In this document: piece by piece, positions 1-64,000 of the stretch
Layout of the letters: the number at the start of each line of letters is the position of its first letter
How positions within the stretch are numbered: position 1 is the first letter of the stretch
Source of the DNA: Candidatus Bathyarchaeia archaeon
GTDB lineage: Archaea; Thermoproteota; Bathyarchaeia; TCS64
Length of the DNA stretch: 64,000 nucleotides
Assembly: GCA_050014495.1 (NCBI GenBank)
Contig: JBEKDF010000015.1
Span: 1 to 64,000 of the forward strand
Direction of reading: 5' to 3'
The notes under the pieces: model-generated
What the model saw: the letters and a program-made list of their open reading frames with translations, nothing else
Database searches by the model: none
Told to the model about the DNA's origin: nothing
Position numbers and translations under genes: made by a program

Positions 1-191
1 TGAGTCATGACGAATCCATCTTGGAACATTAGGGCCATTCTAAAACACTATAGAATACTGGGGCCCTAATGGAATATATATCGCGTGCGTCGTCGCTACA
101 ATATATTAGGTTGTCTAAATCTGCGCGCGCGGATAAGATTTTCATCACACATCACTGTGTATGAATTAAAAAAACCGAACATGAAAAACGG

Positions 192-818
192 TTAGACATT
201 CATCCACTTATCGTAATGCAGTTTCTCCTCCAGCGATACAGCCTTCTGTTTAATCAGATAATCCTCAGGATAACCTATCGGAATAGCAGCCGCCACCTCG
301 TAGCCATCAGGCACACCCAACAACCACTTGAGGGAAGCCGTCTCGCGAGGCACACTGGTAACCCCATACAACCCCTCCGCCGCCATCGCCAACAAGATAT
401 TCTCAATACACATCCAAATCGAGGCCAAATCATTCAGATCATAAAGAATCTCACACTCCTTGAGGGGCTTCCTCAGCCTATAGCAGACGACGAGCAGCTC
501 CGGAGAACTCACCAGCATCTTCTCCTGAACGTGTAACGCCTTGCTGTACATCTCTTTCTGTAGTGGATCTGTCCAGTTACCTAGTGTCTTTTCAAGCTCC
601 ATCTCGTTCGTGATATTCTTCGCCTTTGAGACCAGCTCAGTGACTTTTTTCCTCTGCTCAGCGTCTTTAATGAGGATGAACTCCCACTGCCGTAGGTGGT
701 TATTTGAGGGGGCCTTGAGTCCTGCCTCTAGGATTCTTTGGAGTTTCTCTTTTTCTACGGGTTTTGTTTGGAACTTTCTTACGCTTCTTCTGTTGTTTAT
801 GGCTTCATAGAGATCCAA
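192..818 (-). CDS. Nitroreductase family protein (cassette cargo)
   Basis: N-terminal RRSVRKF and APSNNHLRQWEF nitroreductase motifs; IENILLAMAAEGLYG. Confidence 0.9.
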   Translation of the reverse strand: MDLYEAINNRRSVRKFQTKPVEKEKLQRILEAGLKAPSNNHLRQWEFILIKDAEQRKKVTELVSKAKNITNEMELEKTLGNWTDPLQKEMYSKALHVQEKMLVSSPELLVVCYRLRKPLKECEILYDLNDLASIWMCIENILLAMAAEGLYGVTSVPRETASLKWLLGVPDGYEVAAAIPIGYPEDYLIKQKAVSLEEKLHYDKWMNV

Positions 819-884
819 TTACCATTCGCCTCTCAACGTTTGTATGATATGTATGTATTTGCACGCGTGGTCCACCCATAAAAC

Positions 885-926
885 AATCACTGGTTGAGTA
901 TCAGGTGGAAGTGAGGATAAGGCTAT
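885..926 (+). repeat. Cassette-boundary site copy R1 (AATCACTGGTTGAGTATCAGGTGGAAGTGAGGATAAGGCTAT)
   Basis: Exact 17-mer core AGTGAGGATAAGGCTAT at 910-926; intergenic. Confidence 0.95.
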
Positions 927-964
927 AGCCGCAAACCCACACACACACTTGCTTACGATCACAA

Positions 965-1429
965 CTAACTAACACTAACCAGTATCCGTTTTTCCATGTA
1001 GACTCTGTCGTATCCCTCTTCAGATACAAGCCCAATATTCTTCCAACCCAGATGCTCGTAAATAACCTGATTCTCAACCATCATAACATTAGTGTAAAGA
1101 CGCATTACTCTATATCCCAACTTTAAAGCCTCAGACTCAGCGAAATCAATTAACTTTCCGCCAAACCCTCGACCCTGATACCTCGGCTTAATAGCAACAT
1201 TTTCAATCAGTAGATATTCCGTCTCAGGCACAAGAACAAGAACTCCCAGTAACTCAGACCCTAGACCTTCAAGGACCCAGATGTTCTTCTGTGTAACTGC
1301 CTCCACGTAATCTTCAAGCATTGGTGCGGGCTCCTTCCCTATTCTCTGTATGTAGAGGGTATACGCGTCTTTAATGCAGGCAGTTATCTCTGGAACGTCG
1401 TTGAGTACTGCACGTCGAATTTGGTGCAT
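965..1429 (-). CDS. GNAT family N-acetyltransferase (cassette cargo)
   Basis: NVAIKPRYQGRGFGGKL acetyl-CoA motif A; probable ATG at 1429 with TTAAATA box ~25 bp upstream. Confidence 0.9.
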   Translation of the reverse strand: MHQIRRAVLNDVPEITACIKDAYTLYIQRIGKEPAPMLEDYVEAVTQKNIWVLEGLGSELLGVLVLVPETEYLLIENVAIKPRYQGRGFGGKLIDFAESEALKLGYRVMRLYTNVMMVENQVIYEHLGWKNIGLVSEEGYDRVYMEKRILVSVS

Positions 1430-1461
1430 CGGTAATCTTATTTTATCATAAATATTTAACC

Positions 1462-1503
1462 ATTCACGAACACGAAAAGGTTGGGTTTGGGGGATAAGGC
1501 TAT
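1462..1503 (+). repeat. Site copy R2 (degenerate; ATTCAC...GGATAAGGCTAT)
   Basis: Exact GGATAAGGCTAT 1492-1503, with ATTCAC at the same 42-bp spacing as other copies. Confidence 0.8.
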
Positions 1504-2042
1504 GTCTCTGAAGAGCGTAGAATCCCAATTTGTCCAGGGTGCGTGACACGCCTCTGCTTATCCTCAGAGGAAAGAACCCCGTCTATCTTCTCCGCCAAGT
1601 ACTCCCAGTCATGCAAATAAATCATGCCCCACTCCTCTCTCCTGTACACCTCTACGATCGGCTTGAACTTGAACCACATAAGATGGACCCCCAGGCCAAC
1701 CCTCCACACGGTTTCCAAGTCTACTAAGCCAGTCCTGTACTGCCACCCGATCTCGTTGCATAGGTCGAAGAAGTGTTCGCGTAGGATGTAGTTCTCGGGG
1801 TTTACCCTCGAATCGTATTTTCTCTTGAAGTCGTCTGCGTCTGTCCACTGCATGGAGAGGAGCTCGGCGTAGTCTCTCGCCCCTTCGCGGCCGAATGTGG
1901 TGGTCATCAGGGCTAGCGAGAACGTTGCTTTTCTGTTCTTCGTCGTTTCCCTCAGGTTCACTATGTAGAACGCCGCTGCTACTAGTACTCCTGTGGCGGC
2001 TACCATGTAGTAGGCGGCCTGAATCTCACCTAGATCAACCAT
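1500..2042 (-). CDS. Membrane-anchored protein, DUF4760-like (paralog of 3444..3950)
   Basis: N-terminal TM helix then soluble helical domain (GWQYRTGLVD, WFKFKPIVEVYR, WEYLAE); stop codon lies inside site R2. Confidence 0.75.
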   Translation of the reverse strand: MVDLGEIQAAYYMVAATGVLVAAAFYIVNLRETTKNRKATFSLALMTTTFGREGARDYAELLSMQWTDADDFKRKYDSRVNPENYILREHFFDLCNEIGWQYRTGLVDLETVWRVGLGVHLMWFKFKPIVEVYRREEWGMIYLHDWEYLAEKIDGVLSSEDKQRRVTHPGQIGILRSSET

Positions 2043-2050
2043 AATCAATA

Positions 2051-2092
2051 ATTCACCTGATTACACTCAGGTAGAAGTGAGGATAAGACATT
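2051..2092 (+). repeat. Site copy R3 (ATTCACCTGATTACACTCAGGTAGAAGTGAGGATAAGACATT)
   Basis: AGTGAGGATAAG exact; ACCTGA/TCAGGT internal inverted repeat. Confidence 0.9.
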
Positions 2093-2248
2093 CGCCCGTC
2101 AAATACTTGTACGTTAGATGAGGCTAATGCCAAAGAGACTTTGGGATAAGATTTTCTGGTGTAATGTGAAACGTAGGAGAAGATTTTAATTAACAAAAAT
2201 CTTTATTCTTCAATGAACACGGAATAGATGACTCTTTGGTGATTCTGG

Positions 2249-3325
2249 ATGGATGAGGAATACCAGAGGCTCGCGGAACACTTAGACCACCTCCCAGACG
2301 GCTTCCCACCGAGTAAAACCTCAGCCGAGATACCCCTCCTAAAGAGACTCTTCACATCCGAAGAGGCAAAACTAGCTGTACATCTAACACTCAACAGAGA
2401 AGACGTACACACCATAGCGAGTAAGGCGAGCCTACCAGTGGAGAAAGTCAAGACCACCTTAGAAGAGATGGCCAGAAAAGGACTCATATTTCAAGCTCAG
2501 GAAGACGACCAAACAAAGTACCAAGCCGCACCATTCGTCATAGGAATCTACGAGTTCCAAGTAAACCGACTGACAGATGGCTTCCTCAAAGACCTGGGCA
2601 ACTACTGGAGCACCCAGGAGCAGCGCGACGAACCCAAGTCTATAAGCCAGATGAGGACCATCCCAATAAACGAGAGCATAGACACCCGACTCGAAGTACT
2701 ACCATACGAAAACGTCGAAGCACTAGTTGATGCCCACACTAAATTCGGGGTAGCATCATGCATCTGCAGGAGTAGAGCCAAGAAACTCGGCAAGGGATGC
2801 GACGCTCCCACTGAGACATGCCTATTATTTGGAGACTTCGCCGACTTCTACGTAAGAACTGGGAAAGGCAGATACATAACAAAGGATGAGGTCAAGGACC
2901 TACTTCATAAGGCAAATGAGGCAAACCTAGTCCTCAATCCAACAAACTCCAAGACTGTACAGGCGATATGCTGCTGCTGCGGATGCTGCTGTGGCATACT
3001 TAATGACCTCAAATACTCTCCTAACCCCTCTGAGGCATGCGCTAGCTCCTTCATCGCGCAACACGACGAATCAATATGCATAGCGTGCATGAAGTGCATC
3101 GACCGTTGCCAGATGGAGGCAATCACTGAGGACTCGGGCGTAGTCAAGTTCAACCAAAATAGATGCATAGGCTGCGGATTATGCGTGTCAACATGTCCAA
3201 CAGGGTCCATGAGCCTAAAGAGGAAATCTCAAGCGGACAAAGAGCTACCTGAGACATTCTTTGATACGTGGAGACTTAATGCACGGCAAAGAGAAGACGC
3301 CAATGTAGATACACACATGCATTAA
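2249..3325 (+). CDS. 4Fe-4S binding protein with N-terminal HTH-like region (inverted cassette cargo)
   Basis: CICR, CCCCGCCC and two ferredoxin motifs CIACMKCIDRC, CIGCGLCVSTCP. Confidence 0.9.
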   Translation: MDEEYQRLAEHLDHLPDGFPPSKTSAEIPLLKRLFTSEEAKLAVHLTLNREDVHTIASKASLPVEKVKTTLEEMARKGLIFQAQEDDQTKYQAAPFVIGIYEFQVNRLTDGFLKDLGNYWSTQEQRDEPKSISQMRTIPINESIDTRLEVLPYENVEALVDAHTKFGVASCICRSRAKKLGKGCDAPTETCLLFGDFADFYVRTGKGRYITKDEVKDLLHKANEANLVLNPTNSKTVQAICCCCGCCCGILNDLKYSPNPSEACASSFIAQHDESICIACMKCIDRCQMEAITEDSGVVKFNQNRCIGCGLCVSTCPTGSMSLKRKSQADKELPETFFDTWRLNARQREDANVDTHMH

Positions 3326-3397
3326 AACTATGCGTGTGCTTCAGTTACAGCCACCATGCAGAAGGTGGCTTGAATCTTTGCTGAATCAACCATTACA

Positions 3398-3438
3398 ATT
3401 CACTGCTTATGGTTAGGTGGAAGTTTGGATAAGGCTAT
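3398..3438 (+). repeat. Site copy R4 (ATTCACTGCTTATGGTTAGGTGGAAGTTTGGATAAGGCTAT)
   Basis: 15/17 match to core; between convergent gene ends. Confidence 0.92.
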
Positions 3439-3443
3439 TGAGC

Positions 3444-3950
3444 CTATGTCAGCAACTCGGGATGAGACGCCATGTAATCCATGAGTCTCCCGTAGACATA
3501 CTCCATCTCGCTCATGTAGCGACTATAATCGATCTCCTTTCTATACTTCTCAATCTCGGGCCTAAACTTCTCCCACAACCTCCTAGTCGGCCCAGCACAG
3601 TACAATGCGATCAGTTTAATGTCAACTAGATTCTCCCTGACGAGGACCCCGATCCCCTCCCACGTGGAGACGATTACTTGAAGTGACACTGCTTTTTCGG
3701 GATCGTTGATTCTCTTGGCTTTGAAGTCTTCGTAGCTATTCCATTTCGCTGAATCGATGTTTATTAGGTGTCTAGAAAATTCCTCGCTGCTGGTATTGCT
3801 GTGGAGCATCATGAAGAGTTGGGCTTCCCTCGTCTGCAGGGTCGCCTTCATGTTCCTCTGCTGGGATCGCAGGGTCATAATGTAGTAGATGGCCGCAACC
3901 GTCACGCTTGCCGCAGTGACCAATACTCCAATCGTCTGCGCATCGACCAT
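3444..3950 (-). CDS. Membrane-anchored protein, DUF4760-like (paralog of 1500..2042)
   Basis: TM helix VTAASVTVAAIYYI; WEGIGVLVRENLVD, LWEKFRPEIEKYR, MEYVY. Confidence 0.75.
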   Translation of the reverse strand: MVDAQTIGVLVTAASVTVAAIYYIMTLRSQQRNMKATLQTREAQLFMMLHSNTSSEEFSRHLINIDSAKWNSYEDFKAKRINDPEKAVSLQVIVSTWEGIGVLVRENLVDIKLIALYCAGPTRRLWEKFRPEIEKYRKEIDYSRYMSEMEYVYGRLMDYMASHPELLT

Positions 3951-3952
3951 AG

Positions 3953-3993
3953 AATCACTGGCTACAATCGGGTGGAAGTGAGGATAAGGCTAT
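3953..3993 (+). repeat. Site copy R5 (AATCACTGGCTACAATCGGGTGGAAGTGAGGATAAGGCTAT)
   Basis: Exact core at 3977-3993; fills almost the whole intergenic gap. Confidence 0.95.
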
Positions 3994-4004
3994 TGAAGAA
4001 GTAG

Positions 4005-4835
4005 CTACTTTACGAATCTAATGTCGAGACCGTTGACCTTCTCACGATCCAAAGCCACCATGTTCTCATTTGCCTCCCCGAGCAATCCATTCATCCTTAG
4101 AACCTTCTTCGCAGTACGCAGCGACTTGACACCTATGGACACGGATCTAATTGAGTAATCTCTGGAGGGCGTAAACCTCAGAGTCGGGCTCCTGCCAATC
4201 ATCCACGAATCCCCATCAGGCTTCAATGGACTGAGCAGGGTCTGCCAAGCCCTCATATCTCTCTTCACGTCCTTGACCCCCAACTCGATCTCCTTCACAG
4301 CCTTAGCCCCAAGCAAACCACCCCCAGCCGCATCAAACCTCGCCTTCATGATTCGGTTATGATCATCAAGATCCCTCGCCTCGGGAGCAGACGTGAAGGA
4401 CCTGAAGGCGAGCTGAGTAAACGTGCTGAAGTCGAGCATAATCTCCTTGAACAGTGGGGCTTGAAGCAGTACATCCCTACCCCACTCGGTCTCTTGGCCT
4501 GTCTCATCGGGCATCTTCGACGCATCGATCTTGTAGGAGATGCCTCTCTTATCGAGCTCTTTGATGCATCGATCGTAATTGATAGGTTGCATTTCTAAGA
4601 TCTGTAGCTTCGCTGGTTTACTGCTCATCAGGTAATCCTTGGGGTGGAACGTCAGAAACTTGAACCAGACGTTACCCATGTATATGCCTCCTCCTCTGAA
4701 TGATCCGTGGTCGGCTGGGGCGAAGTCCTCTGGGAGGCCTAGTGTGTTTGCGAATAGGTAGTGGAGTTTGTTTGCGTCTCCTGCGGTCTCAACTACGCCG
4801 TATATGCCTTGGATTCTCTTCACGATTGGGGCCAT
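4005..4835 (-). CDS. VOC/glyoxalase-like protein (cassette cargo)
   Basis: LFANTLGLP, GGIYMGNV, ELDKRGI, EIELGVKD pattern of VOC folds; start 4835 (ATG) or 4844. Confidence 0.6.
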   Translation of the reverse strand: MAPIVKRIQGIYGVVETAGDANKLHYLFANTLGLPEDFAPADHGSFRGGGIYMGNVWFKFLTFHPKDYLMSSKPAKLQILEMQPINYDRCIKELDKRGISYKIDASKMPDETGQETEWGRDVLLQAPLFKEIMLDFSTFTQLAFRSFTSAPEARDLDDHNRIMKARFDAAGGGLLGAKAVKEIELGVKDVKRDMRAWQTLLSPLKPDGDSWMIGRSPTLRFTPSRDYSIRSVSIGVKSLRTAKKVLRMNGLLGEANENMVALDREKVNGLDIRFVK

Positions 4836-4911
4836 AAAATTCACGATTTCTCATAGTATTATCATCATTTAACATTTACCTCAAATTTGGGAAAAATAGT
4901 TGTTCTCGAAT

Positions 4912-4937
4912 TCAGTTGGGAGTGAGGATAAGGCTAT
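4912..4937 (+). repeat. Site copy R6 (TCAGTTGGGAGTGAGGATAAGGCTAT; left arm lost)
   Basis: Exact core at 4921-4937; between divergent genes. Confidence 0.92.
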
Positions 4938-5026
4938 AGCCCCAAATGGCACAACCTGGTCCAATGAGAGCTGATTTTAAGGAAAAGTTATAACTGAATC
5001 AGAAGAACTCTAAACTGGTGTTATGA

Positions 5027-5515
5027 TTGCCATCTACTGGTCAAGCACCACCCCTAAACAGCGAAGAAATTGAATCAATGCTCGAAGAGAACCACTATTT
5101 GAGGATCTGCACCCACAACAGAGACGGAACCATACACGCCATGCCTGTTGCCTATAGGTACTTGAACGGTAAAATATTGATAATGTCCCTCATCAACAGC
5201 CGAAAAAACAGAAACATTGAACGAAACAATGACGTCACCGTGCTGGTTGATACAATGGACCCGTTGAGAGGTATTCTCATCTACGGTTTGGCGGAAATGG
5301 ACTATGACAATGTCTACGAACAGGTTCTTACAATTAATGAAACCAGCCCCGCATTCAGCGGCATGCCTAGAGAAAAGTTGGAGCGTGTCACCAGAGCCTA
5401 TGTAGACGCGTACAAACTCGCGATAGTAAAAATCATGCCACGACGCATCGTAACGTTCGACTTTACCAAAGATGAGGTTTGGGACAATTTCGTCAAAACT
5501 TATCTTCAGGATTAA
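5027..5515 (+). CDS. Pyridoxamine 5'-phosphate oxidase (FMN split-barrel) family protein (inverted cassette cargo)
   Basis: ICTHNRDGTIHAMPV, SRKNRNIERNNDVTV; own BRE/TATA GGAAAAGTTATAA at 4981-4993. Confidence 0.85.
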   Translation: MPSTGQAPPLNSEEIESMLEENHYLRICTHNRDGTIHAMPVAYRYLNGKILIMSLINSRKNRNIERNNDVTVLVDTMDPLRGILIYGLAEMDYDNVYEQVLTINETSPAFSGMPREKLERVTRAYVDAYKLAIVKIMPRRIVTFDFTKDEVWDNFVKTYLQD

Positions 5516-5547
5516 GGGAAACACGTGCGTATTTGCATCAACTATTC

Positions 5548-5588
5548 AATCACTGATTAGAGTCAGGTGGAAGTGAGGATAAGGCTAT
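5548..5588 (+). repeat. Site copy R7 (AATCACTGATTAGAGTCAGGTGGAAGTGAGGATAAGGCTAT)
   Basis: Exact core at 5572-5588; CACTGA/TCAGGTG bulged inverted repeat. Confidence 0.95.
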
Positions 5589-5642
5589 GACCCACACACA
5601 CAAACTAAGGATTCCAGAAAAAATTTAAAAAATGGATTTGAA

Positions 5643-5936
5643 CTACTTCTTCTTCTCTTTATAGTACTGCTCTACGAACTTTCCTGCATCAAGCAGAGGC
5701 ACGAACTTTAGCTTCCCTTCAGGCATGTAGTGGATCACGAGGGCGTTCAGCTGCTCCTCGCTAGGATCCTCGTATACTTGGACGCTTTTGAATTCTCCAC
5801 CGAAGCTATGGGATGCAAATGCAACCTTCGGGAACTTCTTCGATCCCTTTTCTCTATCAGCCATGGCAGACCTGAATTTCTCTATTATCTTTTCGAAGTC
5901 CTCAGGGCAGTACTCCAAAAAACTCATGACTTTCAC
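5643..5936 (-). CDS. Small hypothetical protein, DUF3303-like (cassette cargo)
   Basis: 97 aa ORF with RBS GAGGTGA (5941-5947); C-terminal KFVPLLD pattern. Confidence 0.65.
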   Translation of the reverse strand: MKVMSFLEYCPEDFEKIIEKFRSAMADREKGSKKFPKVAFASHSFGGEFKSVQVYEDPSEEQLNALVIHYMPEGKLKFVPLLDAGKFVEQYYKEKKK

Positions 5937-6091
5937 TTTATCACCTCACATCTCTTTTGGTACTTGTATAGCTCCCCAACCCGGAGCCGAGGTTCTACTA
6001 TTTTTTCATTGGAGCAGAACCTTGTTTGATGAGGGATAGGGCTTGCCTATAGTTTTATTGGTAAATAATCCAGAATTATTAGAATAATTTT

Positions 6092-6120
6092 GTATCAGGT
6101 GGAGGAGAGGATAAGGCTAT
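6092..6120 (+). repeat. Site copy R8 (GTATCAGGTGGAGGAGAGGATAAGGCTAT)
   Basis: 15/17 core match preceded by TCAGGTGG. Confidence 0.9.
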
Positions 6121-6257
6121 TGAGTGATTGATGTAGCTACCAGCAATTAGTAGGCAGGTTAAATCACATCAATCAAGTGTCAAATCTTCAGTTTCCCACT
6201 TGTGCCTAAAAAATTGGATAATTAATTTTCTTTTCCCCACTATTTATATATACTTTT

Positions 6258-7136
6258 CTATTCCACAACATTGCCAATTTCCTCAAGGAACTCTTTTAAA
6301 TGTAGGATATTTACAATACAAATATCCAGTTTTCTATGTTTGTTGAGAATAGAATGATCATTAATTACATTTTCCGATAGACTCACGGGCAACCATAAAG
6401 ATCGTGGAAGACTGAATCTATAAATTGCCCAAGGTACCTCAACCAAATTAATATCATTAACATTAGGAACCACTCCCTCTTCACTAATCTTTGAATTTGG
6501 AATATCCAAAACACAGATTTTAGCAGCTGTAGTTATTACTGGAAAATACAAACGACCCCTACCAGGCGATTCAATATTAGAAGACGCTCTTTTCATATAT
6601 GAAAAATCATCATTTATCACACCCAATGTCGCAATGCTAGCCTGTTTCGCCCCTTTTCTAATTTCACTATCCCCTGATCTTTTATCCTCATCACCTTCCT
6701 TACATAATTCATGGCTATCAACGGATATTGCATTTGCATAAATGCCTCGATCTGTTTGAAGACGAATCAAACTTTGACAGTGAGCCCAAGCTCTGTCCGT
6801 CGCACGATTATATTGTAAATGAAATTGAAAATCACCTCTACGCTTCGAGTCATCATGATGCGTAAGCACAAAAAATCCTCGTGTAGACAATTTTCGGAAT
6901 AATATCCATTTTTTATGTGAAGCCCGTCTAGCCTCGATCAAAGCGAATAAATTATCACGCCATGCCTTGAAGTCTATTGATGTTTCCTCAACTGGAAGGT
7001 TACTTGGATCAGGTAAGACAGAAACAGCGTAATCAATGTTAAAATTCCAGTGGACCTGTTCTAACTGTTCTGCAACTTTCATTTCAAAAAGGTAGCCCGT
7101 TTTTTCTAAGCCATCCCAATAATTAGAGCGTGACAT
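6258..7136 (-). CDS. Hypothetical protein, possible PD-(D/E)XK nuclease fold (cassette cargo)
   Basis: GYLFEMKVAEQL...SIDFKA...LIEARRA resembles the E...D...ExK nuclease signature; AT-rich. Confidence 0.55.
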   Translation of the reverse strand: MSRSNYWDGLEKTGYLFEMKVAEQLEQVHWNFNIDYAVSVLPDPSNLPVEETSIDFKAWRDNLFALIEARRASHKKWILFRKLSTRGFFVLTHHDDSKRRGDFQFHLQYNRATDRAWAHCQSLIRLQTDRGIYANAISVDSHELCKEGDEDKRSGDSEIRKGAKQASIATLGVINDDFSYMKRASSNIESPGRGRLYFPVITTAAKICVLDIPNSKISEEGVVPNVNDINLVEVPWAIYRFSLPRSLWLPVSLSENVINDHSILNKHRKLDICIVNILHLKEFLEEIGNVVE

Positions 7137-7325
7137 TATAGTAATCTAAGATATTTTTGTTAATAATGTTTATAAAATGTAGCATACTCACATTTGGCTG
7201 ACATTCACTCAACCGTCTCCTACTCTGATGTGCCTAGGATGCGCGAGCGCACTCACACTGAAAGTTTCTTTGGCGAATGGAAAAATCGTATAGTAAACGG
7301 GCCAAGCACATGAGCAACCTTTCCC

Positions 7326-7523
7326 CTAGTTGGATGCAAATTCAACAACTAGCAAAATAACTCCAACAAATGCCATTCCCATCCCAAGATAAATTGCCGT
7401 GTTCACGTCTATGAATCTGGTGTTAGTTTTAGATCTAATCTTCGTCACTAATGCGATTACTATTCCAGTGAGAAGTAAAATAATGCCTAGTCTACCAAGA
7501 ATCGAACTATACCACATGGACAT
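7326..7523 (-). CDS. Small 2-TM membrane protein
   Basis: 65 aa with two hydrophobic helices; TTTAAATA box at 7552-7560. Confidence 0.6.
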   Translation of the reverse strand: MSMWYSSILGRLGIILLLTGIVIALVTKIRSKTNTRFIDVNTAIYLGMGMAFVGVILLVVEFASN

Positions 7524-7624
7524 CTTTTTCGATAATTACTCAGTAATTGCTATTTAAATAGGTTAAAGACAAGCAACCCTGAGCCTCTTGATGGAGGGAC
7601 GGTGATATTGGCGCATAGAGATGT

Positions 7625-7648
7625 GGGGCGGAGTGAGGGTGAGGCTGT
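7625..7648 (+). repeat. Recombinase-proximal degenerate site copy R9 (GGGGCGGAGTGAGGGTGAGGCTGT)
   Basis: 14/17 core match at 7632-7648; all three differences are A>G transitions. Confidence 0.7.
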
Positions 7649-7890
7649 GAGGCCCCACGACATCTACGCGTGCTATTCCTGCGAGTTGAATAAAGTCACG
7701 CCATGCAAATACAGAAGGCGAGCCCGCTTCATGAGTAACCTGGACCAGTGGGCTAAATGCTCACACATATCTTAGTATGGGATGCGCGCGCGGATGATAG
7801 ATTATCTGCTTCATCCCTTTTGCGAGTTATGTCAACCATTAAAAGCGGGCGAGCTTAGCCTTGAGGAAAACTGGGCATATCCTTTGTAAT

Positions 7891-9270
7891 TTATTGATGA
7901 TGACCTTGGTCATTCAGGTTTTCCTCCTTTTCTGTTTTCGCCTCAAGGCCATAATCAGATAGGTTATTCATTATTTGATCAACCTCATCCCTAGATTCAT
8001 AGCCGAAGCCATGGTTCCATGCTATCACTTCCAGACATCCTCCTCTGCTAACTCTACACCTAATCTCCTTGGGTTTTCTAGGATAATACTTGCCACTGAG
8101 AACCTCGGGGAGTCTTTCACCGGCTAAATCCTTGAGGGGCTGAAGCATCCCCTTTTCCTCAAGACTTTTAGTTGTTCCGTCCGCCACTTTATTCTGTAGA
8201 ATCGTTATCTCCTGAGTTGTGAAGATTTGTTGGATGGTGTTTAGCTGGGCTTCGATCGAAGCCATGCGGGTTTGGTTGTTCCTCATCTCTGCGTCGTGGG
8301 CTTCAAGTTCCCTGATCTTAGCTTGAAGGTCCTCGACCTCCCCGGCGTCAACCTTCGAGGGGTCCTCTGAGAGAACGTTAAGCCACCTCTCTGCCTTGCG
8401 GTACTCCCTCCGGGTGTAGTCGATGTCCTCCATTGCCTTGTTGTAACCGAGGGGATCGACGACGTGTCCCATGAAGAACTCCGCCGCTAGGCTGTCGGCT
8501 CCGGACTTGTGCCACCTCGTCCTGAATGTGTCACGTAACTCATGGGGATTCTTGCCGTACCTCACACTTTTTCCTTGTCTAGTTTCGATGATTCCTAGTT
8601 TCTTCAGTGTCCAGGTCCAATACTGGGCGATGATCTTCTCGGTGATCGGTGTTCCCTTCTAATTTACGAAGATCGAACCCCCGACGTTAGGTCACGTCTT
8701 CATGTAGAACATTATGGCGTCTATAGCGTCGCGTCCGAGGAACGTATGGTATGAGCGCCTATTCTTCAGCTTCTTTCTGCCGGGAAGGTCAACCCTGATG
8801 GGTCGAACTCCAGCGTCTAGTTGCTTTTTAAGGTCAGCCAACCGGGCGTTGCTCCACTCCACCACCTCGCTGCATCCCATTCCTCCGGAGACCATGCATA
8901 GGAAGACCGCCCGGTAGAGTCTGTTGCTCTTAACAACCGCTTTTCTGATTTCATCATGGGTTAGGGAGCCGACGACCGGTGGCACTTCAACGCTGATCCT
9001 GAAACCCGGGTCGCGTGGAAGCTCAGCCCTATTATGCAGGAAGAAGGACTTCACTGCTGAGTAGTATCTCTCCTTGCTCTTCGCCCTACCCCTGATGGTT
9101 CTCATCCAGCCCTCAACGAGGTCGAGGACCCGATACCTGTCATCCCCCGCCGCCCTCTTCTGATAGGCTACAAGCTCATCGGGGGACAATCCCGATTGGT
9201 CTTCCCCATTCTCGGCCATCCACTCCATGAACTTCAGTAGCACATAGAAGTGTGCGAAAAAAGTGTTCAT
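7891..9270 (-). pseudogene. Tyrosine recombinase/integrase, interrupted by two in-frame stops (TGA 8692-8694, TAG 8659-8661); N-terminus probably truncated
   Basis: ORFs 8692..9423 and 7891..8565 share one frame; joined protein has YYSAVKSFF, LTHDEIRK, DLPGRKK, HELRDTFR (HxxR), FFMGH, LGYNK (Tyr nucleophile). Confidence 0.9.
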
Positions 9271-9447
9271 TTTAATACGGGACCGCCATGTAAATACCGT
9301 AGGACAGTGATACCAAGGGTGATTCAACAAACGTCGCGGAACGCTAGGCTCACACATACACTTCATCTCTATAGAATAATAGAACGTAGAGCTGTGAGTT
9401 TCAACAACGTTTTTATGAATCAACCCCGGCTAACTTGAGGCGATGCG

Positions 9448-10020
9448 ATGTTCAACTTAGTTACTCTTAAGGACACAATAAGAATAAGTCCGTCCAAATT
9501 TGGCCAACCTCTCGATGCCGCCGCCTACGATGAGCTCCGTGGCAAGTACGAAGGGCTCGTTGACGAGGAACTTGGCTACGTTATCTCAGTAATAAAGGTC
9601 GAAGTCAACCCCATCGGTCGCATCGTCCCAGGCGATGGTGGAACACACCACCAGGTTACTTTCAGTATCATGACCTTCTTCCCACAGCTCCAAGAGATCG
9701 TAGAGGGCGAAGTTGTAGAGGTCGCTGATTTTGGAACCTTCCTCAGGATAGGTCCAGTTGATGCCCTTCTCCACGTTAGCCAACTCATGGATGACTTCAT
9801 AAGTTACGACGAGAGGCAGGGCGTCCTCCTCGGGAAGGAGAGTGGACGAACCATCCAGAGAGGTGACCTCTTCAGGGTTAGGATGGTTGCTGTGAGCTTC
9901 CCCAAGGGAAGAAGCTCGGGTAAGATAGGTGTCACAGCTCGCCAACCTATGCTGGGAAAGATCGAATGGATAGAGACAGAGGTCAAGGCGATGGAAGCTC
10001 CCAAGGAGGAGAAGAAGTAA
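9448..10020 (+). CDS. rpoE1: DNA-directed RNA polymerase subunit E' (Rpo7)
   Basis: EGEVVEVADFGTFLRIGPVDALLHVSQ S1 domain; RQPMLGKIEW. Confidence 0.97.
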   Translation: MFNLVTLKDTIRISPSKFGQPLDAAAYDELRGKYEGLVDEELGYVISVIKVEVNPIGRIVPGDGGTHHQVTFSIMTFFPQLQEIVEGEVVEVADFGTFLRIGPVDALLHVSQLMDDFISYDERQGVLLGKESGRTIQRGDLFRVRMVAVSFPKGRSSGKIGVTARQPMLGKIEWIETEVKAMEAPKEEKK

Positions 10021-10205
10021 TGGCTCCGAAAGCATGCAGGACCTGCAAGATAATCACCGATGAAAACATTTGTCCCGTTTGCAAGAGCTCCGAGCTAAGC
10101 GAGGACTTTCTCGGCTTCGTCATCATACTCGACCCCTCAAAGAGTCAACTGGCCGAGAAGATGAAAATCAAAGAGGCGGGGCGATACGCCCTCAAGATCC
10201 GTTAA
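10020..10205 (+). CDS. spt4: Transcription elongation factor Spt4 (RpoE'')
   Basis: KACRTC...CPVC Zn ribbon, GRYALKIR; follows rpoE1. Confidence 0.95.
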   Translation: MAPKACRTCKIITDENICPVCKSSELSEDFLGFVIILDPSKSQLAEKMKIKEAGRYALKIR

Positions 10206-10257
10206 CAAACAGGACACGAGCCTCCCACAGATCAAGACTCTGTTTCTCCCGGAATCC

Positions 10258-10749
10258 ATGCGATACGAACTGAAGACACCACTTGGTGAACTTTATAGGG
10301 GTGAGCCAAAAGAAACAACCGCTCGCCTCAAAGAAAAATTCATGACGAAACCTCCACTTTTCGCCATCGTTGGGGACTTCGTCGCAGCTAACCTAATCGC
10401 TTGTGGGTTTTCACCTGATATAGTTGTGATCGATAATAAGACCCTCAGGGTCGAGGTTGAACCTGTAAAACATGGTATGAAGGAGATACAGGTTCCTAAC
10501 GAGGCTGCCACTATAAACGCCGAGGCATGGCTCGTTCTTCGAGCCGCGGTAATGCTTAAAAGGAGGTTAGCGGTAGTCGTGAAAGGTGAAGAGGACCTAC
10601 TGGTCCTCCCGCTGTTGGCTGAGATGCCCATTGGCTCGGTGATAGCCTACGGCCAGCCCCATGAGGGGCTTGTTGTAGTGACCGTGTCCGAGGAGAGGCG
10701 GGATTGGGCGCGGGAATTCCTCAACCGAATGGAGATGAAAAAACAGTGA
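10258..10749 (+). CDS. GTP-dependent dephospho-CoA kinase (DUF359)
   Basis: VGDFV, IDNKTLR, GEEDLL, YGQPHEG motifs; conserved position. Confidence 0.9.
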   Translation: MRYELKTPLGELYRGEPKETTARLKEKFMTKPPLFAIVGDFVAANLIACGFSPDIVVIDNKTLRVEVEPVKHGMKEIQVPNEAATINAEAWLVLRAAVMLKRRLAVVVKGEEDLLVLPLLAEMPIGSVIAYGQPHEGLVVVTVSEERRDWAREFLNRMEMKKQ

Positions 10750-11081
10750 AGCTGGAGTTAACATCCACCAAAATCAACAAGGTGATTGGCAGAAAGGAGC
10801 TATCCTTCAGGGTAACTGAGGCCTCCACTCCGAGCAGAGCCGACGTCAGACGTGAGATTGCAGTCCTCATGAGAACAGAGCTCGAAAACGTCTACGTCCG
10901 TACTATAGAGGCAAAGTCTGGTACACGTGTGACGACGGGTCTTGCCCATGTCTACAATGACGTGGCAACTGCTGAATCAGTTGAGCCCAAGTACATAATC
11001 GCACGAAACAAAGGGAAGGAAGTTAAGACTGAGGAGGAATCCGCTGCTCCCTCTGCAGCGCTTAAGGAGGAGAAGCAGTAA
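10746..11081 (+). CDS. rps24e: 30S ribosomal protein S24e
   Basis: [24 protein letters not shown] start overlapping upstream stop. Confidence 0.93.
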
Positions 11082-11296
11082 TGTCACAGAAACCTTCTGA
11101 TAGAAAGCCTGTTGAGAAGAAGTCTGCAAAGGGTATAGACTCGATCTATAAGAAATATGAGATCAAGGACGGTAAGCTCGAGCGGAAGAGGCCTTTCTGT
11201 AATAGGTGTGGACGCGGTTATTTCATGGCCGACCACGGAGACCGCTATACATGCGGGAACTGTGGTTTTACCATGTTCAAGTCAAAGTCCAACTAA
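11081..11296 (+). CDS. rps27ae: 30S ribosomal protein S27ae
   Basis: [23 protein letters not shown]. Confidence 0.96.
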
Positions 11297-11435
11297 AATT
11301 TTACTCCTCTAAATTTTTAACATTCGCGAGCGTATTTGCGTCCGTCAACAGTGATTCTACAGGGAAACATTAAAAAAAGGAAATCATTTCGAAGAGGTTA
11401 AATCTCCAAATCCGAGCCTCCTTTATCGGCATAAC

Positions 11436-11732
11436 TTGTTTGAGATTGAAAAAATTGAAATTGGTGGCAAATCCTTCCAAGCTTTAAAATCAACTATCCC
11501 AGAGGGAGCACCTCCACTTATCCTTATCAAAGGTACGAAAGGCTACATAATGTGTGGCTACCTCAACATCGAGGCCGCCGAAAAATTCGGTTCCGCTGCC
11601 GCGATAGTGAGTGGTGTGAAGACATTCGACGATGTACTCAATTCCCCCATTAAAGCTTCAACAACGAAAGCGAAGCAACTTGGTCTCGAGACGGGGAAGA
11701 TTGTCAAGGACGTAATTGAAGCGATCGGCTAA
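11436..11732 (+). CDS. YunC/DUF1805 family protein
   Basis: GYIMCGYLN, AAAIVSGVKTFDDVL. Confidence 0.88.
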   Translation: MFEIEKIEIGGKSFQALKSTIPEGAPPLILIKGTKGYIMCGYLNIEAAEKFGSAAAIVSGVKTFDDVLNSPIKASTTKAKQLGLETGKIVKDVIEAIG

Positions 11733-12364
11733 GACTCTACCAGTTTTTCGACTTCTCTCTTTGCGTCTCTCAATATGTTTTTCCCATGAGCTAGGAGAAG
11801 CTTGTCAAAGTCATAATTGAGAAGCCTCGTTATCTCTCTTTTAGCCATCTCCGCGTCATCACTATATTTAGCAGGGGGTGGGTATAGGTTTCCCTGATCA
11901 TCGCCAAAGATAGTGTCCCCTACAATCATCGCTTTTTCATCACGGAGATAGTAAGCGAGATTGCCATTGGAATGACCCGGGATCGCCACGATTTCGATGC
12001 CTCCACAGGCGTCGATCAAGTCGCCATGTTCTAAACCAATATCCGCTTCAACCCCAGTGAGATCCTTCAGTGCATCAATATCACCTGCACCAAGCATCAC
12101 CTCAGGGTGGCCAGTGAGTTCGAGGACCTTGGGTAGGTTTTCTATATGATCGCCATGGGCATGAGTTATGAGTACGAGCTTAATGTTCCTCCAAGTTTCT
12201 CCCATATCACTAAGCTCTGCTTCAATATTCTCCAGGCAATGGGGTGTGAATCCAACATCTATCAGGATTAACCCCCCCTGACAACTGAGAATATAGACCA
12301 TTGTACTAAGGTCATCCGCCTTCGAGACCTCGATGCCCCTTATCCTCTTGGTTATTTTCGTCAT
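11729..12364 (-). CDS. Metallo-beta-lactamase fold hydrolase
   Basis: THAHGDH, PGHS, GD, AHG motifs. Confidence 0.9.
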   Translation of the reverse strand: MTKITKRIRGIEVSKADDLSTMVYILSCQGGLILIDVGFTPHCLENIEAELSDMGETWRNIKLVLITHAHGDHIENLPKVLELTGHPEVMLGAGDIDALKDLTGVEADIGLEHGDLIDACGGIEIVAIPGHSNGNLAYYLRDEKAMIVGDTIFGDDQGNLYPPPAKYSDDAEMAKREITRLLNYDFDKLLLAHGKNILRDAKREVEKLVES

Positions 12365-12395
12365 GCTTTCACGTTTCTCTATAAGTTTAAGGCTG

Positions 12396-12608
12396 TTACT
12401 CCTCGACCTCGATGATCTTAATGGTTGAGGTCGCTCCGGAAACGAGGAAAACGTGCTTGCCAAAATGCCTCTTCAATAGCTTGAGTATTGCTTGATTCGC
12501 TTTTCCTTTTTTACGAGGCTCCCTCACCCTCACTAAGTAATGTCCTTCACCGATTTTCTCCACGTCATCCTCATGTGATTCGGTTTTGACCTCGACTGTT
12601 ATTCTCAT
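12396..12608 (-). CDS. DUF167 (UPF0235) family protein
   Basis: KGKANQA, LVSGATSTIK. Confidence 0.88.
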   Translation of the reverse strand: MRITVEVKTESHEDDVEKIGEGHYLVRVREPRKKGKANQAILKLLKRHFGKHVFLVSGATSTIKIIEVEE

Positions 12609-12658
12609 ATCTAAAAGGAAGATGCTAGTTTGTGCTTAAAATAAGCTAGGTTTTTAGA

Positions 12659-13051
12659 CTAGTTGTCGTTTAGAGCTTCCTCGACGGCTTCCTTCGTTTG
12701 AACAGGGAAGTCTTTCATGAGGCTCTTAAAAACGACCTTAGCAACGTGTTTTTCGAAGCCGAGTTCATCTAGTCCAGTGAAATATTTTCTGCGGGTTCCA
12801 CCTTTGCAAGTTTCCTCCTCATACTTTAGAACTTCCTCGTCGCACATGTCGTTGAGGAAGTTGATAATAGAGGCTCTTGAGATTGTCTTACTCCCAAGCG
12901 ACTTATTCACAGCCTGGTAAACCTCACGGGAGGTCATGCCCTTGTTGTCGCTGTTCCAGATGATGTGTAGCGCTTCGATCTGGTAGTCCCTTAGGACCTT
13001 TTCGAGACCTTCCTTTGATGGGTCAATTACGATTGTCAATTTAACTCGCAC
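12659..13051 (-). CDS. Winged-helix transcriptional regulator (BlaI-like)
   Basis: TSREVY, ISRASIINFLN, KGGTRRKY wing. Confidence 0.75.
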   Translation of the reverse strand: MRVKLTIVIDPSKEGLEKVLRDYQIEALHIIWNSDNKGMTSREVYQAVNKSLGSKTISRASIINFLNDMCDEEVLKYEEETCKGGTRRKYFTGLDELGFEKHVAKVVFKSLMKDFPVQTKEAVEEALNDN

Positions 13052-13105
13052 CTGAACGCCGTCTACTTACAGACACCAGATATAAAAGAATTAGCTTGCT
13101 CTTTT

Positions 13106-13507
13106 TCATTTATATTTCTCATCGTAGAGCACGTGTCTGTTAAGTTTGTAACATGTGAATTCTCCGGTGAAGACCTTCGTATCCTCTACCTTCACCTCGA
13201 CGAGTACTTCGCTCTTTATTCCCTCTGTTTTAATAACTGTGGCTTCCGCTCTCATGACCTCATTGGCTCGAACCGCTGCAGTGAATTTAACTTGGGCTTT
13301 ACTGAGGACTACGTTTGGGTGGTTCACAGCGAGCATAGCTGCGTAATCAGCAAGACCGAAAGTGAATCCACCATGGATAAGTCCTGTCGAATCTACAACC
13401 ATTTCATTAGTCGTAAGGAGCTCCACAACTGATCTATTCCCGTCAACGATTTCCAATGGCAAGCCGACTAATTTCCCAGAAATCTTATCGTGAGTCTTGA
13501 CTTTCAT
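13106..13507 (-). CDS. PaaI/hotdog thioesterase
   Basis: GLIHGGFTFGLADYAAM. Confidence 0.9.
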   Translation of the reverse strand: MKVKTHDKISGKLVGLPLEIVDGNRSVVELLTTNEMVVDSTGLIHGGFTFGLADYAAMLAVNHPNVVLSKAQVKFTAAVRANEVMRAEATVIKTEGIKSEVLVEVKVEDTKVFTGEFTCYKLNRHVLYDEKYK

Positions 13508-13571
13508 ATCCCTCTTTTATGATTCAACATATGATGTTAAAAACCCGAGTATGCAGAATTAAGAGATTGGC

Positions 13572-14486
13572 ATGAAACTGGTAACCTTTAGATTTGGAAA
13601 GAGTGTGAGCATTGGTGTTGTACTCGACGAGAATGTCCTTGACCTCAACTCGTCATTCAAGGCACATCTAGGCGGATCCTTCAAGGGAGTTAAGGTTGCG
13701 CCTCTCGATATGCTTGGGTTCCTTGACCTCGGCTCCAAAGGATTAGCAGAAGCGAAGAAGGCTGTGAAAGTCGCAGAAGACTCTAAACACATGATTCCCT
13801 TAAAAAAGGTGAAGCTTTTAGCACCAATACCCAAGCCAAGGAAGAACATAGTCTGCTTGGGACTTAACTACGCTGAGCACGTGAAAGAAGGAAACAAAGG
13901 CGGTACCACTCCCAACCTTCCACCAGTACCAATCTATTTCACAAAACCCCCGACAGCCGTTACAGGACCCTACGATAATATCATCTACCCGAAGGTAACT
14001 GAGAAGCTCGACTATGAGGCTGAGCTCGCTTTCGTAATCGGAAAAAATGGGAAGAACATTCCAGAGGAGAGAGTCTACGACTACATTGTTGGCTATATGG
14101 CCTTCAACGACGTCTCTGCAAGGGACCTTCAGTCTCGGCACCAGCAATGGTATAGAGGCAAGAGTATCGACACGTTCGCCCCAATGGGCCCATGGATTGT
14201 GACGAAGGATGATGTCGGAGACCCTCAGGACCTAGATCTTTGGTGTAAGGTCAATTCTGAAGAAAGACAGCACACAAACACGAGCGACATGATCTTTAGC
14301 ATTAAAAAGATTGTCGCTACCCTATCCTCGGGGATAACCCTTGAAGTAGGAGACATATTCGCAACTGGTACACCTTCCGGAGTTGGTATGGCCCACCCAC
14401 TCGGTCTTCTCAAACCTGGAGATGTGGTCGAGGTGGGTATCGAAAAGATCGGTACCATAAAGAATAAAGTAGTCGCCGAGAAGTAG
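13572..14486 (+). CDS. Fumarylacetoacetate hydrolase family protein
   Basis: GLNYAEH, DYEAEL, NDVSARD, TGTPSGVG. Confidence 0.95.
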   Translation: MKLVTFRFGKSVSIGVVLDENVLDLNSSFKAHLGGSFKGVKVAPLDMLGFLDLGSKGLAEAKKAVKVAEDSKHMIPLKKVKLLAPIPKPRKNIVCLGLNYAEHVKEGNKGGTTPNLPPVPIYFTKPPTAVTGPYDNIIYPKVTEKLDYEAELAFVIGKNGKNIPEERVYDYIVGYMAFNDVSARDLQSRHQQWYRGKSIDTFAPMGPWIVTKDDVGDPQDLDLWCKVNSEERQHTNTSDMIFSIKKIVATLSSGITLEVGDIFATGTPSGVGMAHPLGLLKPGDVVEVGIEKIGTIKNKVVAEK

Positions 14487-14700
14487 CACATATACGACCA
14501 CTATTTATCAACAGATTTAATTCAATTAGAGTTCAAATTGACTCTGAAAGGTTAATAGGCATGTTTATATTGAGAGTATCCGGTTTGGTAGGTTAGTTTC
14601 GCGGTGGCTACTTTGTGTAAATATATCTGCAGTCAATTTGACCCCTACGACATTATCAACATGCCACTGGCGAAGTAATAGGAACATGAAGGAAAAGACG

Positions 14701-14943
14701 ATGAGTGGGAACGTCCAGATTGGCCCACCGAAGCTTACACGCTTCGAAAGGGCGAGGATTGTAGGTGCACGCGCACTCCAAGTATCGTTGGGGGCTCCAA
14801 TTTTAGTCGATCTACCTCAGCGGGTAAGCGACCCCATTGATATAGCGCTAGCGGAACTCAACGAAGGAGTTCTTCCTATGACAATCAGGAGGACGCTTCC
14901 CGATGGCTCTCACCAGGACATCGCCCTAGTAGATCTACGTTAA
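14701..14943 (+). CDS. rpoK: RNA polymerase subunit K (Rpo6)
   Basis: [22 protein letters not shown]. Confidence 0.96.
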
Positions 14944-14986
14944 ACCGGTGAAGCCTTTTTACCCCGGAACATATCTTTCATAGTCA

Positions 14987-15202
14987 TTGGACGCAATTGA
15001 CATAAAATCCTGGGAAAAGACGGCCATAATCCTTGGCCTAATATCGATATTTATGTTCGGAGTTCAGCGATCGAAATACATGTTTTTGGATCCTGTGTTC
15101 GAATTATTTATTTTCCATGTGCCGGCAATACTTGCGGTAAGTATCTATTTATATTATCGGAGGAAGGAGCCGACTCCAGCACCTGTAGATGTGAAGTCTT
15201 AG
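14987..15202 (+). CDS. Small 2-TM membrane protein
   Basis: 71 aa with two hydrophobic segments. Confidence 0.55.
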   Translation: MDAIDIKSWEKTAIILGLISIFMFGVQRSKYMFLDPVFELFIFHVPAILAVSIYLYYRRKEPTPAPVDVKS

Positions 15203-16368
15203 ACGTTTCGAGTCTTCGTTATAGTCTCCGTTATCTCGACCCCCCTCTCCAAGAGACTATTGAGGAGCTTTTCGAATAACTCGCCTTTTATGACCCTCAC
15301 GGGCCACTGTATACCCTTCTCCTTAATCGATCCACTCCCGAGGATGCGTGCGATAATTGCAGCTGTATAGCCTGTTGTCTTCGCCATTGAGGTGATCTGG
15401 GTCTTTTCATCATACTCGTCGAGCATATCGTATGTTACGTCGATATCGAGACCATCACTTTTACCCGAGGCCCTCACGAGGAGAACCGTTATGTCCCTAT
15501 CCCCAGACGCTTCATCGAACTTAATGATGGGGTAAATGAGCTCGTGGAAGAAGTCAACGGGAATCATCTCCTTCCCCTGATAGTTTACAGGTTTGCTACC
15601 TATCACACCGAGGTCCAAAAGGAACATGAGTTTATCAACAAAGCCATTATATCTAATGGTCTTGCCCCTGAAATTTTTCACCTTCTTCTCTTGGCATATT
15701 TTAAGAAGACTCGAGGGGAAACCATCTATGAATGACTCCATCTCCTGATAACCATTTACAAAGATAGACTCGACTTCAGTGTACCTATCTAGCTCTTTAA
15801 GTTCTCCATCAACTATCATGGGGACCTTGCCAGGGCGGATTGGCATTCTCGTACCACCAAACACTATCTTATAATCAAGCGGAGGCTTAGGGTTCTTTGG
15901 TAGGCCACCACATGCGAAGTTCACCTCTGTGACCTCATCCATGTACTCCATTGCCTGCCCACAGAGGAGATCGATGAGACCTGGATCCACCCCACATCCA
16001 GGAATTACCGTGATCCCAGCATTCTTTACCTTTTTGTAGATGTCACCGTCAAGTGGATATCCACCACCAGCAAGGTCCACAACATTACACTTCGCCTCCA
16101 TTGCAGCATTGAGGACACCCATACTGAATTTCGCTGCACTAGAATTAATGACAACATCGTAACCTTTCATAGCAGCAATGAGTGACTCGTAGCTTGTTAT
16201 GTCCACCTTTTTTATATCAAACTTTTTACTATCTACATATTTCATCGCAATCTGAAGTTTCAAGTCGTCTATGTCGCAACCAGTGATTCTGTCGACGCGT
16301 GAATCACTAACACAGTCCTTAGCGATGGTTGGCCCCATAAGGCCCATCCCAAGAATCAGAATTTTCAT
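15199..16368 (-). CDS. Saccharopine dehydrogenase / lysine 6-dehydrogenase family protein
   Basis: GMGLMG Rossmann motif, GCGVDPG, CGGLP, SMAKTTG. Confidence 0.88.
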   Translation of the reverse strand: MKILILGMGLMGPTIAKDCVSDSRVDRITGCDIDDLKLQIAMKYVDSKKFDIKKVDITSYESLIAAMKGYDVVINSSAAKFSMGVLNAAMEAKCNVVDLAGGGYPLDGDIYKKVKNAGITVIPGCGVDPGLIDLLCGQAMEYMDEVTEVNFACGGLPKNPKPPLDYKIVFGGTRMPIRPGKVPMIVDGELKELDRYTEVESIFVNGYQEMESFIDGFPSSLLKICQEKKVKNFRGKTIRYNGFVDKLMFLLDLGVIGSKPVNYQGKEMIPVDFFHELIYPIIKFDEASGDRDITVLLVRASGKSDGLDIDVTYDMLDEYDEKTQITSMAKTTGYTAAIIARILGSGSIKEKGIQWPVRVIKGELFEKLLNSLLERGVEITETITKTRNV

Positions 16369-16514
16369 CAGGAAACCACAGCCTTAATTGGGTTTTTAAG
16401 GTTTTAATCATTGCCACAATTGAATTGTCTGGCGTCGATTATTCCTTCGTTTTATGTCGAAGCTCTTAAATATTGTAGTTACTCAGATGGGACAAAACTA
16501 GAAGGTTGTTATAG

Positions 16515-17717
16515 ATGATAGAGTTTTCTTTCACAGAGGAACAGCAGCTTTTTAGAGAGTCAGTCAAGGAGTGGCTCTCAAAGAACCTAACCCTTGAGCA
16601 GGTAAGGGAGAATGATACTAAACACCAGATTCCCAGAAGTTTCATGAAGGGACTCGGAGACTTGGGTCTCCTCTGCTTAACTTTGCCCGAGGAACATGGG
16701 GGCGCTGGCGCAGATTGGATCACAGCCGCAATCGGCGCAGAGGAACTTGGATACGCAGACATTTCAGTCGCCTCACCCGTTTTCTATCTAGTCCAAGCGA
16801 GCTGGGGTTATATTGTCGACAAGTACGCCCAGGATGCAGTTAGGGATGCTTGTCTAAGGAAAGCAGCGAGAGGCGAATCATTCATTGGCATTGGTGCAAC
16901 AGAGCCCGGTGGCGGTAGTGATGTAGCTGGGTTCAAAACCACGATGAAGAGGAATGAAAAAGGTTGGCTTTTGAACGGTGAGAAATGTTACATCAGCGGC
17001 ACAGCTGAAGCAACAGAGATCGATGGCGGCTACTTCGTTTCCGGATACACGGACCGTAGCAAGGGTCACAAGGGAATGACTGCACTATTCATGCCCATCA
17101 ATGCACCCGGAGTCGAGATCACGAAACGCTTCGAAAACACAGGCAGGATGGCGATAAGCACCGGCGGCTTCAAGATGACTGACGTCCAAATTCCACTAGA
17201 ATACCAGCTTGGTGAGGAAGGGAAGGGATTCTACTACACCATGGAGGGATTCGACGCCGCACGTGTCTTAGTGTCCGCGAGTTGCATCGGCGCTGCAGAG
17301 AGAGCCATGGAACTAGGTATAGAGTACATTAAACAACGCCAGGTCTTTGGCCAGCCAATTGCAAAGTTCCAGGGAGTCCAATTCGACCTAGCTGATATGG
17401 CTGCCCACCACGAGGCAATAAAGAGCCTTGTCTACAGGACCGCGTGGATGCTAGACCAAAAGTATAAAACTGGTAAGTTCGACGCCCTAGAAGTAAGCAA
17501 GTACCTCAGTATGTGTAAATACCTCGCACCTCATCACACACTCGACGTCTTCCGCAGGGTTCTCCTCTGGATGGGCGCTTATGGATACACAAAGGAATGC
17601 CCCCTCGAAATGGGTCTACGCGGCGTCATGAGCTATTGCATTGGCGCGGAGGGAGCAGCTAATATCCAGAAAGTGATCATCAGCCGCGAGGTCCTTGGGC
17701 GTCAGTGGCGAGCCTGA
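16515..17717 (+). CDS. Acyl-CoA dehydrogenase
   Basis: TEPGGGSDV, LNGEKCYIS, RQVFGQPIAKFQ, GAYGY. Confidence 0.95.
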   Translation: MIEFSFTEEQQLFRESVKEWLSKNLTLEQVRENDTKHQIPRSFMKGLGDLGLLCLTLPEEHGGAGADWITAAIGAEELGYADISVASPVFYLVQASWGYIVDKYAQDAVRDACLRKAARGESFIGIGATEPGGGSDVAGFKTTMKRNEKGWLLNGEKCYISGTAEATEIDGGYFVSGYTDRSKGHKGMTALFMPINAPGVEITKRFENTGRMAISTGGFKMTDVQIPLEYQLGEEGKGFYYTMEGFDAARVLVSASCIGAAERAMELGIEYIKQRQVFGQPIAKFQGVQFDLADMAAHHEAIKSLVYRTAWMLDQKYKTGKFDALEVSKYLSMCKYLAPHHTLDVFRRVLLWMGAYGYTKECPLEMGLRGVMSYCIGAEGAANIQKVIISREVLGRQWRA

Positions 17718-17782
17718 GACTCTTTTTTCTCCACTTTTTGTTTCCATCTATTTAATATTCTTCAAACTCGATTAGCAAACAT

Positions 17783-18259
17783 ATGGTGATAGATATGGAT
17801 GCGTTAAGAGAGCACATTGTGAAGTCTCTGAAAGGAGGACAAGCATTTGTCTCCTATAAAACGGCTCTTGAGGATGTAAAACCAGAGCTAAGGGGGGTAA
17901 GACCAAATGAAGCCATTCATTCCGTCTACGAGGAGTTGGAACATATGCGCCGCGCGCAGAAGGATCTCCTTGACTTCGCCCTTGAGCCAGATTGGAAACC
18001 CGCTAAGTGGCCTGAAGGCTTCTGGCCTGAACCAAGACACGTGCCCACTGAAGTGGAGTGGAAGAATACTCTAAATGGTTTTTTTAAAGATCAGAACAGA
18101 ACTGTGAAATTTGCGAAGGACCCGAACATTGACTTACTATCTCTGGTACCTCAAACCGAAAATACATACCTAAGAGAACTGATGTTAATCATCGAGCACA
18201 ACTCATACCATTTTGGTAAGATACTAGACATTAGGAAGTCATTAGGAGATTGGAAGTAG
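17783..18259 (+). CDS. DinB family protein
   Basis: HSVYEELEHM...EHNSYHFG. Confidence 0.85.
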   Translation: MVIDMDALREHIVKSLKGGQAFVSYKTALEDVKPELRGVRPNEAIHSVYEELEHMRRAQKDLLDFALEPDWKPAKWPEGFWPEPRHVPTEVEWKNTLNGFFKDQNRTVKFAKDPNIDLLSLVPQTENTYLRELMLIIEHNSYHFGKILDIRKSLGDWK

Positions 18260-18541
18260 CCGTTATCTCCAAACTAACTTTTTTATTTAAATTGTACCTC
18301 ACCCATTTTACCAAGTTTTGTTCCTAGGTTAATAACAAAGCTGCATCTCAGACAAGTTGGTGAGCCATTTGAAGATTTATGCCCCATTTCAAAGTTGTTT
18401 CACTTCTGATGACCCTTTTTATAGTGTATTGAAATAATAATAGAATCGAGCGCACAAATATTCAATGTTTGAAGCTGATATCCATCCACAAGCAACCGCT
18501 AACGTTAAAGACATTCATAATGAATTATATCACGACTCGTC

Positions 18542-19480
18542 ATGAGCATGAAGGACAGGTTCCGCGGAAAAGACTTCCTCACCCTAATGGACTATACACC
18601 CCTCGAGATCAACTATATGCTGGACATAGCCCAGCAACTGAAGTACAAAAGAATGATGAAAGAGCCTCACGACAATCTCTCGGGACGAACCATAGCCATG
18701 ATCTTCGAAAAAAACAGTACCCGCACCCGCTTCAGCTTCCAGGCTGGCATCGCCCATCTAGGAGCTCAGAGCTTCTATGCAACTCCCGATACAATGCAGC
18801 TCGCCCGAGGTGAGCCAATAAAGGATACGGCACGTATCCTCGACAGGTACTGTGATGCCCTAGTCATACGCACATACGGCCAGGAGATAGTAGATGAGTA
18901 TGCCCAGTACATGAAGAACCCTGTAATTAACGCTCTCACCGACCTCGTTCATCCCTGCCAGGGGTTGGCTGACATGCTGACTATACGAGAACATAAGGGC
19001 CGAATCAAGGGTTTAAAACTCGCTTATGTGGGTGATCCGTGGAACGTCTGTCACAGCCTAATGACATGTGGCAGTTTACTAGGCATAGACTGCTATATCG
19101 CGCTACCAAAGGGCTGGGCCCCAAACCCCAAGATAACGAAGTTCGCTGAGGAGCACGCCAGCATCGGCAAGACCCAGATGGTAGTAACAGACGACCTCGA
19201 GGAGGCACTGAGAGACGCTGATGTTGTCTATGCTAACACATTTCACAGTATGGGCCACAAAGACATCGAGCAGCGCAAGGTCGCATTCGCTAAATACCAG
19301 ATCAACGATGAGACCATCAAATTTGCGAAGCCTGATTGCATCTTCATGCACTGCCTACCCGGTTACCGTGGAGAGGAGATGACTGACTCAATCATTGAGG
19401 GCCCACACAGTGTCGTATTTGACGAGGGCGAGAATAGGATGCACACTGAGAAGGCAGTCCTCGCCCTCACCGTCGCTTAA
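18542..19480 (+). CDS. argF: Ornithine carbamoyltransferase-family enzyme
   Basis: STRTR, HPCQ, SMG, HCLP, ENR motifs. Confidence 0.85.
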   Translation: MSMKDRFRGKDFLTLMDYTPLEINYMLDIAQQLKYKRMMKEPHDNLSGRTIAMIFEKNSTRTRFSFQAGIAHLGAQSFYATPDTMQLARGEPIKDTARILDRYCDALVIRTYGQEIVDEYAQYMKNPVINALTDLVHPCQGLADMLTIREHKGRIKGLKLAYVGDPWNVCHSLMTCGSLLGIDCYIALPKGWAPNPKITKFAEEHASIGKTQMVVTDDLEEALRDADVVYANTFHSMGHKDIEQRKVAFAKYQINDETIKFAKPDCIFMHCLPGYRGEEMTDSIIEGPHSVVFDEGENRMHTEKAVLALTVA

Positions 19481-19554
19481 ACTAGCAGTTCTTCTTCCAT
19501 TTTTACCCACCATTACCGTTATTAGTATAATCAAAGATGCTTAGTCGATGGAAC

Positions 19555-20898
19555 ATGCCAAAGGCGAAGATTCCTAACATAATCACAGAGATTCCCGGCC
19601 CCAAGAGCAAAGCACTGCTTGCAGAAAGAAACGAGTTCGTACCACCCGGTGTCTATCTCACACAACCCATCGGCGTAGCCGAATCAAAGGGTGCATTAGT
19701 AACGGACGTCGACGGGAACATTCTCATCGACTTCACTAGCGGCATAGGCGTAGTCAGCTTGGGTCACTGCAAACAAGAGATTGTAGACACCATCTGCGAT
19801 CAGGCAAACAAGCTAATCCACGGTTGCATCCATGTCGTCAACTACGAGCCTTATGTCAAGCTTGCTGAGGCAATGGTGAAGATCACACCGGGTAAAGGCC
19901 CAAAGAGAGCGATGTTTTTGAACAGCGGAAGTGAAGCTGTAGAAAACGCAGTAAAGCTCGTCCGCCAGGGTACAAATAGACCCAACATCCTAAGCTTTGA
20001 AAACAGCTTCCACGGACGCACCTGGATGGCAATGACCCTCACTGGGAAATGGGACCCCTACAAAGTTGGCTTTGGCCCATTTGTACCCGGTGTCTATTTT
20101 ACCCCATATGCTTACTGCTACAGATGTTCCTTCCACGAGGAGTACCCCGACTGCGGATTCGCCTGTATCCATCACATAGAGAAGAGCATCTTCAAGACCC
20201 AGGTAGACCCTAGCACAGTTGGAGCCATAATCGCCGAGCCAGTCCAAGGCGAGGGGGGCTTCATCACACCTCCACCCGACTTCTTCAAGGAGCTGAAGAA
20301 GTTAGCGGACGAGCACGGTATTAAGATGATAGTCGACGAGGTTCAGACGGGTTTCGGCCGTACAGGGAAGATGTGGGCCATCGAGCACTATGGCATCGAA
20401 CCTGATATTATGACAATGGCTAAAGCAATTGCCTCTGGACTACCCCTCAGCTGTGTCGTAGCTAAGGATGAACTAATGAAGGATACATACCCAGGCAGTA
20501 TGGGCGGTACCTATGGAGGCAACCCTATTGCCTGTGCAACGGGCCTTAAAGTTCTCGAACTTATAAAACGTGAAAAGATCGTCGAGCACTCAGCTAAGAT
20601 GGGAAAACACCTTCGCCCGATGCTTGAGGAGATGAAGGAGAAGTATGAGATCATCGGCGACGTCAGGGGACTTGGCCCGATGTTGGCTATGGAATTTGTA
20701 ACTGACAAGAAGTCAAAAACTCCAAACCCCGATGCAAGCAGTAAGATCATAAAGAACTGCTTAAGCAGCGGACTTATGATCCTGAAGGCTGGTCTCTACA
20801 ACAACTGTGTCCGTCTCCACCCACCACTCACTATCGAGGATGACCTCCTAGACACGGGTATGGCGATACTGGAAAAAGCCATCAAAAAGGCAGTATAA
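19555..20898 (+). CDS. gabT: Class III aminotransferase, 4-aminobutyrate aminotransferase-like
   Basis: SGSEAVENAVK, FHGRT, EPVQGEGG, DEVQTGFGRTG, AKAIASG. Confidence 0.85.
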   Translation: MPKAKIPNIITEIPGPKSKALLAERNEFVPPGVYLTQPIGVAESKGALVTDVDGNILIDFTSGIGVVSLGHCKQEIVDTICDQANKLIHGCIHVVNYEPYVKLAEAMVKITPGKGPKRAMFLNSGSEAVENAVKLVRQGTNRPNILSFENSFHGRTWMAMTLTGKWDPYKVGFGPFVPGVYFTPYAYCYRCSFHEEYPDCGFACIHHIEKSIFKTQVDPSTVGAIIAEPVQGEGGFITPPPDFFKELKKLADEHGIKMIVDEVQTGFGRTGKMWAIEHYGIEPDIMTMAKAIASGLPLSCVVAKDELMKDTYPGSMGGTYGGNPIACATGLKVLELIKREKIVEHSAKMGKHLRPMLEEMKEKYEIIGDVRGLGPMLAMEFVTDKKSKTPNPDASSKIIKNCLSSGLMILKAGLYNNCVRLHPPLTIEDDLLDTGMAILEKAIKKAV

Positions 20899-20998
20899 AC
20901 TCCTTTTTTCAATGATTTTTAAAAATAAACCCTTTTTTTTCTCGTACGCTCGAGCTAAAAATAAAAGGTTCCTATACCTTCGAGGAGATATTAACACG

Positions 20999-21835
20999 AT
21001 GAAACTAGGTTTCCATGTATCTATCGCAGGGTCATTAGACTATTCTGTTGATAGAGCAAAAGAGTTAGGGTGTACAACTTTCCAGATGTTCACGCGTAAC
21101 CCCCGAACCTGGAAGGTGAAACCGATATCTCCTAGAGAGGTGGAGGCTTTTCGTAAGAAACTCGATGTTTCCAAGATAAGACCAGTATACTCTCACATGC
21201 CCTACCTACCCAACCTCTCAAGCAGCGACGAGGAGATATACAGAAGATCCGTCGAATCTCTACTTTTCGAGGTCGAGAGGTGCTATCTCTTAGGTATTCC
21301 ATATGTAGTTACACACATGGGGAGCCACAAGGGGGCAGGGAGAATCATAGGAGAAAAGCGTCTCACCGATGCACTTAGACTCGCTGTTGACATCGATGGT
21401 CCAACTATTCTTCTGGAGAACGACTCCGGCTCTGGTGCTCACATAGGTTCTAAACTAACCGACATCAATAGAATAATACGGGATGTGGGAGGAACGAGAC
21501 TCGGCCTCTGCTTCGACACATGTCACGCATATGCTGCGGGCTATGACGTCTCAACCTCTAAAGGATTGAAGGAAACCGAGAGAGAGATTAATCAGTCTGT
21601 CGGCTTCAGCAGACTAAAACTAGTCCACCTAAACGACTCTGTAGGACAACTCGGATCTAGAGTCGATCACCATGAACACATCGGTCTTGGCAGAATCGGC
21701 GAGTACGGCTTCAAACTTATGCTTGCGAGTAGACTAGCTAAAAGACCATTAATAATGGAGACTCCAATCGATGCTAGACGTAGTGACAAAGAGAATATGG
21801 CCAAGATGATGGAGCTTGCAGGTCTTAAAAGGTGA
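20999..21835 (+). CDS. nfo: Endonuclease IV
   Basis: HVSIAG, HMPYLPNL, DTCHAYAAG, HLNDS, DHHEHIG, METP. Confidence 0.95.
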   Translation: MKLGFHVSIAGSLDYSVDRAKELGCTTFQMFTRNPRTWKVKPISPREVEAFRKKLDVSKIRPVYSHMPYLPNLSSSDEEIYRRSVESLLFEVERCYLLGIPYVVTHMGSHKGAGRIIGEKRLTDALRLAVDIDGPTILLENDSGSGAHIGSKLTDINRIIRDVGGTRLGLCFDTCHAYAAGYDVSTSKGLKETEREINQSVGFSRLKLVHLNDSVGQLGSRVDHHEHIGLGRIGEYGFKLMLASRLAKRPLIMETPIDARRSDKENMAKMMELAGLKR

Positions 21836-22061
21836 TAAGTGTCATCTGATCAGGTTCCTCTACCTTATGACTCAAAATGACTCTCAAGGCAGATGAGGCA
21901 CAGTCGTTAAGCTCTCGCTCGGATAAGTACGGATAAATCCTTCGCCCAACTCTAATTATAGGGTCAATCGTCTCTATACATCGCCTCCTGCTCGCTGCAT
22001 CTTCACGAGTCATATTAACGAGGCGCTCGACCATCGCCCGTCTACTGCTAACCTGTGCCAC
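21825..22061 (-). CDS. Hypothetical protein
   Basis: 78 aa ORF with TATA-like box upstream (~22096); no recognised family. Confidence 0.5.
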   Translation of the reverse strand: MAQVSSRRAMVERLVNMTREDAASRRRCIETIDPIIRVGRRIYPYLSERELNDCASSALRVILSHKVEEPDQMTLITF

Positions 22062-22357
22062 TATTTATCAGCTCGAGAAATAATATTATTTCTTAATATA
22101 TAAGTATAATGCCATTAATCAGAAATTACTTTGGTATAACTTTCACTTAATTTCACTCATAATTTTTAAACCATTTATTTGAGCGGTTATTTAAAACTAT
22201 ATTAAGAAAATAGTCAAAAATATCTGTTATTAATAAATCTAACAACGCAAGGACAATAATATAAAATTGGATCTATTTAATATTTTTCTAAGTCATTAGA
22301 TTGCAATTTTATCTGGGATAAGATTAAAATTAATCCTCCCTGTGCTTATGATTGTTC

Positions 22358-22435
22358 GCCCCGGTGGCTTAGCCTGGCCAAAGCGTTTGCTTGGTAAGCA
22401 AAAGATCGCGGGTCCAAATCCCGCCCGGGGCTCCA
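22358..22435 (+). tRNA. tRNA-Thr(GGT), intronless, encoded CCA
   Basis: GCCCCGG/CCGGGGC acceptor stem, GCTT/AAGC D stem, TTTGC-TTGGTAA-GCAAA anticodon arm, GCGGG/CCCGC T arm. Confidence 0.96.
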
Positions 22436-22475
22436 CCTAAACATTAATACAATTGAAGTCTTCTACATTCTTATA

Positions 22476-23165
22476 TTGACTCCCTTAAAGATAAGAGGGA
22501 TAGTATTCGACCTAGACGCCACTCTAGTTAATCTTGGTGAACATGTAAGGTGGAGAGATGCTCAGCAGGAGATAATTAAGGCATACAGGTCATATAACTG
22601 CAGCGAAGAGGACCTCTCCAGTTGCACGACAAAAGGACTTTTCAATCTGATTCATGAGATGGAAACAAGACTGACCGCGAAGAAGTCAAGTGAAGAGATT
22701 GAAACGATACGTAACAACATATGGAGAATCCTTGACAACTACGAAATTGAAGGAGTCGAGAAATGCAGCTTAATGCCAGGAACTCGTGAGACCTTAGATT
22801 GGCTCAACGATCAGAGAGTAATTATGGCAATCTGCACATCAAACTCTTACAAGGTCGCGATAAGTATTCTAATGAGGCTTCAGATCTCCTCATATTTTAA
22901 ATCGGTAATTGGTAGGACGCCAAATCTACTTATGAAACCATACCCTGACCAACCTCTTAGTTGCTTCAAACAAATGGGTGTCGATCCACGCGATGGAGTA
23001 ATGGTTGGTGACAGCCACAATGATGTTCTCGCTGGTAGGGCCGCTGGGGCAAAAACGGTTGCCATCCCAGTTTATTTTACTAATAAGGAGGCAATGGAGA
23101 CCGCAAAACCCGATGCCGTTATCAAATCAATGTGGGAGCTACCGACTGTGCTCCTATCCTTTTAA
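22476..23165 (+). CDS. HAD family phosphatase
   Basis: FDLDATL, KPYPD, MVGDSHND. Confidence 0.92.
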   Translation: MTPLKIRGIVFDLDATLVNLGEHVRWRDAQQEIIKAYRSYNCSEEDLSSCTTKGLFNLIHEMETRLTAKKSSEEIETIRNNIWRILDNYEIEGVEKCSLMPGTRETLDWLNDQRVIMAICTSNSYKVAISILMRLQISSYFKSVIGRTPNLLMKPYPDQPLSCFKQMGVDPRDGVMVGDSHNDVLAGRAAGAKTVAIPVYFTNKEAMETAKPDAVIKSMWELPTVLLSF

Positions 23166-23272
23166 CAATTATTTAAAAAATATATGAGCATGTGTTTTGT
23201 ATAGTTATTTAAAATGAACATATTTTTACACTACGAACAAGGCATACAATAACGGCGAGGGCAGAACTACGG

Positions 23273-24895
23273 TTGAGCGATGACATTAAGCATAATGTTA
23301 ATCACAATATCATCGGGAAGGGTACGTGGTACGACAAAGCCGCATCAGAACTCATTGAGAGAGAGAAGAGGCTTGGTAGAAGCCTTAATCTTATCCGAAC
23401 CGAGAGCGGTCTTGGCGCTTCTGGCTTCCCCCACATAGGTAGCCTAGGTGATGCCCTACGCAATTTCGCAGTTGCTCTGGGGTGTAGGGTACAAGGATAC
23501 CCTGCGGAACTGATAGCTTTCAGCGACGACAAGGATGGTCTCAGGAAGGTACCTGCTGGACTCCCGAAGGAACTGGAGAAATGGTTAGGCTACTCTGTGA
23601 GCACCATACCCGATCCAGCTGGCGACTGCCACAATAGCTTCGGCGCCCATATGACCAGTCAGCTACTTGCAGCCCTAGACATGAGTGGAGCCGACTACCA
23701 CTTTATGAGTGGTTTCGAGTGCTACAAACAGGGTATCTTCGACAGAGAGATCCTAGAAATCATGAACAACCACGAGCGAGTTGGTAGGATAATAGAGGAA
23801 GAGATAGGACAGGAAAAGTATACGGAAGAACTCCCCTATTTCGTCGTCTGCGAGAAATGCGGGCGAATCTACACAACCCACGCCACAAGATACCATTCAG
23901 AATCACAGACAATCGAATACGAGTGTAACGGAATGGAAGTCCGAGGTAACTGGTTGGAGGGTTGTGGTCACAAGGGTGAGGTAAACATACTTTCCGGCAA
24001 AGGAAAGCTCAGTTGGAAGGTTGAGTTTGCTGCCAGATGGCGAGCTCTCGACATACGCTTCGAGGCCTACGGCAAGGACATCGCAGATAGCGTCAGAGTG
24101 AATGACAGGATCTGCCGTGAGATACTCGGTTGGGAACCCCCAATGCACGTCCAGTATGAGATGTTCACCGACCGTAGCGGGAAGAAGATCAGCAAATCAG
24201 CGGGTAATGTCTTCACCCCTCAGGTATGGTACCGTTACGGTTCTCCTCAGTCACTGAACCTTCTCATATTCAAACGATTCGTAGGAACAAAAAGTGGGAG
24301 TGTCGAGGATATACCCACCCATATGGACGAGCTTGATGATACCGAGGACATTTACTTCGGGAAGTCGAAGGCTCTGAATGATATGGAAAAGGCGCAGGCA
24401 TCTGGTCTCTACGAGTACTGTTGGATGCTGAAGCCTCCCAAAGAGCCCGAGGTTCACGTCCCATACAACCTAGTATTAAAGCTCGCTCGCCTCGCACCTA
24501 AAGGATCGGAGGCTGAATTCATCACTTCAAAACTTAGGGAGTATGGCTACTTCGATAAGACTGAGAATGGACTGTTAAAGCGGATCGGCTACGCCTTAAA
24601 CTGGGTAGAGGATTTCGCTGAGGAACTTCCCGAGATAAACTTAACCGAACAGGAAGCGGTGATAGTTAAAACAGTGATAGCGGAGCTCCGGAATGCCAAC
24701 ACTCCGGAGGAGCTCCAAGGCGTAGCTTTCAACGCGGCTAAGAAATACGATCTAAAACCAAGAGACGTCTTTCCCATAGTCTACAAAGTCCTTCTTGGTA
24801 AGAGTCAGGGACCAAGACTAGGACCATACATTATTTTGGTTGGAAAAGAGAACATAATCTCTGAGCTAGAGAACACCCTTAAAAAAAGAGAATGA
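23273..24895 (+). CDS. lysS: Lysine--tRNA ligase, class I
   Basis: PHIGS, GKLSWKVEFAARW, KISKS, GPRLG. Confidence 0.97.
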   Translation: MSDDIKHNVNHNIIGKGTWYDKAASELIEREKRLGRSLNLIRTESGLGASGFPHIGSLGDALRNFAVALGCRVQGYPAELIAFSDDKDGLRKVPAGLPKELEKWLGYSVSTIPDPAGDCHNSFGAHMTSQLLAALDMSGADYHFMSGFECYKQGIFDREILEIMNNHERVGRIIEEEIGQEKYTEELPYFVVCEKCGRIYTTHATRYHSESQTIEYECNGMEVRGNWLEGCGHKGEVNILSGKGKLSWKVEFAARWRALDIRFEAYGKDIADSVRVNDRICREILGWEPPMHVQYEMFTDRSGKKISKSAGNVFTPQVWYRYGSPQSLNLLIFKRFVGTKSGSVEDIPTHMDELDDTEDIYFGKSKALNDMEKAQASGLYEYCWMLKPPKEPEVHVPYNLVLKLARLAPKGSEAEFITSKLREYGYFDKTENGLLKRIGYALNWVEDFAEELPEINLTEQEAVIVKTVIAELRNANTPEELQGVAFNAAKKYDLKPRDVFPIVYKVLLGKSQGPRLGPYIILVGKENIISELENTLKKRE

Positions 24896-24900
24896 ACTAG

Positions 24901-25083
24901 TCAGTTTCCATAAGGCTTACCAGCGCTTCCCCAGTTATACTTCTCGATATCGTAGAAGACGACGCTAACTGCCTCGGGTTTGCACCCAACTGCCTCACAC
25001 ATCGCCTTCGTTAGAAGCTCCATTGTCTTAGCCTTAGTGGCCTTATCTCTTCCAGCGTACCATTTGACCTCTATCCATGGCAT
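24901..25083 (-). CDS. 4-oxalocrotonate tautomerase family protein
   Basis: N-terminal Pro, GR..TK, NWGSAG. Confidence 0.88.
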   Translation of the reverse strand: MPWIEVKWYAGRDKATKAKTMELLTKAMCEAVGCKPEAVSVVFYDIEKYNWGSAGKPYGN

Positions 25084-25135
25084 AATTCTTCACCGTGGGT
25101 AGTTGTCCCCACTAGCCGTTATGAATCTTGTGAGT

Positions 25136-25198
25136 GGCGGGCTCCAAACTCAAGATCCTCATCACATATTCAGAAGGGCAAATTCATCATCGCCCGCC
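25136..25198 (-). ncRNA. C/D-box guide sRNA
   Basis: Minus strand: GGCGGGC stem, C ATGATGA, guide, D' CTGA, C' GTGATGA, guide GGATCTTGAGTT, variant D TGGA, GCCCGCC stem; BRE/TATA-like GAAAACATTTATC ~25 bp upstream. Confidence 0.85.
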
Positions 25199-25281
25199 TG
25201 ATTATTCGAAGAAGAGTTAGGCGATAAATGTTTTCAGGCCGGTCGAGAAGACTTTTTATCTAATCCTCCGATTCTTCAGCC

Positions 25282-25779
25282 ATGGATCGGCCTGATAAAG
25301 ACAAATATTTTTTAGATATCGCTCTCAGTGTTTCAGAGCGCTCAACATGCATTAGACGAAAATTCGGGGCAGTTATAGTAAAAGACAGCACAATCGTGGG
25401 GGCTGGATATAATGGCACCGCGAGAGGCGTCGTCAACTGCTACGAGGTGGGATGCATAAAAGATGAAATGGAGTCCCCACAAGGAGTCGCTTACGACTAC
25501 TGCCCCGCTGTACACGCGGAAGAAAACGCAATAATCAACAGCAACCGCTCAGATCGGATCGGAGCCACATTATACATCGCTGGTAAGGATAAGGATGGCA
25601 AACTCACAATGGCGGTACCATGTCAACGTTGCCGACGCAAGATTATGAACAGTCAAATAAAGGAGGTAATAATCCTAAGCAGCGAAGGTAAGCCACTACG
25701 AGCTGAAGTATCCGACTACGCGGAAGAGGACACGATGTGGTACATGAACGCTCTAAAAACTGCAAAAAAAAGCACTTAG
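25282..25779 (+). CDS. dCMP deaminase family protein
   Basis: RSTCIRR, HAEENA, PCQRC. Confidence 0.92.
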   Translation: MDRPDKDKYFLDIALSVSERSTCIRRKFGAVIVKDSTIVGAGYNGTARGVVNCYEVGCIKDEMESPQGVAYDYCPAVHAEENAIINSNRSDRIGATLYIAGKDKDGKLTMAVPCQRCRRKIMNSQIKEVIILSSEGKPLRAEVSDYAEEDTMWYMNALKTAKKST

Positions 25780-25849
25780 TCCTATCTAATGGCAACTTAG
25801 TTAAATTTATAAAGAGAGCCAATCAACGCAGAACCGGAGACACTATTAC

Positions 25850-25987
25850 ATGAGTCAGGAAAAAAAAGTCAACGACCTTGAGGTCGAGGTAGCTGGTCTC
25901 ATTGACAAAATAGATGGCATTGAAGAGAAACTCGAAGAGATCATGGAGCGCCTCAGTGAGATCGAAGAAAAGCTCGAGGAACTCTAA
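25850..25987 (+). CDS. 45-aa acidic coiled-coil microprotein (not in ORF track)
   Basis: MSQEKKVNDLEVEVAGLIDKIDGIEEKLEEIMERLSEIEEKLEEL; TTTATAAA box at ~25806 and GGAGA RBS. Confidence 0.7.
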   Translation: MSQEKKVNDLEVEVAGLIDKIDGIEEKLEEIMERLSEIEEKLEEL

Positions 25988-26103
25988 AAACTCCATATTT
26001 CAATGAAGACATCTATTATTTTATGAATTAGAAGACAACCCATTTCCGTTCTCTTGCGTAACTTAGTCCCTTCAACACTGTCAGTGAAATGACGAACATG
26101 AAA

Positions 26104-26601
26104 TCAAACTAAAGTAAGTATTTGTCGTGGGTTGTAACCCCTTTTTTTCAAGGACATATCTATAAATTCGATTTTCTCAGGTTCAACTTTTAAGAGTTCT
26201 ACGGTTTCGGGGAATGTTGTAACACCAAGTTCTGTGGCAGTTTTTTCCCATTCATATGCTAACAAACCCTCTTCAAATTCTGCAGTTTTTTTCGAGATTA
26301 TTTTTGCCTTACCTGTGACTTGTGCACCTTTAACGCTGTCCCAATTTGTATATTGAAGAAAAATACCAACACTCACCTTTGGATTCTCAATTATATTTTT
26401 CAGCTTTATACCGGGTTCACCTATGAAATACATTATTATTCCTTTTGAGTGATATTCAATTGGAGTCGCTCGCGGAACGTTCTTACTACATGTTGCAACG
26501 ACACACATATTTTGCTCTTTAAAAAATTGAATAATTTGTTTCTCCAGATCACTTTTTGGCATACTCTTAGGGATTCTTTGTTCCCAGAGTTCAGAATTCA
26601 T
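26104..26601 (-). CDS. Pyridoxamine 5'-phosphate oxidase family protein
   Basis: VVATCSKNVPRATP, KLKNIIENPKVS. Confidence 0.85.
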   Translation of the reverse strand: MNSELWEQRIPKSMPKSDLEKQIIQFFKEQNMCVVATCSKNVPRATPIEYHSKGIIMYFIGEPGIKLKNIIENPKVSVGIFLQYTNWDSVKGAQVTGKAKIISKKTAEFEEGLLAYEWEKTATELGVTTFPETVELLKVEPEKIEFIDMSLKKRGYNPRQILTLV

Positions 26602-26734
26602 TTCAATGCCACCTCAGATCTTATTCACTCTATTTTTACTTAAAACATAGAGTTAAGTTTTCCTCTCCTGAAATAAAGCGCACACGATGATGGATGCTTT
26701 TTAAGAAGCGTTCACCCACACCACTATACAACCA

Positions 26735-27979
26735 TTGCCAGAAGAAGTACGACCAAGGGAAGCCCTCAAAGGCCGAGCCATCATCGTTATGCTAAAAACA
26801 AACGTCCACGATCATAAGATATACCGTGTGAGGCTAGACGAGCTAAAGTCTCTCGTAGAAGCCTTGGGCATTGAGGTCGTAGGAGAAATTGTTCAAACCA
26901 GATACAGGCCATTCGAGCGGTACTGCATTGGTAAAGGAAAAGTCGGTGAGATAAAAAAACTAGCAGTGAAACGAGATGTACAGCTCGTAGTTTTTTACAA
27001 CTTGTTAAAGAGTAGCCAGAAACTCGCTTTAATTCAAGGCACCGAGTGCGACGTCATAGACAGATACGAGCTCACCCTGGAGATATTTGATCAGATGGCG
27101 TCGGACAACCTCAGTAAACTTCAGATAGAATCAGCGAAACTTGAGAAGCTCGCCCCATTCTACAAACTCGCAGCTAACACCAGCTATACTCATGACCGTC
27201 CTTTCTTCCACAGCGGTGGAGAATACGCATTTCGCGGACAGTTAAGAGAGATAACGCGTCGCCAAGCAGACATACATGAAGAGATTCAGAGTCTCATGAT
27301 TGAGAAAAAGCGACAGATTGACAATCGCCGTAAACTCAGTTATCCAACTATATGTATAGCTGGATTCTATAATGCTGGCAAGACCAGCCTCTTCAATGCC
27401 CTCACAGGTGAACACAAACCAGTTAGCGACCGACCCTTTACAACACTAAGTAGCAAGTACCAGAAACGATACATTGATTCGGAGACAACAGTATTATTCA
27501 TAGATACTATAGGCTTCGTCCTCGACCTCGACCACCGTCTAATAAAAAGCTTCCAACTCAACTTCGAGGATATACGTAGCGCGAACGTCGTCATCCTCCT
27601 ATTTGAGATAACCGATCAGCCTCTGACGCTTAAGCTAAAGCTAGGTGAAGGCCTAAGTCTCCTAAGAGAAATAGGCGTCCCCACAGAGCGTATAATATTG
27701 GTATTCAACAAAGTCGATAAGGCTCCCCCCGGCACGGAAGCTATAATAGAGGAGGAATTAGGCTTAAGCCATTACGACATCCCTTGGACTAGCGTCTCCG
27801 CCAGTCAACGTACAAACCTAAAAGGTCTTCTAGATTTAATCTCTTGGAAGATCAAGGATCTCAAGAATAGACCACTCGAACCCGTCGAGCCGCCGCTTAT
27901 AGTCGAGCCAGTAGAGGACCCTGAAGAGGTGGTAGGAGACCCTGACACAGAAGACGATGAGCAGAACGAAGAGGGCTGA
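26735..27979 (+). CDS. hflX: GTPase HflX
   Basis: IGKGKV, VIDR, GFYNAGKTS, FTTL, DTIGF, NKVD. Confidence 0.9.
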   Translation: MPEEVRPREALKGRAIIVMLKTNVHDHKIYRVRLDELKSLVEALGIEVVGEIVQTRYRPFERYCIGKGKVGEIKKLAVKRDVQLVVFYNLLKSSQKLALIQGTECDVIDRYELTLEIFDQMASDNLSKLQIESAKLEKLAPFYKLAANTSYTHDRPFFHSGGEYAFRGQLREITRRQADIHEEIQSLMIEKKRQIDNRRKLSYPTICIAGFYNAGKTSLFNALTGEHKPVSDRPFTTLSSKYQKRYIDSETTVLFIDTIGFVLDLDHRLIKSFQLNFEDIRSANVVILLFEITDQPLTLKLKLGEGLSLLREIGVPTERIILVFNKVDKAPPGTEAIIEEELGLSHYDIPWTSVSASQRTNLKGLLDLISWKIKDLKNRPLEPVEPPLIVEPVEDPEEVVGDPDTEDDEQNEEG

Positions 27980-28631
27980 AGAAGCACTCAGAAGGGTTCA
28001 GGAAATCTATCCAAGAACTTGGACACAAAGCAATAGCGACCAATTCAAATCTCTTATTCGAACCATACTTAGCCAGAATACAAATTGGAGAAACGAGAAC
28101 ACCGCATATAGACGTCTCGAGGAAAGTATAGGCGTCACTCCAAAAAAACTATCAAATGCTAGCATATCCAAAATCGCTGACGCAATCAAACCTGCTGGGA
28201 TGTACAATCAACGGAGTAGAACCATAAAAAAAGTATCGGAAGAGGTAATTGAACGATATAATGGCGACTTATCATCAATTATAGCAAAGACTTACTACGA
28301 AGCACGTAAGGAACTCATGACCCTCCCAGGAGTGGGTGAGAAAACAGCCGACGTCGTACTACTTTTCACCGCAGGTAAACAGGTCCTTCCCGTCGATCGT
28401 CACATAACCAGGATAACGAATAGATTGGAGCTTGTAAAGAACAACTCGAAATATGACACAATACGAATGACACTAGAGAGAGCCACTACTCCTGAAAAAT
28501 ATCTTGACATACACATAAAACTCATACAATTTGGGAGAGATATATGCCGCGCACTAAACCCCAAGTGCTCTGAATGCCCATTAAACGACATCTGTCCATA
28601 TCCTCAAAGAGCTGAAAAAACAATCAAATAA
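27957..28631 (+). CDS. nth: Endonuclease III
   Basis: ILSQNT, LPGVGEKTAD, VDRH, C-terminal 4Fe-4S Cys cluster. Confidence 0.93.
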   Translation: MSRTKRAEEALRRVQEIYPRTWTQSNSDQFKSLIRTILSQNTNWRNENTAYRRLEESIGVTPKKLSNASISKIADAIKPAGMYNQRSRTIKKVSEEVIERYNGDLSSIIAKTYYEARKELMTLPGVGEKTADVVLLFTAGKQVLPVDRHITRITNRLELVKNNSKYDTIRMTLERATTPEKYLDIHIKLIQFGRDICRALNPKCSECPLNDICPYPQRAEKTIK

Positions 28632-28764
28632 CCAAAATAAACAAATCTAAGAATCATCCCCCACCAAAAATGGACGATAAAGAGAATTGTACCATAATAT
28701 ACGAATCATTTAAATGTAAGACTCGCTGATTCACTACAGCTAATAAAAATTAGGAGAGGCTACG

Positions 28765-29775
28765 ATGCCTAGGCCACGTTCACCTAGAAAAGGATCAAAG
28801 TCATTTTCACCTAGACGCAGGACCAGCCACTTCAATGGACGCATCCAGGAATGGCCGGAGATCACAGACGGTCCCCAGCTCCTAGGCTTCGCAGGGTACA
28901 AGGCGGGAATGACCCACCTCTATCAGGTAGAGGATAGGGCGAAGGTTCCCGAGTTCGGACAAGAAGTAAAGGTCGCCGCGACAGTTATCGAGGCTCCCCC
29001 AATACTAATATGTGCCGTTCGTTCCTACAAGGAAACCTATGACGGCTATAAAGTCCTAACAGAAGCATGGATGGCAGATCCGCCCAAGGACATCGTGAAA
29101 GCTGTGAAGATTAAGAAACAAATCGACGCTGCAGCTAACATGGAAAAAATAGTATCCAAAAAGGACAAGGCAAAGGAGATACGAATCATCGCTGCAACAC
29201 AGCCAAAACTAGCCTCTCTCGAGAAGAACACACCAGACCTCATAGAGATAAAAGTTGGCGGAGGTAGCATCGACCAGCAACTCGATTATGCCCAGAGTAT
29301 ACTCGGCAAGATGGTCTCAGCCTCCCAGGTATTCAAACCAGGTGAGTCAATCGACCTCGCGGGCGTCACAAAAGGCAAGGGGTTCCAGGGTCCTGTCAAG
29401 CGGTACGGTATCCGTATCCAGCAGAACAAGTCCCGCAAAACGATTAGGGGCGTTGCCTCTATCGCGCCCGTTTCGCCTAGGACTATTCATCCACACGTAG
29501 CTCGTGCGGGTCAGATGGGCACTCACCATCGAGTAGATTTCAATAAGCGCATACTCTTGCTCGGAAACGACGGGGCTAGGGTCTCACCCGCGGGTGGATT
29601 CAACAGATACGGCCTCGTAAAGAGTGAGTACATCGTCATTAAGGGCAGTGTACAAGGCACCCCTAAGAGGCTTATTCGCATGAGAAAAGCCATCCGAGAA
29701 ACAACCTACCCTGAAACCGCGCCACAAGTAACCTACATCAACACAGAGTGGGGTAAGGAGAAGATTAAGCAATGA
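28765..29775 (+). CDS. rpl3: 50S ribosomal protein L3
   Basis: GFAGYKAGMTH, KGKGFQGPVKR. Confidence 0.97.
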   Translation: MPRPRSPRKGSKSFSPRRRTSHFNGRIQEWPEITDGPQLLGFAGYKAGMTHLYQVEDRAKVPEFGQEVKVAATVIEAPPILICAVRSYKETYDGYKVLTEAWMADPPKDIVKAVKIKKQIDAAANMEKIVSKKDKAKEIRIIAATQPKLASLEKNTPDLIEIKVGGGSIDQQLDYAQSILGKMVSASQVFKPGESIDLAGVTKGKGFQGPVKRYGIRIQQNKSRKTIRGVASIAPVSPRTIHPHVARAGQMGTHHRVDFNKRILLLGNDGARVSPAGGFNRYGLVKSEYIVIKGSVQGTPKRLIRMRKAIRETTYPETAPQVTYINTEWGKEKIKQ

Positions 29776-30536
29776 AGGTCCCAGTCCTAAGCCTAGCTAA
29801 CGAGAAGATTGATGAGATAGAACTCCCGAAGGTTTTCAACACTCCCCTGAACCCTCAGGTTATAAGGCGAGCCGTCATAGCTCAGCAGAGTCATGACTTC
29901 CAACCACAGGGAAGAGATCCTCTAGCAGGTAAAAGAAACACAGCACTCAGCAGGGGGACCGGACACGGACAAGCAAGGCTTCCACGTCTCAAGCAAAGCG
30001 GGAAGGCCGACTTTGCCGTACAAGCAGTCGGTGGACACCTATCTACCCCACCAATGTCTGAAAAGATAACAGTTAAAAGAATCAACAAAAAGGAGCGCCG
30101 TCTAGCAATTAGATCCGGTATAGCTGCTACAGCTAACAAGGATGTAGTTGCTGCGCGCGGACATAAGATCGAAGGGGTCACCCAACTTCCTCTCGTTCTA
30201 GATGATGCACTAGAAGGAGTACAAAAAACGAGAGAAATAGAGGATATTTTCACTAAGATAGGCGTATGGGTAGACGTTGAGCGAGCTGACCGGAAGGGAG
30301 TACGAGCCGGTAGGGGAAACATGAGGGGGAGAGGTAAAAAGATAGGTAAGGGTCCACTCATTGTCATTTCAGAGGATAAAGGAATAGGTAAGGCAGCGAG
30401 AAACCTACCAGGCGTCGATGTCACTCTCCTTCGAAACTTAAACGCTGAACTACTCGCTCCAGGAGCGAATGCAGGCAGACTCGTTGTTTGGGTGAAATCA
30501 GCCTTCACAACAATCGACGAAACATGGGAGGAATAA
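29772..30536 (+). CDS. rpl4: 50S ribosomal protein L4
   Basis: QGRDPLAG, LLAPG; operon order. Confidence 0.96.
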   Translation: MKVPVLSLANEKIDEIELPKVFNTPLNPQVIRRAVIAQQSHDFQPQGRDPLAGKRNTALSRGTGHGQARLPRLKQSGKADFAVQAVGGHLSTPPMSEKITVKRINKKERRLAIRSGIAATANKDVVAARGHKIEGVTQLPLVLDDALEGVQKTREIEDIFTKIGVWVDVERADRKGVRAGRGNMRGRGKKIGKGPLIVISEDKGIGKAARNLPGVDVTLLRNLNAELLAPGANAGRLVVWVKSAFTTIDETWEE

Positions 30537-30538
30537 AT

Positions 30539-30799
30539 ATGCATCCACAAGACGTCATAATGTTCCCAACGATGACAGAGCGCAGCGTCTACATGATCGA
30601 GAACGAGAATAAGCTCATCTTCATAGTTAACCGTAATGCAACGAAGAAAGACATCGCAAAAGCAATAAAAGAGCTCTACCAAGTCGAGTCGAAAGAGATC
30701 AACACGCTCATCGACAGACAGGGAAGGAAGAAGGCATTCGTTAAGCTCATGGAGGGTTACAGCGCCTCAGAGGTTGCCATAAAGCTCGGTATACTGTAG
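30539..30799 (+). CDS. rpl23: 50S ribosomal protein L23
   Basis: ENKLIFIV, KKAFVKL. Confidence 0.96.
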   Translation: MHPQDVIMFPTMTERSVYMIENENKLIFIVNRNATKKDIAKAIKELYQVESKEINTLIDRQGRKKAFVKLMEGYSASEVAIKLGIL

Positions 30800-30808
30800 G
30801 TGTGATGA

Positions 30809-31540
30809 ATGGGAAAACGATTAAAAGTCCAACGAAGAGGACGCGGAACACCGGTCTTCCAAGGCGCACATACGGGTAAAATCGCACAGGCGAAGTATCC
30901 AGCCATTAAGAAAGAGTCGATGCGTGGAACCGTTAAAGATATCATACATGAGTCCGGGCGTGCAGCACCTCTACTTGTAATTGAACTGACTACAGGCGAA
31001 ACATTCTACTCAGCTGCCCCAGAAGGCACTCATGTAGACCAGGAGATCGTTATAGGAACAGATGCACCTTTAGCAGTAGGAAACGTAATTCCTCTAGGAA
31101 AAGTACCCGAAGGGACTCTCGTCAACAATTTAGAAATTCAACCCGGTGACGGTGGAAGAATTGTGAGGTCATCTGGAACCTACGCAACCGTCATCGCTCA
31201 TAACCTTGGCAAAACGGTTGTTAAGCTTCCATCAAAAAAGAGCATACTCTTACCAGCTGACTCACGAGCTACTATAGGTGTAATCTCAAGTGGTGGACGC
31301 CTTGAAAAGCCACGCCTAAAGGCTGGTGAGGTTTTCCACGCTGCAATGGCAAACAATAAAGTATATCCAACCGCGCATGGGGTAAAGATGACTGCCGCGA
31401 GCCACCCACATGGTGGTGGCCGACATAGACGCCCAGGGAAGTCCACAACCGTGAGCCGAAATTCACCTCCAGGAGCAAAGGTTGGACTAATAGCGGCAAG
31501 AACCTCTGGCAGGGGAGGCTCGAAGAGACAGAGAGAGTAA
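30809..31540 (+). CDS. rpl2: 50S ribosomal protein L2
   Basis: QRRGRG, HPHGGG, PPGAKVG. Confidence 0.97.
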   Translation: MGKRLKVQRRGRGTPVFQGAHTGKIAQAKYPAIKKESMRGTVKDIIHESGRAAPLLVIELTTGETFYSAAPEGTHVDQEIVIGTDAPLAVGNVIPLGKVPEGTLVNNLEIQPGDGGRIVRSSGTYATVIAHNLGKTVVKLPSKKSILLPADSRATIGVISSGGRLEKPRLKAGEVFHAAMANNKVYPTAHGVKMTAASHPHGGGRHRRPGKSTTVSRNSPPGAKVGLIAARTSGRGGSKRQRE

Positions 31541-31581
31541 CCGGCACGATTAAATAAAGCGATATGATGGAGTGAAGACAA

Positions 31582-31965
31582 ATGCCAAAGAACTTCCAGT
31601 ACCGGGGTAAAAGTGTTGACGACTTAAAAGGCATGTCCATGGACGAGTTCATCAACCTACTACCGAGTCGCATGAGGAGAAGCCTACGCAGAGGTCTCAG
31701 CAATGAGCAAAGGATCGTACTTGAGCGTATTAGACAGGACAATGGTAAACCCATAAAGACCCATGCAAGGGATATGGTCGTCTTACCCGAGATGATCGGT
31801 AAGACTATTTTAGTCCACAGCGGTCAAGAGTTCGTCGAAGTCAGAATCAATGAGAAAATGCTAGGCCACTACCTTGGCGAGTTTGTAATAACAAATAAGC
31901 TTGTCCGTCACGGTAAGCCTGGCATCGGCGCGTCGAGGAGCTCAATGTACATCCCTCTGAAGTAA
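31582..31965 (+). CDS. rps19: 30S ribosomal protein S19
   Basis: [16 protein letters not shown]. Confidence 0.97.
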
Positions 31966-32186
31966 TTACTTCAACCTATTTTTAATTAAATATTTAATAA
32001 TATTCTGTATTCATACAAATTATAAATAATTATTCAATTGAATCTATCAAATATCATTAAAAGAACCTCTTAAAGAAACATTATATCAATAACCAATAAT
32101 AATTCTCTATAAAATCGCTTATCAAACAAATTTAGATAACGTTTTTATATAAAGTCCCGATTTCAAGTAAGGCGAACGGTGCGTAT

Positions 32187-32648
32187 ATGCCATCCTGGAG
32201 ATACTCGGTTACAGGTCTGGATCCGGACAAGACAGCAATAGCTAGCGGCAGGGATCTTAGAATTAAGCCAAAGGCTGCCAGAGAGATCTGCAATTACATT
32301 AAAGGTATGAAGCTTGAGAAAGCAAAGAAGACACTTCAGGAAGTAGTAGAGCTAAAAAAACCTGTTCCCTATTATAGATATAAACTCAAAGTACCGCATA
32401 GAATGGAAGCTCAGGGATTCGACGCCGGCAGATATCCTCAAAAAGCAGCCGGTGAGATATTAAGAGTTCTCGATGCTGTCGAAGCGAACGCAGATTTTAA
32501 GGGGCTAGACACAGAAAATTTAAAAATCACACACATCGCGGCACATAGGGGCCGCAGAATTAGAAAGTTCATACCGCGTGCCTTTGGAAGGGCTTCACCA
32601 TACTTCAGGCACTTAACTCATATAGAGGTCGCGGTTGAGGAAGTGTAA
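32187..32648 (+). CDS. rpl22: 50S ribosomal protein L22
   Basis: GRYPQKAA, PRAFGRA. Confidence 0.97.
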   Translation: MPSWRYSVTGLDPDKTAIASGRDLRIKPKAAREICNYIKGMKLEKAKKTLQEVVELKKPVPYYRYKLKVPHRMEAQGFDAGRYPQKAAGEILRVLDAVEANADFKGLDTENLKITHIAAHRGRRIRKFIPRAFGRASPYFRHLTHIEVAVEEV

Positions 32649-32650
32649 GC

Positions 32651-33553
32651 TTGTCTGTAGTCAAGAGAATCATCCGGGACAATAAAGAGCGTATGGCAGT
32701 CGACGAGCTCCTCTCTAAAGAGTTCGAGGAAGCCGGATACGGCGGCATCACACTAACAAAGACGCCACTAGGCGCCCAAATCAATCTCTACACAATGAGG
32801 CCTGGCCGGGTAATAGGCAAGAGAGGTAGGGCAATCAAGGATGCCTCCGAGAAACTTGAGCAAAAGTTAGGATTAGTCAACCCCCAGATAACAGTAGTAG
32901 AAATCGAGGTCCCGGAGCTCAACCCCCACATCATGGCAGCTAGAGTCGCAAACGCCCTCGAGCGCGGTGTCCACTTCCGCAGGAGCATATTCTGGAGCCT
33001 CCGCAGGATCATGGATAGTGGTGCACTCGGCTGCGAGATCATACTCAAAGGCCCGATAAGGAGCGCTAGGGCAAGATTTGAGAAGGTAAGCGAAGGATAC
33101 ATCCCTAAAGCGGGTGAACCTTCAAAGACTTATCTTCGCCACGCGACAATTCATGTCAAACAAAAGCGTGGTATACTGGGTGTAACGGTTAATATCATCC
33201 CACCAGATGCGAAGTTCCCAGACAAGATCTCACTAAAGGATTTACCCGAGATAGAGTACCCAGAAGAAGAAGTATACATGCCCGAGGGCGTAGAACCCGA
33301 TGTAGAACCAGAACCAACAATTGAACAAGTAACTCAAACTCCTGAGCAGCCAGAAGTCACAATAGAGACACCCAAAGAAACAAAGACTGATGAAGTTTCC
33401 TCCGAGCCAGTAGAAATCGAATCTGAGACTGTCCCCTCTACTGAAGAAACAATGGAAAAGGAGCTAAAATCTGAGCCAGAATCTTCACTTCCTAAAGAAA
33501 AGGTAGAAGAAGAGCAAAAGGCTGAGCCAGAGGAAGACGAGGAGGAGAGCTAA
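32651..33553 (+). CDS. rps3: 30S ribosomal protein S3 with long acidic C-terminal tail
   Basis: RPGRVIGKRG KH domain, ERGVHFRR. Confidence 0.96.
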   Translation: MSVVKRIIRDNKERMAVDELLSKEFEEAGYGGITLTKTPLGAQINLYTMRPGRVIGKRGRAIKDASEKLEQKLGLVNPQITVVEIEVPELNPHIMAARVANALERGVHFRRSIFWSLRRIMDSGALGCEIILKGPIRSARARFEKVSEGYIPKAGEPSKTYLRHATIHVKQKRGILGVTVNIIPPDAKFPDKISLKDLPEIEYPEEEVYMPEGVEPDVEPEPTIEQVTQTPEQPEVTIETPKETKTDEVSSEPVEIESETVPSTEETMEKELKSEPESSLPKEKVEEEQKAEPEEDEEES

Positions 33554-33760
33554 TTGCCAGTCATAAGACTTGACGAAATAAGGGATATGACCCCCGAGCA
33601 GAGAAAGCAAAAGCTCGAGGAGTTAAAGACCGAGCTATCAAAGTTAAGGACCTTAATAAACGCGGGTGGTTCTGTTGAGAATCCCAGTAGGATCAAGGCA
33701 TTAAAGAAGGCAGTTGCTAAAATAGAAACAATCATTCATGAGGAAGCGAATAAACAATGA
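33554..33760 (+). CDS. rpl29: 50S ribosomal protein L29
   Basis: ENPSRIKALKKAVAKIET. Confidence 0.95.
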   Translation: MPVIRLDEIRDMTPEQRKQKLEELKTELSKLRTLINAGGSVENPSRIKALKKAVAKIETIIHEEANKQ

Positions 33761-34041
33761 CACTAGTCACCGCTGAGAATCTAGTTCGCCACGAGCTCAT
33801 TGGACTAGACGCGAAGATCAGCGATGTTAATAATAATAGTCAGAAGAAAATTAAGGGAAAAATCGTTGACGAAACACGCAATACCCTGACGCTCAATCAG
33901 AAAGGAATCGATAAAAAAATTGCGAAGGGAGAAGCGTCATTCATTTTCAACCTAGGAGCTAACTTGGTTGAGGTAGAGGGAAAAACCCTCATCGGTCGAC
34001 CAGAAGACCGCGTAAAAAAGAAGCCTAAGCGAGACTGGTAG
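33757..34041 (+). CDS. rnp1: RNase P protein subunit Rpp29/POP4
   Basis: HELIGL, GKIVDETRNT, RPEDR. Confidence 0.93.
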   Translation: MTLVTAENLVRHELIGLDAKISDVNNNSQKKIKGKIVDETRNTLTLNQKGIDKKIAKGEASFIFNLGANLVEVEGKTLIGRPEDRVKKKPKRDW

Positions 34042-34056
34042 GGCGAAAAAGTTTTG

Positions 34057-34371
34057 ATGAGTCTTAAACGACCCGAGAACGAGTGTAGTGACCCAGACTG
34101 CCCATTCCATGGCTCCCTAGCGGTGAGGGGGCGGTTATTGGACGGTGTGGTGGTTAGCGACAGAATGGCGAAATCCGTCGTTATCCGCATCGACTACACC
34201 AGATTCAACAGGAAATACGAGCGCTACGCGCGAGCGAGCAGCCGCATCACCGCACATAACCCCCCATGCATCGACGCGAAGAGAGGTGAAATGGTCCGCA
34301 TTGCTGAGTGTAGACCGCTCAGCAAGACCAAGTCCTTCTGCGTTGTGGAAAAACTAGCTGAGGAGAAGTAA
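34057..34371 (+). CDS. rps17: 30S ribosomal protein S17
   Basis: CPFHG, ECRPLSKTK. Confidence 0.97.
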   Translation: MSLKRPENECSDPDCPFHGSLAVRGRLLDGVVVSDRMAKSVVIRIDYTRFNRKYERYARASSRITAHNPPCIDAKRGEMVRIAECRPLSKTKSFCVVEKLAEEK

Positions 34372-34375
34372 ATGA

Positions 34376-34798
34376 ATGAGTAAAAGAACGGGGAAGAGAA
34401 AGCTTACACCACGGCGAAAAATAAGCGGAGGCTTAACGTCTGGCTCCGTCTTCATTTGCGCTGATAATAGTGGTGCTCGTGTGCTACGCCTCATTCAAGT
34501 CTTCGGCTATAAAGGTCGACGCCGTAGGCTACCAATAGCTAGTGTTGGCGATCTTGTAATGGTCAGTTGCCGAGAGGGAACTCCAGAAATGAGGCGACAA
34601 ATGTTCAACGCAGTTATTGTTCGCCAGAGGAAGCCATACCTGCGCAAGGATGGTACATGGATCCAATTCGAGGACAATGCTGCCGTGATACTAACGCCTG
34701 AAGGAACCTTAAGGGGTTCAGACGTTAAAGGTCCCGTAGCTAAGGAAGCCGTTGAACGCTTCGCGCGCCTTGGAACGACAGCGAGGGTGGTAGTATAA
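34376..34798 (+). CDS. rpl14: 50S ribosomal protein L14
   Basis: CADNSGA, FEDNAAV. Confidence 0.97.
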   Translation: MSKRTGKRKLTPRRKISGGLTSGSVFICADNSGARVLRLIQVFGYKGRRRRLPIASVGDLVMVSCREGTPEMRRQMFNAVIVRQRKPYLRKDGTWIQFEDNAAVILTPEGTLRGSDVKGPVAKEAVERFARLGTTARVVV

Positions 34799-35182
34799 AT
34801 GAATAAAGTAGGTAATACTAAGCCATCGACTGTTAGAAAGCAGCAGAAGAATGCGCCTATACATATCAAAAGGCGGTACATCTCTGCACCATTATCACCT
34901 AATCTTAAGACACAATACGGCGCACGGACTATGCCAGTTATTGAAAACGATACCGTCGCCATCACGAAAGGTGACAGGAAGTTGACAGAGGGAAAGATAC
35001 TAAGAGTCAACACCAAGGCCTCAAGAGTCTACATTGAGGGAGTTACAAGGACACGCCTAGACGGTTCGACTGTCCAGATACCAATACGCGCTGAAAACGT
35101 CATGATTACGAAGCTAAACCTAGACGATGACTGGAGAAAAAAGGTCCTCGAGAGGAAGGGCTTCAAGGCTAAGGAGGAGTAG
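34799..35182 (+). CDS. rpl24: 50S ribosomal protein L24
   Basis: NAPIH, NVMITKL; operon order. Confidence 0.95.
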   Translation: MNKVGNTKPSTVRKQQKNAPIHIKRRYISAPLSPNLKTQYGARTMPVIENDTVAITKGDRKLTEGKILRVNTKASRVYIEGVTRTRLDGSTVQIPIRAENVMITKLNLDDDWRKKVLERKGFKAKEE

Positions 35183-35184
35183 AG

Positions 35185-35916
35185 ATGGGTAGAAAAGGAC
35201 CAACAAGACACTTGAAGAGGCAGCAAACACCGACTTTCTGGACAATCCATAGAAAAGCAAATGTCTGGTCTATAAATACGAGCCCAGGACCACACGACTT
35301 CGGTACATCAATACCCGTAACGGTTCTGCTCCGTGACATGCTCGGATATGCATCTACACGCAGGGAAGCCACTATGATAGCAAAACAGGGTAAGATTAAG
35401 ATTGATGGTAAACCCCGCTTAGATGAAAAATTCCCAGTGGGTCTAATGGACGTAGTGACCATACCCGATGCAGGCGAGAGCTACCGTATTCTACCTGCTA
35501 AAGGAAGTCGACTCATTCTCCACCAAATAAAGGGAGAGGAGACCGGATTCAAGCTCTGTAGAATTATAGGAAAAACCACTCTGAGAAACAATATTACACA
35601 GCTAAGACTCCATGACGGACGGAGTATCAACGTGAAAGCCGAGACCACTTACAAGGTTAATGATGTTCTGAAGATTAGAGTACCGTCACAAGAAATAGTA
35701 GAACACATCCCATTCAAGGACCAACTACAGACAATCATCACAGGTGGTAGGTCCCAAGGTGAGACAGGAATTATAATCAGCTTCGGCGACGAGCCAGGCT
35801 GGAAAAAGACCGCGACTGTGAGGACCCCTAAAGGGGAGGATATACGCACGCTAATCAGATATGTTTTTCCCATAGGTGTAGCACAATCGCTGATAACTCT
35901 ACCGGAGATTCAATAA
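35185..35916 (+). CDS. rps4e: 30S ribosomal protein S4e
   Basis: HLKR, PGPH, FPVGLMDV, LHDGR. Confidence 0.96.
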   Translation: MGRKGPTRHLKRQQTPTFWTIHRKANVWSINTSPGPHDFGTSIPVTVLLRDMLGYASTRREATMIAKQGKIKIDGKPRLDEKFPVGLMDVVTIPDAGESYRILPAKGSRLILHQIKGEETGFKLCRIIGKTTLRNNITQLRLHDGRSINVKAETTYKVNDVLKIRVPSQEIVEHIPFKDQLQTIITGGRSQGETGIIISFGDEPGWKKTATVRTPKGEDIRTLIRYVFPIGVAQSLITLPEIQ

Positions 35917-35917
35917 A

Positions 35918-36457
35918 ATGTCAACCGAAATCGTAGAGACCAACCCTATGAGGGCTCTAAGGATCGGTAAGGTCGTGGTCAATATGGGAGTTGGTGCATC
36001 AGGCGACCCACTAGACCACGCACAAACCATCATGGAGCAGTTAACAGGGCAAAAACCCTGTCAATGTTTAGCGAAGCAGACTATCAGGGGATTCAACATA
36101 CGAAAGAAGGAACCCATAGCTTGCATGGTCACGCTTCGCGGAGAAAAGGCAGAGACTTTCCTAATAAAGGCACTCGCTGCTATGGGAAAAAAGATCAACT
36201 CACATAGTTTCGATAAGTGGGGAAACTTCGCATTCGGAATAAAAGAGCATATCGACATTCCCGGTACGAGATATGATCCAAATTTAGGGATCACTGGAAT
36301 GGATGTAATGGTAACAGTAGAACGCGCAGGCTACCATATAAATGAGAAGAAGCACGCCAGAGGCAAGATCGGGAAGAGCCACAAGGTTACACCCGAGGAG
36401 TCAATGGATTTCGTAAAGTCAAAATTCGGTATCGAGGTGGGAGTAGCCAATGAGTGA
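35918..36457 (+). CDS. rpl5: 50S ribosomal protein L5
   Basis: [16 protein letters not shown]. Confidence 0.97.
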
Positions 36458-36605
36458 GCAGAAGAAACGCACAACAGGACCAGGTAGCAGGGCATGCATC
36501 AGATGCGGAACGCATAATGGCCTCATCAGACGCTATGGACTAAACATCTGCAGAAAATGCTTCAGAGAAGTGGCTCCCGCAATGGGGTTCAGGAAATACA
36601 GGTGA
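36450..36605 (+). CDS. rps14: 30S ribosomal protein S14 (not in ORF track)
   Basis: [20 protein letters not shown]...ICRKCFRE...GFRKYR, 51 aa. Confidence 0.95.
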
Positions 36606-36610
36606 TTTGA

Positions 36611-36994
36611 ATGGACCCACTAGTTAACGCTCTTAACACGATAATGAACCATGAGGGCAGACGTAAGAATGAGTGTATCATCACACCAGCCTCTGGTCTT
36701 GTTGGGAGGGTCCTTCGTCTCATACAACAGAAGGGCTACATCGGGGAGATAGAGTTCATTGACGACGGTAGACAGGGTAAATTCCGGGTACAACTCTTCG
36801 GCCGCATTAACGAGTGTAAAGCAGTTCACCCAAGGTATTCCACGAAGGTCAGAGAGATGGAGAAATGGGAGAAACGATTCCTTCCAAGCCGAGACCTCGG
36901 TGTAGTAATACTATCAACTCCAAAAGGCGTGATCGACCACCGCCAAGCAAAAGAATTCAACGTCGGCGGCGTTGTGATAGCTTACGTCTTTTAG
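36611..36994 (+). CDS. rps8: 30S ribosomal protein S8
   Basis: DPLVNAL, IDDGRQG, STPKG. Confidence 0.97.
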   Translation: MDPLVNALNTIMNHEGRRKNECIITPASGLVGRVLRLIQQKGYIGEIEFIDDGRQGKFRVQLFGRINECKAVHPRYSTKVREMEKWEKRFLPSRDLGVVILSTPKGVIDHRQAKEFNVGGVVIAYVF

Positions 36995-37004
36995 GTGAGC
37001 AAAT

Positions 37005-37538
37005 ATGTCTATACAGATAGTTGAAAATACTGTTGAGATACCAGAGAACATTCAGCTCACTCTAGAAGGTAGAAAAATTACAGTACAAGGTCCTAAAGGG
37101 AAGATAACCAAGGATTTCACGCATACCAAGCTAACCATGGTCAAGGATGGAAACAATCTCAAACTCAGCATAGAGAATCCTAGGAGGACAGAGGCTGCTC
37201 TCGTGGGTACAATCAGCGCACACGTCAACAATATGATCAAAGGCGTAACAGTTGGCTTCGTCTATAAGATGAAAATAGTCTTCGTCCACTTCCCTACATC
37301 GGTAAAAGTCGTAGGTAAGGAAGTACATATAGAAAACTTCATCGGTGAGAGAAAGGCCAGAATCGCCTCAATCCTTGGCGACACGAAGGTAACAATCAAG
37401 CAAGATGATGTAATTCTTGAAGGCATCGATATCGACGCTGTCAGTCAGACCGCCGCAAACATACAGACACGTGCGAAAATACGCAACAAAGACCTGAGAA
37501 AATTCCTAGATGGCGTCTACGTCTACAGCAAGGAGTGA
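37005..37538 (+). CDS. rpl6: 50S ribosomal protein L6
   Basis: HFP, NFIGE, DLRKFLDGVY. Confidence 0.97.
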   Translation: MSIQIVENTVEIPENIQLTLEGRKITVQGPKGKITKDFTHTKLTMVKDGNNLKLSIENPRRTEAALVGTISAHVNNMIKGVTVGFVYKMKIVFVHFPTSVKVVGKEVHIENFIGERKARIASILGDTKVTIKQDDVILEGIDIDAVSQTAANIQTRAKIRNKDLRKFLDGVYVYSKE

Positions 37539-37544
37539 TGAAAG

Positions 37545-37976
37545 ATGATTGACACCGAAAAAAGAAGACTACTCAGAGTCAGGAAGAAACTCAATCAAAG
37601 TCGACCTAAATTCCACGCCTTTGAGTCATGGCGATTCATAAAGATAAAGCCTAGGTGGAGGAAACCACGCGGCATAGATAATAAGATGCGCACTAATGAG
37701 AAGGGATGGCCAAAAGTGGCAAACATCGGATGGGGAGGCCCATCTGCCGTACGCGGACTGCACTCAACAGGCAAAGAAGAAGTACTAATCCAGAACAAAA
37801 ATGAACTAAAAACGGTTGATAAGGAGAACCAAGTTGCCCGCATAGGGGGAACCGTTGGCCGAAGAAAGAGGACTCAGATACTGGAAGAAGCTGAAAAACT
37901 GGGCGTCAAGATCCTCAATACCAGAGTTAAAGCGAAACCCTCAGACTTCGAAGAACTCGAGGAGGAAACGAAATGA
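37545..37976 (+). CDS. rpl32e: 50S ribosomal protein L32e
   Basis: WRKPRGIDNKMR. Confidence 0.96.
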   Translation: MIDTEKRRLLRVRKKLNQSRPKFHAFESWRFIKIKPRWRKPRGIDNKMRTNEKGWPKVANIGWGGPSAVRGLHSTGKEEVLIQNKNELKTVDKENQVARIGGTVGRRKRTQILEEAEKLGVKILNTRVKAKPSDFEELEEETK

Positions 37977-38431
37977 ACCTCACAAACCAAAGAAGATTAG
38001 CTGCTTCTCTCCTCGAAATAGGAGTCAACCGCGTTTGGATTGATCCTGAAAAGATGGGGGATGTTGAGGGTGCAATAACTAGAAGCGAGATAAGAAAGCT
38101 GATACGAGAGGGTGCCATAAAAGCGCTCCCCGAAAGGGGTACCAGCCGTGGTCGTGCTAGAGTCTTGGCGCAGAAGAAACGTACTGGTAGAAGAATCGGC
38201 ATGGGTACAAAGAAGGGTAAACTATATGCCGAAGTCTCCGAAAAAACCCGCTGGATGCACCGCATAAGGGCACTCAGGAGGAAACTCACGGAGCTCCGTG
38301 ACCAGCGCGTAATCACTGTGAACACATATCGCAGTCTATACATGAAGGCTAAGGGCGGAGAGTTCCGTAGCCTTGCAGAACTCGATCGACACATAAATGA
38401 ACAGAAACTAAGGAGGCGCAGCTTTGGCTAA
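37973..38431 (+). CDS. rpl19e: 50S ribosomal protein L19e
   Basis: QRRLAA, RVWIDP, WMHRIRALR. Confidence 0.97.
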   Translation: MNLTNQRRLAASLLEIGVNRVWIDPEKMGDVEGAITRSEIRKLIREGAIKALPERGTSRGRARVLAQKKRTGRRIGMGTKKGKLYAEVSEKTRWMHRIRALRRKLTELRDQRVITVNTYRSLYMKAKGGEFRSLAELDRHINEQKLRRRSFG

Positions 38432-39011
38432 AAACGCACGCTACAGACTCGCATATAGACGAAGAAGAGAGCAAAAAACCGACTATCAATCTAGGAGAAT
38501 ACTAGCTACATCTGAACAACCAAGGTTCGTAGTACGAGCTTCCAACAAGAACATACTCGCTCAAGTTATCAAAGCCGAGATAATTGGTGACAAAGTGTTA
38601 ACTCAGGTCTCATCCAACGAGCTGATCAGCAAATATGGTTGGCAAGCGAGCGGTAAGAGCATCCCAGCGGGATACCTACTAGGATTAATCGCTGGTCACA
38701 AGGCTATAGAAGCGGGAGTGGAAACCGCTTACCTTGACCTCGGACTTAAAAGGCCCACGAAGGGTTCGAAGGTCTTCGCGGTTGTCAAGGGTGCTATCGA
38801 CGCAGGGTTAAACATCCCATGCGATAGCGACGTCATTCCCTCCCCGGAAAGGATAAACGGCGGAGACATCGCAAAGTACGCAAGTGTCATCGACCCTGAG
38901 GAATACGAGAAATACTTCTCGGTCTATCTTAGGAAGGGTCTTAGACCCGAGTCTCTCCCCGAGCACTTCGAGGAGACCAAGAAAAAGATCCAGAAGGACT
39001 GGGCAAAATGA
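38424..39011 (+). CDS. rpl18: 50S ribosomal protein L18
   Basis: RRRREQKTDY, KGAIDAGL. Confidence 0.96.
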   Translation: MAKNARYRLAYRRRREQKTDYQSRRILATSEQPRFVVRASNKNILAQVIKAEIIGDKVLTQVSSNELISKYGWQASGKSIPAGYLLGLIAGHKAIEAGVETAYLDLGLKRPTKGSKVFAVVKGAIDAGLNIPCDSDVIPSPERINGGDIAKYASVIDPEEYEKYFSVYLRKGLRPESLPEHFEETKKKIQKDWAK

Positions 39012-39652
39012 GTAGACAATACGATAGGGAAGGCCCATCGTTAGAGGATTGGGTTCCCCGTACACAGCTTGGTAGAATGGTCAAAGAGGGCCAGATTACC
39101 TCCTTACAGGATATATTCCGTGAAGGGTACAAGATCAGGGAAGTCGAAGTCATAGACTTTCTAGTTCAAGACCTAAAAGATGAGGTAATAGACATCGCGC
39201 TTGTTCAGAAGCAGACAGATGCTGGCGAGAACTCTAGGTTCCGTGCAGTTGTTGCGGTTGGCAATGGCAACGGTCTGATCGGTTTGGGAACGGGAAAGGC
39301 GAAGCGCGTTCGAAATGCTATTGAGAAGGGAATAAGGACGGCGAAACTAAATCTCTACCCAATTAAGAGAGGCTGTGGAAGCTGGGAATGCGGCTGCGGC
39401 GAAAACCATTCATTACCCTTCCGCGTAAGTGGTAAAGCGGGGAGCGTAGTTCTAACATTATTACCTGGGCCTCAGGGACTCGGCCTAGTCGTCGGCGACA
39501 CCGCGAAGGTCGTCCTCCAGCTAGCTGGCGTCAAAGACTGTTGGTCAAAGGCAACAGGAACTACAACAACGACTACATCATTTGCATTTGCGACATTCGA
39601 GGCATTGAAGCAAACAAGCAAAATTATGACCCCACAGGAGTGGACTATGTAA
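39008..39652 (+). CDS. rps5: 30S ribosomal protein S5
   Basis: WVPRTQLG, QKQTDAG, RGCGSWECGC. Confidence 0.97.
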   Translation: MSRQYDREGPSLEDWVPRTQLGRMVKEGQITSLQDIFREGYKIREVEVIDFLVQDLKDEVIDIALVQKQTDAGENSRFRAVVAVGNGNGLIGLGTGKAKRVRNAIEKGIRTAKLNLYPIKRGCGSWECGCGENHSLPFRVSGKAGSVVLTLLPGPQGLGLVVGDTAKVVLQLAGVKDCWSKATGTTTTTTSFAFATFEALKQTSKIMTPQEWTM

Positions 39653-39654
39653 TT

Positions 39655-40128
39655 ATGGCGATTAAAACGCTCTTTGTCGTTCGAATAAGGGGCGGTGTCG
39701 ACGCTCAAAAAACCGTCGAAGCTACCCTCACGATGCTACGGATGGAAAGAAACAACTACGCCACTATTATCAGGGAGAGTTCCTCCTATACGGGAATGCT
39801 AAGAAAGGCTAAAGACTACATCACTTGGGGTGAACCCGACATGGAGACCATTAAAATTCTCCTCGAAAAGAGGGGTAAGAGAGTAGGTGATGAAAAAGTA
39901 ACCGAAGAATCTCTCAAAGAGCTGGGCTATGACAATCTCGACAAACTCGCAAACGCAATCGTCTCTGGTGAAGTTGAGTTCAGCCATCTGAAAGGTATTA
40001 AACCCTTCTTCAGAATGCACCCCCCAAAGAAGGGCTTCAAAAGGACTGTCAAGCGTCCATATAACGACCATGGTGAGCTAGGCTACAGGGGAGAGGCCAT
40101 AAACGAGCTCATCAAGAGAATGTGCTAA
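39655..40128 (+). CDS. rpl30: 50S ribosomal protein L30
   Basis: VRIRG, KDYITWGE, HPPKKG. Confidence 0.96.
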   Translation: MAIKTLFVVRIRGGVDAQKTVEATLTMLRMERNNYATIIRESSSYTGMLRKAKDYITWGEPDMETIKILLEKRGKRVGDEKVTEESLKELGYDNLDKLANAIVSGEVEFSHLKGIKPFFRMHPPKKGFKRTVKRPYNDHGELGYRGEAINELIKRMC

Positions 40129-40138
40129 AGGAGAATAG

Positions 40139-40573
40139 GTGAAACATATGCCTCACGATCTGAGAAGAACACGCAGATACCGCGGATCGAGATACTGCGG
40201 ATGGGGCCAGGTCGGCCAGCACCGCAAGTCCGGTAGCCGAGGAGGAAAAGGCTTCGCCGGAGGCCATAAACATTTCTGGATCCAAACCGTGAAATTTAAC
40301 CCAAACAGATATAGACGCATCGGCTTCGTTCCACCCTCATCACTTAAACCGCTACCTGCGACGATAAATATCGGGGAACTAGAGGACCTCGCGGTGAAGC
40401 TCCTAGGTACAGAAGCTATGAAAAGTGGAATGGAACTTGACCTAGCTGAGGTTGGAATAGGCAAGCTTCTCGGAAGGGGAAGCATATCAATAGCATTAAA
40501 GGTCCGAGTTGAATCCGCCTCCGCGAACGCTAAAAGTAAACTAGAGGAAGCCGGCGGCTCTATAGTAGAGTGA
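40139..40573 (+). CDS. rpl15: 50S ribosomal protein L15
   Basis: RGSRYCGWG, GSRGGKG, KLLGRG. Confidence 0.96.
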   Translation: MKHMPHDLRRTRRYRGSRYCGWGQVGQHRKSGSRGGKGFAGGHKHFWIQTVKFNPNRYRRIGFVPPSSLKPLPATINIGELEDLAVKLLGTEAMKSGMELDLAEVGIGKLLGRGSISIALKVRVESASANAKSKLEEAGGSIVE

Positions 40574-41988
40574 TAGCTTTGCGCTTCCTCGAGCTCTTTA
40601 AACCCATCTCCCGGGTCATACCGGAGGTTAAGCCACCGGAGAGGAAGGTTAGCTTCCAAAATAGGCTCATCTGGACACTCCTGGCTCTACTTATCTATTT
40701 CATAATGTCAGAGATCCCTCTCTATGGTATTCCCTTAACAACGTCAGGTGACACCTTCACGGCATATAGGGTCATCTTCGCCTCCGCGAAGGGAACTCTC
40801 ATGGAGCTCGGAATAGGCCCAATTGTCACCGCTGGACTAATAATTCAGCTACTCGCCGGTTCAGACATAATATCATTCGATAGAAGCAGTGCAGAGGACC
40901 GAGGACTATTCACGACCGCGAGCAAATTCTTCTCAATAGTCATGATCATAATTCAGGCTTCATTATACATCGTCAGTGGCCAGTATGGCTCAGTTACCTT
41001 AACCAAGGCACTTCTGATATTCGCACAACTTCTCTTTGCAGGTCTGATAATAATGATGCTCGACGAGCTGGTGCAAAAGGGTTGGGGTATCGGTAGCGGA
41101 ATTAGTCTCTTTATCGTTGGGGGTATCACAGCGAACATTTGGTGGATGAGCTTCAGTTTCATAAACTACGATGGTAGGGCATATGGCGCTATAATTGCAT
41201 TCTTCCAAGGGATCTGGACTAAATTACCTATTTATAGCTGGTTCTTCCGTTCAAATGGAGCTCCCGATATGATCGGGTTCTTCACAACAATAGCTGTTTT
41301 CCTCGTCGTTATATACATGGAGGGTATGCGTGTTGAGTTGCCCATCAGCCATAGTCAATACAGAGGCTATCGTGGCAGAATGCCCATTAAACTTCTATAT
41401 GTATCAAACATTCCAGTAATACTCGCATATGCTCTCTTCGCAAACTTCCAAATGGTTGGTCAGTTCGTCTGGAGCAAATGGAACCCTGCAAGCGATAATA
41501 ACTGGCTCAGTTGGCTCGGAACTTATACCTATTCATCAAGTGGCCAACCCGTTGTGAACAGCGGATTAGTCTACTATATTACTTCACCAGGCCACCTCCA
41601 AGGGGTTTTTAATGACCCGATCCGAGCCTTGGTCTATGCATTAATTGTCATATTTTTCTGCATAATATTCAGTATGACCTGGCTTGAAATAGGCGGGTTA
41701 GGAGCCGAGGACATGGCAGACCAGCTTCTAGAGTCAGGCATGCAGGTTCCTGGTTTCAGGAGGAATAAGCAGCCTATAGTGACTTTACTGAATAGGTATA
41801 TCCCAACAATCACTATAATTGGTGGAGCTATTGTGGGGGCACTTGCGGCGATATCTGATTTCTTTGGAGTGTTTGGAAGTGGAATGGGTGCCTTATTAGC
41901 AGTCAGCATCCTGTACCAGTACTATCAGACAATGGTGCAGGAACAGATTGCAGATCTATACCCCTTCCTGCGTGGAACCTTCGAGTAA
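40570..41988 (+). CDS. secY: Preprotein translocase subunit SecY
   Basis: GTLMELGIGPIVTAG, KGWGIGSGISLFI, YVSNIP. Confidence 0.98.
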   Translation: MIALRFLELFKPISRVIPEVKPPERKVSFQNRLIWTLLALLIYFIMSEIPLYGIPLTTSGDTFTAYRVIFASAKGTLMELGIGPIVTAGLIIQLLAGSDIISFDRSSAEDRGLFTTASKFFSIVMIIIQASLYIVSGQYGSVTLTKALLIFAQLLFAGLIIMMLDELVQKGWGIGSGISLFIVGGITANIWWMSFSFINYDGRAYGAIIAFFQGIWTKLPIYSWFFRSNGAPDMIGFFTTIAVFLVVIYMEGMRVELPISHSQYRGYRGRMPIKLLYVSNIPVILAYALFANFQMVGQFVWSKWNPASDNNWLSWLGTYTYSSSGQPVVNSGLVYYITSPGHLQGVFNDPIRALVYALIVIFFCIIFSMTWLEIGGLGAEDMADQLLESGMQVPGFRRNKQPIVTLLNRYIPTITIIGGAIVGALAAISDFFGVFGSGMGALLAVSILYQYYQTMVQEQIADLYPFLRGTFE

Positions 41989-42271
41989 ATCGGGATCCTA
42001 AATCTTTTTTTCTTAATAATAATTTTTTTTTATTGATTTTTAATTATTAATTTGTCATACTAGAATAAATATTAACTATTCAAGTTTGGTATTTAATATT
42101 GAAAAAAAGTGGGAGAAGACTTTTATTACTATTTTTTTTAACGGATAACAGCAAGAAAAACCGGAATACGTGCGATTGAGACCGTATAAAAAGCATACGG
42201 GAAAAGTATATTAACTATAGGTAAACACGGAACCTTTTTCAGGTTATTACCTCGATATAGGCTCGTTCAAA

Positions 42272-43564
42272 ATGTACCAGCCACCACGAGGTACCCGTGA
42301 TTTCCTTCCTGATGAGATGTACAAGAGGAACTGGGTGCTTGACCAGATACGCGAGGTCTATGAATCCTACGGCTTTGAACCTTTAGGAACTCCAGCTTTT
42401 GAGAGTTGGGAACTCCTCAAATTGAAGAGCGGAGAGGACGTAATTAACCAGATTTATTACTTTAAAGATAAAGCCGACAGAGAACTCGGGCTTAGGTTTG
42501 ATCTTACAACGAGCTTAGCACGTGTGGTGGCTGTGCATCGCGAGCTTCAGATGCCATTCAAGAGATATGCGATGGGTACTGTCTGGAGATACGAGAATCC
42601 AAGTGAGAAACGTTTCAGAGAGTTCTGGCAGGCTGACGCAGACACAGTAGGAGTGAGTGACTCTATAGCTGATGCAGAAGTCCTTTCGGTTGCAGTGGAT
42701 TGTCTAAAGAAGATGGGATTTTCTGGTTTTGTGATTAAGCTCAATGATAGGCGAATACTCGAAGCGTTCATCAAGCAAGCTGGGATACCACAAGATCGTG
42801 TGTTGGATGCAATCAGAGCTGTAGATAAACTTTTGAAAGTAGGAAAGGAGGGGGTTATCAAAGAACTCATAAAAATGTCTATACAGGAGGAGTCTGCAAT
42901 GTGGCTCTTAGATTCGCTATCACTAACTGGCACACCCAACAATGTTCTCGTAGAGACCGAAAAGAAACTTATGGATTCTCAAGCGGGGCTGAAGGGATTG
43001 AAAGCTTTAAAAGATTTAGTTGAGTACGCCAAGTCATTTGACTACAATAAATATATCGATATTGAGCTCAGCCTCGCTAGAGGTCTAGACTACTATACAG
43101 GACCGGTTTTTGAGGTTCTTGCTAAGGGTTATGAGGACTATGGAAGTATAGCTGGAGGGGGCAGATATGATGGTATCATCAACCTTTTGGGAGGTGAAAA
43201 TACACCTGCCACAGGGATATCCTTTGGCATCGATCGGCTCGTCCCGTTAATTGAAATGAAGGGGGGCTTCAACGACATTGAACTTGGAGTAGATGTGTTA
43301 GTCGCTCCAATTTCAGCTGTTGTGAAAGGTGAAGCAATTAAAGTTGCCCAAGAACTGAGGGCAGTTGGTATCTCCACTATAATCGACCTACTAGGTAGAA
43401 GTTTCTCTAAACAGTTAGAATATGCGAATAAGAAGGGTGTCAGAAAAGTTGTGATAGTCGGCAAGCAGGAACTTGAAGAGGGTTGTTTAACAATAAAGGA
43501 CATGAAAACAGGGGATCAGCTTAAGGTTAAGCGTTCTCGTTTACTCGAGATCATCAAATCCTAG
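42272..43564 (+). CDS. hisS: Histidine--tRNA ligase
   Basis: PRGTRDF, RGLDYYTG, GGGRYD. Confidence 0.97.
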   Translation: MYQPPRGTRDFLPDEMYKRNWVLDQIREVYESYGFEPLGTPAFESWELLKLKSGEDVINQIYYFKDKADRELGLRFDLTTSLARVVAVHRELQMPFKRYAMGTVWRYENPSEKRFREFWQADADTVGVSDSIADAEVLSVAVDCLKKMGFSGFVIKLNDRRILEAFIKQAGIPQDRVLDAIRAVDKLLKVGKEGVIKELIKMSIQEESAMWLLDSLSLTGTPNNVLVETEKKLMDSQAGLKGLKALKDLVEYAKSFDYNKYIDIELSLARGLDYYTGPVFEVLAKGYEDYGSIAGGGRYDGIINLLGGENTPATGISFGIDRLVPLIEMKGGFNDIELGVDVLVAPISAVVKGEAIKVAQELRAVGISTIIDLLGRSFSKQLEYANKKGVRKVVIVGKQELEEGCLTIKDMKTGDQLKVKRSRLLEIIKS

Positions 43565-44092
43565 TCTATCAGTTCCAAGCTTATTCAGGCTATAATATAC
43601 GAGTTCTCCCCTCCTATCTATCACAGCAAGTTTTAGCGTCCTTCCTGAGTTCTTCACACTGACGAGTATTTCTTCAATGTGACCTAGGTTCTCCGACACT
43701 CCCTCGACAAGAGTATATAATTCATAGCTTGGGGCTTTCTTAGGATAAGCGCCACGTTCATAGACCCTAAAAGAAACTCTATTCTTCGATGTTGATTTCG
43801 CTACGAAACCTCTACCTCGAATGTCCTTATAAATGATATACCTAGTCCATAACAGAATATCTGCTATTAGCTCTCGACTGAGGATCTCTTGAAATGAGAG
43901 AATTCGTTTTTCTTTTTCTTCTATAATTGTGAGACGTTCTTTCTCTACTAAATAAAGGGCTTCATATGGTTCTAAGATATAACGCCTCTTCTCGCTAATA
44001 TGCCCATAACCGTCTTGTAAGAGACTATCTGCCTCTCCAATCGAAGGAACTAGTATTGTCGAGTTGTCATAGACGGCATTTGCCTGTTGCAT
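43541..44092 (-). CDS. endA: tRNA splicing endonuclease subunit (possibly non-catalytic)
   Basis: EALYLVE, YKDIRGRGF, FRVYERG, AVIDRRGELVYY. Confidence 0.8.
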   Translation of the reverse strand: MQQANAVYDNSTILVPSIGEADSLLQDGYGHISEKRRYILEPYEALYLVEKERLTIIEEKEKRILSFQEILSRELIADILLWTRYIIYKDIRGRGFVAKSTSKNRVSFRVYERGAYPKKAPSYELYTLVEGVSENLGHIEEILVSVKNSGRTLKLAVIDRRGELVYYSLNKLGTDRLGFDDLE

Positions 44093-44224
44093 GAAAGTAG
44101 ATTGTATTTTATGTGAATAAATGCTTATCACATTATTTTTTAGGAAAAGTTCCTTCTATTTACTCTAGCTTATACAGTGTTAAAAGTGATCTAAAAAACA
44201 AAACTATGCTTTAATTAACAAGAA

Positions 44225-44581
44225 TTACTGCTCAGTTTTTTTTCTAATTTCCCATCGACTATCTCTACCTTCTCTTATCCAAGAACCTCCCAATGAGCGC
44301 ATGGTATCATTTATTGGTCCCCATAAATCACCAAGGAACTTTTTTGGGCTCACTAGAATTGCTTCCTCTCCATCCTCTATATTTAGAAGGCTTATATCAA
44401 TGCCTGCAGTTTTCAACTTCTCTTCAAAACTGGAGGGAGGCCAACTCTCAGTTTCTTCCTCTTTTTCCGCTTCTACATGTTTAGCTACGTTTGTAGACTT
44501 TCCGACAGAGAGAATTATTCCTATCTTGGAACCGCAGTCTGGACATGTGAGCCAAATGACTTTGGATTCTTTATCACTCAT
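44225..44581 (-). CDS. Hypothetical protein with N-terminal CPDC knuckle
   Basis: LTCPDCG; C-terminal LGGSWIREG. Confidence 0.65.
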   Translation of the reverse strand: MSDKESKVIWLTCPDCGSKIGIILSVGKSTNVAKHVEAEKEEETESWPPSSFEEKLKTAGIDISLLNIEDGEEAILVSPKKFLGDLWGPINDTMRSLGGSWIREGRDSRWEIRKKTEQ

Positions 44582-45164
44582 TGGAGGGGCCACCAGGTGT
44601 GGTTTACAATCAATTGGATTATTAAAGCTCTCTACCAATTTGTATAGGAATACTGGAAGCTGAGAAAAATTATTATAAGATATATTACTATTCTTATTCG
44701 GAGGGTTCGTTTGAGCACTCAGGTCCAAGAGTTTAGTTGTCCTTATTGTCCTAGGAAGTCAGCAAGTCCGGGTGGTGTAAGATTTCATGTTAAGCTTACA
44801 CACCCAGAAAAGCTGGAAGAATTTAATGCAGTCTATCTCCCTAAACTGGTCTCTCAGTTTAAAGAGATAAATCCTGAGACCTAATAGATTATCTCCTATC
44901 CGTTTTTTTATACACTCTTGGATAGATTTTATGGCTCTAATCTTGAAGGTATACATTTTATAAGGCCTAAGCAAGTGTCACCGATCTAGGCCCGATCATC
45001 GTATACTTTTTTCTACGACATGCAAGTTTGATGAAAGATGAACGTGGCCTAACTAGGTGGATCAGTTAATCGAAGCGAGACATTGGCCAAGAATCGTGTC
45101 CATGGCGTTTTTCACCCTTAGCCAACGATTTTTAACCTCCGTTGACGACCTTTATTCGATTTCA

Positions 45165-45890
45165 ATGAAGCTGACCGATTCCGTTTATCTCGTTGGGGGC
45201 TCTGCCTATGGTTTGTCTGCAGCGGGAGACTGCAACGTCTACCTAATCGATTGCGGAGGAGAGTCTGTGCTCATCGATGCCGGTGGCGATCTCGGCGTAA
45301 AGAGGATCTTGGCGAATGTGAAAGGAGACAGTTTCGATCCAAAGGCTATTAAGATCTCTATCTTGACTCACTGCCACTTCGACCACATCGGTGGTGCAAA
45401 CGAACTCCAGGAGCTTACAGGCTGTAAACTGGTCGCTCATCAAGATGATTCGAACTCCATAACAAACCTTGATGAGTGCGTCCTCGTGGAAATGTCAAAG
45501 GCCAGTGGAATTAAGTTCAAAGCGCCGAAGCTAGATGGAGTGCTTAAGAATAATGATCGCATAAACGTGGGGGAAGCTTGCCTCGACATCCTTCACACAC
45601 CTGGGCATACTCCCGGTTGTATCTCGGTGAGCATGACGGAGAAAGATGAGCAAAAGGCGATCTTCACGGGTGACATCGCCTCTACAACAGGACGGCTCGG
45701 GTTCATCAACGGTCCGGGATTTGATCTCGCGGCATGGAAGGCAAGCCTAAAACGATTGATCGCTGAATTCCCAGATCGGGTATACCCCGGCCACGGCACC
45801 TTCATGCTAAGTAGAGCCACTGAAGATCTGAAACTCACTGACCTGAAGATGAACTCCCCCTGGACAACGATAGTGACAAGCGTGGATTAA
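45165..45890 (+). CDS. Metallo-beta-lactamase fold hydrolase
   Basis: THCHFDH, TPGHTPG, PGHG. Confidence 0.92.
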   Translation: MKLTDSVYLVGGSAYGLSAAGDCNVYLIDCGGESVLIDAGGDLGVKRILANVKGDSFDPKAIKISILTHCHFDHIGGANELQELTGCKLVAHQDDSNSITNLDECVLVEMSKASGIKFKAPKLDGVLKNNDRINVGEACLDILHTPGHTPGCISVSMTEKDEQKAIFTGDIASTTGRLGFINGPGFDLAAWKASLKRLIAEFPDRVYPGHGTFMLSRATEDLKLTDLKMNSPWTTIVTSVD

Positions 45891-45892
45891 CC

Positions 45893-46672
45893 TTGGAAAA
45901 GGCAATGAAGCAAACCATCCTCGAGGCGCCCTCTCTCGAAGACGCACTATCCACCGTGAAGTCAGGGATATCTCACAAGAAACTGGTGATCCTAGCAGGA
46001 AATTGCAGTGTAAAGTACGAGGGGAGGGCCAGCTCAAGCCTCGGACAAGGAGAACGACTGATTATATTCAAATCGGATGGCTCAGCCTTAATTCACCGAC
46101 CCAAAGACTGTTCCCCGGTAAACTGGCAACCCCCAGGCAGCCTTTTCCAGACGAAACTTCAGAACGAAAAGCTTGTCATACGCGTTTATCGGAAGAAGGA
46201 TCACGAGGTCATGGAGATCACTTTCACCGACTTGAAGTTGCTTTCAATACTTGACCTGAAAGATTCTGGTGAGTTCAACCTATACGCAACTGAGAGCGAC
46301 ATGCAGAAGGCGATCTTGACTCAGCCATCCCTGATCGAGGAGTGCTTCAGGCCGATTACAAGCGAGAAACCAGTTGATCCCGGATTTATAGACGTGCTAG
46401 GCATGGACAAAGACAATGTACTGACGGTCGTGGAGATAAAGAGGGTCAAGGCAACTAAGAAGGCAGTGCTCCAACTGAAGAAGTACATGGATGTCATAAA
46501 CCTCGATTCAAACAGGAAAGTTCGTGCCATCCTCGTCGCCCCCGCTTTAGCAGATGGGTCGCAGGAGGTCTTAGCTTCGTTGGGTTACGAGTTCAAGGCT
46601 CTATCCCCACAATATTGTGCCGAGGTCTTGAAGCTGAGGGGCAGCAAGCGGATAATCGAATATTTCAAATAA
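45893..46672 (+). CDS. nucS: Endonuclease NucS/EndoMS
   Basis: YEGRA, PVNWQPPG, IDVL..VEIKR, QLKKY. Confidence 0.95.
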   Translation: MEKAMKQTILEAPSLEDALSTVKSGISHKKLVILAGNCSVKYEGRASSSLGQGERLIIFKSDGSALIHRPKDCSPVNWQPPGSLFQTKLQNEKLVIRVYRKKDHEVMEITFTDLKLLSILDLKDSGEFNLYATESDMQKAILTQPSLIEECFRPITSEKPVDPGFIDVLGMDKDNVLTVVEIKRVKATKKAVLQLKKYMDVINLDSNRKVRAILVAPALADGSQEVLASLGYEFKALSPQYCAEVLKLRGSKRIIEYFK

Positions 46673-46714
46673 ATATTAATTTACGTCTATAATATCTGAG
46701 ATAAAAAATGAAGT

Positions 46715-47911
46715 TTACCCGATTATCTTAAGTTCTCGTCCTATCGTCTCGAGTTTTGATATCACATCATCCAGTTGTTCTTTGTTTAGCTTAGCACTCA
46801 TCTGGACCCTTATTCTCGCTTTATCTCGCGAGACCATGGGGAAGACTATGGGGACTACGAAGATGCTCCTCTCATAGAGTTTATCCGCAAGGATCTTTGC
46901 CATATGGCTTTCCCCAACAATAATCGGAATAATCGGTGTCTGCGACATACCAGTGTTGAAACCTAGATCCTCTACGGCTTTCTTGAAGTATCGTGTGTTC
47001 TCCCATAAGTTCTTGACGTGCTCCGGTTCATTTTCGAGGACGTCGATTGCCGCTATAGTTGAAGCCACTACAGGGGGAGGGTGGGATGAGCTGAGTAACC
47101 AGGTTCGGCTCTTGTTCAAGGCGAACTTTACAAGATCTTCTGAGCCAGAGATGTGGCCTCCTACGGTCCCATAGGCTTTGCTAAAGGTCCCCATCTCGAC
47201 GTTGACTTTCTTATGGTCAAGGTGGAAATAACTCAGGATTCCCCTGCCTCCTTCGCCTAAGACGCCCTCGCCGTGAGCATCATCGACGTACACCATAGCA
47301 CCGTGTTCAGTGCCTAATTTAGCAATTTGATCAAGTTGTGTAATATCTCCATCCATGCTGAAGACACCGTCGGTTATGATCAGAATCCGTCTGTATTTGG
47401 GAACGTGCTTTTCGGCTTCGTTTAGGACGCTGGTTAGATCGTTCATATCATTGTGTTTGTAGACCGCTCTCTCACCTCTGGAAAGACGGATTCCATCGAT
47501 GATGCTGCCGTGGTTGAGCTCGTCACTGATGATCAGATCCTGCTCACCAACGAGCTGGGGGATAAGTCCCGAGTTAGCTTGAAATCCTGTAGGGTAGGTG
47601 AGCGATGCCTCTGATCTCTTGAAATTAGCGAGTCTTCTCTCGAGTTCTATGTGCAGATCCATGGTGCCTGAGATCGCTCTCACTGCCCCTGATCCAACAC
47701 CGTATTTGTGTGTCGCTTGGATAGCGGCCTCCTTGAGTTTTGGATGGGTCGTCAACCCGAGGTAGTTATTGCTGCAGAGTATCAACACCTCTCTGCCGTC
47801 GACAATGGCGACGGGTTCGTTAGGTCCTTGAATTGTCTTCATTCTCCAGTCCAAGGCTTTATCGACTAACTCTTGATACTCCACGGATAGGAATCTGGTT
47901 GGATCTCTCAT
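46715..47911 (-). CDS. kbl: Glycine C-acetyltransferase (2-amino-3-ketobutyrate CoA ligase)
   Basis: SNNYLGL, NHGSIIDG, DGVFSMDG, DDAH, TFSKA; divergent from tdh-like gene. Confidence 0.88.
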   Translation of the reverse strand: MRDPTRFLSVEYQELVDKALDWRMKTIQGPNEPVAIVDGREVLILCSNNYLGLTTHPKLKEAAIQATHKYGVGSGAVRAISGTMDLHIELERRLANFKRSEASLTYPTGFQANSGLIPQLVGEQDLIISDELNHGSIIDGIRLSRGERAVYKHNDMNDLTSVLNEAEKHVPKYRRILIITDGVFSMDGDITQLDQIAKLGTEHGAMVYVDDAHGEGVLGEGGRGILSYFHLDHKKVNVEMGTFSKAYGTVGGHISGSEDLVKFALNKSRTWLLSSSHPPPVVASTIAAIDVLENEPEHVKNLWENTRYFKKAVEDLGFNTGMSQTPIIPIIVGESHMAKILADKLYERSIFVVPIVFPMVSRDKARIRVQMSAKLNKEQLDDVISKLETIGRELKIIG

Positions 47912-48011
47912 AGAGCCTCTACTCTGACTCTATATCCTAATCTTTTACGTTTTCTGGTACATAGAAGATGTTATCTAGATTTAATTGGGGATGATTACTG
48001 AGGGTTTTCTG

Positions 48012-48974
48012 ATGGGTGGCGATATTCGTAGGATTCTCGTAACTGGTGCTTCCGGTCAGATCGGCTCTGAGTTAACCCCGAGGCTTAAGAAGATCTACGG
48101 GAATGAGAACGTGATCGCATCCGATCTGAGAAAGCCGGTGAAAGATGATGGACCCTTCGAATTGCTCGACGTTACCGACATGAAGAAACTCGATGAGATC
48201 GTCGTGCAGCATGAGATAGATTCGATAATTCACCTAGCTGCCCTTCTGTCTGCTTCTGGTGAACAGAGGCCTAACGTTGCATGGCATGTGAATATAGATG
48301 GTTTGTATAATGTCCTCGAGGTAGCGAGGAATCGAAAACTACGGAGAGTGTTTAATCCGAGTTCTATAGCAGTTTTTGGTCCGGAGACCCCGCGGGAGAA
48401 TACTCCGCAGGAGACAGTCACTAAGCCAAGAACTATTTATGGGATAACCAAGATTACGGGTGAGCTTCTGGGGAATTATTATTATCAGAAGTGGGGGGTT
48501 GATGTTCGTGGTGTTAGATTTCCAGGGATAATAAGTAATGTCTCCCCTCCTGGTGGTGGCACAACAGACTACGCCGTTGAGATATTCTACGAAGTGATTA
48601 AGAACAGGAAATATACGTGCTTTTTGAGGCCTGATTCGACTCTACCAATGATGTATATGCCTGATTGTCTTAGAGGTATTGTTGAGCTTCTCGAGGCAGA
48701 TTTATCCCGCTTGATACATCACACCGATTTTAATCTAGGCGCCTTGAGCTTCTCACCTGCTCAGTTGGTAGTCGAGATCAAGCGGCACATACCTGATTTT
48801 GAGGTTGAGTATCGACCTGATTATCGACAGGCGATTGCGGATTCCTGGCCTATCAGCCTCGATGACTCTTCTGCTCGTGAGGAGTGGAGTTGGAGGCCCA
48901 CCTATGATCTTCCCGCGATGGTCAATGATATGCTTGAGATGTTAGGTGAGCGCTATCAAAGGGGAGAATTGTAA
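48012..48974 (+). CDS. L-threonine 3-dehydrogenase (SDR/epimerase type)
   Basis: GASGQIG, YGITK, PGGGTTDYAV, LPMMYMPD. Confidence 0.9.
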   Translation: MGGDIRRILVTGASGQIGSELTPRLKKIYGNENVIASDLRKPVKDDGPFELLDVTDMKKLDEIVVQHEIDSIIHLAALLSASGEQRPNVAWHVNIDGLYNVLEVARNRKLRRVFNPSSIAVFGPETPRENTPQETVTKPRTIYGITKITGELLGNYYYQKWGVDVRGVRFPGIISNVSPPGGGTTDYAVEIFYEVIKNRKYTCFLRPDSTLPMMYMPDCLRGIVELLEADLSRLIHHTDFNLGALSFSPAQLVVEIKRHIPDFEVEYRPDYRQAIADSWPISLDDSSAREEWSWRPTYDLPAMVNDMLEMLGERYQRGEL

Positions 48975-49029
48975 AGAATACGATAAACTCTTTTTTATGT
49001 CTCATAATGATTGAACAATACCTCTGATT

Positions 49030-50019
49030 TCAATGTTTTTTCTTTATTTCTGGGTTGACTGCATTTGGTGGTTCTCTATCCTCGAGGACCGCGATTAAAT
49101 TCGTGGCAGCCATAATTGCCATAGCCATTCGTGTGTCAGTACTCGCGCTTGCTATATGAGGCGTCATAACAATGTTATCGAGATCGATTAAGGGACTTTT
49201 GGGATCTATGGGTTCTTTCTCGAATACATCTATTCCTGCTCCAGCGATCTTCCTCGTATTTAATGCCTCGTAGAGAGTTTTTTCATCAATTACAGGTCCC
49301 CTAGAAGTATTGATAAGGTAGGCAGTATTTTTCATCAGGTTGAATTGTTCTTTTCCGATGAGATGTAGTGTCTTATTTGTTAAGGGTACATGGATTGATA
49401 CAAAGTCCGCCTGTGTCAGTAGATCATTCAGTGATGCGTAGACTATACCGTATTCTTTTTCTAGGTCTACTCGACGGATGGGATCATAATATACCACATT
49501 CATATCGAAACCTTTCGCCCTTCTCGTCATGGCTACACCTATTCGGCCTAATCCAACTATACCCAACGTCTTTCCGTGGATATCAGACCCCATGAACATT
49601 CTTGGACCCCAAGCATGAACCCATTTTCGGGCTCTTATGTTCTTGTCGCCTTCAACAATTCTACGTGATACCGTCATCATAAGGGCAAATGCAAGGTCAG
49701 CAGTAGTCTCTGTGAGTATCCCTGGAGTGTTTGTAATATAGATACCTCGTTTCGATGCTTCATCTACATCAATATTATTGAAGCCAACAGCATAATTGCT
49801 GACAACTTTGAGCCTCTTAGCTGCGTCAAATACCTCCTTGTCTATTTTTTCGGTTATTAAGCAGAGAAGTCCATCAATGTCGCCAACTTTTCTCATTAAA
49901 ACTTCTCTTGGTACTGGATCGTCATCTCCTTCAAATATTTCTACCGAACTACTTTTCTTTAACAAGTCTATTGCGGGTTTGAAGAACTGTCTGGTCACGT
50001 AGACTTTGGACTTTGTCAA
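49030..50019 (-). CDS. gyaR: Glyoxylate reductase / D-glycerate dehydrogenase
   Basis: NTPGIL, GLGRIG, INTSRG, PHIAS. Confidence 0.88.
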   Translation of the reverse strand: MTKSKVYVTRQFFKPAIDLLKKSSSVEIFEGDDDPVPREVLMRKVGDIDGLLCLITEKIDKEVFDAAKRLKVVSNYAVGFNNIDVDEASKRGIYITNTPGILTETTADLAFALMMTVSRRIVEGDKNIRARKWVHAWGPRMFMGSDIHGKTLGIVGLGRIGVAMTRRAKGFDMNVVYYDPIRRVDLEKEYGIVYASLNDLLTQADFVSIHVPLTNKTLHLIGKEQFNLMKNTAYLINTSRGPVIDEKTLYEALNTRKIAGAGIDVFEKEPIDPKSPLIDLDNIVMTPHIASASTDTRMAMAIMAATNLIAVLEDREPPNAVNPEIKKKH

Positions 50020-50127
50020 AACTTTCCTCTAATAAATGACCTGTTTCTTTTTATCATTTTTCAGTGATTATAGCAAGTTTAATATTCTTTTTTTTTCTGA
50101 ATATTGTTTTAGGGGCTTTGATACCAT

Positions 50128-50850
50128 TTGGGTGAAATAAAAGGAGAGTCGAAGAATACCTTAGAGAACTTGTTTGAAGGAGTGTTAAAACCACTACATA
50201 GTCGAAACGCACGACGCATCTATCAAGTGTTTTACCAGAATAAGGAATACCCACATATAACGACTCATGATATCGAAAAAAAGCTAGAGGAACAAGGACT
50301 ATTTATCAACAAGAAGGAAATTAACGGCTGGCTAGTATCCCTTCAGGAATCGGGATTGATATCGAAAATGGATGAGCGAGGAAAGCCCATAGCATCTGAC
50401 TATGAAAATCGTTACACCTTCGATCTTTGGAGGTTAACTGAAACAGGGTTATTAGTTGGTGGAAGACTCCCTACCTTGATGGCTAAAAAGAACTCTTCTT
50501 TACCTGCACTTGCTGACATTAATCCATCCACAATCCTTGAGATCGAGGATCTATACCTGACTGCTAAGCTATTAGTAATCCTCTACGAGCGGGGAGGTCA
50601 AGCTGGTTACAAAGAGGTAAGAAAAGAATTGGCAATAGATCGGGAGAAGCTGGCCGTCTATTCTTGGCCCGACGCGGCACACTCAAATAAACCCCTTTTC
50701 GTAATAATCGTAAAGCCGTCTTCGTTTATGTCGAAGCTTTTCAAGCTGCTGGGATGGTTCCTCGAACAGGATCTATCTTTCAAACTTACAGAAGAGGGGA
50801 TTAGGATGGCTGAAACAATAACTTCGAAGGAAAAAGGGATCGATAGCTAG
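50128..50850 (+). CDS. Hypothetical protein, probable tandem winged-helix
   Basis: Two wHTH-like ends WRLTETG and FKLTEEG. Confidence 0.6.
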   Translation: MGEIKGESKNTLENLFEGVLKPLHSRNARRIYQVFYQNKEYPHITTHDIEKKLEEQGLFINKKEINGWLVSLQESGLISKMDERGKPIASDYENRYTFDLWRLTETGLLVGGRLPTLMAKKNSSLPALADINPSTILEIEDLYLTAKLLVILYERGGQAGYKEVRKELAIDREKLAVYSWPDAAHSNKPLFVIIVKPSSFMSKLFKLLGWFLEQDLSFKLTEEGIRMAETITSKEKGIDS

Positions 50851-51087
50851 GATTCTTGTCCCAATTGTTGAATGTATATTATTCATAAGGCATACACGAC
50901 TACCCTCGCAAATTGATAGATTAGAGTTAAAAAACGATTAATTGAACCACCTTTTTAACATCCAAAACATGAAACGAACAGTAGATTAAATAATGCTGGA
51001 AAAGGATGGGACAAGAAAAAAGTCCATGAATAATTTTTTGGGTTAAGAATATATTAAGTGGGGTCTTAGAGACATCGCGATACACCT

Positions 51088-52344
51088 ATGAGAGAAATTG
51101 TCGAGTCCCGTCTTTCAAATGGGTTAATGATAGTAACAGAGGAAATCAAGGAATCCAGTTCAGCATCAGTTGGGATTTGGGTCAATGTAGGCTCCCGGGA
51201 CGAGATAGAAGAATATCACGGGTGCACACATTTTCTAGAACATCTACTCTTCAAGGGTACTTCGAAAAGGAGCGCTAAGGAGATATCGAGGGCGATAGAG
51301 GAACGAGGCGGCTACCTCAATGCATTCACCGACAGGGACATGACATGCTTCCATGCAAAGGTACTAGGAAAAGATCTCAAACTCGCTTTGGAGGTCCTAT
51401 CCGATATAGTTCAAAATCCTCTACTTAAACAGGAAGACGTCGAGAAGGAAAGGACAGTAGTTCTTTCTGAGATCGATAATAGAGACGATGATCCGGGGGA
51501 CCTCATACATGATCTCTACTTTGAGTCAGCATGGAATGGGAATGAGGCAGCCCACCCTATACTTGGGGAGAAAACGTCTCTAAGCAATCTGACCAGCGAC
51601 TCGATTCGTACCTATTTCGAGAGGCACTACTTGCCCGGCAGAATGATAGTTACAGGTGCTGGCGCTTTGAAACATGAGGAACTCGTTTCGATTATCGAAA
51701 AAAATCTCATCATAAACAAAGGTTATAATGGCGTAGAGACCCGCGATAAGCCCTTATTCAAACCGGTTAAACAACACATCCAACGTCAAACAAGTCAGGT
51801 TCAAATCGCCCTGACATCTAAGGGTTTAGCCTATTCTGACCCTCAACGGGACACCCTAAACTTAATCTCGTCCTACCTAGGGGTAGGAGCAAGCTCAAAA
51901 CTGTTCCAGGAAATACGAGAAAAGTATGGCTTAGTCTACTCTATCTTCAGCACAGGCTACTCTATGAGCGACGCTGGTGTATTTGCTATACTCGCTGGTA
52001 CTCAGGATCAGTATGTGGAGAAGATTCTGAGGATTGAGCTCAGAGAGCTAGAAGCGCTGAAAAGGAACCTATCAGAGTTGACCTTAAAGAAGGTCAAACA
52101 CAAGACTACAGGTCTCTTCGTGTTACATTCGGAGAGCTCCGAGAGCAGGATGATTCAACTGGGGGTCTCAACGTTAAGGCAGGGTAAGCCAAAGTCCTTG
52201 CAGGAAGCCATCGATGGCATTAACTCAGTGGGGTTGGATTCAATGAAAGATTTAACAGAGGATATTTTCTACATTGATAGTTTAGGGCTCACGACTCTAG
52301 GCTTGTCCGAATCGACTGTGAAGAAAGTAAATGCATTATTCTAG
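51088..52344 (+). CDS. M16 family zinc peptidase
   Basis: HFLEHLLFKGT (HxxEH), NAFT, SKLFQEIREKYGLVY. Confidence 0.93.
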   Translation: MREIVESRLSNGLMIVTEEIKESSSASVGIWVNVGSRDEIEEYHGCTHFLEHLLFKGTSKRSAKEISRAIEERGGYLNAFTDRDMTCFHAKVLGKDLKLALEVLSDIVQNPLLKQEDVEKERTVVLSEIDNRDDDPGDLIHDLYFESAWNGNEAAHPILGEKTSLSNLTSDSIRTYFERHYLPGRMIVTGAGALKHEELVSIIEKNLIINKGYNGVETRDKPLFKPVKQHIQRQTSQVQIALTSKGLAYSDPQRDTLNLISSYLGVGASSKLFQEIREKYGLVYSIFSTGYSMSDAGVFAILAGTQDQYVEKILRIELRELEALKRNLSELTLKKVKHKTTGLFVLHSESSESRMIQLGVSTLRQGKPKSLQEAIDGINSVGLDSMKDLTEDIFYIDSLGLTTLGLSESTVKKVNALF

Positions 52345-53117
52345 TCCCTCCGCATGGGACTAGATGTCTCCCACAGGTGCTTGAAGTAGCCTCTAGATAT
52401 CATATTGAGACCAACGTGGTCTGACCAGATCGCTAGGCTCTCCTCGCGCTCTATCCCTTGATTTAGGAAGAGCAGCGTTTCGTGCCCGTCAGCTACGATT
52501 CCTCCCCCGAACATATCATCTCGTGTCCTTACCTCGGTCAGGTGAACGAGTATATCGGGGAGAGCTTTCTCAGCTTCCCTAGTGATCAGTAGTTGAATCT
52601 GTAGCTTTCGGTCCATTTGAGTTTGGAATGTCGGGATCACTTTCATGATTAATGGCAGAGGGAGTACTGGGAGTGCCACCATAAGTTCCTTTTTCGCGCC
52701 AATTATGGTCTCGCTAATCCGTGAGATGATGTTGTCTTCGCCCCGTATTATCCAGATCTCGGGCTTCTCCTTGATCTCCCTGTGCTCATAGACAGCTTGG
52801 AGCTCCGATACGACCATCTCCCTGTTCTTCTCGAATCTGTCTTCCTGCCTCGTCTTCTCAGATCTGAGTGCCTCGACTGGTGATTTCGGATAGTACATCC
52901 TAGGGCGACCTCCCTTCACCTCTACCCAGCCCTTTTTCTCGAGCGTATCCAATACGGTGTAGACCTTGGAGTAGGGGATTGTGGTCGAGGAGCTCACGTC
53001 GTTGGCGGTGAGTTCGCCGGCTTTCACGAGGGAGAGGTATGCCATGGTCTCATACTCGGTTAGGCCAACGTCCCTCAGCGCCCTCTCCGCCTTCACGCTA
53101 ACTGGTGTCCTCGACAT
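52341..53117 (-). CDS. TrmB family transcriptional regulator
   Basis: GLTEYETMAY, IPYSKVYTVLDTLEKKGW. Confidence 0.92.
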   Translation of the reverse strand: MSRTPVSVKAERALRDVGLTEYETMAYLSLVKAGELTANDVSSSTTIPYSKVYTVLDTLEKKGWVEVKGGRPRMYYPKSPVEALRSEKTRQEDRFEKNREMVVSELQAVYEHREIKEKPEIWIIRGEDNIISRISETIIGAKKELMVALPVLPLPLIMKVIPTFQTQMDRKLQIQLLITREAEKALPDILVHLTEVRTRDDMFGGGIVADGHETLLFLNQGIEREESLAIWSDHVGLNMISRGYFKHLWETSSPMRRD

Positions 53118-53256
53118 GCCGATCGAAGACAGAGAATCGGGGTTTTATTTACCTCTATCGGTGGGAATAACTACTACTTAGAAGGTGAATAATACGAATA
53201 CGTTCTTAAGATAAGTTATGGTTTTCATCGCTAACAAAGTCAAGCGGGCATAATTT

Positions 53257-54774
53257 ATGAATAAAATAAAAGACACTGAGAGTCTCTGCCCCGAGTGTAT
53301 GAAGGTTCTACCCGCGGAGATCTACGAGGAGGGGGGAAAGGTCTATATTAGGAAGACATGTCCCGAGCACGGCGAGTGGTCTGACCTCTATTGGGGAGAC
53401 TATAAGCAGTACATCAGGGCGGCAGAGTTCGCGGCTAACGGAAATAAGCTGGACAACCCCAGGACAAAGACTGAGAAGGGCTGCCCCTACGACTGCGGTA
53501 TCTGTCCTGAGCACAAGTCACACACCGTGTTGGCGATAATCGACATCACAAACAGGTGTAACCTACGTTGCCCAATATGCTTCGCCCATGCGGGGGCGGC
53601 GGGTTACCTCTATGAGCCAACGAAGGATGAGATACGGGGCATCATGGAGAACCTTAGGTCGAACAGGCCGATCCCGCCACCGGGACTGCAGTTCAGCGGG
53701 GGTGAGCCGACTGTCCGTGAGGACCTCCCAGAGCTGATAAAGATGGCAAAGGACATGGGTTTTCACCACATCGAGATCAATTCGAACGGCATCAGGATGG
53801 CTGAAAGCGTCGAGTATTGTAAGACCCTAAAGAATGCGGGGGCTAGCACGGTCTATCTGCAGTTTGACGGTGTCACCCCAGAGCCCTACAAGGTGGCGAG
53901 AGGTTTCGACTTACTCACGATCAAGAAGAGGGCTCTTAGCAACCTCAGGGAGGCGGGCTTCCACAGCGTCGTCCTTGTCCCTGTGCTTGTCGGCGGAGTA
54001 AACACAGACCAGGTCGGTGACATCATAAGGTTCGCAATAGAAAACCGCGACGTTGTCAGATGCGTGAACTTCCAACCAGTCGCAATAACTGGGCGAATAA
54101 ACAAGAAAGATAGAGAGCAGATGCGTATAACCATCCCCGACTTAATGAGACTCGCCAACGAACAAACTAACGGACTCGTGAAGGAGAGTGACTGGTTCCC
54201 TATCCCAACCGCAGTTGCGTTCACCCAGTTCATTGGTCACCTCAAAGGGAAGGAGTACATCGATTTCAGCACTCATCCCCATTGCGGAATGGCTACCTAC
54301 TTAGTCATGGAGGGGGACAAAGTAGAGCCAATCACCCACTATCTCAATGTCGAGGGACTGATAGAATCCGTCAAGGATGCTAACGAGCAGTTCGAGTCAG
54401 GGAATAAGACTAGAGCAACTGCTTCTGCTGTTGCTGGCGTCATGAAGAACGTTAAACTTGGTACATTCCGCAAGTATCTGCTACCTGTCCTCACAGATGG
54501 GAGTTATCAGAGTCTCAGTAAGCTCCACCACAACATGTTGATGATTGGCTCCATGCACTTCATGGACCCCTACAACTTCGACATCGAGAGAGTTCAGAGA
54601 TGTGTCGTCCACTACGCCACTCCTGATGGAAAAATCGTTCCATTCTGCACGATGAACGCCCTACACAGGGCTGCAACGGAGAAAAAGTTCGCACGACCTA
54701 TCAACCCAAAGGTCAATACGCCGCTGTATGACGTAGCGACGTTGACGAAGAAGATTGAGAATGAAGGCGTTTAA
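53257..54774 (+). CDS. tes: Radical SAM tetraether lipid synthase (Tes/GDGT-MAS family)
   Basis: SLCPEC...CPEHG, GCPYDCGIC, CNLRCPIC, HPHCG, RCVVHY...PFC. Confidence 0.85.
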   Translation: MNKIKDTESLCPECMKVLPAEIYEEGGKVYIRKTCPEHGEWSDLYWGDYKQYIRAAEFAANGNKLDNPRTKTEKGCPYDCGICPEHKSHTVLAIIDITNRCNLRCPICFAHAGAAGYLYEPTKDEIRGIMENLRSNRPIPPPGLQFSGGEPTVREDLPELIKMAKDMGFHHIEINSNGIRMAESVEYCKTLKNAGASTVYLQFDGVTPEPYKVARGFDLLTIKKRALSNLREAGFHSVVLVPVLVGGVNTDQVGDIIRFAIENRDVVRCVNFQPVAITGRINKKDREQMRITIPDLMRLANEQTNGLVKESDWFPIPTAVAFTQFIGHLKGKEYIDFSTHPHCGMATYLVMEGDKVEPITHYLNVEGLIESVKDANEQFESGNKTRATASAVAGVMKNVKLGTFRKYLLPVLTDGSYQSLSKLHHNMLMIGSMHFMDPYNFDIERVQRCVVHYATPDGKIVPFCTMNALHRAATEKKFARPINPKVNTPLYDVATLTKKIENEGV

Positions 54775-54778
54775 CTCT

Positions 54779-56467
54779 CTATACTTTTAATATTGCCCCG
54801 TTGTCGGCGGAGGTTACTAATGAGGCGTACCTCACTAAGTAGCCCTTTTTCACCTTTGGTTTTGGTGGACTCCACCTCGCCTTTCGCTTGGCTAGCTCCT
54901 TCTCGGAGACGCCTAGTTCGAGTTTCCTGTTGGGGATGTCTATTGTTATCTTGTCCCCATCCTCGATGAGAGCGATTGGACCGCCCGCAGCTGCCTCGGG
55001 TGAGACATGTCCTATGCAGGGTCCGCGTGAGGCACCTGAGAACCTCCCATCGGTTATGAGTGCGACCTCTTCACCTAACCCCATCCCAATGATTGCGCTC
55101 GTACCAACAAGCATCTCCCTCATCCCGGGTCCGCCTTTGGGGCCCTCGTAGCGAATGATTAGCACGTCGCCTGGTTTTATCTCGCCTCCATAGATAGCCT
55201 TGACAGCTGGCTCTTCCTGTTCGAAGACCCTTGCTGTGCCCTTAAATGTCCACATCTTAGGGCTTATAGCTGCCATCTTGGCGACAGCACCGTTTGGTGC
55301 GAGGTTGCCATAAAGGATGGCTATTCCGCCTTCCTTGTGAATGGGATTCTCGATAGGGCGTATTACCTCCTCGTCGTAGACCTTGACGTCCTTGAGATTC
55401 TCCTTGAGCTTCTCGCCGGTCGCGGTCATCACGTTGAGGTTGAGGTTCTCCTTGAGTCTGGTCATGACGGCGGGTATGCCACCTGCCCTGTGGAGGTCCT
55501 TGATCTTGTATGGTCCGGCAGGAGACATGTTGCAGAGGTGGGGCGTCTTCTTGCTTATCTCGTCGAAGAGTGTGAGGGATAGATCGTAGCCTAGCTCATT
55601 GGCTATGGCCTTGAGGTGGAGGACGGTGTTTGTTGATCCTCCTAGGGCCATATCGACTGTGATAGCGTTTCTGAGGGCTGCCTCGGTCATGATCTTGCTG
55701 GGAATTATACCCTTATCTAGGAGTGTCATGACGCGGCTGCCAGCCTCTACTGCTAGTCTCGCACGCTCCATGCCTGTACTCTCTGCTGTTGCCATGTAAG
55801 GTAGGGTCATACCTATGGCCTCAGTGAGGCATTGCATGGTCATGGCTGTGAACATCCCTCCGCATGCGCCTGGGCTCTGGCAACAGGTATTCTCGAGGTA
55901 AACTGCCTCCTCCTGGCTCATCTTACCCGCCTTGACGAGGGCGGTTACCTCGAACATATCCTGAACAGTTATAGTCTTGCCCTTGTACTTACCCCATGTT
56001 GGGCACCCAGGCTCCATCGGGCCTCCAAGGACGAAGATGGTGGGAATGTCGATCCTCGCGGCAGCCATTAGCATGCCTGGGTCGATCTTGTCACAGCTCG
56101 TCATGCAGACCATGGCGTCGAAGCCGTGGGACTCAACCATAATCTCGAGGCTATCGGCCACTATCTCCCTGCTCGGGAGGCTCATCTTCATGCCATCATG
56201 ACCCATAACTATGCCGTCGCAGACGGCTATGGTGTTGAACTCTATTGGGACACCTCCGGCCTGGCTTACACCGTGTTTGACATATTTTGCGAGATGGTTT
56301 AGGTGGATGTGACCGGGGTTGATCTCGTTCCAGGAGTTGGCGATGGCGATGAGTGGTTTGCCTATGTCTGCATCTGTTAAACCAGTGCCCTTTAGTAGTG
56401 CGCGTTGGCTTAGGCGTTCGTCTCCATCGTATACTTTTCTACTCCTGTGTCGTGTGTCCTGTGGCAT
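54779..56467 (-). CDS. ilvD: Dihydroxy-acid dehydratase
   Basis: CDGI, CDK, GGSTN, GPGMREM, TDGRFSG. Confidence 0.96.
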
Positions 56468-56907
56468 GGGGTGTTAGGGTTTGTTTGGCGAATATATAGA
56501 TTGGGTGTTGTCTCAGCGCGTATGTGCAAAGTAGGGAGGGGAAGCTAATAACAACAACACCTATATTTTGGTATATTTGAATCAGTTTTTAGGAACAGCG
56601 CGTTTTTCGAGGTTCTCCGTCGACGAATATTGAATATTCCGACTCCGATTCGTCGAGTAGAAGGGAGCTGGAGGCCGTAAATCGTGTCCATAATGTTGAG
56701 ACTTCATTCTTTTAAGGCGTAAAACATTGTGGTGGGCCTCGATCCTCAACGAGGCCGTTTCCAGGCTCCTTTCCTAGTAAAAGGATATTTATTATGTCCA
56801 TAATAATGTAGTTATGTAATTCAAGACTCATACTTGGATAGATTTTGTGTCCAATCAAATTGACTATAGTAGAAAGATGAATAACATCGTTGTCTTCCTT
56901 CTAATCA

Positions 56908-57447
56908 ATGAAACTCCTCGACAAGCGGGAAGTGCGTGAGAACTACGACGATCTGGGGGGAAGGCTCTATGATCTCAGGTACGAAGAGGAGCAGTCGAGG
57001 AAATTCGATGTCGCGGTACTACTCACTCTCCCGAGGATGGATGATTTGCTCCTCGACAATGGGTGCGGCACTGGTATGTTCTTGAAGCGAATAGATTCTC
57101 CTTGTGTTGGTTTCGACCTAACAGCTAGTCTCCTCACGGTCGCAAAAGAGAAGTTGAAGACCAACCACCATCTGGTGCAGGGCGACTCCGAGCATCTACC
57201 GTTTCGGGAGAAGGTTTTCCATGGGGTCTACGCTGTCACGCTTATACAGAATCTACCAAACAAAGAGCTGGCAATCTCGGAGATGAAGAGGGTATCAAGG
57301 GCTCAAGCTACCCTGCTCATAACAGCGCTGAAAGCGGTGTTTGAAAAGAAATACTTGGTCGGGCTGTTGGAGGGGAAGGAATTCAGCAGGGTTGAAATCG
57401 TAGGAGATGCGGGTATAAACGACTGGATAGCGTACACTCGGGTTTAA
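56908..57447 (+). CDS. Class I SAM-dependent methyltransferase
   Basis: LDNGCGTG, GDSEHLPF. Confidence 0.9.
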   Translation: MKLLDKREVRENYDDLGGRLYDLRYEEEQSRKFDVAVLLTLPRMDDLLLDNGCGTGMFLKRIDSPCVGFDLTASLLTVAKEKLKTNHHLVQGDSEHLPFREKVFHGVYAVTLIQNLPNKELAISEMKRVSRAQATLLITALKAVFEKKYLVGLLEGKEFSRVEIVGDAGINDWIAYTRV

Positions 57448-57552
57448 TTATAGGTGGGATTCACCTGAAAATCGCGTACGTTTTGGTTTGTTCAGAAGGT
57501 TTTTATAATCTCTCCCTGGGTCTATCTATGAATCTCCAAGGATGTAGAACGA

Positions 57553-57843
57553 ATGGAGCCGAGTAAGAAGCCACTTAACGTACTCATAAAGAGCGTCGGG
57601 AGTAACGTTACAATAAATCTCAAGGGTCACGGGGAGTACTGGGGGAAGATGACCCGAGTCGACGGATATATGAACATCATGCTCAAGGGCGCCAAAGAGT
57701 ATGATCAGAATGGCCTAGTTGCCAATTATGGTGATGTTTTCGTGCGAGGCAACAACATCGTCTACATCTCTATAGACCCCGCTACCCCACCGAACCCGAA
57801 GGGGAAGGCAGGAAAGGGCGAGGAAGACGATGACTCACCATAG
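57553..57843 (+). CDS. Sm/Lsm (SmAP) protein
   Basis: DGYMNIML Sm1, VFVRGNNI Sm2. Confidence 0.93.
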   Translation: MEPSKKPLNVLIKSVGSNVTINLKGHGEYWGKMTRVDGYMNIMLKGAKEYDQNGLVANYGDVFVRGNNIVYISIDPATPPNPKGKAGKGEEDDDSP

Positions 57844-57955
57844 AACATAAAAGATTTGATTTCTAGTCATTAACAGCATACTTTTAGTTCATTTACCCTA
57901 ACCCATTTAGCCCTAAAACATGTGATTAAAATAGCGATTACTGCATGAATGGGCA

Positions 57956-58528
57956 TCAGAATTCCTGTTTGAGCTCTTGCCCCAAACGGTTGATAAATTC
58001 GCACAAGTACTCCGTTCGGTCCCTCGCGATCCGTTTCGCTTCCGCCGTGAATACGAGTCCCTCGAGCTTGAGCAGTTTTTCGTAGAAGTGTGCGACGAAT
58101 TCGTCAATGGGCCTCGCGTTCTCACCGCTGTAGACCGCTGTTCTATATACGCCAAGTGCTCCGAGTGCGTCGAGCTTATCGGCATCAGAGAGTATTTCTC
58201 CTTCGAGAGTTTCGGGGGACTTGTTTCCGGAGAAGCTATGCGTCGAGATGGCGTTGGTGATTTTCTCGATATCATCGGGTGAGTAACCATACCTCTGGAG
58301 AATGGGTTTGGCCTTCTCCGCCCCTACCTCAGCATGGTTTTGCTCTTCCCTCGCCAAGTCGTGGAGAAGCGCTGCAGGTAGGAGTATTCTCATATCTGCT
58401 CCCTCGATCTTGCCAATGTGCAAGCACATGCTGTAGACCCTATCAATGTGCTCGTAGCCATGCGTGCCGGAGGGCAGTGTGGAATTTCGGATCTCCTTCC
58501 TCATCTTCGCGAGGGTTTCCTCCACCAT
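57956..58528 (-). CDS. HD domain protein
   Basis: HGYEHIDRV, LLHDL, SDADKLDALG. Confidence 0.92.
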   Translation of the reverse strand: MVEETLAKMRKEIRNSTLPSGTHGYEHIDRVYSMCLHIGKIEGADMRILLPAALLHDLAREEQNHAEVGAEKAKPILQRYGYSPDDIEKITNAISTHSFSGNKSPETLEGEILSDADKLDALGALGVYRTAVYSGENARPIDEFVAHFYEKLLKLEGLVFTAEAKRIARDRTEYLCEFINRLGQELKQEF

Positions 58529-58843
58529 CTACGCACTCACCTTTACGACGTTGCTATCCCTGCCAATGTTGACCTGAAGTATCCCTTTGTAGCTTGTTAT
58601 GAAGCAGTTATCGAGCTCGACCATATCCCCCGGAACGATATCCCTGAAAAACTCAATCTTCTCATTCCAAGCGGTAAATGAGATAGAGACTTCCCCGTCG
58701 CTTATCTCGCCATCGAGTATCATATGCTCGACACCAGTGAAGGTCTTCACCTTTCGTAGCTCATTCTTCTTGGAGACCTTGACCTTGAAGTTGAGATGTT
58801 CCATCCCGGGGCGGAGTTCAGCAATTTTGGGAGCCTTGGTCAT
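58529..58843 (-). CDS. Single OB-fold ssDNA-binding (SSB/RPA-like) protein
   Basis: KIAELRPGM, FTAWNE, PGD, YKGILQVNIG. Confidence 0.85.
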   Translation of the reverse strand: MTKAPKIAELRPGMEHLNFKVKVSKKNELRKVKTFTGVEHMILDGEISDGEVSISFTAWNEKIEFFRDIVPGDMVELDNCFITSYKGILQVNIGRDSNVVKVSA

Positions 58844-58912
58844 GTTGCTCGTCAACTTCGGTGGGCGCCATAAAAGAGTTGGGTTCAACGCTTAAAGAGT
58901 GGATGCACTTAG

Positions 58913-60334
58913 ATGGAGGTGATGAAGCCTCGGGTGAACCTCGTCTGTACCGAGTGCGGCTACGTATTCCTGAGTGACTCGGGCAAGAACAGATGCGAGA
59001 AGTGTGGTGGCATTCTCGAATATATCTGGGATGAGGAATACCTCAAGACGGTCAAATTTACGGGGGAGCTAAAGTTCTGGAGGTATAAGCCGATCCTCCC
59101 CTCCGTGAAGAAGCCGGTTAGTCTTGGTGAGGGTGGCACTCCTCTACAGGAGGCGCAACGACTGGCAGAGGCCCTCAGCCTGAAGCAACTTGCCCTGAAG
59201 GATGAGACACGGAACCCGACGAACAGCTTTAAGGACCGCTCCGCGGCGCTCATTGTATCAGATGCCTTGGGGAAAGGCTTCAGCTCGCTCGTCTGTGCCA
59301 CGAACGGAAACCATGGGGCATCAGTCGCTGCTTACTCCGCTAAAGCGAACATCGCTTGCCACCTGATCGTCCCGAAGGCTTTAGACATAGGTAAGCTAGC
59401 CCAGATGATGGTCTACAATGCAGAGATTGTCGAATCGGGAGAGATGATCGAGGAATCCATCTCTAGGGCTATCACGCTAGAGGAGGAGATGGGTTGGTAT
59501 CAGGCCACGACCGAGCTCAACCCCTTATCCATAGAGGGGCTTAAGACCATCGCCTACGAGATAGTTGAGCAGAAGGGCGAACCTGACTGGATGTTCGTCG
59601 CCATGGGTAGTGGCGTCACAATCAGCTCACTGTGGAAGGGTTTCAAGGAGTTAGAGACAATGGAGCGTATACGAAAACTCCCGAGGCTCGTGGGCATACA
59701 GGCTAAGGGGTGCTCACCCATTGTCTCAGCCTTTGACACCGGTGAAGATGCCCCGAAGCCCATTGAGCATGGTGAGACAGAGGCGACAGCAATCAGAGTA
59801 TCTCGGCCTATATTCGGAGAGCTCGCACTGAAGGCGCTGAGGGAGTCAAAAGGTTTCGCGGTCACGGTCAGTGACGAAGACATGCTCGCAGCGGGTCGGG
59901 AGATCGCCCGACTCGAAGGCATCTTCGCCGAACCTGCGAGCGCGGCTACAGTGGCAAGTCTAAGCAACTTAGTTAATGCTGGAAAGATCGATCGTAGCGA
60001 CAGGGTAATCTGCTTAATAACGAGTAGCGGACTGAAGACAGACGACATCCTCCAAAGTCTTACCAAACGGAAGAGATCCCAGGGCCTGGGTTCGATGTTG
60101 ACTACAAAGGAGAAGATCCTACGTCACATCTCTAGCGGTGAGACCTACGGCTACGAGATCTGGAAGACCGTTGGGAAGGGTATGACCATCGGAGCCGTTT
60201 ACCAACATATAGCGGATCTAGATGAGAGGGGCCTCATATCGTCTAGTCTACGCGGGAAGCGTAGATACTACGAGATAACGGACAGGGGTAGGAGAACGCT
60301 TTCCGCGTTAGATGACTTACAGGTTCTATTATGA
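58913..60334 (+). CDS. thrC: Threonine synthase with C-terminal PadR-like winged helix
   Basis: LGEGGTP, NPTNSFKDR, EPASAA; C-terminal YGYEIWK...VYQHI..L...RRYYEITDRG. Confidence 0.85.
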   Translation: MEVMKPRVNLVCTECGYVFLSDSGKNRCEKCGGILEYIWDEEYLKTVKFTGELKFWRYKPILPSVKKPVSLGEGGTPLQEAQRLAEALSLKQLALKDETRNPTNSFKDRSAALIVSDALGKGFSSLVCATNGNHGASVAAYSAKANIACHLIVPKALDIGKLAQMMVYNAEIVESGEMIEESISRAITLEEEMGWYQATTELNPLSIEGLKTIAYEIVEQKGEPDWMFVAMGSGVTISSLWKGFKELETMERIRKLPRLVGIQAKGCSPIVSAFDTGEDAPKPIEHGETEATAIRVSRPIFGELALKALRESKGFAVTVSDEDMLAAGREIARLEGIFAEPASAATVASLSNLVNAGKIDRSDRVICLITSSGLKTDDILQSLTKRKRSQGLGSMLTTKEKILRHISSGETYGYEIWKTVGKGMTIGAVYQHIADLDERGLISSSLRGKRRYYEITDRGRRTLSALDDLQVLL

Positions 60335-60340
60335 ACAAAT

Positions 60341-61078
60341 CTAAAGAGATGGTAGATATCGCCTTATTGATTTAATTAAAAGGATTGAAACGACAATGCC
60401 TACAACCATTTGTCCCATATTAATTGGTACTTCAGCTATCGCAATGACTTCAATTTGGAAGAGTGGACCTAAGAAAAAATATTCGTAGATAAAATATCCG
60501 GTAACCATAACTAATCCACCTATTATTACCGAGAAAACATTCCAGCCAATCTCTGGATCATTTTTCCATCCTAACCACGTTAATGAAAGAATTATCACAA
60601 TTGAAAGGATCGCCCAGAAGTACCATGGAATGTTTAGGGTAAAAATCACAGAACCGACTGTGATCCCTACATCACCGCTATAGTAGTTGATACCAAAAAA
60701 CCCCAAAAGTCCTCCTATGCAGAAACCAAGAATGATTGTGAACATTTTCCAAGAAGACGTTGAAAAGTTAGGTTTTTTATTGGATAACCATCCCACAATG
60801 TACCCCTCAGAGCCCTTAATGACCAAAGTGGCAGGAGCATAGTAGGAGTATCCCAACATAAGATCAGCAATTGCTGATCCGACTCCTCCTGCAAAGGCGC
60901 CGGTTATTGGACCAAATAATAACGCTGTGAGAAATACCATCGAGTCACCTATATTAAAAAAACCTCTCGTTGCAGGAACATATACTGAGAATGACATTGT
61001 TACGACTGCTACAAGAGCTGTGAAAAGACCAGTTGTTGCCAACATTCGTGGCGACATTTTTTCTGTCTTCAAGATCAA
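60341..61078 (-). CDS. ECF transporter S component
   Basis: GFFNIGD, GGVGSAIAD, TLVIKG; multiple TM helices. Confidence 0.9.
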   Translation of the reverse strand: MILKTEKMSPRMLATTGLFTALVAVVTMSFSVYVPATRGFFNIGDSMVFLTALLFGPITGAFAGGVGSAIADLMLGYSYYAPATLVIKGSEGYIVGWLSNKKPNFSTSSWKMFTIILGFCIGGLLGFFGINYYSGDVGITVGSVIFTLNIPWYFWAILSIVIILSLTWLGWKNDPEIGWNVFSVIIGGLVMVTGYFIYEYFFLGPLFQIEVIAIAEVPINMGQMVVGIVVSILLIKSIRRYLPSL

Positions 61079-61171
61079 TCACATATAATAGTTTGAACTA
61101 TATTATTATAATTTCGTTTATAATATAAAATATGGGTCACTAGTTAAAAGTCTGAAAACCGAATATAATTT

Positions 61172-62053
61172 ATGTCTTCAGCCGAGAAAGCAGCATCTCT
61201 TCTAACTAAGCTCGATCAGCGTGAGTTTAGGATACTACAGGGTATAGAGCTTGGCATGGCCAAGTACGAGTTCGTCCCCGTGGAGACTATTGAGAAGTAC
61301 TCAGGCTTAGGCTTGGAGGAGGTGAAGCATTGGCTTGGTGAGCTCGACCGGAAGGATCTCGTCTGGAGGCAGTCGGAAGGTTACGTGGGCTTCATTCTCA
61401 ACTACAACAGCTACGATCTTCTCGCCCTGAATGCCCTTGTAAGGGGGGAGATCATCGATGCCCTAGGAATGCCTCTCGGCATGGGAAAGGAAGCCGACGT
61501 CCTCGAAGCACTTACCCCTTCCGGCGAGGGTGTGGCGGTGAAGTTCCACAGGCTCGGGCGGGTTAGCTTCAGGGATACACGGCGGAAGAGGGAGTACCTC
61601 ACGGGGAGGCACCACGTCTCGTGGCTCTACCAGTCGAGGCTCGCTGCTGAGAAGGAGTACACAGCCCTGACTATCGCCTTCCACGCGGGGGTCTCCGTAC
61701 CGAAGCCCATCTACCAGAATAGGCACACCATAGTTATGCAGCGCATCGAAGGGCACCAGTTGAGCGACGTCCCGACCCTGGATAACCCCGAAGTCTACCT
61801 AGACGAGATACTCGTTGACGTTCGCAAGACATATAAGGCCGGGATCATCCACGCCGACCTAAGCGAGTTCAACGTCATAGTCTCCAACGAGGGCGTCGTC
61901 TACATAATCGACTGGCCCCAGTACATCTCCTCGAACCACCCAAATGCTGGGGAGATACTAAATAGGGATGTGAAGAATATCCTCACCTTCTTCCATAGGA
62001 AGTTCAAAGTAGAAAGGAGTCTCGAGGATACGGTACGGGTCATTAAGACTTAG
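61172..62053 (+). CDS. rio2: RIO2-type serine kinase
   Basis: N-terminal wHTH, GMGKEADV, KFHRLG, HADLSEFN, IDWPQ. Confidence 0.93.
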   Translation: MSSAEKAASLLTKLDQREFRILQGIELGMAKYEFVPVETIEKYSGLGLEEVKHWLGELDRKDLVWRQSEGYVGFILNYNSYDLLALNALVRGEIIDALGMPLGMGKEADVLEALTPSGEGVAVKFHRLGRVSFRDTRRKREYLTGRHHVSWLYQSRLAAEKEYTALTIAFHAGVSVPKPIYQNRHTIVMQRIEGHQLSDVPTLDNPEVYLDEILVDVRKTYKAGIIHADLSEFNVIVSNEGVVYIIDWPQYISSNHPNAGEILNRDVKNILTFFHRKFKVERSLEDTVRVIKT

Positions 62054-62262
62054 GGGCGATCTTCGCATCCAGAATCTAGCAACCCTCGCCCTCACCGTAG
62101 ACGAGTATGGAGACGAGGTCCATCTCAGCTATCTCAGGATAGGATCAGACCAACTAGTTTACGTGCAGTATTATCTTCTCACACGTGTAAAAAAATAATA
62201 ATCAACGCAAATTTCTGTGATTTATAAAAATTGTTATAAGATTAAAAATATTTTAATATACT

Positions 62263-62766
62263 TTGATGATTTTGAACTCAAGCAAAGGCGAAATCGATCA
62301 AAGAAAAGAAAATATAAAATTATATGAAAGCTTGAATGATATTATCTCTAAAGGAGATATCGATGCAATTGTTATTGCTAGCAGAACAGGTAAATTATCC
62401 TTAAAAATCGCTGAAAAAGTTAAGGGGGTCAAACTCGTAAGCGTTACAGAGTTTATTTATTCTGATGACATAAAAAAGGAAATGAAAAAGGCTAATGTTA
62501 ACCCAATAGAAAAATCCGATCTACCAATACAGGATAAAACCACCGTTAGAGACACCTTACTAATGTTTGGATCCGGAGTAAAAACGGCTATCGAGGTAGC
62601 CACGATTGCAGCGGATAAAGGGCTAGTAAGTGGTAAAGTAATTTCAATATCTAGTGGGAAAAAAGGAGTAGATACTGCTCTACTTATTAAAACATCTAAA
62701 TCAAACAATATGTTCGACCCGGATCCTGAAAAGAGATTGGCTGTGATAGATTTTCTAGTCTTTTAA
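62263..62766 (+). CDS. Pyruvate kinase C-terminal alpha/beta-like domain protein
   Basis: VIASRTG, FGSGVKTAIEV, GVDTA. Confidence 0.75.
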   Translation: MMILNSSKGEIDQRKENIKLYESLNDIISKGDIDAIVIASRTGKLSLKIAEKVKGVKLVSVTEFIYSDDIKKEMKKANVNPIEKSDLPIQDKTTVRDTLLMFGSGVKTAIEVATIAADKGLVSGKVISISSGKKGVDTALLIKTSKSNNMFDPDPEKRLAVIDFLVF

Positions 62767-62832
62767 AAAAAATAGCATTCAAATATTTTTGTACATAACA
62801 TTTTTTATCTTTGAGCTATAAGATATGAACAT

Positions 62833-63417
62833 ATGATTCTAGGATTCTGTGGAAGTCCACGATCTGGTGCTACAGAATATGTGATAAAAGAGGCCCTGCG
62901 GATAATCGAAATGAAGGGCTATAAAACAGAATTTTATACAATTAAGGATAAAGACATAAGATACTGTACCCATTGTGATTATTGCCTCCAAAAAAGAGGT
63001 TGTATTTTAAACGATGATATGGGTTTATTATACGAACTTTTGAAAGAGGCAGAAGGAATAATCATAGGATCTCCTGTTTATAATGGTGGAATTACTGCTC
63101 AAACGAAGGCTGTATTAGATAGAACTAGATCACTTGTCGCCGCTAATCCCAAAGTATTTGAAGGAAAAAAGGGAATTGCTGTTGCTATAGGCGGAGATAG
63201 AATAGGTGGACAGGAGCTGGCAATTCAGCAGATCATAACTTTCTATCTTTTGAATGGCATCATCCCTTTAAGTGGAGGTTTTTTTGGAGCCAATATTGGC
63301 GCAACTTTCTGGTCGAAAGATACGCTTGAAGGCGTAATGGAGGACGAGGAAGGCTTCAGAACCTTAAGAAAGACAATTAAAAGATTCATAGAATATTTAC
63401 AAATAAAAGAGGCTTAG
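62833..63417 (+). CDS. Iron-sulfur flavoprotein / flavodoxin family
   Basis: GSPR, CTHCDYC...C, GSPVY. Confidence 0.9.
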   Translation: MILGFCGSPRSGATEYVIKEALRIIEMKGYKTEFYTIKDKDIRYCTHCDYCLQKRGCILNDDMGLLYELLKEAEGIIIGSPVYNGGITAQTKAVLDRTRSLVAANPKVFEGKKGIAVAIGGDRIGGQELAIQQIITFYLLNGIIPLSGGFFGANIGATFWSKDTLEGVMEDEEGFRTLRKTIKRFIEYLQIKEA

Positions 63418-63433
63418 AAAAGGAGGATTACCG

Positions 63434-64000
63434 ATGAAAGAGGATAAACCCAAAGTCGCATGGGGGATCACCGGCAGTGGAGATAAACTAAAAGAAACCA
63501 TTGAAATCATGACGAATCTGAAAGAAAAGTATGGAGAAAAGGTAGAGATCGAAGTTTTCCTCTCAAGGGCCGCGGAGCAGGTCGCAAAGTATTATAAGAT
63601 TTATGAAAGACTCCACATGGATTTTTCTAGTGTTTGGGTGGAAGAGAACGCGAACAAACCTTTCCTGGTGGGGCGTATACAGCTCGGTGAATTTAGATTC
63701 TTCCTCGTGGCTCCTGCAACATCAAACACTGTCGCTAAAATAGCGTACGGAATCTCAGATACATTAGTCACGAATAGTGTTATACAGGCTTTGAAGATCT
63801 CCCTGCCGGTGTATATAATGCCTTGCGACTACTATGAAGGAGAAACAACAACTACTCTACCCAGCGGCAGGAGTCTGAAATTGAGGGTTAGAAAAGAAGA
63901 CGCCGACAACGTGAGATTGCTCGAGAGCATGGAAGGCCTCAAGCTTTTTGAGAGTCCTGAGGAGATCGTTGATATCTTCAAAGGAGAGCTGGGTCCAGTA
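63434..64000 (+). CDS. afpA: Archaeoflavoprotein AfpA-like (runs off window end)
   Basis: VAWGITGSG, APATSNTVAKI, PCDY; GGAGG RBS. Confidence 0.8.
   Translation, partial: MKEDKPKVAWGITGSGDKLKETIEIMTNLKEKYGEKVEIEVFLSRAAEQVAKYYKIYERLHMDFSSVWVEENANKPFLVGRIQLGEFRFFLVAPATSNTVAKIAYGISDTLVTNSVIQALKISLPVYIMPCDYYEGETTTTLPSGRSLKLRVRKEDADNVRLLESMEGLKLFESPEEIVDIFKGELGPV

What the first reader, a model, noticed from the sequence alone, without database searches (positions are those of the whole stretch)
131..9270. Integron-like gene-cassette array with a non-attC repeat and an adjacent tyrosine recombinase in an archaeon
Seen: a 41-42 bp direct repeat (core AGTGAGGATAAGGCTAT) ends at 926, 1503, 2092, 3438, 3993, 4937, 5588, 6120 and 7648. 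All copies are on the same strand and at gene boundaries, and I did not see the core in the remaining ~55 kb. Seven consecutive intervals (577, 589, 1346, 555, 944, 651 and 532 bp) each hold exactly one gene; the last interval holds two. The cargo is unrelated and accessory (nitroreductase, GNAT, two membrane paralogs, Fe-S protein, VOC-like, PNPOx, DUF3303-like, nuclease-like), with differing base composition and mixed orientation. A tyrosine recombinase gene closes the array. Established: one gene per site plus a neighbouring Tyr recombinase is the logic of integrons and pdif modules. However, attC sites have RYYYAAC...GTTRRRY ends and variable length, which these lack, and here the recombinase is co-oriented with most of the cargo. 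Inference: a distinct site-specific gene capture/shuffling system.
Basis: partly seen in the sequence, partly recalled or inferred. Interest (0 to 1): 0.95.

Follow-up and report, generated by a model that had tools for sequence, protein, structure and literature searches.

The report
Cas1 docking sites bound archaeal cassettes
A 28-base site repeated about 200 times in this archaeon's genome separates single genes that turn up beside different neighbours in related genomes, and its core is also the sequence duplicated on both sides of small elements carrying a Cas1 (CRISPR-type) gene, so that enzyme, rather than the broken integrase next door, likely builds these integron-like arrays.

Summary
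The repeat is real but not local. A profile finds 201 copies on 51 of 92 contigs and none in shuffles. Of 129 close pairs, 123 lie on one strand. Seven window copies are full sites, 1503 shares only the core, and 7648 is degenerate. Most copies are the start module of an expanded DUF4760 family. Units are reshuffled in register at the site. The adjacent integrase has two stops and its own attachment core, and does not track the motif. The 14-bp core is the direct repeat around solo-Cas1 elements that have terminal inverted repeats and no polymerase gene found. That Cas1 clade occurs in 8 of 10 motif-positive and 0 of 8 motif-negative genomes of the genus. Best reading, about 50%: a casposase-like Cas1 stacks gene modules at this core. 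Against it: most units lack inverted repeats, flanking cores are mostly not identical, and one single-contig genome has arrays but no Cas1. This scan reported similar arrays and the Cas1 link before, on other Bathyarchaeia DNA.

The parts
192..818 (-). Nitroreductase gene, cargo behind a DUF4760 start stump
   Evidence: Pfam PF00881; homologues at 74-81% in six other genomes end at the gene, without the site in the flank shown
901..928 (+). Site R1: 14-nt A arm plus 14-nt core (915-928); followed by a C/A-rich inverted-repeat-like arm (929-948)
   Evidence: 48.3 bits; junction class A|B
929..1491 (-). GNAT module (ORF 965-1435) with inverted C/A-rich and G/T-rich ends; likely a non-autonomous mini-element of the Cas1 family
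   Evidence: Pfam; paired B arms; same module at 90% over 940-1490 between other repeats in G015
1479..1505 (+). Site R2: G/T-rich arm plus core (1492-1505); the core supplies the stop codon of the next DUF4760 gene
1500..2042 (-). DUF4760-family gene
   Evidence: Pfam PF15956 under cut-off; member of the 98-ORF cluster
2067..2094 (+). Site R3 (A arm plus variant core)
   Evidence: 35.9 bits
2105..2160 (+). Small gene-less repeated unit of about 80 bp found beside many sites
2249..3325 (+). 4Fe-4S protein gene, reverse to most cargo; joined to a DUF4760 start stump (3336-3393)
   Evidence: Pfam; paralogue on C33 without the site; stump
3413..3440 (+). Site R4
   Evidence: 38.6 bits
3444..3950 (-). 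DUF4760 gene, start 43 nt from site R5, stop 5 nt from site R4
   Evidence: Pfam PF15956 E 5e-13; all-helical model, pLDDT 85
3968..3995 (+). Site R5
   Evidence: 44.8 bits; same site-to-gene junction in G013 with another left neighbour
4005..4844 (-). 279-aa cargo gene, no family found; stop 11 nt from site R5
4912..4939 (+). Site R6, followed by a short C-rich arm
   Evidence: 38.2 bits
5027..5515 (+). PNPOx-family gene, reverse to most cargo
   Evidence: Pfam PF01243
5563..5590 (+). Site R7 with a 4-codon DUF4760 stump on its left and a CA-rich arm on its right
   Evidence: 48.3 bits
5643..5936 (-). 97-aa cargo gene; an 88.5% copy of the unit lies on contig C77 without the flanking sites
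6095..6122 (+). Site R8
   Evidence: 39.2 bits
6258..7136 (-). 292-aa low-GC cargo gene, no family found
7326..7523 (-). 65-aa small hydrophobic ORF; 92% copy between GC runs in G016
7623..7650 (+). R9: degenerate, inside a GC-rich inverted repeat; not a full site
   Evidence: -4.3 bits; similar stretch in G002
7891..9270 (-). Tyrosine integrase pseudogene of the island, two in-frame stops
9387..9395 (+). Attachment core of the island: copy of the last 9 bases of the gene that precedes rpoE1 in relatives
   Evidence: other copy at the end of that gene on contig C37; empty site in 4 of 5 relatives, filled in G016

Best explanation
The repeat is a genome-wide boundary site whose 14-bp core is duplicated around small Cas1-encoding elements, and that stand-alone Cas1 likely stacks gene modules at the core to build the arrays. 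Shown: the site is the conserved start module of the DUF4760 family (14-nt arm, 14-nt core, then leader and start codon 43-50 nt on); units change neighbours with their edge at the core; solo-Cas1 elements have terminal inverted repeats and direct copies of the core, one of them inserted straight into a full site. Inferred: Cas1 integrates a module at a core and leaves one core between neighbours, as tandem casposons do; because a typical module ends in the 14-nt arm, each insertion would rebuild a complete arm-plus-core target, so arrays can keep growing; cargo genes get in when deletions or insertion sequences join them to a start module and the piece is then moved. Exchange between the repeated start modules likely adds further shuffling. 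The broken integrase at 7891-9270 only marks the island in which this array piled up.
For: Intact cas1 lies between two same-strand cores with inverted arms in G016 (L060: identical cores, 3.4 kb; L061: left junction is a full A site). In G027, another genus, a related 6.2-kb cas1 element has the same inverted arms and a perfect 13-15-bp direct repeat that resembles the core. Of 36 cas1 loci, 16 have an inverted-arm junction within 2 kb and 2 an A-only site; background in accessory DNA is 0.24 and 0.49. The Cas1 clade is in 8 of 10 motif-positive and 0 of 8 motif-negative genomes of the genus (Fisher p 0.001, overstated because kin are not independent). The site's size matches the A. boonei casposase target, leader from -15 plus a 14-bp duplication (PMC6614799 Results). 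A 662-bp unit that begins with the inverted arm and ends with the A arm occurs at 96.8% behind two different arms, the match starting at the first base of the core; 18 such mixed units are in the sampled DNA. In genus g5, 21 of 25 units begin with GGG and 6 with GGGGA (counted), the complement of the TCCCC end that casposase needs. Tandem casposons separated by one shared duplication are known (PMC4779613 passages). Four of five aligned Cas1 copies keep the E, H and D/E positions (their catalytic role is recalled).
Against: Ordinary A-type units have no inverted repeats. The two cores around such a unit are identical in only 29 of 165 cases (19.9 by chance; 22 of 108 against 16.3 in G000 alone), and the variable positions taken singly are at chance; over 26 nt adjacent sites are no more alike than random pairs. 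The four bases right of the CTAT travel with the unit (19 of 24 shared variants), which a duplication reaching two bases past CTAT would not give. Only 2 of the 12 paired inverted-arm elements have identical 14-bp cores; the window's GNAT element differs at two positions. G021, a single contig, has at least 17 variant sites but no Cas1 match; G007 and G010 have variant sites and no match to this clade. The inverted arms end in G at their 3' ends, the reverse of the A. boonei TCCCC end. No filled/empty pair was found in the DNA sampled, and no clean site-to-site excision joint was among those listed in eight runs. All G000 Cas1 copies are partial or may lack their start.
Confidence: 0.5

Rival explanations
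1. The site is the promoter/operator of the expanded DUF4760 family; arrays are shuffled by general recombination between the repeated start modules, and Cas1 elements merely use the core as a landing site.
For: 125 of 201 sites are followed by a full or truncated DUF4760 start (79 full, 17 fragments, 29 start only), and 91 of 98 family ORFs lie within 300 bp of a site. Start codons sit 43-50 nt from the site, where this genome's TATA boxes fall. Lineage variants keep that spacing. Near-identical gene bodies carry different leaders, so crossovers also occur left of the site. Arrays exist without Cas1 in G021. Flanking cores are mostly not copies.
Against: The site scores only about 0 bits against a tRNA-derived promoter profile (tRNA median 10) and does so on both strands; most of its columns are 85-100% conserved against roughly 30-75% at nearby third codon positions. 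Perfect sites persist with no gene to drive (5588). Unrelated cargo ends within 26 nt of the next site in 27 of 60 same-sense cases. About 28 bp is short for general recombination (established knowledge, not tested). It does not explain the Cas1 co-occurrence or mixed-arm units.
Confidence: 0.28
2. An unidentified conservative site-specific recombinase exchanges strands inside the core (integron or dif-module logic), with A and inverted arms as two half-site types.
For: Both hybrid junction types and full palindromes occur; units carry the bases right of CTAT; two junctions without a site share only YTAT; 19 DUF4760 ORFs use the stop codon in the next core.
Against: No candidate tracks the motif: G021 gave no match for PF00589, PF00239, PF02371, PF01797, PF04986 or PF00078; G000 gave none for Y1, Y2, reverse transcriptase or resolvase. 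The G027 direct repeat is a true duplication around cas1. The A arms are not symmetric about a 6-8-bp spacer.
Confidence: 0.14
3. A plain transcription-factor site or promoter with no part in mobility; the arrays are old tandem duplications trimmed by deletion.
For: Genome-wide, fixed distance to start codons, weak promoter-like score.
Against: Units change neighbours in register; the GNAT unit moved with the same edges; many sites face the 3' end of a reversed gene.
Confidence: 0.05
4. One reading: the tyrosine recombinase at 7891-9270 is the dedicated cassette integrase.
For: It closes this array; 5 of 12 tyrosine-recombinase genes in G000 have a site within about 3 kb; a G002 array starts beside another integrase.
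Against: Pseudogene with its own attachment core; 191 of 201 sites are more than 3 kb from any such gene; arrays abut unrelated integrases and tRNAs; family not found with this query in G009, G011 or G016 (only a short remnant seen in G016) and present in 13 of 32 genomes of a genus with the motif in 2.
Confidence: 0.03

Closest known systems
Casposons, especially tandem family-2 casposons of Methanosarcina (PMC4779613, passages read) and the A. boonei casposase target (PMC6614799, abstract and first part of Results read)
   Same: Stand-alone Cas1, terminal inverted repeats, a direct repeat of about 14 bp, repeated use of one target, neighbours separated by one copy of it, solo ends; target of about 15 + 14 bp.
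   Different: No family B polymerase found in the elements scanned; 3-6 kb rather than about 6-20 kb; many gene-only mini-elements; about 200 targets per genome built into a gene family's start module; most units have no inverted repeats; end polarity differs.
Integrons and CALINs, including archaeal ones (Ghaly et al., bioRxiv 10.1101/2022.02.06.479319, passages read)
   Same: Same-strand arrays of about one gene per site, mostly one orientation, stop codons often in the next site, heterogeneous cargo, clusters without an adjacent integrase.
   Different: No attC end motifs or stable fold; fixed length; the site lies at the gene's start and carries its leader; no IntI; arrays dispersed over many islands.
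rAID-1 arrays of Bacteroidales (bioRxiv 10.1101/471110, passages read)
   Same: Arrays of small genes with repeated intergenic motifs beside a tyrosine recombinase; an expanded small-protein cargo.
   Different: There the recombinase is conserved and restricted to the arrays; here the neighbouring integrases differ from array to array and are unlinked.
pdif (dif) modules of Acinetobacter (search listing and abstract starts only; site anatomy recalled)
   Same: Single genes between short sites, shuffled between loci.
   Different: Sites here are direct, not alternately inverted (123 of 129 close pairs on one strand), and lack two symmetric 11-bp arms.
CRISPR arrays (established knowledge)
   Same: A 26-30-bp direct repeat, a Cas1-family enzyme, polar arrays.
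   Different: Intervals are whole genes of 0.4-2 kb; adjacent repeats are not copies of each other; no Rfam match in 1-11000.

Membership tests
Integron / CALIN | attC with RYYYAAC...GTTRRRY ends (motifs recalled) | tested here: not met
   0 of 9 sites have both ends in order on either strand; 3 have a lone GTTRRRY
Integron / CALIN | Stable single-strand hairpin of the site | tested here: not met
   z from +0.9 to -1.4 for 8 sites; -2.2 only for the degenerate R9; no Rfam match
Integron / CALIN | IntI with its specific extra domain | tested here: inconclusive
   The two pieces hit no recombinase family in NCBIfam; the intact paralogue hits XerA/XerC models far under cut-off and no IntI model. 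No IntI alignment made; IntegronFinder is not available.
Integron / CALIN | One gene per site, same-strand array, shuffled order | tested here: met
Casposon | Stand-alone Cas1 outside a cas operon | tested here: met
   PF01867 and TIGR00287, under every subtype cut-off; the ORF lists around the copies show no cas operon
Casposon | Terminal inverted repeats | tested here: met
   Met for the Cas1 elements and paired mini-elements; not present on ordinary A-type units
Casposon | Target site duplication | tested here: inconclusive
   Perfect in G027, L060, one L068 element and L131; 1-3 differences in most other pairs; weak or absent for A-type units
Casposon | Family B DNA polymerase gene | tested here: not met
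   No PolB among 18 ORFs from five elements scanned; the L060 element is 3.4 kb with two ORFs
Casposon | Cas1 falls in a casposase clade | tested here: inconclusive
   Solved-structure hits are all weak (best 55 bits); no tree with reference casposases was built
Casposon | Integration activity at the target | not testable with these tools
   needs a biochemical assay
pdif module | 28-bp site with two symmetric arms around 6 bp, neighbours inverted (recalled) | tested here: not met
   Conservation ends 4 nt right of CTAT; 123 of 129 close pairs are direct
CRISPR array | Near-identical adjacent repeats with short spacers | tested here: not met
   Modal spacing 575-650 bp; adjacent distance 3.65 against 3.72 for random pairs
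Archaeal BRE-TATA promoter | Match to the genome's promoter consensus at the right distance from the start codon | tested here: inconclusive
   Right distance and best local score, but about 0 bits against a median of 10, on both strands; no RNA data

The most novel reading that the evidence does not exclude
A stand-alone Cas1 captures whole genes, with or without transposon ends, into self-renewing arrays of its own target site: a CRISPR-type enzyme running an integron-like gene-cassette system, with about 200 docking sites and about 100 diversified DUF4760 genes in one genome. It would be a living intermediate between casposon transposition and CRISPR spacer capture.
Probability: 0.3. Interest if true: 0.92.

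Novelty: new variant of a known kind. Interest (0 to 1): 0.72.

Why it matters
Casposons are proposed ancestors of CRISPR adaptation, with their target duplication or ends as the source of the repeat (PMC4779613, PMC9939771, passages read). Here a Cas1 element family without a detected polymerase shares a core with hundreds of same-strand repeats that separate exchangeable genes. If Cas1 moves those units, the step from transposon stacking to a repeat-spacer array becomes directly testable with a 325-aa enzyme and a defined 28-bp target, and the pair could serve as a compact gene-insertion tool. Even on the weaker readings, the site marks the joints of much of the accessory genome of an abundant uncultured archaeal group, lies mostly on short contigs of this assembly (127 of 201 sites on contigs under 20 kb), and points to a 98-copy protein family of unknown function.

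Tried and rejected
Adjacent integrase as the enzyme: rejected (own attachment core, broken, no co-occurrence). Other enzymes: IS200 Y1 in 6 of 37 genomes and not G000; IS91 Y2 in 1 of 5; reverse transcriptase 0 of 5; resolvase 0 of 5; IS110 in 12 of 37, all in genus g1, but its G000 copies are not beside sites and G021 has none. IS5/IS1182-like elements have their own ends at GC runs; they carry a core-like word upstream of the transposase, read here as a promoter. Origin-recognition-box likeness (motif recalled): no support, and my filter found no Cdc6 candidate. CRISPR-like copying of the whole repeat: not supported. Excess of DUF4760 5' stumps over 3' stumps in cargo units (43 against 2 by profile; 36 against 8 by DNA): set aside, because 3' pieces under 45 aa are mostly undetectable. 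Filled/empty pairs: none in the DNA held. Read data: 8 of 24 listed runs laid, contigs only; no clean excision joint among the joints shown, and the tables were cut; no RNA holder listed. DUF4760 fold: helical bundle, best Z 9.9 at rmsd 7.1, no convincing match; the Atlas returns only DUF4760 clusters; Foldseek against the PDB was not obtained. Viral contigs: 0 exact matches. Literature searches with no paper holding all terms; DUF4760 appears in 1 unrelated paper; one search listed 5 papers, none on this by title or abstract start. The Ghaly main text has 0 occurrences of 'Bathyarchae'; its supplementary tables, which I did not see, could list such genomes under Thermoproteota.

Full report
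Observation. The window is the first 64 kb of contig C15 of a 3.1-Mb, 92-contig genome. The Atlas assigns close relatives of its DUF4760 protein mostly to Bathyarchaeota, and the runs that hold the stretch best are peat metagenomes. The repeat finder returns seven same-strand copies. A profile refined on the genome scores them at 36-48 bits; the copy at 1503 (-15.8) shares only the core and the copy at 7648 (-4.3) is degenerate. Conservation spans about 26 nt ending in CTAT plus four weaker bases, and fades leftward into a leader.

The motif is genome-wide. There are 201 copies at 15 bits or more on 51 of 92 contigs and none in two shuffles; 161 have a same-strand neighbour within 2.5 kb. Of 129 adjacent pairs within 2.5 kb, 123 are on one strand, and the commonest spacing is 575-650 bp. 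The exact word is in 10 of 17 other genomes of the genus and 0 of 43 outside it. Variants occur at the same position in other lineages, including at least 17 in the single-contig genome G021 of another genus.

What the site belongs to. A family of 98 ORFs is the largest in the genome, and 91 lie within 300 bp of a site; it is DUF4760. Read on the other strand, 79 sites lead into a full gene, 17 into an N-terminal fragment, 29 into a start stump, 72 into other DNA and 4 into a contig end. Start codons lie 43-50 nt from the site edge in 68 genes measured, and several unrelated cargo genes start at the same distance. This genome's TATA boxes peak 30-40 nt before start codons, so a promoter role is plausible. 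But the site scores only about 0 bits on a tRNA-derived profile whose own median is 10, equally on both strands, and its columns are far more conserved than neighbouring third codon positions. It is therefore under sequence-specific constraint beyond a basal promoter (inference). Nineteen DUF4760 ORFs end on the stop codon inside the next core and about 34 more stop within 23 nt of it.

Units move. Among G000 and sampled loci of relatives, 97 pairs of sites have homologous right flanks; 53 are in exact register and 61 within one base, yet only 4 of 86 testable pairs share the left neighbour; one unit appears eight times in four genomes behind different left flanks. Of 25 whole-unit duplicate pairs, 11 could be tested, and all have different neighbours. 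Within G000, a 594-bp site-to-site unit is 95.8% identical on C29 and C75. For the window, the GNAT unit recurs in G015 at 90% over 940-1490 between a different pair of palindromic repeats, and the junction of site R5 with the 279-aa gene recurs in G013 with another left neighbour. Variants right of CTAT travel with the right-hand unit (19 of 24), leader variants with the left-hand unit (46 of 97), and variants inside the site with neither clearly (1 of 45 for close left-unit pairs). Some crossovers lie further left, in the N-terminal coding region. Eight public runs, all contigs, support the window's order where they bridge it and list no clean excision joint; contigs drop rare forms.

The integrase is a bystander. 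It has two in-frame stops. In G002, G009, G011 and G012 rpoE1 directly follows a 241-aa gene; in G000 and G016 an island sits there, bounded by a 9-bp duplication of that gene's end, with one copy at 9387-9395 and the other on C37. The G016 island keeps a remnant of the integrase and no motif. The integrase family was not found with this query in motif-rich G009, G011 and G016, and is in 13 of 32 genomes of genus g8, where the motif pattern occurs in 2. Only 10 of 201 sites lie within 3 kb of a tyrosine-recombinase gene. Integron hallmarks fail: no paired attC ends, no stable fold, no Rfam match; the IntI domain test was inconclusive.

The Cas1 link. G000 holds six or more stand-alone cas1 copies or fragments. 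I had set them aside because G021 lacks them; earlier notes of this scan on other Bathyarchaeia DNA led me to test their ends. The core also occurs with a second pair of arms, G/T-rich on the left and C/A-rich on the right, inverted to each other. In G016 an intact cas1 lies in a 3.4-kb segment that starts with one arm, ends with the other and is flanked by identical cores; a second lies in a 6.1-kb segment inserted directly at a full site. In G027, which lacks the A motif, a 6.2-kb relative sharing two small genes has the same arms and a perfect 13-15-bp direct repeat similar to the core. Of 36 cas1 loci, 16 have such an arm within 2 kb and 2 an A-only site, against 0.24 and 0.49 in accessory DNA; loci were chosen around cas1 and some are short contigs. 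Right arms are followed by left arms more often than chance (8 of 27 against 13 of 210). The clade is in 8 of 10 motif-positive and 0 of 8 motif-negative genomes of the genus (the G013 hit at 24% identity was counted as a different Cas1). No polymerase B was found among 18 ORFs scanned. The window's GNAT unit has this inverted-arm anatomy.

Mechanism. Beguin et al. (PMC6614799, Results read) show that the A. boonei casposase needs a leader from -15 and makes a 14-bp duplication, and that only the five terminal bases TCCCC of the donor matter. The site here is a 14-nt arm plus a 14-nt core. Krupovic et al. (PMC4779613, passages) describe tandem casposons separated by one shared duplication. I therefore infer that Cas1 inserts modules at the core and that modules ending in the A arm rebuild a target. 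Mixed units support this: 18 begin with the inverted arm and end with the A arm, and one such 662-bp unit stands at 96.8% behind two different arms with its edge at the first base of the core. In genus g5, 21 of 25 units begin with GGG.

Results against. A-type units have no inverted repeats. Their flanking 14-mers are identical in 29 of 165 cases against 19.9 by chance, with no excess at the variable positions taken singly. The bases right of CTAT move with the unit. Most paired inverted-arm elements differ at 1-3 core positions. G021 has arrays but gave no match for Cas1 or any other tested enzyme family, so its arrays must be relics, be served from outside, or need no dedicated enzyme. G000's own Cas1 copies look decayed. 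No filled/empty pair was caught. General recombination between start modules, with Cas1 elements as secondary guests, remains the main rival (0.28).

Comparison and novelty. It works like an integron array or a stack of tandem casposons. It is not an integron (attC tests not met) and not a canonical casposon (no polymerase found; most units lack inverted ends). Searches found no paper combining these terms; DUF4760 appears in one unrelated paper; the archaeal-integron preprint does not mention Bathyarchaeia in its main text (supplements not seen). The library lacks most subscription papers. Earlier notes of this scan describe the DUF4760 start module, similar arrays and a Cas1 link in other genomes; they are leads, not support, and the counts above are my own. 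Verdict: real, mobile, mis-assigned enzyme; new variant of a known kind; interest 0.72.

Noticed in passing
window 2105-2160 and about 25 other places in G000 (C7, C75, C85 and others): A gene-less unit of about 80-96 bp that often sits between two sites and carries a second core-like word; one 99% copy (C32:19880-19959) is joined at a non-site sharing only four bases.
   Followed up: partly
L097 (G015:C7:118248-118799): The GNAT unit lies between two copies of a different 24-25-bp quasi-palindrome with GGGGA...TCCCC-like ends, so a second site family accepts the same module.
   Followed up: partly
window 123-130, 7240-7250, 7784-7791 and many junctions: Alternating GC runs at truncation points of DUF4760 stumps and at the ends of IS5/IS1182-like elements, as earlier notes reported.
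   Followed up: partly
window 6040-6095; also G000 C34:13697, C77, C87, C91 and L020: A roughly 50-bp AT-rich upstream element with an internal inverted repeat precedes different genes, with or without the site, joined at a shared CTGA; possibly a portable operator-promoter.
   Followed up: no
G000 C17:57461-58785, C48:5777-7101: IS110-family elements; the C17 copy lies next to an IS5/IS1182-like end.
   Followed up: no
G000 C40, C44, C56; L021, L023, L035: Arrays often begin next to tRNA genes or tRNA 3'-end duplications and unrelated integrases, so they collect in integrative islands.
   Followed up: partly
G021 (single contig, 2.3 Mb): No PF00589 match at all, not even an XerA-like gene, in this search; either a limit of the search or an unusual loss.
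   Followed up: no
L065, L062, L061, L071: Cas1 elements share small uncharacterised genes and, in two cases, a 286-305-aa ORF with no Pfam match where casposons have a polymerase.
   Followed up: partly
window 6258-7136: 292-aa low-GC ORF with no Pfam or NCBIfam match; the nuclease label is untested.
   Followed up: partly
G000 C74, C52, C77, C88: A third arm type (ending ...GTGAAAATGGAA) precedes the core in front of some DUF4760 genes and escapes the profile, so 201 is a lower bound.
   Followed up: no

Follow-up and report, generated by a model that had tools for sequence, protein, structure and literature searches.

Tandem arrays of casposons are the proposed ancestors of CRISPR arrays. 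Casposons are able to stack in tandem at one target (PMC4779613). Two of their families are the closest to the elements described here, namely family 1 of Ca. Nitrosopumilus koreensis (PMC8464041) and the proposed family 5, which lacks PolB (PMC9755687). For the casposon of M. mazei, excision to a single target was reported and a staggered cut was proposed (PMC10359463). Other comparable systems are the PeSL promoter cassettes of T4-type phages (PMC2839356; PMC4122927) and integron cassette arrays and CALINs, archaeal ones included (PMC9668308).

The window, i.e., the whole stretch of 64,000 nucleotides that we analyzed, belongs to a genome of Bathyarchaeia (hereafter G000) whose assembly is 96% complete. 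Its repeat, described in an initial annotation, is real and co-oriented, with core ends at 926, 1503, 2092, 3438, 3993, 4937, 5588 and 6120 (copies R1-R8). A pattern search of the window with up to three mismatches gives nine matches where 0.61 would be expected; besides R1-R8 it finds a degenerate copy of the repeat at 7633. There are eight copies in the window and about 180 genome-wide (181 sites in one count). Neighboring sites lie on the same strand in 127 cases and on opposite strands in 11, and the median spacing of tandem one-gene units is 639 bp. For the scan across genomes, 22 single matches in unrelated organisms, where the rest of the site is absent, were removed before counting.

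We regard as probable a joint reading of this repeat: an archaeal promoter module was copied about 180 times, homology-driven reshuffling occurs inside it, and its 13-bp core is duplicated by solo-Cas1 transposons. The parts of the window are listed below in these terms (promoter modules are predicted ones).

192 to 818, minus strand: nitroreductase gene (PF00881), cargo to the left of R1
885 to 928, minus strand: R1 promoter module with the core (916-928), the conserved arm (about 895-915) and the ribosome-binding word (885-890); of its DUF4760 gene apparently only a stub is left, which terminates in a GC run
929 to 1492, no strand: probable non-autonomous copy of a Cas1 element, 564 bp; the flanking direct 13-mers agree at 11 of 13 positions
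929 to 979, plus strand: left end of this mini-element, consisting of a C/A tract (929-948) and a subterminal stretch (952-979)
965 to 1411, minus strand: GNAT acetyltransferase gene inside the mini-element, with its own TATA-like word and its stop codon in the subterminal stretch
1479 to 1505, plus strand: R2, where the mini-element ends on the right (G/T tract, 1479-1492) and the second 13-bp core follows (1493-1505)
1500 to 2042, minus strand: DUF4760-family gene (weak match, E 0.005), stop codon inside the R2 core
2051 to 2094, minus strand: R3 promoter module of the gene at 1500 to 2042, the only copy in the window that folds well
2115 to 2156, no strand: short recurring module that holds two degenerate words resembling the core and precedes the plus-strand Fe-S gene
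2249 to 3325, plus strand: gene of a 4Fe-4S/HTH protein, oppositely oriented cargo
3328 to 3440, minus strand: R4 promoter module (3398-3440) and a DUF4760-like stub of 21 codons (3328-3393)
3444 to 3950, minus strand: intact DUF4760 gene, 168 aa (E 5e-13)
3953 to 3995, minus strand: R5 promoter module of the intact DUF4760 gene
4005 to 4844, minus strand: 279-aa gene with no family match and its own TATA-like word
4912 to 4946, minus strand: R6, arm and core (4927-4939) without leader, then a 7-base remnant of an element end
5027 to 5515, plus strand: pyridoxamine 5'-phosphate oxidase-like gene, oppositely oriented cargo
5548 to 5602, minus strand: R7 promoter module (5548-5590) and a decayed DUF4760 head, then a CA-type element end (5591-5602)
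5643 to 5936, minus strand: 97-aa gene of a small family recurring beside the sites
6090 to 6122, minus strand: R8, arm and core without leader, the last copy of the array
7891 to 9423, minus strand: tyrosine-recombinase pseudogene with two in-frame stops (8692-8694 and 8659-8661)

Modules of the type seen at 2115-2156 recur between or beside many sites.

Several details of the initial annotation are accurate. In six copies (R1-R5 and R7), the core end follows the word AWTCAC at a distance of 40-41 nt, or 41-42 with inclusive counting; the letters given for the right flanks are correct as well. A sharp right edge does exist but is found 2-3 bases further right than claimed, since a T or G and then a G are still conserved. 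The exact AGTGAGGATAA+GGCTAT is present in four of the eight window copies. R2, which had been left unseparated from the others, has a different, G/T-rich left arm.

The left part of the repeat was initially described as a bulged hairpin. As a shared feature this fails: only R3 folds well (-4.9 kcal/mol), R7 reaches -2.1, and R4, R6 and R8 give no fold. The 594 pooled copies fold no better than shuffles that retain the ribosome-binding word. A changed 3' arm is accompanied by a matching change of its partner in 25 of 178 cells, where 24.8 are expected, and the top 40 covarying columns contain no stem pair. An Rfam search of positions 1-10000 gave no match, and an attC-like single-strand fold with conserved pairing is absent from the repeat. 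A hairpin as the recombination substrate was thus rejected, there being neither an excess of folding nor compensatory changes in the 594 copies.

Xer/dif sites and the one-armed sites of the IMEX type have an 11-mer ending in ATAA beside a 6-mer, and the likeness of the repeat to them consists in such an 11-mer adjoining a 6-mer. Unlike these sites, it has no second arm, its 6-mer varies, it occurs in hundreds of copies, and no recombinase was seen to track it. In the view of the initial annotation, the site is one-armed, carries a folded hairpin and is bound by a tyrosine recombinase of the Xer/IntI type, with strand exchange at GGCTAT. The co-oriented tandem one-gene units with their 639-bp spacing agree with this, as do the exchange mapping beside the hexamer and the 13 tyrosine-recombinase matches in G000, several of them near arrays. 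We nevertheless consider it very improbable, given the missing hairpin signal and the following facts. The match to the dif arm at 8 of 11 positions holds in six of the eight copies, but 5.9% (1561/26619) of other ATAA-ending 11-mers in G000 match equally well. The second arm, correctly reported as lacking, matches at 3.3 of 11 positions on average, and only 4 of 171 sites reach 7. In about half the cases the hexamer, taken for a 6-bp overlap, is not the same in both partners, and a symmetric GGATAA-N6-TTATCC site is missing from G000. In other genera, TATA-like variants of the site lose ATAA. As to the crossover, the exchange point does adjoin GGCTAT, on its left and within about 21 conserved bases; it is the Xer-type strand exchange that finds no support. 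For these reasons (no second inverted arm, a variable 6-mer, no symmetric site) an Xer/dif site was rejected.

The recombinases near the sites belong to different families, none of which was seen to track the repeat. An XerA-like recombinase is found in one of 17 genus genomes, and a PF00589 search gave no match in G011, G015 and G004 (incomplete assemblies). Three sequences from recombinase genes near arrays scored at best 26 bits with the integron-integrase model, its cut-off being 265. The integrase next to the array in the window was rejected as the enzyme because of its two stops, which are also present, with identical letters, in a contig of run X3 covering 6554-10500. The family of this pseudogene lies beside sites only in G000. 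Capture of incoming DNA at relaxed tyrosine-recombinase sites is likewise not supported; the core is connected with a single enzyme, the solo Cas1. In view of a likeness to nick sites, we looked at rolling-circle, IS200/IS605 and reverse-transcriptase routes; these were rejected, as no PF02486, PF04986, PF01797 or PF00078 match was found in G000 (96% complete). A viral attachment site was rejected as well, as neither the site nor Cas1 matched in viral contigs.

The supposed elements of a recombination site are better explained as parts of a promoter and leader on the minus strand. There, what was called the Xer arm reads as a TATA box, the hexamer GGCTAT with two more bases as a BRE, and AWTCAC as a ribosome-binding site. 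Read on this strand, the repeat is likely the promoter of a greatly expanded family of membrane-protein genes. Judging by its sequence, it is likely an archaeal promoter-leader module (BRE, TATA box, 15-20 conserved bases, ribosome-binding site) of the DUF4760 family, which has 92 copies in G000. We built a promoter motif, S-A-W-A-A-N-N-N-T-T-W-W-A, from 1473 site-free upstream regions of G000. Against this motif the site scores 5.4 on the coding strand and 2.4 on the other (native median 3.3, random 95th percentile 4.7), and its two variable bases coincide with free positions of the motif. Native leadered promoters of G000 peak 44-47 nt before the start. Among 133 downstream reading frames, 71 begin 43-47 nt from the core edge, mainly those of DUF4760-headed copies, and 83 belong to one family. 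A DUF4760 gene or its head lies beside 125 of the 181 sites. The motif also precedes 35 of 39 DUF4760 genes of five other genera, at a median of -46, compared with 3 of 39 inside the genes; it is AT-rich and weak, and 13 of 39 control strands pass too.

The module may fire as a promoter, and many copies could be stubs left after deletion of the DUF4760 gene. The structure model of the protein (pLDDT 88) has a long N-terminal helix and a helical domain. A structure search with it gave no reliable match (best Z 9.4 at 7.7 A rmsd, helical bundles), and a defence library gave one weak match (E 0.003). It was also seen that 26 bases are near-invariant over 180 copies, which is more than a promoter needs.

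The core of the module is connected with another kind of element. In G000 there are six Cas1 matches, five of them within about 1.5 kb of an element end. Cas1 genes lie between inverted C/A-rich ends with flanking 13-bp direct repeats. Both inverted ends and the direct repeat are present at 4 of 16 Cas1 loci; the repeats agree at 13 of 13 positions at G027:C86 (a different word) and G016:C20, and at 11 of 13 at G016:C13 and C10. The other 12 loci are without the full pair of ends. The Cas1 of G000:C80 is intact, its conserved acidic and His residues (Glu, His, Glu), predicted to be catalytic, aligning to 4n06; in that of G016:C13 the first Glu is replaced by Lys. No other cas families were found among 33 proteins from the Cas1 elements. 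A family B DNA polymerase gene was not found inside bounded elements either; PolB matches in five genomes lie elsewhere.

The ends are CCCCAAACCC-type C/A-rich tracts, and 30 of 37 in G000 abut a core. An idea that such tracts are repair scars written by a polymerase was dropped, as they are paired ends around Cas1 genes. In total, for 71 of 88 tracts the adjoining 13-mer exceeds the 95th percentile of the promoter motif, with a peak exactly at register 0, and the same holds for 18 of 26 ends in other genera and families. Five of 26 right ends share a flank with an ordinary-arm site, the switch being at the core edge. Left ends are followed by an ordinary site in 23 cases and by a right end in four. 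Pairs of a left end and a right end number only six, with identical duplications in two vs 1.3 expected, i.e., without statistical excess. Outside the genus, most of the duplicated words are palindromes (TAAA-N-TTTA), so the promoter likeness may be partly incidental. At 10 junctions examined, a host gene lies at promoter distance in about half.

These junctions suggest that the 13-bp BRE-TATA core is likely the word that solo-Cas1 transposons duplicate on insertion. Cas1 would attach the G-rich 3' element ends to the two core strands with a stagger of 13 bases; the host gene would thereby keep its promoter, and repeated insertion at the core would give end-core-end stacks. In the window, the R1-R2 segment looks like a 564-bp non-autonomous copy with an acetyltransferase gene, which Cas1 may have moved in trans. 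Positions 952-979 match the end of a G016 Cas1 element at 26 of 28 bases (score 24; the highest among 3000 random stretches is 15). An empty allele of the mini-element was not seen.

In common with casposons are the solo Cas1 without CRISPR context, inverted ends, a direct target repeat and tandem stacking (PMC4779613). As in casposon family 5, there is no PolB and no C-terminal extension, and the closest solved relative is 4n06 rather than the M. mazei casposase 6opm (PMC9755687); the criterion proposed for this family is a clade near subtype I-A Cas1, and the likeness here refers to best solved-structure matches only. The 13-bp duplication contains ATAA as in family 1, at positions 2-5 here and 5-8 there (PMC8464041). 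Unlike those of families 1-4, the bounded elements have no family B DNA polymerase gene. In contrast to known casposons, the ends are short C/A-rich tracts of two kinds, and there are many solo ends as well as the 564-bp cargo-only copy. Known casposons target a tRNA, aEF-2 or one intergenic site, whereas the probable target here is dispersed and multi-copy and coincides with a BRE-TATA word. Our literature search found no description linking DUF4760 promoter modules with PolB-less casposons. If the reading is true, a Cas1 transposase targets a core promoter word and inserts without silencing the host gene, and dozens of natural junctions define the 13-bp target and the short ends.

The site is also a junction where neighboring genes are exchanged, as was initially proposed. 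Among recurring flanks (92% identity), 19 pairs share the left flank only, 22 the right only and two both. Thus, in 41 of 43 pairs a recurring neighbor has a different partner, and the exchange falls within the conserved stretch. The repeat might be just a promoter with the operator of one regulator, its arrays formed by tandem duplication and deletion with no special role in recombination. Such a repeat would have the observed fixed spacing to start codons, the DUF4760 genes or heads at 125 of 181 sites, and the deletion-like GC-run scars at several swapped left flanks. It would leave unexplained both the element ends at a fixed register on the two sides of the core and the new partners of 41 of 43 recurring flanks; we give this possibility hardly any credence.

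The cores flanking ordinary cassettes differ by 2.46 mismatches, compared with 2.46 in random cores (244 pairs). Origin of these cassettes from successive duplications was therefore rejected, as their flanking cores are no more alike than random ones. The lack of matching duplications makes the shuffling more likely homology-driven, as in PeSL. Among the possible agents of swapping between ordinary cassettes, we give about even odds to the host's own homologous recombination or strand annealing; a casposase is a clearly weaker candidate, and a tyrosine recombinase an improbable one.

How might Cas1 reshuffle ordinary cassettes? By a staggered cut of two cores and rejoining, with the arm substituting for an element end, it would produce an integron-like array whose spacers have the size of genes. 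No enzyme other than Cas1 is tied to the core, ordinary arms and element ends interchange exactly at the core edge, and hybrid arms exist that start like an element end. Moreover, in the pair L056/L158 the break coincides exactly with the far 13-mer edge, an arm-like subterminal stretch is found in 7 of 165 element ends, and the excision described for M. mazei offers a parallel (PMC10359463). On the other hand, the cores beside ordinary cassettes are no more alike than random, and an inverted second end is lacking there (one doubtful case of 772). Promoter-headed DUF4760 arrays without a Cas1 match occur in G021 (a single-contig genome) and G010, and G011 has 43 sites and no Cas1 match at 88% completeness. 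We find such reshuffling unlikely. Somewhat less doubtful, though still speculative, is the broader proposal that a polymerase-less casposase targets the promoter BRE-TATA box and also cuts and rejoins promoter-headed cassettes there. Hundreds of shuffled, self-expressing one-gene units would then form a Cas1-driven integron, or a CRISPR-like array with whole genes as spacers. The duplicated target, present in about 200 copies between gene-sized units, makes a casposase acting as cassette recombinase testable.

The repeat resembles integrons and CALINs in its tandem short genes, co-oriented copies with a genome-specific signature, shuffled order and presence on many contigs; it differs in having no folded attC and, among the three recombinase sequences scored, no IntI, and in lying at the 5' end of the gene and holding its probable promoter (PMC9668308). 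In PeSL, too, single accessory genes stand behind a repeated promoter at which they are swapped, with no dedicated recombinase (PMC2839356). Unlike PeSL, the repeat has no conserved terminator stem-loop and no conserved right flank, carries BRE-TATA instead of sigma-70 boxes, and resides in about 180 copies in a cellular archaeal chromosome. PeSL also form mini-circles by recombination between repeats, while the repeat here is known from assembled contigs alone. If our reading is true, gene cassettes of a cellular archaeon are swapped at their own repeated promoter.

The assembled contigs of four runs, compared over 1-10500, have joints mostly from paralogous copies, and crossovers were not mapped in them. 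Within the site, agreement with the left flank is seen at position -5 in 5 of 16 cases and at position -27 in 12 of 16; agreement with the right flank is seen in 12 of 17 and 6 of 17, respectively. The shuffling pairs are few and not independent. GC runs resembling deletion scars terminate several of the swapped left flanks. That crossovers stay clear of the leader and gene start, similar as these are, is poorly explained by plain homologous recombination.

The repeat is real and unusually amplified, and it is a predicted promoter module that serves as a gene-swapping point and is likely also the target of PolB-less Cas1 transposons. Eight copies (R1 to R8), all in one orientation, occupy window 885-6122. 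The assembly of this genome (G000) comprises 3.1 Mb in 92 contigs; the window opens contig C15, and the array may continue past the start of that contig. A profile search found 180 copies in G000 and none in the reversed genome, and 41 more cores (the 13-bp word that includes GGCTAT) occur without the usual left arm, versus one in the control. Of 138 pairs of neighbouring sites separated by less than 3 kb, 127 share a strand, and the median spacing is 639 bp. The 26-base pattern is present in 11/17 genomes of the genus versus 0/43 other genomes searched, named database records that contain the repeat belong to Bathyarchaeia, and archaeal genes (RpoE1, DUF359, small ribosomal proteins) stand beside the array. 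In genus g1 the arm, i.e., the conserved stretch left of the core, has a signature in each genome (GTGA in G000, CTCA in the relatives G009 and G011), and the arm of G010 and G001 is a different 22-base version. Such genome-specific signatures point to homogenisation inside each lineage.

On the minus strand the repeat likely reads as a predicted promoter and leader of DUF4760 genes. A frame starts within 120 nt on this strand at 133 of 221 sites; 83 of these 133 frames form a single family, and 71 of the 133 have their start 43-47 nt away from the core edge. The family is DUF4760, which has 92 matches in G000 and is found in 44/70 family genomes. The word AWTCAC, farther left than the arm, reads GTGA on the opposite strand, and across the genome GTGA is most frequent 8-10 nt upstream of start codons. 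We number the repeat backwards from the last T of GGCTAT (-1). A promoter motif derived from 1473 upstream regions of G000 that contain no site fits the repeat from +1 to -11 in register: its conserved purines coincide with the GGCTAT side, its free positions with -5/-4, and its TTWW with the end of the supposed Xer arm. Thus the right edge of the repeat corresponds to the upstream end of BRE, which lies upstream of TATA in archaeal promoters (PMC5777992). The motif also occurs at 35/39 DUF4760 genes of five other genera (median position -46), with different letters and the same pattern. Among the 181 G000 copies whose flank is long enough, 86 precede a DUF4760 gene, 39 precede a decayed head, 12 retain the ribosome-binding word only and 44 have none of these; R1, R4 and R7 are stubs of DUF4760-type heads.

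Several smaller features accompany these genes. DUF4760 heads are often cut at alternating GC runs (window 862-870, 3330-3340, 5520-5530 and many loci). The 92 G000 paralogues have a common N-terminal hydrophobic helix, a variable helical domain and 30-50% identity, with no reliable fold match. Genes to the right of a site often end at a TAG inside the core (24/114 upstream frames in G000, e.g., window 1500-1502).

The initial annotation had described the site as a hairpin followed by a Xer-like arm and a 6-bp crossover segment, and we reject both the hairpin and the Xer reading. Within the window, R3 alone gives a good fold. Over 594 pooled copies, the median fold energy is the same as in TCAC-keeping shuffles (for example, -1.2 vs -1.4 kcal/mol in the 210 gene-headed copies), base changes in the 3' arm are matched by the pairing partner in 25/178 cells with 24.8 expected, and no stem pair is among the top 40 covarying column pairs of 407 copies. 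A probable source of the partial pairing is a chance match between the reversed ribosome-binding word and GGTGG in the arm. The 8/11 match to the dif arm is reached by 5.9% of ATAA-ending 11-mers, the right side of the site matches the inverted left arm at a mean of 3.3 of 11 positions, and the GGCTAT 6-mer varies at -5 and -4. The assembly of G000 has no GGATAA-N6-TTATCC site. Its 13 PF00589 matches belong to several families (one is a spurious Fe-S protein), and across genomes no tyrosine recombinase was found to recur beside the sites. The XerA-like gene on G000 contig C40 is present in 1/17 genus genomes, and the incomplete assembly of G011 contains 43 sites but gives no PF00589 match. The recombinase gene adjoining the window array is disrupted:

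Window 7891-9423, minus strand: tyrosine-recombinase pseudogene with two in-frame stops; its start is 25 bp or more from rpoE1

Just past its 3' end, a degenerate repeat copy lies within a short inverted repeat (window 7622-7660), and a similar stretch occurs on G000 contig C34 near 21560. The interval between array and integrase holds a low-GC frame of 292 aa (window 6258-7136, minus strand) with no Pfam, NCBIfam or PADLOC match. Elsewhere, a recombinase gene, a putative capsid-like frame of 300 aa and a truncated Cas1 cluster on G000 contig C18 (40386-50429); they may represent a small provirus bordered by a casposon remnant.

Genes are swapped at the repeat. Among 772 distinct sites pooled from G000, metagenome loci and stretches of eight relatives, pairs at 92% flank identity have the left flank alone in common in 19 cases, the right alone in 22 and both in two. 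Markers from -33 to -27 go with the left flank and those at -5/-4 mostly with the right, which places the exchange within -26 to -6. The markers are sparse enough that a single bond and a spread are indistinguishable, and the pairs are not independent. Some left-flank changes, ending in GC runs, may be deletions.

The core is also a likely end point of Cas1-carrying elements. In the pool a G/T-rich left arm occurs at 54 sites and a C/A-rich right arm at 109; in G000, 30/37 CCCCAAACCC tracts abut a core. The six Cas1 matches of G000 have no PolB near them, and five are within about 1.5 kb of an element-end tract. The copy on contig C80 is intact and keeps the conserved Glu, His and Glu. In relatives, 4/16 Cas1 loci show Cas1 between a left and a right tract, with a 13-bp direct repeat outside; at the remaining 12 there is a single end, only remnants, or no end at all.

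Cas1 elements of relatives with both ends
G027 contig C86: 6.2 kb, CATAAAGTTATTA twice
G016 contig C20: 3.4 kb, direct repeat 13/13
G016 contig C13: 6.1 kb, direct repeat 11/13
G016 contig C10: 4.7 kb, CA-type ends, direct repeat 11/13

Neither PolB nor another cas family is among the 33 proteins of the Cas1 loci. The 13 bases outside a tract fit the promoter motif in 71/88 cases, versus 28 or fewer when shifted by one base. The motif still fits 18/34 tract-flanking 13-mers with at least four differences from the array consensus, and 18/26 ends from other genera and families, although most words there are the palindrome TAAA-N-TTTA. A 261-codon host frame of G027 begins 46 nt downstream of the right copy of the duplicated word. 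In the window, a tract comes after R1, with a subterminal stretch matching the G016 C13 element end at 26/28 bases, and an inverted tract precedes R2; window 929-1492, with its acetyltransferase gene, is therefore likely a non-autonomous Cas1-element copy. R6 and R7 carry element-end remnants.

Ordinary cassettes are the gene units between repeats. Their flanking cores are no more alike than random ones (2.46 vs 2.46 mismatches, 244 pairs), so they were not added by successive duplications; left-end to right-end pairs number six, too few to show an excess of matching cores. The casposase itself may reshuffle these cassettes, but this is the less likely route. In its favour, arm and element end interchange precisely at the edge of the core, there are hybrid arms and arm-like subterminal stretches, and staggered cutting at two targets has been proposed for the M. 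mazei casposon (PMC10359463). However, besides the core comparison, ordinary cassettes have no inverted second end (one doubtful case among 772), and promoter-headed DUF4760 arrays occur in G021 (one contig) and in G010, neither of which has a Cas1 match. These three results suggest that the promoter module would be the older layer and Cas1 insertion a second one aimed at it, with homology-driven exchange inside the repeat the most likely route for ordinary cassettes.

The defining features of casposons are a solo Cas1, a PolB gene, inverted ends and a target duplication (PMC4046053; PMC6614799; PMC9939771). The Cas1 elements here have no PolB match but fit proposed family 5 (PMC9755687). The family 1 casposase likewise generates 13-bp duplications that contain ATAA, at a different register (PMC8464041), and Methanosarcina has casposons in tandem stacks and as solo ends (PMC4779613). 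In its working the cassette layer is like the PeSLs of T4-type phages, without their stem-loop (PMC2839356; PMC4122927), and it resembles an integron array in look, without attC (PMC9668308, whose main text does not mention Bathyarchaeia). Our literature search, with subscription journals mostly outside it, found nothing on Bathyarchaeia casposons, promoter-targeting casposases or this repeat.

Some Cas1-element ends have a subterminal stretch like the promoter arm (7/165 above the 99th percentile of shuffles, plus one true site), hinting at common ancestry or a common binding protein:

Window 952-979
Locus L019, 12763-12790
G000 contig C30, near 8010
G000 contig C24, near 4340

Small genes recur in the elements (L470, L471, L472, L019, L027): a 200-aa frame right before cas1 and a 110-130-aa basic protein, neither with a Pfam match. 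A protein encoded in one element weakly matches the SduA C-terminal family. The same ends occur in other Bathyarchaeia families (G172, G151, G154, G141, G050, G028), often as end-word-end stacks around the 13-bp palindrome. Finally, a 40-45 bp module, in which two degenerate core-like words surround a short inverted repeat, lies between or beside many sites:

Window 2115-2156
G000 contig C7, 91904-91984
G000 contig C75, 3814-3910
G000 contig C32, 19880

Where two sites are 80-96 bp apart, this module is sometimes all that separates them; it could represent either a minimal element or a unit of divergent promoters.

Follow-up and report, generated by a model that had tools for sequence, protein, structure and literature searches.

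The tyrosine-recombinase pseudogene near the beginning of the window, the 64,000-nucleotide stretch of DNA analysed here, is probably the dead integrase of its own island, which was inserted at the 3' end of the gene that precedes rpoE'. The host is a Bathyarchaeia archaeon, as judged from the names on the homologues and from related records. In its features, the family of the broken gene corresponds to integrases carried by small integrated elements that use many targets other than tRNA genes, resembling the cryptic integrated elements (CIEs) of Thaumarchaeota. Below, we present the evidence for the island and its attachment (att) site, the relation of the integrase to the neighbouring repeat array, the active site of the family and the decay of the gene.

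The island and its attachment site

The features that define the island are the following.

7891..9357, minus strand: tyrosine-recombinase (integrase) pseudogene, 488 codons with 2 internal stops, recognised by PF00589 and homologue alignment
1..9395, no strand: right-hand part of the inserted island, running off the contig start
9387..9395, plus strand: attachment-site core TAGAGCTGT, right end of the island, from cross-genome junction comparison
C37:28828-28836: second copy of TAGAGCTGT at the 3' end of the target gene, giving a 9-bp direct repeat
9448..10020, plus strand: rpoE' (SHS2_Rpb7-N plus S1), first host gene beyond the island

In 12 of the 16 relatives within the genus that carry rpoE', the promoter of rpoE' is directly preceded by the end of a conserved gene (241 aa), which we take from its motifs to encode an HTH plus phosphoribosyltransferase protein; the site is empty in these 12, holds an insertion with a remnant of the integrase 5' end in three and coincides with a contig end in one. 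In the host genome (G000), 380 bp separate the end of this target gene, which has TAGAGCTGT as its last codons and a changed stop, from the end of contig C37, and the integrase starts 30 bp inside the att core in the window. Because the 9-mer occurs 23 times in the genome, the assignment of the att site rests on the cross-genome junction comparison. The two island ends lie on different contigs, C37 and C15, and a comparison of contig-end overlaps gave no join between them. Since positions 1-124 of the window are identical to C40:820-943, the island probably continues into C40 and C91, two contigs that carry more co-oriented 26-bp repeats.

The three relatives with an insertion differ in what they retain. 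G073 shows both junctions; its cargo of 4.4 kb is a different one, and its remnant of the integrase 5' end breaks off at a (GC)n run. G067 and G072 have kept about 220 bp at the site, including an integrase remnant. A DNA search found no intact integrase at the rpoE' site among 17 genus relatives. Runs of (GC)n were seen at breakpoints at window positions 123-130 and 7784-7791 and in locus L041. A non-coding segment of about 90-190 bp just 3' of the integrase (7576-7768), which ends near the run at 7784-7791, recurs on at least 5 other contigs of G000 and in several relatives.

Two further junctions were mapped for intact members of the family. The paralog on contig C29 of G000 (C29:22774-23892; L001:2775-3893), a protein of 372 aa with 38% identity to the pseudogene, lies inside a conserved gene, presumably of M20-peptidase type by its motifs, and splits it, the 5' part of that gene being found at C61:965-1250. 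The gene start is 110 bp inside the junction, and the element has a 6-bp direct repeat and AT-rich ends similar to those of the pseudogene island. The second member, in G074, is intact. Its junction lies in another gene, which we assume to be AhpD-like, and the integrase begins some 20-45 bp further inside; only one junction of this element was found. Two of the three mapped junctions split the 5' part of a gene, without restoring a 3' end. In the same genome, L144:10149-13638 holds an intact integrase followed by an ORF that looks primase/helicase-like by eye, together resembling a small plasmid-like element. Integration into tRNA genes was considered as a rule and rejected, as 3 of 115 family loci had a tRNA and 20 loci gave one Rfam match.

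The family occurs in 26 of the 79 genomes of the order, with 0-5 matches per genome and varying sites, in 6 of 301 phylum genomes (G000 included) and on three viral contigs, and a member was also seen next to a primase-like gene; internal stops were found in 4 of the 38 family matches across the 79 order genomes. In L121, L116 and L129 (74-78% nucleotide identity) and in L084 and L085 (78%), the upstream DNA is unrelated from about 45 bp before the start codon, and the copies in L076 and L080 share a common insertion site.

As in the CIEs of Thaumarchaeota (PMC6563490), the direct repeats are short and the sites were recognised from empty versus filled alleles. The integrase is the sole common gene of the CIEs, 14 of 68 of which reside in 3' ends of protein-coding genes, and the main text of that source, in which the words 'arginine' and 'catalytic' are absent, describes no active-site change. 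In our case a direct repeat is present at both ends (which lie on separate contigs, with C29/C61 as a second case), the site is empty in relatives, and the integrase lies beside one end.

In the proposed course of events, a circular form of the element would have recombined across the 9-bp overlap into the 3' end of the host gene, the junctions being observed and the chemistry presumed. After integration, the integrase would have decayed in all four genomes that retain the insertion, and the island site may then have acted as a sink in which accessory genes collected, some of them with the promoter-like repeat at their head. We thus propose that integrase and repeat array are adjacent because both share one island.

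The 26-bp repeat and its relation to the integrase

The initial annotation had taken the integrase for the recombinase of the array, and the array for one frozen, or served in trans, since the death of the gene. The array in the window consists of the following copies.

901..926, minus strand: 26-bp repeat copy, promoter-like on this strand
1492..1503, minus strand: degenerate copy, core only
2067..2092, minus strand: copy heading a DUF4760-like gene at 1500-2048 (weak Pfam match, E 0.005)
3413..3438, minus strand: copy heading a decayed DUF4760 gene start (family D4)
3968..3993, minus strand: copy heading the DUF4760 gene at 3444-3950
4912..4937, minus strand: copy
5563..5588, minus strand: copy
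6095..6120, minus strand: closest copy to the integrase, whose stop is about 1.8 kb away

Positions 3336-3393 hold the decayed DUF4760-like 5' end behind its repeat, 3' of a ferredoxin-domain gene. Between array and integrase (6258-7136) there is a low-GC ORF of 292 aa that has no Pfam match and looks restriction-endonuclease-like by eye.

The best reading of the 26-bp repeat, as examined by spacing, folding and core motifs, is that of a promoter or gene-start module. It has 133 matches in G000 at 2 mismatches and, at a looser setting, 169 sites in co-oriented clusters on 47 of the 92 contigs. Of the 17 other genomes in the genus, 12 have the repeat, as against a single occurrence in 61 genomes from outside the genus. 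After setting aside the 62 sites without a downstream ORF, 107 sites could be scored; the TTATC of the repeat lies 37-40 nt before the start codon at 64 of these, and 51 of the downstream ORFs begin with M/L-V-D, like the DUF4760 genes in the window. The host gene rpoE' has a TATA-like TTATG 35 nt before its ATG. The attC core pair RYYYAAC...GTTRRRY was found at none of 166 repeat sites, and single-stranded folding was no better than for shuffled sequences (58 sites sampled; mean z +0.40 on one strand and +0.35 on the other). A palindrome, CACCTGA-N6/7-TCAGGTG, was rejected as recombinase core site, as only 5 of 169 sites come near it, and a partial likeness of the att cores to 5-mers of the repeat was judged to be chance.

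The attribution of the array to the integrase was not supported, given the att site of its own, the spread of the repeat over 47 contigs and the missing attC features. Nor is there support for a freezing of the array by the death of the gene, as the insertion site is empty in repeat-rich relatives, namely in six genomes with at least 8 repeats (G062, G069, G071, G074, G075 and G076). When homologues were inspected for the same repeat, a convincing copy was seen in 1 of 110 other family loci, most of them from lineages without the repeat, and the three relatives with integrase remnants (G073, G067 and G072) have no repeat at the site.

It remains to weigh whether the family shuffles promoter-like repeats in another way, with intact copies such as the one on C29 acting in trans on repeat-bounded units, in an integron-like system without attC. 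We consider this unlikely. In its favour, the clusters of repeats are gene-sized and share one orientation, 19 of 169 sites have an upstream stop codon that overlaps the edge of the repeat, and both family genes of G000 lie 1.4-1.8 kb from a repeat, a vicinity (within 2 kb) that makes up 9% of the genome. Of the repeat-rich genomes of the genus, 6 of 8 carry a family gene, whether intact or decayed, as compared with 2 of 10 repeat-poor ones (Fisher p 0.054); for intact genes alone the counts are 3 of 8 and 1 of 10 (p 0.27), with kinship and assembly size uncontrolled in both comparisons. Against this, the repeat-rich genomes G062 (24 repeats, 85% complete) and G069 (32 repeats, 88% complete) have no family gene detectable at E 0.001, and in genus g12 the gene is found in 13 of 32 genomes and a single repeat match in 1 of 32. 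The sparse occurrence at other family loci points the same way, as do the intact gene of G074, 65 kb from the nearest of 47 repeats, and the three mapped junctions, all of which fall outside the repeat. Apart from a false match to an unrelated protein, PF00589 recognises 12 tyrosine recombinase genes in G000 (13 matches in all), and 5 of the 12 are within 3 kb of a repeat, a zone that makes up 11% of the genome (p 0.007). Three of these five are unrelated to the family, and closeness to the repeat therefore marks accessory DNA in general.

A second promoter-like dispersed repeat, with the core TTTAAGCGGTGATGC, heads genes in other Bathyarchaeia lineages (loci L095, L117, L124, L125, L082, L099 and L111). 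Of 113 family loci, 20 contain it, and in L095, L117, L124 and L125 copies in inverted orientation bracket the integrase, which speaks for shuffling in trans; but the repeat does not track the family across the 79 genomes, with 19 copies and no family member in G022 and family members without a copy in G047, G049, G051, G054, G055 and G056. The bracketed integrase of the four loci resembles an insertion-sequence unit of 1.4-1.5 kb, and the homology between L117 and L124 begins at the 5' edge of the repeat. In addition, repeated ACAGTT boxes and an inverted ATAACTGT by a TATA-like box are found upstream of the integrase in L095, L114, L115 and L117, and are candidate integrase binding sites.

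For the copy in the window, we thus retain the reading as a dead integrase of its own island, with the repeat as accessory cargo of the proposed sink.

The active site of the integrase family

When read through its stops (X at both), the integrase passes PF00589 with 30.5 bits against a cut-off of 27.1. This agrees with its first description as an atypical tyrosine recombinase, as does the absent Arg of box I. A database search for the family gave 184 matches at E 0.001, of which the best 120 were used. Among these, the closest homologues are P0042 (67% identity) and P0044 (62%). The homologue alignment holds 155 homologues, that is, the C29 paralog and 154 database proteins, with the distant P0040 and P0041 left out. 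The positions of the active site are as follows.

8875..8877, minus strand: box I position (Arg in canonical tyrosine recombinases), here Gly, from an hhalign profile alignment
8773..8778, minus strand: Arg-Lys of the PGRKK loop, candidate stand-in for the first Arg (Arg-I) and likely catalytic Lys
8533..8544, minus strand: HxxR motif, with His at 8542-8544 and Arg at 8533-8535
8443..8466, minus strand: second His (8464-8466) and catalytic Tyr (8443-8445), from the homologue alignment

At the usual place of Arg-I the sequence reads SGGMGCSE, as had been noticed earlier, and is without Arg. A profile alignment with ten other recombinases (eight from G000 plus P0040 and P0041) placed the Arg-I column at the second Gly of this motif, in its GMGCSE part (hhalign probability 99.9). 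Among the 155 homologues, 102 have Gly and 52 Asp in the same column and none has Arg, and an Arg in a neighbouring column was found in 12 of 156 rows. Because no homologue has Arg-I, its absence is, by sequence comparison, a family trait and not decay. The remaining catalytic residues are strictly kept, with the Arg of the GRK loop in 155 of 155 homologues, the Lys that follows it in 154, and the His and Arg of HxxR, the second His and the Tyr each in 154 (with one gap). Another divergent tyrosine recombinase of G000 (C13:27548-28894; L151) likewise lacks Arg-I (SQDSGD) and has R-x-K in the loop and KRLRH instead of HxxR.

Further, the family is under purifying selection by its codon substitutions: dN/dS is 0.077-0.27 for the 32 family locus pairs with dS up to 0.7, which are not independent of each other, and its median over all 359 pairs is 0.41, the remaining 327 pairs being near saturation. 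An AlphaFold2 model of P0042, the closest intact homologue, has a pLDDT of 92.6 and matches the folds of XerA, Cre, IntI4, SSV1 Int and lambda Int with Z 13-18 (best match 4a8e, Z 18.1, rmsd 9.4, 245 aligned residues); these matches therefore establish the fold, not the subfamily. In this model the GRK Arg sits just past the strand at 185-189.

An Arg shift has a precedent in the bacterial integrase IntDOT, which has no first Arg and in which a downstream Arg functionally replaces it (PMC8138268); the first Arg is also shifted in the IntDes subgroup (bioRxiv 10.1101/542381). Both IntDOT and IntDes are bacterial and have arm-binding domains, and the likeness is an analogy in the mode of action. 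Since the GRK Arg is invariant and IntDOT provides the precedent, we infer such a shift here: the Arg of the PGRKK loop, which the initial annotation had named as a possible stand-in for the first Arg, is the best candidate and likely substitutes for Arg-I in catalysis. Intact members of the family are presumably active and would cut with the C-terminal Tyr across an overlap of 6-9 bp, the GRK-loop Arg serving in place of Arg-I.

Alternatively, the family could be catalytically dead, with its members acting as DNA-binding regulators or recombinase helpers and the junctions made by other enzymes. Arg-I belongs to an otherwise strictly kept catalytic set (PMC8371274, PMC8138268), and the recombinase-fold phage repressors SroF and MrpR appear low in the fold-match list. 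Moreover, the phage psiM2, discussed below, was not observed to integrate according to bioRxiv 10.64898/2026.10.07.757236. However, the two His, the Arg, the Lys and the Tyr nucleophile are invariant at about 35-50% identity, the family gene lies 20-110 bp inside three mapped junctions, and the loss of Arg-I is accompanied by a new invariant Arg, all of which makes a dead family very unlikely and favours active enzymes with a moved Arg.

The comparison with known archaeal integrases revealed two related cases. The best match among 50,697 phage records is the integrase GahPV1_gp31 of Geoglobus ahangari pleomorphic virus 1 (BK065157; 26% identity, E 1e-25), which is a proviral gene in Archaeoglobales (PMC10919331). 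Its box I is likewise without Arg, an Arg stands shortly before the loop Lys, and HxxR and GH..D.LGY are present, but it differs in having R-x-K and not adjacent RK. The second case is ORF29 of the Methanothermobacter viruses psiM100 (AF301375; L157:513-1721) and psiM2 (AF065411; L163:316-1524), with no box I Arg, R-x-K in the loop, an otherwise identical catalytic set and 24-25% identity to the family, on a long branch of uncertain tree placement. The prophage psiM100 is integrated, with its annotated attL core 48 bp upstream of ORF29, and its target is not a tRNA gene (PMC8371274). For these phages the target is intergenic, whereas the pseudogene island targets the 3' end of a gene. The integrase of psiM2 has been called inactive (bioRxiv 10.64898/2026.10.07.757236); if its 'inactivating mutation' is the missing box I Arg, that feature would be a trait of the clade. 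A quick tree of 56 rows has the 38 family rows on one side of a branch (SH-aLRT 87) and the GahPV1 group as their sister (SH-aLRT 93); this tree has long-branch warnings, contains no IntI, SSV, pNOB8 or SNJ2 rows, and its deeper placement is unsure.

The family differs from other archaeal types in several ways. Suicidal integrases of the SSV1/pTN3 type have their att site inside the gene, KxxR and PF16795 (PMC8371274), whereas here the att core is outside, 30 bp upstream, the motif is HxxR and PF16795 is unmatched by both the pseudogene and the C29 paralog. Integrases of the pNOB8 type have a YxxR motif with Arg-I (PMC8371274), in contrast to HxxR and no Arg-I in the family, and no SNJ2-type integrase was found among the best 20 of 21 phage-collection matches at E up to 1. 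Finally, the XerA resolvase model NF040815 gives the C29 paralog 33 bits against a cut-off of 220, and unlike XerA, which is conserved and single-copy, the family has 0-5 matches per genome in 26 of 79 genomes, at varying sites.

Decay of the gene and meaning for the family

The integrase gene in the window is a genuine pseudogene. Its stops and ends are the following.

8692..8694, minus strand: nonsense codon TGA; the column is Arg in 142 of 155 homologues
8659..8661, minus strand: nonsense codon TAG; the column is Gln in 104 of 155 homologues
9268..9357, minus strand: intact N-terminal segment with motif V..W.SR...T, Trp at 9286-9288
7891..8230, minus strand: long C-terminal tail beyond the coiled coil, boundary approximate

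The observation that TGA and TAG interrupt one continuous frame was borne out: both share the frame that ends at TAA 7891-7893 on the minus strand, and contigs from runs X1, X5 and X6 span both stops with 0 differing letters. The proposed origin of the stops by C>T changes from CGA and CAG fits the Arg and Gln columns of the homologues, an AGA ancestor being equally one step away from TGA. As the pseudogene deviates in only 2 of 64 well-conserved columns (homologue median 3), it broke recently.

An active integrase, with stops that either arose in assembly or are decoded as Sec or Pyl, is highly improbable. TGA and TAG are the two recodable stops, and the check was made on assembled contigs and not on raw reads, all from peat metagenomes of perhaps one campaign, with X1 as possible source run, X5 and X6 not so marked, and the X7 contig, which ends 14 nt beyond TAG, left out of the count. 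Nevertheless, identical letters in three runs, an ARAGORN list of G000 without a tRNA with UCA or CUA anticodon, the identity of the two columns in homologues and the decay of the same element in G073, G067 and G072 all argue for a dead gene.

The N-terminus had been thought to break off at about 9255; the gene is not truncated there, as the frame matches homologues upstream to about 9357. Upstream of 9270 it extends as ...TVFTWRSRIKMNT, in agreement with the family motif V..W.SR...T, whose W is kept in 126 of 130 homologues with a residue at that column and whose R is kept in 112 of 132, and the segment is nearly letter-identical to those of P0042 and P0044. The likely start is ATG 9357, with TTG 9330 as alternative. 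At the other end, extra sequence after the catalytic Tyr, as described before, is indeed present, the tail of 183 aa being the longest of 155 (median 83). No significant homologue of this tail was found among proteins of 30-122 aa or in Atlas, and a by-eye likeness to the tail of P0042 was rejected, as BLASTP gave no support.

That the integrase is a true IntI and the repeats attC sites is scarcely credible. Integrons do exist in archaea (bioRxiv 10.1101/2022.02.06.479319), a row of single genes in one orientation, set off by repeats and next to a tyrosine recombinase, gives a superficial likeness to integron arrays, and IntI4 (2a3v) is among the fold matches of P0042 (Z 15.5, tied with Cre). 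However, the integrase has no IntI-type insertion and an att site of its own, and the 16 NCBIfam families that 37 members match include no model specific to integron integrases; the repeat, spread over 47 contigs, has neither attC core pair nor attC hairpin, and, across the genomes compared, integrase and array show no consistent linkage as for IntI. The missing extra segment before HxxR, already pointed out from the sequence, is reflected in the Lys-to-His spacing of 77 residues in the integrase and a family median of 79, as compared with 72 in XerD and 107 in IntI4; the spacing exceeds 100 in 3 of 155 homologues. Insertions of 10-35 residues at alignment columns 240-285 of P0014, P0019, P0028, P0031, P0033 and P0037 lie near the position of the IntI-specific insertion, without visible sequence likeness to it.

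As a decayed island integrase, the broken copy is in itself ordinary, and with its assignment to an island of its own the repeat arrays of Bathyarchaeia lose their obvious candidate enzyme. It is doubtful, and indeed improbable, that an undescribed archaeal moved-Arg clade both inserts into many genes and recombines promoter repeats in trans; if true, this would be integron-like gene shuffling in Bathyarchaeia without attC or IntI, served in G000 by the C29 paralog. Our literature searches found no paper describing an archaeal integrase clade that lacks Arg-I, and Table S1 of PMC8371274 may already hold the clade in an unnamed family, such as fam30-08. What gives the family its significance is that a large integrase clade, with 184 matches, has lost a residue of a strictly kept catalytic set, and the moved Arg would be a second case of the shift seen in IntDOT, by analogy with that enzyme. 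The loss of Arg-I explains why the Pfam scores of such genes lie close to the cut-off or beneath it, and the genes may be mis-called inactive, possibly including ORF29 of psiM2. The mapped junctions of 6-9 bp together with the intact paralog make the chemistry of these integrases directly testable.
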